From assembly GCA_002794465.1 (NCBI GenBank), contig MTSL01000128.1, positions 20,790-41,527 on the forward strand: a stretch of 20,738 nucleotides of DNA, read 5' to 3'. This document shows, in pieces, positions 1 to 20,738 of this stretch (its first letter is position 1; each line of letters starts with the position of its first letter). The notes under the pieces were generated by a model that worked only from the letters and a program-made list of their open reading frames with translations, was not told where the DNA came from and ran no database searches. This stretch comes from Paramicrosporidium saccamoebae KSL3. Its lineage: Eukaryota > Fungi > Cryptomycota. The position numbers and the translations under genes are program-made.

Positions 1-212
1 TATCCCTCTCCTCCGTATCAATCAGCAAACCAGAGAAAAAGGTCAAAAAGAGTCGTCGTGCAAAAAAGACGGAAGATAAGCCAGAGGAATACAAGTGTAA
101 TGTCTGTCAAACAATATGCGAGACGCGAAATAAGCTATTTAAGCACATTGAATTGGAAGGCCATGCCCAAGCCGAAGTTGAACACAAAAAGACTTCTAGA
201 CGGCGTTTGTAA
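1..212 (+). CDS. 3' end of a gene with a C-terminal C2H2 zinc finger, resembling the DNAJC21/Jjj1 C-terminus (5'-truncated by the window; absent from the ORF track)
   Basis: Frame starting at nt 3 is open to TAA at 210-212: ...KPEKKVKKSRRAKKTEDKPEEYKCNVCQTICETRNKLFKHIELEGHAQAEVEHKKTSRRRL*. A C-x2-C...RNKLFxH-x4-GHA finger after a Lys-rich linker is typical of DNAJC21/Jjj1, but no J domain is visible in the window. Confidence 0.75.
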   Translation, partial: SLSSVSISKPEKKVKKSRRAKKTEDKPEEYKCNVCQTICETRNKLFKHIELEGHAQAEVEHKKTSRRRL

Positions 213-332
213 GTGGGTCTCCCACCATTGTCTCATATATTCGCGCACTATTCGCGCGCTATTTAATCTCAATCCATACCATTTATAAATATCGTAGACT
301 TTACTCACTAGACACTTCACACTGATAAGAAG

Positions 333-1478
333 CTATTTATTCAAAGTACGGACATTGGAAGATCGGAAGGGCCGGAGGGGTCGGGAGGAAGACTTCCGAA
401 CGGGACTGGAGAGAGCCAACAAGGGCTGTGAGACGTCCAAGGCGGCCAGACCGCCGATGGCAGGCGGCATGGACTCGAGAAAACCTTCCACATCATCCCA
501 TTCCTCCAGAACAAACGGCTCAGTCTCGCGCATAAAGCGGATCGCTTCAGCAGGCAGCCATTCGTGCAATTCCTCCTCCGTCACCTGCTCCATACACATG
601 AGCCGCAATAGCTCAATGTCCTCATTAATGAGAAAGGGCGAATCAAATTCGAAAAAGTATTGGGAACGGTCCTCCAACATTTCGCAATGTACACGACAAT
701 CACGCGGCGCATTGATGAGGATAAAGGGCAGTTGTAGCTTGTCAGAGGGTGGAGCATGCAGACTGGCAGTAGACAGCACGGTGGGCGGGGGAATATCGAC
801 GGTATGGTCATCACAGTCGGCGTTACGACGGATGAGATTTTTAAGGGCAGCCAGACGCTGCACCAACTCGCTCATTGTCTTGCGCTTTTCCTGAACACGT
901 TTTTCAGCAGCTGCAATAGTCTCCTCCAACTGTCGCATTTCAGTAGCCGTCTCATTGGGCAGGCCCAGCCAGCGGATCTCTTTTTTGTCTTTGCGGATTA
1001 CGTCAATGGCCATTAGCACATTGAGGGCATCATATACGCGACGTCGAATGTTTTTATGGTCACATTTACCCACCTCCTTTCCAATCTCTTGCACTAGCTC
1101 ATCAGCCACCTCGTTGTATGTTGTAGCACCCTTTTCTTCCACCTTGGCACATACTCGCGTGCTGAAATGGCGCAGACCTTTGTCGCCCTTGGCTGGAGTT
1201 GCACCCGGACTACTGCCATTTTCTGCATTAGTACTGACGCCCTTGGTCGGCCGTTTCCGTAGCGGCAATGCCGGCTTGGGCGGGGGAACTGTCGCATTGG
1301 GTGCTATCCGCACTGGAGCTCTTTCGCCGGCCATGTTCGCTGCTGCAAGTACCGCATCGAATGGCGATTCGAGCCGCTCCTCGGAACACGTCCGTTTCGT
1401 CAATGGCGCCAATGCCACCACGGTGCCTGTTGGTAGCAGTCTCTTCCGTCGAGCCGGACTATCTCGCCGTAATTCCAT
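333..1478 (-). CDS. TFDP1: DP-family transcription factor (E2F dimerisation partner)
   Basis: Winged-helix signature KGLRHFSTRVCAKVEEKGATTYNEVADELV...NIRRRVYDALNVLMAIDVIRKDKKEIRWLGLP, then a coiled coil and the DP C-terminal domain (LQLPFILIN...FFEFDSPFLINEDIELLRLM). First ATG is at 1478; the ORF is open to a GTG at 1508. Confidence 0.95.
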   Translation of the reverse strand: MELRRDSPARRKRLLPTGTVVALAPLTKRTCSEERLESPFDAVLAAANMAGERAPVRIAPNATVPPPKPALPLRKRPTKGVSTNAENGSSPGATPAKGDKGLRHFSTRVCAKVEEKGATTYNEVADELVQEIGKEVGKCDHKNIRRRVYDALNVLMAIDVIRKDKKEIRWLGLPNETATEMRQLEETIAAAEKRVQEKRKTMSELVQRLAALKNLIRRNADCDDHTVDIPPPTVLSTASLHAPPSDKLQLPFILINAPRDCRVHCEMLEDRSQYFFEFDSPFLINEDIELLRLMCMEQVTEEELHEWLPAEAIRFMRETEPFVLEEWDDVEGFLESMPPAIGGLAALDVSQPLLALSSPVRKSSSRPLRPFRSSNVRTLNK

Positions 1479-1763
1479 GTGGATGGATGGGCGCGCAAGA
1501 ATTGTCACCTGAAAAGGAATAAATGCTTTTATGACGTATGGGTTGAAGTTGGGATGAAGGGGGTTGGGAGTATGTAAACTAGGTAGAGATTGGGTATGAG
1601 GTATTGGGTGTGGGATATGAGGGATTGAGTATTAAGAGCTATGAGCTATAAACTAAGAGTTACAAACTGAATAGTATGTATGTGTTGAATATGGAAAATA
1701 GGGCTCGAGATACAAAGTTTTATTTATCATTTTAAGTGTCCTCTCCATTCAAAACTTTTCCAG

Positions 1764-2507
1764 TTAGTTGGGCATGATGAGATACCAATCCACTTCGACA
1801 GGATTTCGCACAGTGTCCATGTTAAGAGGAGTTTGGGGCATCCATCCACGACTTACAAAATAGTCATACAACTTGCCTGTCTTGTTTACGTCAATATGCA
1901 GCATTTTCTGGGCTGCACTCTTTTTGTAGAATCCCCGTTGATGATAGTTCTTCAGCAGGGTCTCTCGCGATTGGAAATATTGCAAGGGATATAGTCGTAG
2001 TGTGGAGCAGGTTTCAAATTCGCTCTCATCCAACAAGGAAGATCCAGGTGCCATGGTAATGTCAAGGGGCATGCCTGCTCGACTGGGACCACTGCGACGA
2101 CGGTGCAAGACGGCCTCGTACCAAATGCGTCGCTCCGAGACACCCGCTTCAGCACTATCCTCTGGCAATGGCTCGCCCATTGGAGCTGGAGAGCGGGTCA
2201 CTGTTGGACGCGCAGTCTGACTAAAGTTGGGCGAGCCTAGACTGGTGTCGCTATTGTCGTCGTCTGATCGCATCCGATGCGAATGTTTCTTCCTCTTCTT
2301 CTTGAGACTTGTTCCCTCTGTCCGCTGTGACGGCTGCTCCCAGGGCATAAAGGGTTCAATAACAATGATCCCATGCAGGATCTTGTCTGCCACTGAGGCA
2401 AGCTGCTTCAGCGATCGTTGTGGTTGATCCTGCTTGCGTCGACTTTTGTGGATGGATGCATCGATTGGTGTATTGACACGAATCACTGGGATGGATGGAT
2501 AAGACAT
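1764..2507 (-). CDS. SWIRM-domain protein (Fun19/YOR338W/Ada2-type C-terminal SWIRM)
   Basis: C-terminal LDITMAPGSSLLDESEFETCSTLRLYPLQYFQSRETLL...KKSAAQKMLHIDVNKTGKLYDYFVSRGWM matches the Ada2/Fun19 SWIRM pattern (C-x2-LRL-x-P-x2-Y; IDVNK). Basic NLS-like KKKRKKH upstream. No ZZ or SANT domain, so not full-length Ada2. Confidence 0.85.
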   Translation of the reverse strand: MSYPSIPVIRVNTPIDASIHKSRRKQDQPQRSLKQLASVADKILHGIIVIEPFMPWEQPSQRTEGTSLKKKRKKHSHRMRSDDDNSDTSLGSPNFSQTARPTVTRSPAPMGEPLPEDSAEAGVSERRIWYEAVLHRRRSGPSRAGMPLDITMAPGSSLLDESEFETCSTLRLYPLQYFQSRETLLKNYHQRGFYKKSAAQKMLHIDVNKTGKLYDYFVSRGWMPQTPLNMDTVRNPVEVDWYLIMPN

Positions 2508-2657
2508 TGTTGTGAGTTTTACAGTTCAAAAGACTACACTGTACGACCCGTCTACAACCAACAAGAAAACTCCGACGTAAACAATCGTCTTGATCGACCA
2601 ATCAGCAGAGGGCGACCAGGTGTTATGTGAGCGATACAAAAGAGCCAGGGTGTATAA

Positions 2658-2722
2658 TGTAGTGTGATGTAGTGTAGTGTGGTGTAGTGTAGTGTGGTGT
2701 GATATAGTGTGGTGCGATATAT
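2658..2722. repeat. Degenerate 5-bp tandem repeat (TGTAG/TGTGG/TGTGA) x ~13
   Basis: tgtag tgtga tgtag tgtag tgtgg tgtag tgtag tgtgg tgtga tatag tgtgg tgcga tatat; intergenic, upstream of the SWIRM gene. Confidence 0.85.
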
Positions 2723-2985
2723 TGGTGTAGATGCAGGTTATGAAAATAGGTTATCGCAAGACATTTCATTTAATTAGACTCTCGATGATACGGTCTGAGG
2801 TCTGATGAGGGTGAACACTTGGAAATGGGGCGCGTTTTGACATGGCTTAATTATGAATCCCTTCAATAAGGCGTCACTCCTTTCAGTCTCGATTTTAATT
2901 CATCCCCAACACTAATATCAATTCAACACCAACTTTATCCTCAAACTTTAGTGCTATTAGTGCCACTCATATTTTCACAGAATTG

Positions 2986-4113
2986 TTATATCCGCATAAT
3001 TGTAATCTGATCGGTGGAGGTGACGCCAATCCAATCGGGAGAGGAGGCGGTCCAGAGAATGGATTGTAATGGCACAGGATCGAGCATAGAGTCGGTTCCA
3101 TTTTCAGCCATCGCCAGCGATGACCCCTCAAAGGCCCATTTACAGCCGGGCAGCTTGTCATACTCGGCCAAGTCCCACAGCCGCAGCGTGTTTTCGTCGG
3201 CTGTCATGATGTGGGAGGAGGAGGAGGGTGACCAACGCAGAGCTACTACCGGCCCTGAATGGTCCATGAGCTCTGCTGCGGGAACACTCGGCATGCGAAT
3301 GTCCATGACTACGGCTTTGCTCGAGTCGGCAGCAAAGGTGGCCAGATAATTGGGGTCGTTTGGATTCCATTGCACCCGAAGGAGCGGACGGGCATCTGCG
3401 CTTTCATAAATAATGGTTGAATGATCCAATGTGCGCGTATCAAAGAGTCGCAGACTCCCATCGGCTCCAACAGAGACAAAAGTGTCAGTGGAGACGGGTG
3501 AGAAGGAAACGTCAAAAACCTCCTTATCGTGGGCAATCAATTGGGTCCTAATGCTTCCCGTCTCCAAACACCAAACAGTACAGGTCGTGTCATAGGATGC
3601 TGTGACCAGCAGAGTCGGATCCAATTTGTTCCAATCAAACGATGTGACTGGTGCGGGGGGATTAGTGTCGCCGTTACGGTCCATTGCGCCAAAGTCTTCG
3701 CTTGCCCGACGCGGCGTTTGTCGACTGACGAGACGGCCGGTCAGTGTGTATCCAGGCTCACCCACCTTCCAAATGTACACGCCATCCCCGCTGGCTGCCA
3801 AATACTCGCCACCCTTTAGCTTTCCCGGACTCCAAAGTAGCTTTGTGGCCACATATTCAATGGGCAGGGCGTCCACAGTGACCTGAAACTCGGAGGAGGA
3901 GGGCGATGGCAAGGAGAGCACCTGAATGTAGTTGTGCGAAGAGGGAAGGAAGGAGCCCACGGCGAGGGTGCAAAAGGAGGCCGATGACCAGTCGCAAGCA
4001 TAATGCGGCCAAGCCGTACTTTTTCGTTTCATGGTGTGACTGGAAAAGGGTGTGGATCCTTTAACGTCGACGGCATTGGGGAGAGAAAATCTCCCCTTGA
4101 CCTCTGCAGTCAT
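2986..4113 (-). CDS. DCAF7: DCAF7/WDR68/AN11-family WD40 protein (DYRK scaffold)
   Basis: Family-typical segments WPHYACDW...LAVGSF, APVTSFDWNKLDPTLLVTASYDTTCTVWCLE, IRTQLIAHDKEVFDVSF, SVGADGSLRLFDTRTLDHSTIIYES, PLLRVQWNPNDPNYLAT, MDIRMPSVPAAEL. First ATG is at 4113 (the track start at 4131 is a TTG). Confidence 0.93.
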   Translation of the reverse strand: MTAEVKGRFSLPNAVDVKGSTPFSSHTMKRKSTAWPHYACDWSSASFCTLAVGSFLPSSHNYIQVLSLPSPSSSEFQVTVDALPIEYVATKLLWSPGKLKGGEYLAASGDGVYIWKVGEPGYTLTGRLVSRQTPRRASEDFGAMDRNGDTNPPAPVTSFDWNKLDPTLLVTASYDTTCTVWCLETGSIRTQLIAHDKEVFDVSFSPVSTDTFVSVGADGSLRLFDTRTLDHSTIIYESADARPLLRVQWNPNDPNYLATFAADSSKAVVMDIRMPSVPAAELMDHSGPVVALRWSPSSSSHIMTADENTLRLWDLAEYDKLPGCKWAFEGSSLAMAENGTDSMLDPVPLQSILWTASSPDWIGVTSTDQITIMRI

Positions 4114-4283
4114 GACCGTCAAGTACGACAAATTGATTTATTTAAGATAAGGAGGGTGATGGTACAAATAGTGAGTCGGTGTTAACAGTAAAAGGGTCTG
4201 TCTGGGTCGGACTCGCCGATAATAAGTGGATGCTGTTTAGCAGGGTCATTTTAATCACTATAACTCGTAGTTTCATAAAATCT

Positions 4284-4303
4284 CAACCAACCAACCAACC
4301 AAC
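4284..4303. repeat. (CAAC)5 microsatellite
   Basis: caaccaaccaaccaaccaac in the DCAF7/A1 intergenic spacer. Confidence 0.8.
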
Positions 4304-4355
4304 TAATCGCTCATGCTATTTAGATGCTATCCCCAAATCGGAATGGATTTATTGG

Positions 4356-6158
4356 CTATCTGCTAGCTTTTTTGAGTGACAGGACTGAAAGCTCGTTCGC
4401 CAGCTCATCCACCGGCTCATCCACCAGCTCATCCACGGAATCGCTGCTTAGTAAAGACATGGCGGTGGGCATTTGCGTCTTAAACTTAATCCTAGAGCCC
4501 CTTCCAAATCGGATCTGGCAGTACCGGTCAGTCATTACGCTCAGCATCCAGTTATATTCAGAGTATGACCAGGGTTCAGTGCTTTCATCAATCAGTGTTT
4601 CCTGTAGAGGAATACCAAGGAAAAATAGCATTACCGTTCTGACTGCAGTAGCCGCGCTCCATATGTCCGCCTCCACTGCGTTTGGGATACGCCACGTGAC
4701 AACGTCCTCTCCTTGGCAGGGATCTATGCGGGGGTGATAGAGGGATTGGTGGTAAATGTCTGCTACCACTTGGCATTCGACACATTCAATCGTGGCGGGA
4801 AGGTCGAGTCTGACACGATGAAGGATAGTGGCCAGGAATTGTGGATCGCAGTACTTTCCAAAGTTTATCAGTGGTGCAATCAAATGGGGAACAAAGGGAC
4901 AGTCCGCAACGGTGAGGATTATATCCAATATTCGATAGGTATTGTACAACTGGAGAGTCTCAAAGAGTTCACCGGGAGAACCAAACAGTGACAGCAAATG
5001 TTTGGCAACCAAAAGTTTGCGATGATTATATTCTGGATGATTATGGAAGGATGTGAGAGCGCAGAGGAAATCAAAGACCTGCACAGTTCCAATCCGAGAC
5101 AGCTGCAGACTTTCCATGGCACCGGTTGAATACTGCAGGGATCGATGAAACATGCCGAGCACGCGCAGTCCGTCGCCTAGAAGCGCCCATGCTGCCACAA
5201 CTTGCTTCCGCATGGTCGACACCTGTTGAATCAGAGCAAGATCTTCCTCTTCAAACCTATGGTAAAGGACACCCCATTGGTCTAGCACGATTTTGGGGAA
5301 ATATTCGAGCATCACCTGCATGTACTGGTAAAAGGAGCCGGCAACGTGCCAATCACCGCTCGTGTACAGGTCGATTTCAAAGAGGTAGATTTTGATCAGT
5401 GCGCGTTGAACAAATCCAAGCTTTTCGCCCCCACTCAAGGTCGAGTTAATCTTTTTTGCCAACTCCCGAAAGATGCGCAAGTTGCCAGTGTTTTCCAGGG
5501 AATAGAGGGCCCAATAGTAGAGAATATTTCGAGGGATCACGAGCTTAAAGGTCTGAAACAGCGCCAACTGGAACTTGATGTTGAAGCGGGAGTAATCAAT
5601 TACGGGGAGGACGATTAGGGCCGGTCTGCGAATTCGACGCAGGAGATGCTCCAACAGCGGTTGCACATGGCTACGCATTCTCCGATAGTAATTAGGCTCG
5701 CCCTTTTTAGCAGCGCCTGTCTTGAGCAGCAGAGGGAATTTATCAAAGGGTAAGCCACAACAACGATGCCTTGGATATCCTTCACATAGGCGTTCACTAA
5801 AGTATTGTGTGCACTTGAAGATGCGTAGGACCCGGAACACTTTTGGTTCTGATGGGATCGGTATACACAGTTGACTCGCCAAAGCCTCGAGATTTGGCAA
5901 AGAGGTTGCGGAGATTAGCTCAGAATGCTCTTCCAAAAGATCCAAATAATCCAATCGGGCAGAAATTTCCTCACCCACAGCAAGGGGGGCCGTTACGCGA
6001 AGCACAATCGATGATAATCGGAGAGGACGGGTGCTCTGATATTCCAATGTCTCTGGAGCGCTACTCGGCTGATCGCTGTTACTGCCTGCGCCAAATCGTG
6101 CCAAGAAAAGTAGCACCAGAATGAACACCATGTCCAAATCAACAATGTTTAAAGCCAT
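4356..6158 (-). CDS. Uncharacterised secreted protein, 591-600 aa, divergent family A member (A1)
   Basis: Intact 600-codon ORF. Hydrophobic N-terminus MVFILVLLFLARFGAGS from the second ATG at 6131. Ordered motif matches to A3/A4: YWA; GDW..F..Y-x8-P; FL..P-x3-HR; VRTVMLFFLGIP. Confidence 0.8.
   Translation of the reverse strand: MALNIVDLDMVFILVLLFLARFGAGSNSDQPSSAPETLEYQSTRPLRLSSIVLRVTAPLAVGEEISARLDYLDLLEEHSELISATSLPNLEALASQLCIPIPSEPKVFRVLRIFKCTQYFSERLCEGYPRHRCCGLPFDKFPLLLKTGAAKKGEPNYYRRMRSHVQPLLEHLLRRIRRPALIVLPVIDYSRFNIKFQLALFQTFKLVIPRNILYYWALYSLENTGNLRIFRELAKKINSTLSGGEKLGFVQRALIKIYLFEIDLYTSGDWHVAGSFYQYMQVMLEYFPKIVLDQWGVLYHRFEEEDLALIQQVSTMRKQVVAAWALLGDGLRVLGMFHRSLQYSTGAMESLQLSRIGTVQVFDFLCALTSFHNHPEYNHRKLLVAKHLLSLFGSPGELFETLQLYNTYRILDIILTVADCPFVPHLIAPLINFGKYCDPQFLATILHRVRLDLPATIECVECQVVADIYHQSLYHPRIDPCQGEDVVTWRIPNAVEADIWSAATAVRTVMLFFLGIPLQETLIDESTEPWSYSEYNWMLSVMTDRYCQIRFGRGSRIKFKTQMPTAMSLLSSDSVDELVDEPVDELANELSVLSLKKASR
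4401..4436 (-). repeat. 12-bp coding tandem repeat x3 (VDEL-VDEP-VDEL)
   Basis: + strand cagctcatccac cggctcatccac cagctcatccac near the C-terminus of A1. Confidence 0.9.
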
Positions 6159-6470
6159 TTATCCATTTTAGGTGCAACTTCTGATGCCGAACAGTCCATA
6201 TTTGGTCTGTTTACAATGGCAAAATTAGGTTAACGGGTTTCTGTGAGAGTATATCAGTGCCACATCCAGAAACCCTAAATAAAGAGCTTGATATAAAAAA
6301 CTATATTAACAGATCAGAAGGGCAAATTATGAAACGGCATGTTTACGGATCAAAGTTAATGGCCTTTTAATGCAAATCTCGGATCTACGGAACACAAACC
6401 TCATGCGAACTTTACATAACCCTCACACAAATCTCACGCGAATATTAGATGATTCAACCGACTCTCAGTG

Positions 6471-7927
6471 CTAAAAGGTGGACCACGCTAGAAATCGGCA
6501 ATAACTCTTGGTGTACATGATATGGTTCAGTTGCCATTCCTGCATTACCATGTTTAGGGTTGTAATGTGCTTCTGGAGCTCAAATGACGATTTGGAGAGC
6601 GCATCACAGTAGCTGGAATCCAAGATGACAAACGGTTGTTGATAGACAATTATAGAAAAGACTATGAGATGAAAGACTTCTCCAAGAATGAATTCATCGA
6701 CCCAATTGCCTGGTTTGATCACTCGAATGCTTTTGTCGCTAAGAATGCTGAATTGGAAATGACGAGAGACCAGATCGTCGAGTCTCTCACAAAGCTGAGA
6801 GTACGTCAGGTGGTGGTAGTGGCCGGGTTGAAGCATAATGTCGTCACCAAAGGACGGCAGCATGTACCAACGTCGATAAAAATTAAACGCCAAGTTAGGC
6901 CCATCTCAAGTTGCAGAGAGGTGGGATAGAGACTTTTAGTGATCCCCTTTTCCCTCAGTAAAACCTCATCATAGCCAATGTCGACGGTACTAAAGAGCAA
7001 TCGCTTGTCATTCACGTCCAGATTGGAAAGGGCGGAATCATAGGCAAATAAGATAATTTCACTATGGGCCACAGTGGCTAGCGAACGAGTCTGCTGAGCG
7101 AGCACCGGTAAGAGACCATCTAGACTACATTTCCGTAACCAAAACCGCAAGATGAGGAGAGCGTTTGTGTCGTCGGTCACAGTAAAGAAGGGAATGGGAA
7201 AGAGGTCACATGTCAATTCGGTTTGTGGACAGTTTGCTAATGCGGCAAGGAGTGAGCTGATGGGAGATTCGTGGCGCCTGGGACAGAGCACGTCCAGGAG
7301 AACGCTGGCTCCCCTCATAGCATCCACAGAGCGAAAGAGGGACTCGATGGGAGCAACAGAGATAGCTTTGCTGATTCGGTAATGTATCCTGGACACTGAT
7401 TCGAATGCACACTGGTGAGTGAAGATTCGTAAAATGTTGACCCCGTCCCAGAGGTCGTCGCTGTCAATAAGACTGTCGGGGATATTCTCGCACCAGTTTG
7501 GATATCTCTGGACATTGGTCATCAATACTCGCCATTCTTCAACACTCCCATTTTCTGGCGTCTGGGAAATGGCCATAGGCCATCTCCGCTGCATAACCAA
7601 ATGTCTTGCCTCCTGATACTTGCTGTGATCGAGACAGCCAGGACTGAGGAGGACCTGACGATCATACTCTGACAGTGACTCTGCCATCTCCACCATCAAA
7701 TGAATGTCCTCGAGGGTGTAGAGACGACAGGACCATTCGTAATAGCCTCGGAGGTTCACGGCGGGATGGGAGAGGAGACGCAGTAAGTTGTATAAATTAC
7801 GGGGCTTTACCACGATGCTGTCAAACACTCCTTCCGTTGTCTTGTGATCCACAAACTGAGGGGAGGAGGGATAACGGATGAAAAACGATGATGCACCCGT
7901 CACCCAACACCAAGCTGTCAATTTCAT
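6471..7927 (-). CDS. Uncharacterised, possibly secreted protein (A2), modelled as join(7927..6934, 6904..6471), 475 aa; alternatively a frameshifted gene
   Basis: Two overlapping ORFs (373 aa and 140 aa) in different frames. Removing the 29-nt GTCTCT...CTTGAG at 6905-6933 fuses them. N-terminus MKLTAWCWVTGASS is only a weak signal peptide. C-terminal P-x25-PF-x-I-x3-S-Y-x-D matches A3. Confidence 0.6.
6905..6933 (-). other. Tentative 29-nt intron (GTC donor, GAG acceptor)
   Basis: Only short GT..AG interval found that removes the blocking TGA and restores the frame. Length fits the other introns, but both ends are atypical. Confidence 0.4.
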
Positions 7928-8163
7928 AGACGGTGTGCTTAAATGCCGTTACGTGAGATTAACGTTTATGCACGATTAACATTAATATAAATGTGAGATG
8001 GTATAACCACGGACGAGCGACCCCAATAAGGGATCTTTATGAGAGGATGTCACATGCAGGTTGATGATGATTCATATTTAACATTAATAAAAGACAGGCA
8101 TAGTTATGGATAATTTCCAAGATGCATCAATGCTTGCTGGCGCTTGAGGTCCACGTATAATAG

Positions 8164-8182
8164 TGTCGCGTAGTGGGGATAA
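8164..8182. promoter_or_regulatory. 19-bp element TGTCGCGTAGTGGGGATAA, identical to 20687-20705
   Basis: Exact match between two intergenic regions, each upstream of a putative secreted-protein gene (A2 and B3). Confidence 0.55.
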
Positions 8183-8251
8183 ATAGTATGTGTACATGTC
8201 TTACTGTCCCCAAATACCCAGCAAAGCGATCCACTCTAGCACACAAATACG

Positions 8252-8284
8252 TCTCACTGTTCTCAAATACCCGACTAATCAATC
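8252..8284. repeat. Dispersed 33-bp intergenic element, copy 1 (28/33 identical to 10561-10593)
   Basis: tctcactgttctcaaatacccgactaatcaatc versus tctcactgtcctcaaatgcccagataatcaatc. Confidence 0.75.
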
Positions 8285-8363
8285 CTCTGCCTCTACGTCA
8301 AATACCTAACTAATCAATCTGCTACGTCACATGCCCAACTAATCAATCCTCTGCCTCTACGTC
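8265..8363. repeat. Imperfect tandem repeat x3 (35/29/35 bp), core ACTAATCAATC...CTACGTCA
   Basis: aaatacccgactaatcaatcctctgcctctacgtc / aaatacctaactaatcaatctgctacgtc / acatgcccaactaatcaatcctctgcctctacgtc. Confidence 0.85.
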
Positions 8364-8414
8364 ACAATAGAATCTCTGATGACTCTGCCAGTAGTTTTGT
8401 ACACACTCGTACCA

Positions 8415-10194
8415 TTAGTAAAAAGTGGAAAAACGAGTAGAATAGTAATTGGCAACGGCAGGGTTTTGAGAGAAACAATGCACTGTGCCAAAGTCGGTGC
8501 CCACAAAGAGAGTGGAATCGTCGGTGGAGACGGAAATACAGTTGACTTGATGACCAATGGATATCTCCTGGACGGGCCGGAGATGATTGAGACTGTGGAT
8601 TTTGAGCATCCCATCCATGCCGCCTGTGACGAGACGACCATCGCCCAGCCAATGCACTCCCATGAGAGAATCGGTGGGAGTGGCAACACTATGAGAGAAA
8701 TGCAGCATGGGGCGTTGGACGTAGCGCGTGTCATAAACAAAGACGGAATTGTCGCTCATCTCGCCACATGCAATGTATGTGCCACAATTACTAAACCGCA
8801 GAGAATCCATGTCCATCTGGTTGGTGAGGACAGTGTGAATGAGCGAATGACTCTTTGGATCAACAAGATAAAACGCGCCGGTGCCAAACATGTCGTCTAT
8901 GACGCCACCAGTGCCAACGGCAACCATTGTGGAGCTTTGGTCCATGGTGGAAAGACCTTTGGTGGATCGGAAAAGGACCTGTTTGCATCCCTTTGTCGCG
9001 TCATATCGGTATAACAGGCCACCTGCCGACTCTGCTCGATATCCCACGAGTGCCAAAATAGCGTCTTCATTAAAGGCGGCATAATCAACCGAATTACACC
9101 ACCGCCGCTCTGACCCGGGAATCAACTGTACAGACTTTAACTGCGGCGACAGGGCATCGGCGCTTTCTGGATCATCACATCCAATCAGATGAATACGCCT
9201 AATCTATGAAATAGAAACTACAATGTTACCCGTCTTGTGAACCTCCCACGAGGAGGGAACGGTCGCTTTTAAGAGCGAGATTGTTAATGGGAGAAGGGCC
9301 CGTTCTGATTTCAGCAGTAGATAAGGCGCTCTTTGCCTCCCAAAATTTGACATTTCCGTCATATCCTGACGACATGAAGCAGTTGGTGCGATTGTCGTAT
9401 ATAGTCGATGTACATGTTTTTCTAATCTCTCCACAATCAATATACAATCATGAGAGTACTTTCGCCCTGTGGGTCTGTCTGGGAGTGTGCATCGAGTAAC
9501 CAACAACACACCGCGGAGGGGTCAAAGCCCAGCAGCAACACTTCGCCGGGCCGGTTGTATGTGGAATCCATCTGTGCACAAGCACCCGCCATGCACATCA
9601 TCCCGTCAATGGAGTTACGGTCATCCACTGCCAGTGATGTAAGGGGACCCGAAGCGTCCTTACACACAAACACTGGATAGTACGTCTTTGGTTCTGCATC
9701 CATCCTCCCAAATAGCTGCTGTTCCCGGAAATGATCGTATTTGGATTGTGACCTGGGAGGTGCGGCTGCTTTGCGTTGACGGGGTGGCTGCATGCAGAGT
9801 CGGGTGGGTCGTGCAAAGAATAGCTTCTTTGCACTGGTTGGGTCTCCCAGCAGCTCCTTCACGTCTTGGCTGTTCCGTCCCGGAAACAGACGTGTCGTCC
9901 GTGCATCCGTCGTCGCAACATCCAATTCACGAATCGCATTATAATACGTCTCTTCTTTCTCTGTCAATGGCGAATGTATCACTAAAATCAGAACTGTTTA
10001 AAGTATACGGGTGTCCTCTTCCAAAAATGCGGTATCGTGGGCGGTCGAGGCCAGTGCCTCCAATCGACTATTTGAACAGTACGGCCGTCGCTGACTAGCA
10101 TGTCGTGTGAGAACCAACTGCAATTCTTCCCGGTATGCCGATATCTAAAATTACGACTGAACCGGTGCATTACAATGGGGTCGGACGCCCTCAT
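8415..10194 (-). CDS. WD40 DCAF-type protein, probable Raf1/Dos1 (Rik1-associated factor)-like; join(10194..10174, 10144..10009, 9981..9460, 9428..9230, 9198..8415), 553 aa
   Basis: Four 27-31 nt introns fuse the track fragments into one 1662-nt frame. The junction at 9199-9229 creates the WD element GGSQDG|RIHL. Motifs RRPY, LIHSPLTEKE, LFPGR, SGPLTSL, AGACAQMDSTYNRPGEVLL, SSGYDGNVKFW, YDTR and VTGGMDG resemble fungal Raf1-family DCAFs as recalled from memory. The WD40 fold is secure; the Raf1 orthology is not. Confidence 0.75.
9199..9229 (-). other. 31-nt spliceosomal intron, phase 2 (GTAACA...GATTAG)
   Basis: Removes an in-frame TAA and yields LLVGGSQDG-RIHLIG. Confidence 0.85.
9429..9459 (-). 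other. 31-nt intron, phase 1 (GTACTC...GTGGAG), GAG acceptor
   Basis: Of three nearby AGs, only this one restores the frame with the GTA donor, giving DPQGE-KIRKTCTSTIYD. Confidence 0.65.
9982..10008 (-). other. 27-nt intron, phase 1 (GTATAC...CTGATTTTAG)
   Basis: CTGAT branch-like motif and an in-frame TAA inside; joins ...FLEEDT-LIHSPLTE. Confidence 0.8.
10145..10173 (-). other. 29-nt intron, phase 0 (GTAATG...GTAATTTTAG)
   Basis: Connects a 7-codon first exon MRASDPI to an exon that otherwise has no ATG. Confidence 0.7.
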
Positions 10195-10276
10195 CAAATA
10201 AACGTTAAAGCAAAATGTAGTATTCAATGCGGTTATTTTATTATGTAATGGCAAGGGAAGGGGGAAGGGGGGAGGA

Positions 10277-10413
10277 GGGAAAGTATCGCGTATTGGGAAA
10301 TATCACGTAACGGGAAGTGTAGCGTAATGGAAAGTGCCACGTAACGGGAAATTTCGCGTAATGGGAAATGTCGCGTAATGGGAAACGTCACTTAACGGAA
10401 AATGTCACGTGGT
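10277..10413. repeat. 17-bp tandem array x8, consensus GGGAAATGTCRCGTAAY, upstream of the Raf1-like gene
   Basis: gggaaagtatcgcgtatt / gggaaatatcacgtaac / gggaagtgtagcgtaat / ggaaagtgccacgtaac / gggaaatttcgcgtaat / gggaaatgtcgcgtaat / gggaaacgtcacttaac / ggaaaatgtcacgtggt. Confidence 0.9.
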
Positions 10414-10560
10414 GGCAAGATCTCACCGACTTTGCCAGGCAGGAAGAAAAGAGAGCTCTTTTGCTGTTATTAACTGCCATTAATTGGCGTCTACTGTTAA
10501 TTAAACGCCCTATTTATAGTCTCGCAATAAAGCATCAACCCTCGACGCCACAGATACAAA

Positions 10561-10593
10561 TCTCACTGTCCTCAAATGCCCAGATAATCAATC
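10561..10593. repeat. Dispersed 33-bp intergenic element, copy 2
   Basis: 28/33 identity to 8252-8284, same orientation. Confidence 0.75.
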
Positions 10594-10653
10594 GACATAT
10601 TGCGCGCTTTGACTTTTTTACATTGAATCTCTCAATCTCGACAATTTTATTAC

Positions 10654-12484
10654 TTAACGGGCGGGTTCTGACTGTTTTTCACGTTGAGCTTTACTATCGA
10701 TCCAAAAACTTAAAAAACCCCGTGCCTCTCTTAGGGTCATTTGCTCAGTCTCGTCACTATCGTTAAAGGAAACGGTCGATATTGCAAAGGGGATGCCAAA
10801 AAATAAGTAGGCGATGGATCGCAGAACCTCCATTGCATCTCTAGGGGTCAGTTCGAAGAATAGTGAGGGAAAGAGTATATGGACTGGCAATTTTATCTTG
10901 TGGTGCTTGTGTTTGTGGTGCATGTAGGTAATCATAAAGAACTTGTCGTCTGGGGCTTCTAGGCTCAGCAATCGTCCCCATTCACTTGCGGCCAAGATTC
11001 CATGGTATCGCTTTATGACAAGGCAGAAAATTTCAGCACTGTTGATGGATTCTTCAAAGGCAGTGATGAGCGCCAGTGGGTTAGGACATGTGGATATGCT
11101 CAAATGCAACGAAAGTAACAGGCTGAGACGGCAAATTGCCAAGTATGGGAGCATTTTGTCCACTTGAGTTTTTGAAATGGAAAAGTACATTTCTGCAATT
11201 CGTCGGTGTCCGCAACTTGGAGTCTGGCCATCCTGCCAGCCAGAAACCTCAAGGAAGAGCTCCACACTGGTGGAAAAATGACGAAAAACGGCATGATCTG
11301 AGAAAATTTGTTCATCAATCGAAGCACCCGGCTTCCCATTTAGTAAATTTTGCAAAAATGGAAAAAATACCATAATGCTATTGGCAAATGGTGTGCCGCT
11401 GAGGTTCCCAAAACGTTCAGCAAAAAGTTGCGGAGAGATGGCGTAAAGAGTTTTGACATAGGTGAGAAAGTTCTTATCGTAGTGACGCCAGTCGCCATCT
11501 CCTTCCACAGAGAGTTCGGCGACAAGATCCCACAAATCGGGCATCCATTCTTCCCCAGGGCAATCCCGATTCACCAATTCCTGAACAGTAAGTTTGAATA
11601 GGGCGTATTTATCCAAGTCCTGAGCGGTGGGATTCAATAGGGAGTGCTCGTTCAATTCCAAAACATCTGTAATGGCTCTCTGTGCCCACTCGCTTACAAG
11701 TTTATCAGAGAGCTTCTCAATGTTCGGCACGAGTAGCAAATATGCTTCATCTATGGGTGGTGGATTGTGTATAGCCATGTATTCAAAAAGCTCATCATCC
11801 AGAGAAGAGGCAAAGTGGGCATCAAATAAAAGTCGCTCATACGCTGGCTTCACTGCCTTGGTGAGCGACCTTGCCATTCTGAGCCATTTAAAATCGTTAC
11901 AAGAGGGGATCTGACTAGCAGGGAGCAGCTGATACAGCATGACATTGCAATATTCTTCAGAAGTTTCATGACTAAAAGTGGTAGTAAATAATTCAGTAAA
12001 TAATCTCGCATCTTCTACCGAGAGGGTCCTGCAGAGACCCGACCAGTCCTGATAAAAGGCTTCCAAGGCTTCATAGACCTCGTCATCATCAAGAGGTCTT
12101 ACGCATTGGTGTAGCTTAGAGTACATTAAAGAACGATTCTCCGGTGAATCGCGCGTGAACGAAACTTGGACCGGCTGATGACCGACTATGACAGTGCGCA
12201 TCTATACGAGTTAGCGCGGCTGTCTTAATTACAGAAAGGGGTAGATAAACAACGTTATCTTTCTCTCCATGAGGAACAAGACATTTTAATGGGTGCAGTT
12301 CATTAGAGTTGACCGAAATGTAGAGGGCTCCAGGCATATTGACTCCGATAGTGTGCTTGACATTGGCATACAGTGCTTCTGGAACACTTGTGCACAATTT
12401 TTCGTGTACCGCCAGGCTGAATGTCGATGTAATTTTCGCACTCGACACTAGCGCTATCAAGGCACAAAGCATGGTGGGCAGCAT
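10654..12484 (-). CDS. Uncharacterised secreted protein, family A (A3); join(12484..12233, 12201..10654), 599 aa
   Basis: Signal peptide MLPTMLCALIALVSSA. A 31-nt phase-0 intron joins the 122-aa and 515-aa track ORFs. Collinear paralog of 12855-14663. Confidence 0.85.
12202..12232 (-). other. 31-nt intron, phase 0 (GTAATT...GCTAACTCGTATAG)
   Basis: Canonical CTAAC branch site; same codon position as the intron in paralog A4. Confidence 0.9.
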
Positions 12485-12854
12485 GGTGTATGCTGTGCTG
12501 AAGAGTCTCGCAGACTAGGGCTGGGGGGCGGATTGCCAGAATAAGGACTTGAGGCCCTACTATTGGTGGGATAGTTTGTGATGATATCCGATTGATCAAG
12601 TCAGTCCAACCGGAATGGACCAATTATTGAGCGAAAGTTTGCGCAATGTGTAAAGTAGCCTGACGACTGCCATAGTCATGGGTTTATTTACCAATTGATG
12701 ATAGTCGAGTTTCCTTTCGGTTCGTTGAATCAACAGTGAGCAGCAATGAATGAGTGAACGAGTCTTCCTTCTCGTCTCTTCCGCCTGACTTGGTTCATGA
12801 TATTTTTTCCACTACGTGACAAACCCTGACTACGCCACAAATCAGTCAGCCATT

Positions 12855-14663
12855 TTATTGTTTCTCGCTAAACGTCAGGGTGCATTTACTGCTGGCTTGA
12901 CCCTCTAACCAAAAATCTAACAAGTATGCCAGATCTCGGGGGTCCATTTGGTCATCTTGATCAATTCCAGTAATATGGATGGCAGATTTGGAGAAAGGAA
13001 CATTAAGAAGAAGAAAGGCTATCGATCTCAGGATACCAATAACATTGTTGGATGGTAGCTCAAATATTGTTAGGGGAATGACGAGTGAGAAGGGAGACTC
13101 TGCCGTGCGATCCTTGTGTTGGTCGTACAGGTTGATGATAATGGTGAAAAACATGTCCTTTAGGCGTGTCGAGTACAGCATCTTTTCCCAGTCATCTGAG
13201 GAGAGTGTCTCGTTGCATCTCTTTAGGATAAAACAGAGACTCCCTGCCCCGCGAATAGCTTGTTGGAATGATGACACAAGCTCTAGCCGGCTCATGGGCG
13301 GACTAATACTTAGAATAAGTGAAAGCAGATGGTTAAGTCGCTCTTTTGCCGCGTAATTTAATAATCCGTGCTTGAAACGCTTCGCAACGACGGTGGATAT
13401 TTCTGCAATCAGTCTGTGCCCGGTACTTGGAGCTTGGCCATCCTGCCAACCGGAGATTTGAAGGAAAAAGTCCAAACTCTGGAAAAAGTGGCATCTGGAA
13501 TTTCGGTTCTTGATTGTTGCAAGCGGGCGCGTCGTCCGACCCTCTAGCCGCTCTTGGAAAATTGGAAAAAGCAAGGTGATGCAACGTGCAAATGTTTGGC
13601 CCTCCTTAGGGCTGTGTTTTCCATCAAAGAGTTGTGGAGAGATGTTATAAAGAATCTTGATGTAGGTGAGAAAGTGTCGGTTGTCCCAACGCCAGTCGTC
13701 CAGAGTTGAAACTGACAATGAGGTGACCTCGGTCCAGATCTGAGGCTGCCAATTTTTACAATTTCGCTTCACCAGTTCATTGACAGCGAATTTAAAAAAA
13801 TCGTATGCATCCGTGTTTGGAGATGGCGTGATGGTATCGATTGCCCATGCAGCTACAGTGTCGCAGGAGAGCTTGTGAATATTTGGCTTGAATAAATGAT
13901 ATAAATCATTAAAAGTAATTGTCTCCTTTTTCAACATGAGCTGAAACGAGGCGTCATCCAGAGAACCGGCAAAGCGATCGTCATACACAAGTCGGTCATA
14001 TGCTGGCTCTAGGTCGACTATATTCATCCTGTCGGCGCTGAGGAGCAAAAATTCCTCAACTGAAGGGACTGGCATCCCAGGAACCAGTTGATACAAGAAA
14101 AGTCTAAAATATTTCTTGAGAGGATGCTTACACAAAGCGGTGAATGTTTTGATAAACGTCTCCTTGTCATGTTCAGAGAGAACCCGGATAAGACTTGACC
14201 AATCTCGGTAAAACTCTTCAAATAAAGGCACTGCTGTCTCCAATTTTGAAATGCCCGCAAAGCGAAAGCATATTTTGGCGTTCATTATATCATAGTTGTA
14301 CGGCGAATTACGAGTAAACACAACACTGACCGATTGGATCTCGTCCATCTCGTAAAATATCTACAGGGTCAATATGGCAGAATTTGTTACAGATTGAGGC
14401 ATAAAGATAACATTTTCTGCTTCCTCATGGGCACAAAGCTTTTGTACTAGATAGAGGCGACCAGAATTGACCGAGATGTATAGCCCTCCGGGCACTCGAA
14501 GGCCTATGCTTTTCTTAATATCGGCATACAGGCGACCAGGCACACTCACACAGGTTTGTTTGCATGAGGCCAGGTTGAACTCTGAAACACTGGTTGAGCC
14601 CGATCCAAGCGATACAAAAACGAGCAACACGAACACTAGTCTGAAAAACTTTGACGTAAGCAT
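12855..14663 (-). CDS. Uncharacterised secreted protein, family A (A4); join(14663..14391, 14360..12855), 592 aa (alternative ATG at 14693)
   Basis: Signal peptide MLTSKFFRLVFVLLVFVSLGSGS. A 30-nt phase-0 intron removes an in-frame TAG. Aligns with A3 throughout (FTRxSP, FYxDWS, LYQL, FLTY.K.LY.ISPQLF, SGWQDGQxPSxGHR, LRSIAxL). Confidence 0.85.
14361..14390 (-). other. 30-nt intron, phase 0 (GTAACA...TTGACCCTGTAG)
   Basis: After splicing, A3 and A4 align without gaps across the junction (PLS|MRTVIVGHQPVQVSFTRDSP vs PQS|IFYEMDEIQSVSVVFTRNSP). Confidence 0.9.
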
Positions 14664-14909
14664 CTGTTGACCGGGGGCGCGAACGCAATACATCTGGACT
14701 TTGACCTTTTCCCGCTTACTGAGCAGACAGTCACAACTATCTTAAGAGATATATACAGTCTGTTGTGATCGACCCTAACGTAAGAAACAATACTGCCCAA
14801 TGCTGTGCAAAAGGACATGTGTATGATGAATTATTTATCAAGGGATGATTCCATGTATATCTCAGTCCTCTTGACAGCTTTTTAAGAACAACAAAACTAC
14901 AATTCACTC

Positions 14910-17514
14910 TTATGTATATTGGAAACACGAAAACGACATGCTGCTATACTTGTCGGTCTGGCGGACAATCTGATCTACGAGCTTCTTGGTCTCGTCTGGG
15001 CCGGGCTGATCCTGGCATCCGCCTTCCAAGGTTGCATTGATGGCGGTAAATAGATCCAAGGCCTCTTGATCCATAATTGTTATCAATTTGTTTTGGACTA
15101 GTGTAACTTCGGTTCGGAGCTGAAGATAGCCGCCGGCCCCAAATTCTCGGATCATCCGAACGCAGCGGAGGAATTCCTGGAAAATGTCCATCACCAACAT
15201 TGACATTAGGCTCCGGAGGATCGAGGAAGAGACGTCGTATATTTGGGTTTGGATCGCCACGAGCTCGAGAAGGAGCGTCTGGATGTATGGACGAAGGGTT
15301 TGAGGATGACGCACATCCATCCAGTCAAAGCCGCTATTGATGGTGCCAGTTCGGACCAGAGAAATCAGGCGGTTCCTCTTTTCGTCAAGGAACCGCTGTT
15401 TGACAGCATCCTCGATGCGGTCCAAGGTGGAGATGACAGCTTGCCTTGGCTCCTCGCCAACTCTGCCAAGAGTATTAGAGTGTGCCTCAAATAGATGGGG
15501 GATGGCCACCTGTCGCAAATACAAAATGTTGGTCATGACCGTCAGCAGCTTGTAGGAGACGCTCAGATCAACGAGTCCAACATTTTCCTTTTGCACATCG
15601 ACAGCAGCCACAATGCTATCCGGGTCGTTCGCATCTTTGGCCTCCATGACGAGATCCCTCAGCGAATTGAGGAATGCGCAAATGGCGTCAGAGAGTCTCT
15701 TGTCAATACCCTTTACTGGGGGCTGTGCTGTTCCGCCGATGGCATCTTGCAAAGCACAGAGTATAGCAGAGGATCCATCGATCAGAGAGATTAAAAGAGT
15801 CTCGAACCCCTTGACGAGTACTGTCGAAAAGTCAAATCCCTCACCGCTGGATTGCCACGTCTCAAAGGTGGGAAGTAGGGCACAGTCTTCATCTGCAGAG
15901 TCCCAAATTGACTTTATAAATATTGACACGGACTGCTCCACGGCCAGTTGGGTCGCTGCGACTATATTGGAAGGTGCTTTGCAGTCAATGGTGGAGAGGA
16001 GCATTTCACATAGCTGGCCCACCGCTTTGGTGGCATAATGCATGGTAACAATTGAGCTCTCCTGAATGTCATTATGTGCAATAATGTCGGGCGAGAGAGC
16101 TTGCTGGATCAGGGAGGGGAACAGTTGGGCAAAGTCATTTGCATATTCTTGAATGCCCTGTTCGTATCCAGCAATTTCCTGCGTCTTGCGGCTCTTGTCA
16201 CGTACAAACCTCCCACTGAGGAGAGCGTTGAGAAATTTTCCAAAATCCAAATAAAATTTCGTGTAGAGATCAGTGATGGTGTAGAAGAAGGAGGCACGAA
16301 TCTTCCAGCATTGTACAATGTCTACATGAAGCATGCCCATACGGTGGCCCTGTCGACGCTGCACCATGGATAGCAGGATCCGAGGAACCGCCTCCGTATC
16401 GATATCAGCAGGGACGCGAGAAATTTCCTCAATGTTTCTCGCGAGAGCCGTCCGACATTGCTCAAAAATATTGTCTTTGCGATGGTGGAAAAAGGTCTTG
16501 ACTGGATCTGGATGTGCATCCAGATCGATCAAAAAATCAATCAGCTTGGAATGGACTTTGTATGTAAACACGGAATTTGACAGCTTGCAATTCAAGTCTG
16601 CCCGCAGCCTTGTCAGTGTCTTGTCCACATGGCCCGCCCAAGTCTTGTGAAGAAGCGACTTGAGGGTGTGGTTTGTGGCATCTTGCATCATAGTCTTTGC
16701 CTTTCTGTAATCGAAAACGGCCGTTTGGTATTCTCCCACTTTCATGGACTGCTCCAGACGGTAACCCAGAGAAAAGATGAATGAGTATTGGCTAAATAGT
16801 TCTAGCTTGCGACGGATCTTTAGCTCTTGCTCTCGACGAACCATCAAGGTGCCATACACATCTTCAGCCCGCTGGTATGCAACCGAGGCTGCCTCGATGG
16901 CCTTTCTCATTCCATGATCCTGGTCGGTGAGACGACGCTGTTGCATGTTCTTAAAGACGAGTTCGGTGGAATTTTTGGCGTTTACAAAGCGCTCAAAGTT
17001 TTGCTTTACCAGATTTTTAAGGGACTCGTTTCTTTGATAGCTGGCGCTTTCGAGATTGTGTCGGCCTCGAACCAGGCTGTCGAAATCAGTGTCGCCGTGG
17101 ATTTCCTTGAGAAAGGAGCGAGGGTCAAAGTTGGCATTTGTTACTACAATGGAAACACTTGGGACATCCAGCTGCGACACGGATTCATCGCCGGTCTCTG
17201 TAATTGGCGCACTTTTTGACAGCAAAACTTGACGGATGAATGCTGGGTCTTTAATATCGAGCGGGTCAGAATCGTCCCTGAGGAGTTGTCGAGCAGAATC
17301 AAGACTGGCTAGACTTGACATTATTTGCTCAGTAGATGCCTCTCCCTTGATTGCTGACTTTGAAGGCTGAATGCTAATTGACGATACCCCGCCATCCCGC
17401 CATTCTGTGGGTGTTAGATTGTCCAGTCCATAGAATTCGAGCACTATTTGTTAGAACGTCTCCTAAACCAATACCATCATTTTGTTCTTCTACTGTCCAG
17501 TTGTCAATTGTCAT
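14910..17514 (-). CDS. SEC5: Exocyst complex component Sec5/EXOC2; join(17514..17475, 17443..14910), 857 aa
   Basis: FDPRSFLKEIHGDTDFDSLVRGRHNLESA...SLKNLVKQNFERFVNAKNS; F..FIFSL...L...GEYQTAVFDYRKAK; C-terminal LRPYIQTLLLELVAI...FGAGGYLQLRTEV. The spliced N-terminus EEQNDVLEFYGLDNLTPTEW resembles fungal Sec5. Confidence 0.92.
17444..17474 (-). other. 31-nt intron, phase 1 (GTATTG...TCTAACAAATAG)
   Basis: CTAAC branch site; supplies an ATG-initiated first exon MTIDNWTVEEQND to an ORF that otherwise starts at GTG. Confidence 0.9.
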
Positions 17515-17518
17515 GAGC

Positions 17519-17566
17519 GGGGTGGGGGTGGGGGTTGGGGTCGAGGTGAGGGTGAGGGTGGGAGTG
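17519..17566 (+). repeat. G-rich 6-bp repeat (GGGGTG/AGGGTG) x8 immediately upstream of the SEC5 ATG; G-quadruplex-capable
   Basis: ggggtg ggggtg ggggtt ggggtc gaggtg agggtg agggtg ggagtg; four G4-5 runs with 1-2 nt loops. Confidence 0.75.
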
Positions 17567-17720
17567 AGCGAGTATAGATCGATGGACCAGGGACAAAGTG
17601 TATTTACTGCAAGCTTTACAAACATTTTAGTGCAAGTGTCATTATTAGGCGGCTAGTACTCTGTAATCAATCGGAACAAAGAGTGTATTTAAAAAGTTAC
17701 ATGGTTAGAGCAAGGGCCCC

Positions 17721-18551
17721 TCATTGGAAACTACCGCTCTGTTGGGACTGTTGGAAGCCACCATTACTCTGTTGGGAGCCACCATTGCTCTGCTGGGAGC
17801 CGCCATTGCTCTGTTGGGAGCCACCATTGCTCTGTTGAAAACTCCCCTGGCTTTGTTGGACGCTCCCCCCGCTCTGTTGGAAACTTCCTCCGCTTTGTTG
17901 GAAACTTCCTCCGCTTTGCTGGAAACTTCCCCCACTTTGTTGGACACTTCCCCCACTTTGTTGCGTTATCCTCTGCGTCTGTTCCCCGCTACACTGAGTA
18001 TACATTTTCGATGCCTTGTCAACCTGATCGATCAGTCTTGCATATAACTCGATATCAAAATGACAGAATCGGCTCTTTTGAACCAGAACATTGGCAAGTA
18101 ACTCCATTGCTGTCGTAAAGCCCATAGTACACGTCGAATCACCTTCTAACGTTGATGATTTCAGCACCAAGGCACGTAGATTCGATAAATGTTCAGGAAG
18201 TGCATGCTGTGAGCAGATAGATTTGCATTCCAGAAGATTAGAGCGCATGTCGCGGTCAAGACGGCTTAGGCAGGTATAGAGATCACCAGAACAATGCCAC
18301 CAACTGGTCCTGCCCATTGTGGTTTGAATTTCTTGTTGAACCTTTTCGCAGCTGCCTCGTTGCATAACTGTGCATTTAATCTCATGTGTGGCATTGAGTG
18401 GACGCGAGCCAAGCGATTGCAAAGAAGCTGCAATATCAGGGGACTGTTGGGGGGGTATTGCTGGTCCCAGCGACTGTTGAATAGGTGCTGTCTGCCCGCT
18501 AATCGTACACAAGTAGGCCGCAGCTATAATGACAAATTCAGACAAGATCAT
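17721..18551 (-). CDS. Secreted Cys-patterned protein, family B (B1), 276 aa, with a C-terminal QQSGGSF/QQSNGGS heptad-repeat tail
   Basis: ATG at 18551 (the track start at 18602 is a GTG). Signal peptide MILSEFVIIAAAYLCTISG. Core WHCSGDLYTC...C-x21-C-x23-C is shared with B3. Confidence 0.85.
   Translation of the reverse strand: MILSEFVIIAAAYLCTISGQTAPIQQSLGPAIPPQQSPDIAASLQSLGSRPLNATHEIKCTVMQRGSCEKVQQEIQTTMGRTSWWHCSGDLYTCLSRLDRDMRSNLLECKSICSQHALPEHLSNLRALVLKSSTLEGDSTCTMGFTTAMELLANVLVQKSRFCHFDIELYARLIDQVDKASKMYTQCSGEQTQRITQQSGGSVQQSGGSFQQSGGSFQQSGGSFQQSGGSVQQSQGSFQQSNGGSQQSNGGSQQSNGGSQQSNGGFQQSQQSGSFQ
17724..17963 (-). repeat. 21-bp coding tandem repeat x10 plus partial units (QQSGGS[VF] block, then QQSNGG[SF] block)
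   Basis: CAACAAAGTGGGGGAAGTGTC-type units followed by CAACAGAGCAATGGTGGCTCC-type units. Confidence 0.95.
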
Positions 18552-18692
18552 TATATGGCCCCCTCTTTCATTCAGTGTCCTCTTCAACCGGACATTGAAC
18601 ACTTGATACTAGTAATGCTCTGCACCAATCAAACAGTCTAGTTCTGTGGTATTAAATGAACCAATCAAAGTGGCCAATTGTGGTATATCATT

Positions 18693-19622
18693 TTATTCAG
18701 ACATGATAATATTGCGGTTCCGATCACAATCGGGGCAGTTTGTGTCCATTCCGTTTAGCGGCCTTCCATCAGGTCCAGCCGATCCCATGAATGGATTAGC
18801 GGGCTGATATGACGGAGGGGAATAGGGCCATTTAGGTGGTAGGGGTCGCGTATTGGCGCCATGTCTTCTTGAGAAGGGGTAACGATAGCGTGGGTGTCTT
18901 CTCAACGGTCTGCTGAATCCGTCCCCAATGCGATCGGTAGGAGCAGGAGGAGTGGGTACATTATTGCCGTACTTGCTGGGATATCCGAAGCGATTTCTAA
19001 GCACATCTACTTGAACAAAGCCACACATGACCTTGTTTACAAGTAGCTTTACACTCATCCGAATCACTTTCATTAAGAGAATCCAATCCAGTTGGCAATA
19101 TTGTGCTTTGCGGAGGAGTTCGCGGGTTCTCGTGACCATTGTGTCGAGAAATGTCCCCAGGACAGGGTGTTTTTTAACCTCTTCTGATGGAGCGCTACCT
19201 AGTTTACCAAGCAACGAATGCACATATTGGGGTAATGAATGAATCTGAAACGTTGATTTGTTGCATCTACTCCTTCTCAGCGTATCCTCAATCCTGGTCA
19301 TGATGGTCATTAGACCAGTGTAGACGTCATCTGGGGACAGAGAATTATCACAAACCATTAATAAATTGGGATCCAATTTTTTGGGATTGAGAATTGGCAT
19401 TTCATTCTTCTGTTCTTCGTTGACCACCCAACTCTGTTCAAGTGCGTTTAATTGAAATTGCGGGCGATAGCGGGGGAGCAATGGCTCTTGGGGATACTGT
19501 TGTCCATATGGTGGATATGATGACTGTACACGTCGTCTCGAGATAGGTTCAACATAACCCCAATATGGCATCTGTTGACACACTACACTCCCGAAAATTA
19601 CTAACAGAGGTAATGTCCGCAT
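18693..19622 (-). CDS. Secreted protein, family B (B2), 309 aa; Y/P/Q-rich N-arm, helical Cys core, R/P/Y-rich tail with CPDC
   Basis: Signal peptide MRTLPLLVIFGSVVC. MTRIEDTLRRSRCNKS aligns with B3 MTRQVVENLRSTQCNNTS. LLRKAQYCQLD-x20-C matches the C-x23-C of B1 and B3. Confidence 0.8.
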   Translation of the reverse strand: MRTLPLLVIFGSVVCQQMPYWGYVEPISRRRVQSSYPPYGQQYPQEPLLPRYRPQFQLNALEQSWVVNEEQKNEMPILNPKKLDPNLLMVCDNSLSPDDVYTGLMTIMTRIEDTLRRSRCNKSTFQIHSLPQYVHSLLGKLGSAPSEEVKKHPVLGTFLDTMVTRTRELLRKAQYCQLDWILLMKVIRMSVKLLVNKVMCGFVQVDVLRNRFGYPSKYGNNVPTPPAPTDRIGDGFSRPLRRHPRYRYPFSRRHGANTRPLPPKWPYSPPSYQPANPFMGSAGPDGRPLNGMDTNCPDCDRNRNIIMSE

Positions 19623-19759
19623 AGCTATCCGGCAATATTCACTGTAAACTCACCGATGTGTATTAGTGGGAATATGTATATGAATTACAGGGTGCTACAC
19701 ATTTCGAACGGAACGCATCCATTGGTCTCCCCTCTAACAGCTAGTGATTGGTCTAAAGT

Positions 19760-19910
19760 TGTGATTTCAAGGGGGTTAACCGTAATTTCAAAGGGTGACT
19801 CGTGATCTCAAGGGGTGACTCGTAATTTCAAGGGGCGACTCGTAATCTAACAGGATAGCTCGTGATTTAAAAGAATAACTAGTGATTTGAAATGGTAATT
19901 CGTGGTTAAC
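19760..19910. repeat. 20-bp intergenic tandem array x ~7, consensus CGTRATTTCAAGGGGTGACT
   Basis: cgtaatttcaaagggtgact / cgtgatctcaaggggtgact / cgtaatttcaaggggcgact / cgtaatctaacaggatagct / cgtgatttaaaagaataact / agtgatttgaaatggtaatt, decaying outward. Confidence 0.9.
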
Positions 19911-19926
19911 ATGTTTATTGAGCACC

Positions 19927-20586
19927 CTAGACACGGACATTACCCGACTTTGGCCATAGACCCGATGGAATAGCCGTAGGTGGAGGGGGTTGGGTAGAAG
20001 CGGGCTGGGAACCATTTGTAGTTGCCGATGCGCCCGTGCCATCGGGGGCTTCGGCGCCATTGGAGGTCGCCAATGCGCCAGTGCCACCTTGCATTGATCC
20101 GAGTAATGAGCTGAGAGTGTCACCTGGAGTGGTTGGCTTAGATCCGCTCTTTGCGCACTGTAGCTCTGCTCTGAATAGCTGTTGTGCCATCTCGAATAAG
20201 GTAAAAAGTCCTACATAGTCAACTTGGCATTTCTGGGATTTCTGCAGCACAATATTGGCCGAATACTCCATCTCCTCAGTCCATTTGATAGGACAAGCCT
20301 CTGCAGATTTTGGTTTCCGAGATAAGGAATCGTAAAGTGTCTTTCTCAAATCGTTACTATACTTTTGATCACAAGGGGCTAGACAACTGGTATTGTTGCA
20401 TTGAGTGGAACGGAGATTCTCAACGACCTGTCGAGTCATGTTATTGTAGCACCCAATAGAATCTGATTGGCATTTCCACAACTTGGAAGTGTCTAGTTGA
20501 AATGACGCATTTGGATTATCGCACAGATTGGTAATTGGTGCAGCTGCATAGATTACGCTTGCTCCGGTTATTAGAACCCACCACAT
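19927..20586 (-). CDS. Secreted Cys-rich protein, family B (B3), 219 aa, with a G/S/T/A/P-rich tail
   Basis: Signal peptide MWWVLITGASVIYA. Nine Cys within residues 22-144 and four N-x-S/T sequons (N26, N49, N64, N65). Motifs WKCQSDSIGC and C-x21-C-x23-C with MExxANxxxQKSxxCxxD. Confidence 0.87.
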   Translation of the reverse strand: MWWVLITGASVIYAAAPITNLCDNPNASFQLDTSKLWKCQSDSIGCYNNMTRQVVENLRSTQCNNTSCLAPCDQKYSNDLRKTLYDSLSRKPKSAEACPIKWTEEMEYSANIVLQKSQKCQVDYVGLFTLFEMAQQLFRAELQCAKSGSKPTTPGDTLSSLLGSMQGGTGALATSNGAEAPDGTGASATTNGSQPASTQPPPPTAIPSGLWPKSGNVRV

Positions 20587-20686
20587 TATCGAGTGCCCTG
20601 TCTGATGATGGACCTTATCTTGGCGGCATCAATATGAGACTTGTTACAAGTGAAATTGACCAATCATGGCCGTGTAGCGAAGAGAT

Positions 20687-20705
20687 TGTCGCGTAGTGGG
20701 GATAA
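20687..20705. promoter_or_regulatory. 19-bp element TGTCGCGTAGTGGGGATAA, identical to 8164-8182
   Basis: Exact repeat, ~100 nt upstream of the B3 ATG. Confidence 0.55.
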
Positions 20706-20738
20706 TACCACGGACTTTGTCAGGCGGGAAGAGACGAG

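Follow-up and report, generated by a model that had tools for sequence, protein, structure and literature searches.

B1, B2 and B3 are tandem neighbours on the minus strand of Paramicrosporidium saccamoebae contig MTSL01000128.1, within the 20,738-nucleotide stretch that was analysed as a whole (the window). With high confidence, the three belong to an undescribed and anciently duplicated protein family. Its members have signal-like N-termini, predicted four-helix cores with up to eight conserved cysteines, and class-specific arms that are predicted to be disordered. For each of the three, separate orthologs exist in several uncultured relatives of Paramicrosporidium, where the order B3-B2-B1 is kept, usually beside Sec5, and the cores evolve about as slowly as Sec5 itself. 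The role of the trio can be proposed tentatively: the three proteins may together form a structural set in the spore or the invasion apparatus, located in the spore wall or the polar filament.

The B1 gene (17721-18551, minus strand) encodes 276 amino acids from the ATG at 18551, which is most likely the start codon rather than the upstream GTG at 18602. Its signal-like N-terminus (18495-18551) is joined by a P/Q/A/S linker, carrying a conserved N-A-T-H sequon, to a core with nine cysteines (17976-18389, residues 55-192) and then to a tail of Q/S/G heptad repeats (17724-17975) encoded by 21-bp tandem repeats at 17748-17963. The B2 gene (18693-19622, minus strand) is an open reading frame of 309 amino acids; the database gene model has 292 and lacks the signal-like start. 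B2 comprises a signal-like N-terminus (19575-19622), a Y/P/Q-rich N-terminal extension with a conserved E-x-P-I-L-N-P motif (19401-19574), a core that has only four of the eight family cysteines (18999-19400), and an R/P-rich tail predicted to be disordered (18696-18998). The alignment of B2-type proteins defines a conserved module at the end of this tail, KWPY...PDG...NG...CPDC..N.N.I (18696-18833), in which CPDC lies at 18726-18737. The B3 gene (19927-20586, minus strand, 219 amino acids) encodes a signal-like N-terminus (20542-20586), a cysteine core modelled by AlphaFold2 as four helices (20137-20538, residues 17-150), and a G/S/T/A/P tail, predicted to be disordered, that ends in NVRV (19930-20136). 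Tandem Repeats Finder reports a 20/40-bp minisatellite at 19761-19873, in the spacer that is 3' of B3 and 5' of B2. Directly downstream of B1, on the same strand, is the gene for the exocyst subunit Sec5 (14910-17444; Pfam PF15469, E 1e-90). Elsewhere in the window, the large open reading frames at 4356-6158 and 6806-7927 are not paralogous to each other.

The cores of B1, B2 and B3 are homologous, and the three are paralogs. Their similarity is beyond chance, because pairwise BLASTP gives E-values of 8e-10 for B1-B3, 7e-6 for B1-B2 and 2e-6 for B2-B3, and because a profile of the core retrieves 61 further clusters. The initial annotation had proposed motifs common to B1 and B3 and partly kept in B2, and these can be read directly from the translations. 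W-x-C-x2-D-x3-C is WHCSGDLYTC in B1 and WKCQSDSIGC in B3. C-x21-C-x23-C corresponds to C141/C163/C187 in B1 and C98/C120/C144 in B3, and MExxANxxxQKSxxCxxD to MELLANVLVQKSRFCHFD in B1 and MEYSANIVLQKSQKCQVD in B3. B2 retains LLRKAQYCQLD and the C-x23-C spacing (C176/C200). The shared core that had been postulated is thus borne out as a segment of about 125-135 amino acids, homologous across the trio by BLASTP and by a shared, confident four-helix model; the predicted models agree with structurally homologous cores. Mature B1 and B3 have nine cysteines each, and only eight core positions recur across the family. Three of these are near-invariant (C39, C63 and C120 in B3), and the pairs C63/C120 and C46/C68 are gained or lost jointly across the family.

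A homolog search with full-length B1 was swamped by matches to the Q/S/G repeats among its 8000 candidates and returned only B1 itself. A core-only profile was used in its place, and it retrieved the 61 further clusters from 1.84 billion representatives at a library-wide E<=1e-3. Thirty of the related clusters were looked up; nearly all are environmental, and none of the 30 has a name attached. The family splits into B1-, B2- and B3-type clades. Orthologs of B3 include P0002 (72%) and P0003 (62%), and B1-type orthologs include P0012 and P0018, among others. A word-indexed search that started from the alignment of 60 core sequences found only four proteins, with P0071 the sole addition, and a metagenome scan with the B2-type alignment found a single locus, L011, which carries a divergent singleton B2-like gene. 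A second organism, at L014, likewise has a divergent B2-like singleton. A literature search found no described secretome or cysteine-rich family of Paramicrosporidium. As far as its sequences tell, the family is previously undescribed, is confined to a narrow set of organisms and consists of three fixed paralog classes.

The core of B3 is predicted by AlphaFold2, from the family alignment, to be a four-helix bundle with a pLDDT of 90.1 and a pTM of 0.84. In the B2 model, core residues 95-205 have a pLDDT of about 85-94 and the tails fall below 50. At the Pfam-A gathering threshold, there is no match for B1 or B2, and B3 has sub-threshold chance matches only. Across 62 family members at E<=1, no Pfam family is common to more than two members, and no recognisable carbohydrate-binding domain is among the matches. 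Searching 350,542 PDB chains with Foldseek, the B3 core model has a best E-value of 1.6 and TM-scores of at most 0.32; the full-length B2 model has a best E-value of 3.1 against the PDB, with none below 1. The core profile has no matches among PDB sequences at E<=10, and the best Foldseek E-value against the BFVD viral models is 1.3. The trio family is a new protein family and, judging from these models, probably a new fold.

By sequence, the proteins look secreted. The most hydrophobic 11-residue stretch of each of the three is its N-terminus, from which signal peptides are inferred, as had been claimed. No membrane anchor is apparent, because the only other 19-residue stretch of comparable hydrophobicity belongs to a core helix predicted in B2; the earlier statement that the trio is anchorless agrees with this hydrophobicity analysis. 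By the same measure, none of the three has a GPI-type hydrophobic C-terminus, and their sequences do not end in KDEL or HDEL. Across the family, 75 sequences start with Met, and 56 of them have an N-terminal hydrophobic stretch. Sequons are also conserved within classes: N-x-T-H in 10 of 11 full-length B1-type proteins and C-x-N-x-T-C in 6 of 9 B3-type proteins. B3 itself has five N-x-S/T sequons.

The arms differ among the three proteins in the way the initial annotation described. That of B1 is made of Q/S/G heptads, B2 has a Y/P/Q N-terminal arm and an R/P-rich C-terminal arm terminating in CPDC, and the arm of B3 is rich in G/S/T/A/P; all are class-specific and predicted to be disordered. 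Calculated over the whole protein, signal peptide included, B2 has a pI of 9.7 with 11.3% Pro (18.8% in the tail), 9.1% Arg and 4.2% Lys, B1 a pI of 6.5 with 2.5% Lys, and B3 a pI of 7.4 with 5.5% Lys. In the alignment of B2-type proteins, the N- and C-terminal modules are strongly conserved, and the B2 ortholog at L007 has a His/Arg run. The arms of B1- and B3-type proteins are not essential to a shared architecture, because some orthologs (L007 B1 and P0005) lack them.

The B3-B2-B1 order is kept in three other organisms (L004, L007/L008 and L005/L006), and partial arrays are found at L009, L012 and L010. At both L004 and L007 the trio is directly upstream of Sec5, giving the order B3-B2-B1-Sec5. 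Sec5 adjoins the trio in three organisms and is near it in a fourth; at L012 it is about 3 kb away on the opposite strand. Sec5 is treated here as a syntenic anchor of the trio, and a functional link is not claimed. Compact genomes of the microsporidian kind retain synteny well. The conserved order of the trio need not mean functional coupling, because such genomes keep synteny and Sec5 and other neighbours are retained too. About one gene per class is present in each organism sampled, and none of the loci seen has a lineage-specific expansion. Identity of the cores to their L007 and L004 orthologs, respectively, is 58% and 58% for B2, 47% and 42% for B1, and about 40% and 41% for B3; the values for Sec5 are 60% and 48%. 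The trio cores appear to be under purifying selection, with a slow rate of change close to that of the neighbouring Sec5. The retention of ortholog sets and gene order in relatives fits a fixed multi-part set.

The regions upstream of the trio share the CCAAT-box motif TGATTGGT. Two copies on the minus strand (18624-18667) precede the B1 ATG by 78 and 114 nt, a third is upstream of B2 (19745-19752) and a fourth is upstream of B3 (20659-20666). The window has five matches where 1.1 are expected, four of the five are upstream of trio genes, and the motif is also conserved upstream of orthologs. Nevertheless, trio-specific co-regulation through this motif was rejected. It is a general promoter element, because six of the ten other genes in the window also have CCAAT/ATTGG boxes 28-165 nt upstream, and such boxes precede unrelated genes in other loci.

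P. saccamoebae is a rozellid and an obligate intracellular, intranuclear parasite of an amoeba, and its genome paper describes spores that are chitinous and have a polar filament. The earlier guess of a microsporidia-like organism was therefore close. Using HMMs, the authors of the genome paper found no microsporidian polar filament proteins in P. saccamoebae, and they did not settle whether the filament arose only once. The trio suits the gap left by that null result. Its narrow distribution, apparent secretion, disulfide-rich character, evolutionary stability, unmatched fold and a layout like that of ptp1-ptp2 together make it a concrete candidate set for filament or spore proteins.

In the explanation preferred here, B1, B2 and B3 would enter the ER, gain intramolecular disulfides and N-glycans, and then be exported. 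Outside the plasma membrane, they would act together as a three-part, disulfide-stabilised structural set. The helical cores would supply conserved contacts and cross-links; as candidates for the latter, B1 and B3 each have an odd ninth cysteine and B2 has a terminal CxxC. Material or surface properties would be set by the disordered arms: the Q/S/G repeats, the R/P/Y-rich arms, and the S/T/P-rich arm, which is probably glycosylated. Weighing against this explanation are the divergent B2-like singletons at L011 and L014, the B1- and B3-type orthologs that lack the arm, the general nature of the promoter motif, the tendency of compact genomes to keep synteny, and the lack of similarity to the PTP2 sequence compared and to Pfam families. 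Within a spore or invasion role, placing the set in the polar filament specifically is a rather doubtful narrowing. Equally guarded is the proposal that the trio are candidate proteins of the polar filament or extrusion apparatus of Paramicrosporidium-type rozellids, either as homologs of the PTP1/PTP2 cluster that have diverged extremely or as analogs that arose independently. If the trio were rozellid polar-filament proteins, they would provide the first molecular handle on whether the rozellid filament and the microsporidian polar tube have one origin. Should the polar-filament idea not hold, there is still a new family, probably with a new fold, in three paralog classes from mostly uncultured parasites, and it could act as a metagenome marker for the organisms that carry it.

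The same three subunits could instead coat the surface or assemble the wall of the vegetative or sporogonic cell outside the invasion apparatus, as a glycocalyx, an adhesive layer or organisers of the chitin wall. This is possible, if less probable than a spore or invasion role. The secretory features, the conserved N-glycan sequons, the mucin-like S/T/P-rich arms and the housekeeping-like rate of conservation all accord with it, but the proteins lack a GPI-type C-terminus, a membrane anchor and a recognisable carbohydrate-binding domain. The data do not separate such a coat from the spore-wall version of the structural-set explanation.

Host-directed secreted effectors, exported by the intranuclear parasite into the nucleus or cytoplasm of the amoeba, are an unlikely reading. 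Host factors would be bound by the disordered arms, such as the Arg/His-rich arm of B2, with the core as a stable scaffold. The obligate intracellular and intranuclear life of the carrier, signal-like N-termini, small size, cysteine richness, an unmatched fold and variable disordered arms are consistent with effectors, as are the very basic arms of B2 and the His/Arg run of its L007 ortholog. Effector families, however, tend to diversify faster and to differ in copy number. The trio cores are as conserved as Sec5, with B2 more so, and this slow evolution argues against fast-evolving effectors, as do the near-constant single copy of each class without expansions and the strong conservation of both terminal modules of B2.

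It is very unlikely that the three are housekeeping proteins that stay in the ER or Golgi, for instance as a cargo receptor, a chaperone or a thiol-exchange set, with a trafficking role reflected in the link to Sec5. Slow evolution, the conserved terminal CxxC of B2 and the proximity of Sec5 in four organisms (adjacent in three) would fit, but the trio has no KDEL/HDEL retention signal and no membrane span, its fold matches neither thioredoxin nor Erv nor any other known family, and its narrow distribution (61 clusters out of 1.84 billion representatives) does not resemble that of core trafficking machinery. The chance that the similarity is a compositional artefact, or that the open reading frames are not real genes, is negligible: the arms are of low complexity and their repeats did swamp the full-length B1 search, but the artefact is refuted by significant similarity in the core only, 61 homologous clusters with conserved cysteines, synteny in other organisms and confident structure prediction from the family alignment.

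The closest known arrangement is that of the polar tube proteins. PTP1 and PTP2 are tandem-encoded, cysteine-rich, DTT-soluble proteins that have a signal peptide and are located in the polar tube. PTP1 is acidic, Pro-rich and O-mannosylated, with repeats and terminal cysteines; PTP2 is basic and Lys-rich, with eight cysteines in fixed positions in a conserved region and variable Ser/Gly repeats. The trio resembles the cluster in its signal-like N-termini and tandem partner genes, a likeness of arrangement only, and has three paralogs where the cluster has two genes. The core and Q/S/G repeats of B1 recall the eight-cysteine region and Ser/Gly repeats of PTP2, but the repeat arm is N-terminal in PTP2 and C-terminal in B1, and the cysteine spacings of PTP2 are unlike those of the trio core. 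B1 and B3, with 2.5-5.5% Lys, are near neutral, in contrast to Lys-rich PTP2, and B2 is basic but Arg-rich. PTP1, set beside B2 by description only, is likewise Pro-rich (18.8% in the B2 tail) and has terminal cysteines to compare with the terminal CPDC of B2, but it is acidic, whereas B2 has a pI of 9.7. Aligned by hhalign with the conserved region of A. algerae PTP2c (sequence from PMC10229552, Fig. S1), a single PTP2 sequence, the 60-sequence core profile has a probability of 0.12% and an E-value of 0.48. The earlier remark that the trio has no sequence similarity to polar tube proteins holds for the profile against this one PTP2.

Two broader groups of secreted proteins offer likenesses of another kind. 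Saposin-like proteins, the eight-cysteine motif of plant nsLTPs and 2S albumins, oomycete elicitins, fungal CFEM domains and insect odorant-binding proteins are compact helical secreted domains with three to four disulfides. The trio shares with them a compact cysteine domain, predicted to be helical, in apparently secreted proteins. The CC and CxC elements of the nsLTP motif are missing from its cysteine pattern. The comparison with these folds was made through the PDB search, in which the B3 core and B2 models have no match with E below 1. Candidate effectors encoded in tandem by parasitic fungi and oomycetes are similar in having a signal peptide, a small cysteine-rich core, tandem paralogs and no known domains; the trio differs from such clusters in having about one gene per class, a fixed order and cores that evolve no faster than Sec5. 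The trio is thus new as a protein family, and its general kind is familiar.

B1, B2 and B3 represent the three fixed paralog classes of a protein family that is predicted to be secreted, has a narrow distribution, and keeps its genes in a conserved array. The genes (minus strand; 17721-18551, 18693-19622 and 19927-20586) encode 276 amino acids from the ATG, 309 amino acids and 219 amino acids, respectively. B1 and B3 share W-x-C-x2-D-x3-C, a C-x21-C-x23-C spacing, and MExxANxxxQKSxxCxxD; B2 retains the C-x23-C spacing and has LLRKAQYCQLD as the counterpart of the last motif. The shared core that the initial annotation proposed from these motifs is borne out by pairwise BLASTP (E values of 8e-10 for B1-B3, 7e-6 for B1-B2, and 2e-6 for B2-B3), and the three low-complexity arms differ in composition as it described. 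The B1 arm is encoded by 21-bp tandem repeats that yield QQSGGSF and QQSNGGS heptads, B2 has a Y/P/Q N-terminal arm and an R/P-rich C-terminal arm with CPDC, and the B3 arm is composed of G/S/T/A/P. In each protein, the N-terminus is the most hydrophobic 11-residue stretch and is a putative signal peptide. The sole comparable hydrophobic stretch elsewhere, 19 residues long, falls in B2, where it corresponds to a predicted helix of the core, and thus no membrane anchor is apparent by hydrophobicity in any of the three, in agreement with the annotation.

An exhaustive search of 1.84 billion representative proteins, using a profile of the three window cores and two close B3 relatives, returned 61 clusters at E<=1e-3, of which 38 were at E<=1e-10. 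None of the 30 clusters looked up for name and source carried a functional name ('hypothetical protein' in two cases); they come from Logan read-archive assemblies, from JGI and ENA metagenomes, and from one other NCBI assembly, GCA_047514055.1. No Pfam family matched any of 62 members, even at E<=1, and no description of the family was found in the literature searched. Reciprocal BLAST scores and a neighbor-joining tree of the cores separate B1-type, B2-type, and B3-type clades, the first of these with satellites. The window genes are therefore paralogs of old date: each has orthologs of its own, and none is a recent tandem copy. The same tree contains a fourth, more distant clade (P0043-45, P0054-56). 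It includes a tandem pair at 8988-9836 and 9962-10768 of L010 (ENA ERZ25039546), a compact eukaryotic contig of 113 kb, where one gene has a long Q-rich N-terminal arm and its partner is extended at the C-terminus. The terminal CxxC is missing from a divergent B2-like subgroup (P0024, P0039, P0046, and P0057). In the two loci covered (P0046 at 1091-2179 of contig L011; P0024 at 9800-10693 of contig L014), the gene stands alone between those for VID27 and a pseudouridine synthase, in organisms of 45-55% GC, and the range of the family may extend beyond close relatives of Paramicrosporidium.

The order B3-type, B2-type, B1-type on one strand is found in three other sources. In L004, a read-archive contig (GC 59%), B3-B2-B1 is followed directly by the gene for the exocyst subunit Sec5, which also lies directly downstream of B1 in the window (14910-17444, minus strand). 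The JGI metagenome contigs L007/L008 (GC 42%) have ATG5-B3-B2-B1-Sec5, and L005/L006, from GCA_047514055.1 (GC 55%), have B3-B2-B1. A partial array in L009 (GC 32%) consists of a B2-type gene and then a B1/B3-like gene; L012 (GC 37%) has a B2-type and then a B1-type gene, with Sec5 on the opposite strand at a distance of ~3 kb. One 2587-bp contig is the longest listed for a B3-type protein and also for a B2-type protein, and the two genes probably lie together there. Because other neighbors are also syntenic, the conserved order alone is no proof of functional coupling.

Outside the trio, the window is a compact, intron-poor row of eukaryotic genes that includes a DP transcription factor, a WD40 protein, Sec5, and several unknowns. 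The contig (MTSL01000128.1 of GCA_002794465.1), which encodes B3 without a single residue difference, ends with the window, leaving 152 nt of known sequence upstream of B3. The public gene model adjoining B1 is a 2795-aa fusion of Sec5 with WD40-containing downstream genes (3114-10812 of L001, corresponding to the window Sec5 and the genes downstream of it), and the database B2 model is 292 aa, starting at Met18 without the signal-like stretch (19572-19622); annotation error probably explains both. The window holds one more tandem set of paralogs, a pair (10654-12201, 515 aa, and 12855-14348, 497 aa, both minus strand) that shares 37% identity over its full length (E 3e-92), has no Pfam match, and is presumably the 'Family A' of the initial annotation. 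Intergenic minisatellites are present at 10277-10410 (17 bp x7.8), 19761-19873 (20/40 bp x2-3), and 8263-8369 (35 bp x3.2), together with (GGGGTG)x8 at 17519-17566 and TGTAG-type repeats at 2657-2721; CGTAAT is common to the 17-bp and 20-bp units.

The window contains five copies of TGATTGGT, a CCAAT box with its flanks, where 1.1 would be expected; four of them are distributed over the upstream regions of all three trio genes. GATTGGT lies about 70-130 nt upstream of family orthologs in seven other loci; this extended form also precedes unrelated genes in related loci. As a sign of co-regulation, TGATTGGT was rejected: CCAAT/ATTGG boxes also stand ahead of 6 of the 10 window genes outside the trio and of unrelated L007 genes, and CCAAT itself is about twofold in excess across the window (88 versus about 40 expected). 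Such boxes lie 28-165 nt upstream of the ATG in 9 of 13 window genes (e.g., 2597-2604, 18624-18667, 19745-19752, and 20659-20666). Across these genomes the CCAAT box serves as a general promoter element, apparently of an NF-Y type common to the group, and it therefore says nothing specific on trio co-regulation.

The core is confidently modelled as a cysteine-clamped bundle of four helices. With a 56-sequence family alignment as input, AlphaFold2 placed B3 residues 17-150 in four helices (mean pLDDT 90.1, pTM 0.84); in full-length B2, residues 95-205 reached a pLDDT of about 85-94, and both arms fell below 50 and are predicted to be disordered. Foldseek against 350,542 PDB chains gave no match with E<1 for the B3 core or the B2 model, with TM-scores <=0.32 for the confident B3 core. 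Nothing matched in a viral model library, and the family profile matched no PDB sequence. Relative to PDB chains and viral models, the core is provisionally a new fold. Eight columns of the 60 aligned cores hold recurrent cysteines: C39 (60/60, B3 numbering), C63 (59), and C120 (58) are near-invariant, followed by C46 (45), C144 (42), C68 (37), C98 (33), and C22 (27). C63 and C120 (phi 0.70) come and go as a pair, as do C46 and C68 (phi 0.73), which suggests that each pair forms a disulfide. Mature B1 and mature B3 have nine cysteines each, so one in each could make an intermolecular bond. B2-type cores retain four of the eight, plus a conserved C-terminal CxxC. In 10 of 11 full-length B1-type proteins, an N-x-T-H sequon sits just ahead of the first core cysteine, and 6 of 9 B3-type proteins have C-x-N-x-T-C; conservation of these glycosylation sequons supports passage through the ER. 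B1, B2 and B3 have neither a KDEL/HDEL-type ending nor a hydrophobic GPI-type tail.

Compared with their orthologs in the same two organisms (L007 and L004, respectively), the window proteins show identities of 58% and 58% for the B2 core, 47% and 42% for the B1 core, about 40% and 41% for the B3 core, and 60% and 48% for Sec5; by the Sec5 values the three are clearly different organisms. Between orthologs, the arms of B1 and B3 can hardly be aligned, and some orthologs lack them altogether. The B2 arm has a variable middle, and its end module, KWPY..PDG..NG..CxxC..N.N.[VI][IL], is retained in most B2-type proteins. This conservation, while the arms vary, indicates purifying selection on the cores and the B2 termini. 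The low-complexity arms of B2-type orthologs differ strikingly: the L007 ortholog (10934-11899) has a His/Arg run, RHHRHHRHHHRHHHHHHHH, P0041 (646 aa) has many GQSWPY(N/S)P repeats, and P0033 (555 aa) has DYRFPE(D/N) repeats; all three retain the core, and the L007 ortholog and P0033 alone retain the CxxC end. A short [VIL]-R-[VITA] motif (NVRV, RLRV, IVRT, WVRT, SIRA) falls within 12 residues of the C-terminus in B3 (19930-19965), P0002, P0003, P0006, P0010, P0012, and P0017, whose disordered tails cannot otherwise be aligned. This motif, common to B3-type and B1-type proteins of different organisms, may be a sorting or processing signal.

P. saccamoebae (genome MTSL00000000; eLife 2017, PMC5701793) is a rozellid (Rozellomycota) and an intranuclear parasite of Saccamoeba, with spores of ~1 um that have a polar filament (PMC5701793). 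Several features together best fit a conserved extracellular structural set: predicted signals for export, clamping by disulfides, a single gene of each class in each organism, conservation at a housekeeping-like level, and disordered class-specific arms, in an organism without identified spore or polar-filament proteins. Of these arms, one is probably glycosylated and one is Pro/Arg/Tyr-rich. A structural role in the spore or invasion apparatus is plausible at somewhat below even chances; the polar filament specifically, counted within that estimate, is a rather unlikely assignment. These weightings are judgements, not measurements. A role in a non-spore surface coat or in wall assembly is doubtful, at about one chance in four. 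That the proteins are host-directed effectors is unlikely, and the pattern of variation does not look like an arms race. Housekeeping in the secretory pathway is very improbable.

The structural reading invites comparison with the microsporidian polar tube proteins PTP1 and PTP2, which have signal peptides and many cysteines, require thiol reductants for extraction, and are encoded by adjoining genes in many microsporidia. HMM searches by the P. saccamoebae genome authors detected no polar filament proteins, an absence that they put down to fast evolution (PMC5701793). The initial annotation had seen no sequence similarity to PTP1 or PTP2, and hhalign of a 60-sequence core profile against the conserved region of one PTP2, A. 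algerae PTP2c (sequence from PMC10229552, Fig. S1), agrees (probability 0.12%, E 0.48). PTP2 is basic and Lys-rich, with eight conserved cysteines and, in some species, a variable Ser/Gly-repeat extension, whereas B1 and B3 are neither basic nor Lys-rich. PTP1 is acidic, Pro-rich, and O-mannosylated, whereas B2 is basic. Homology is not detectable in the comparison with this one PTP2, but the likeness in architecture is real.
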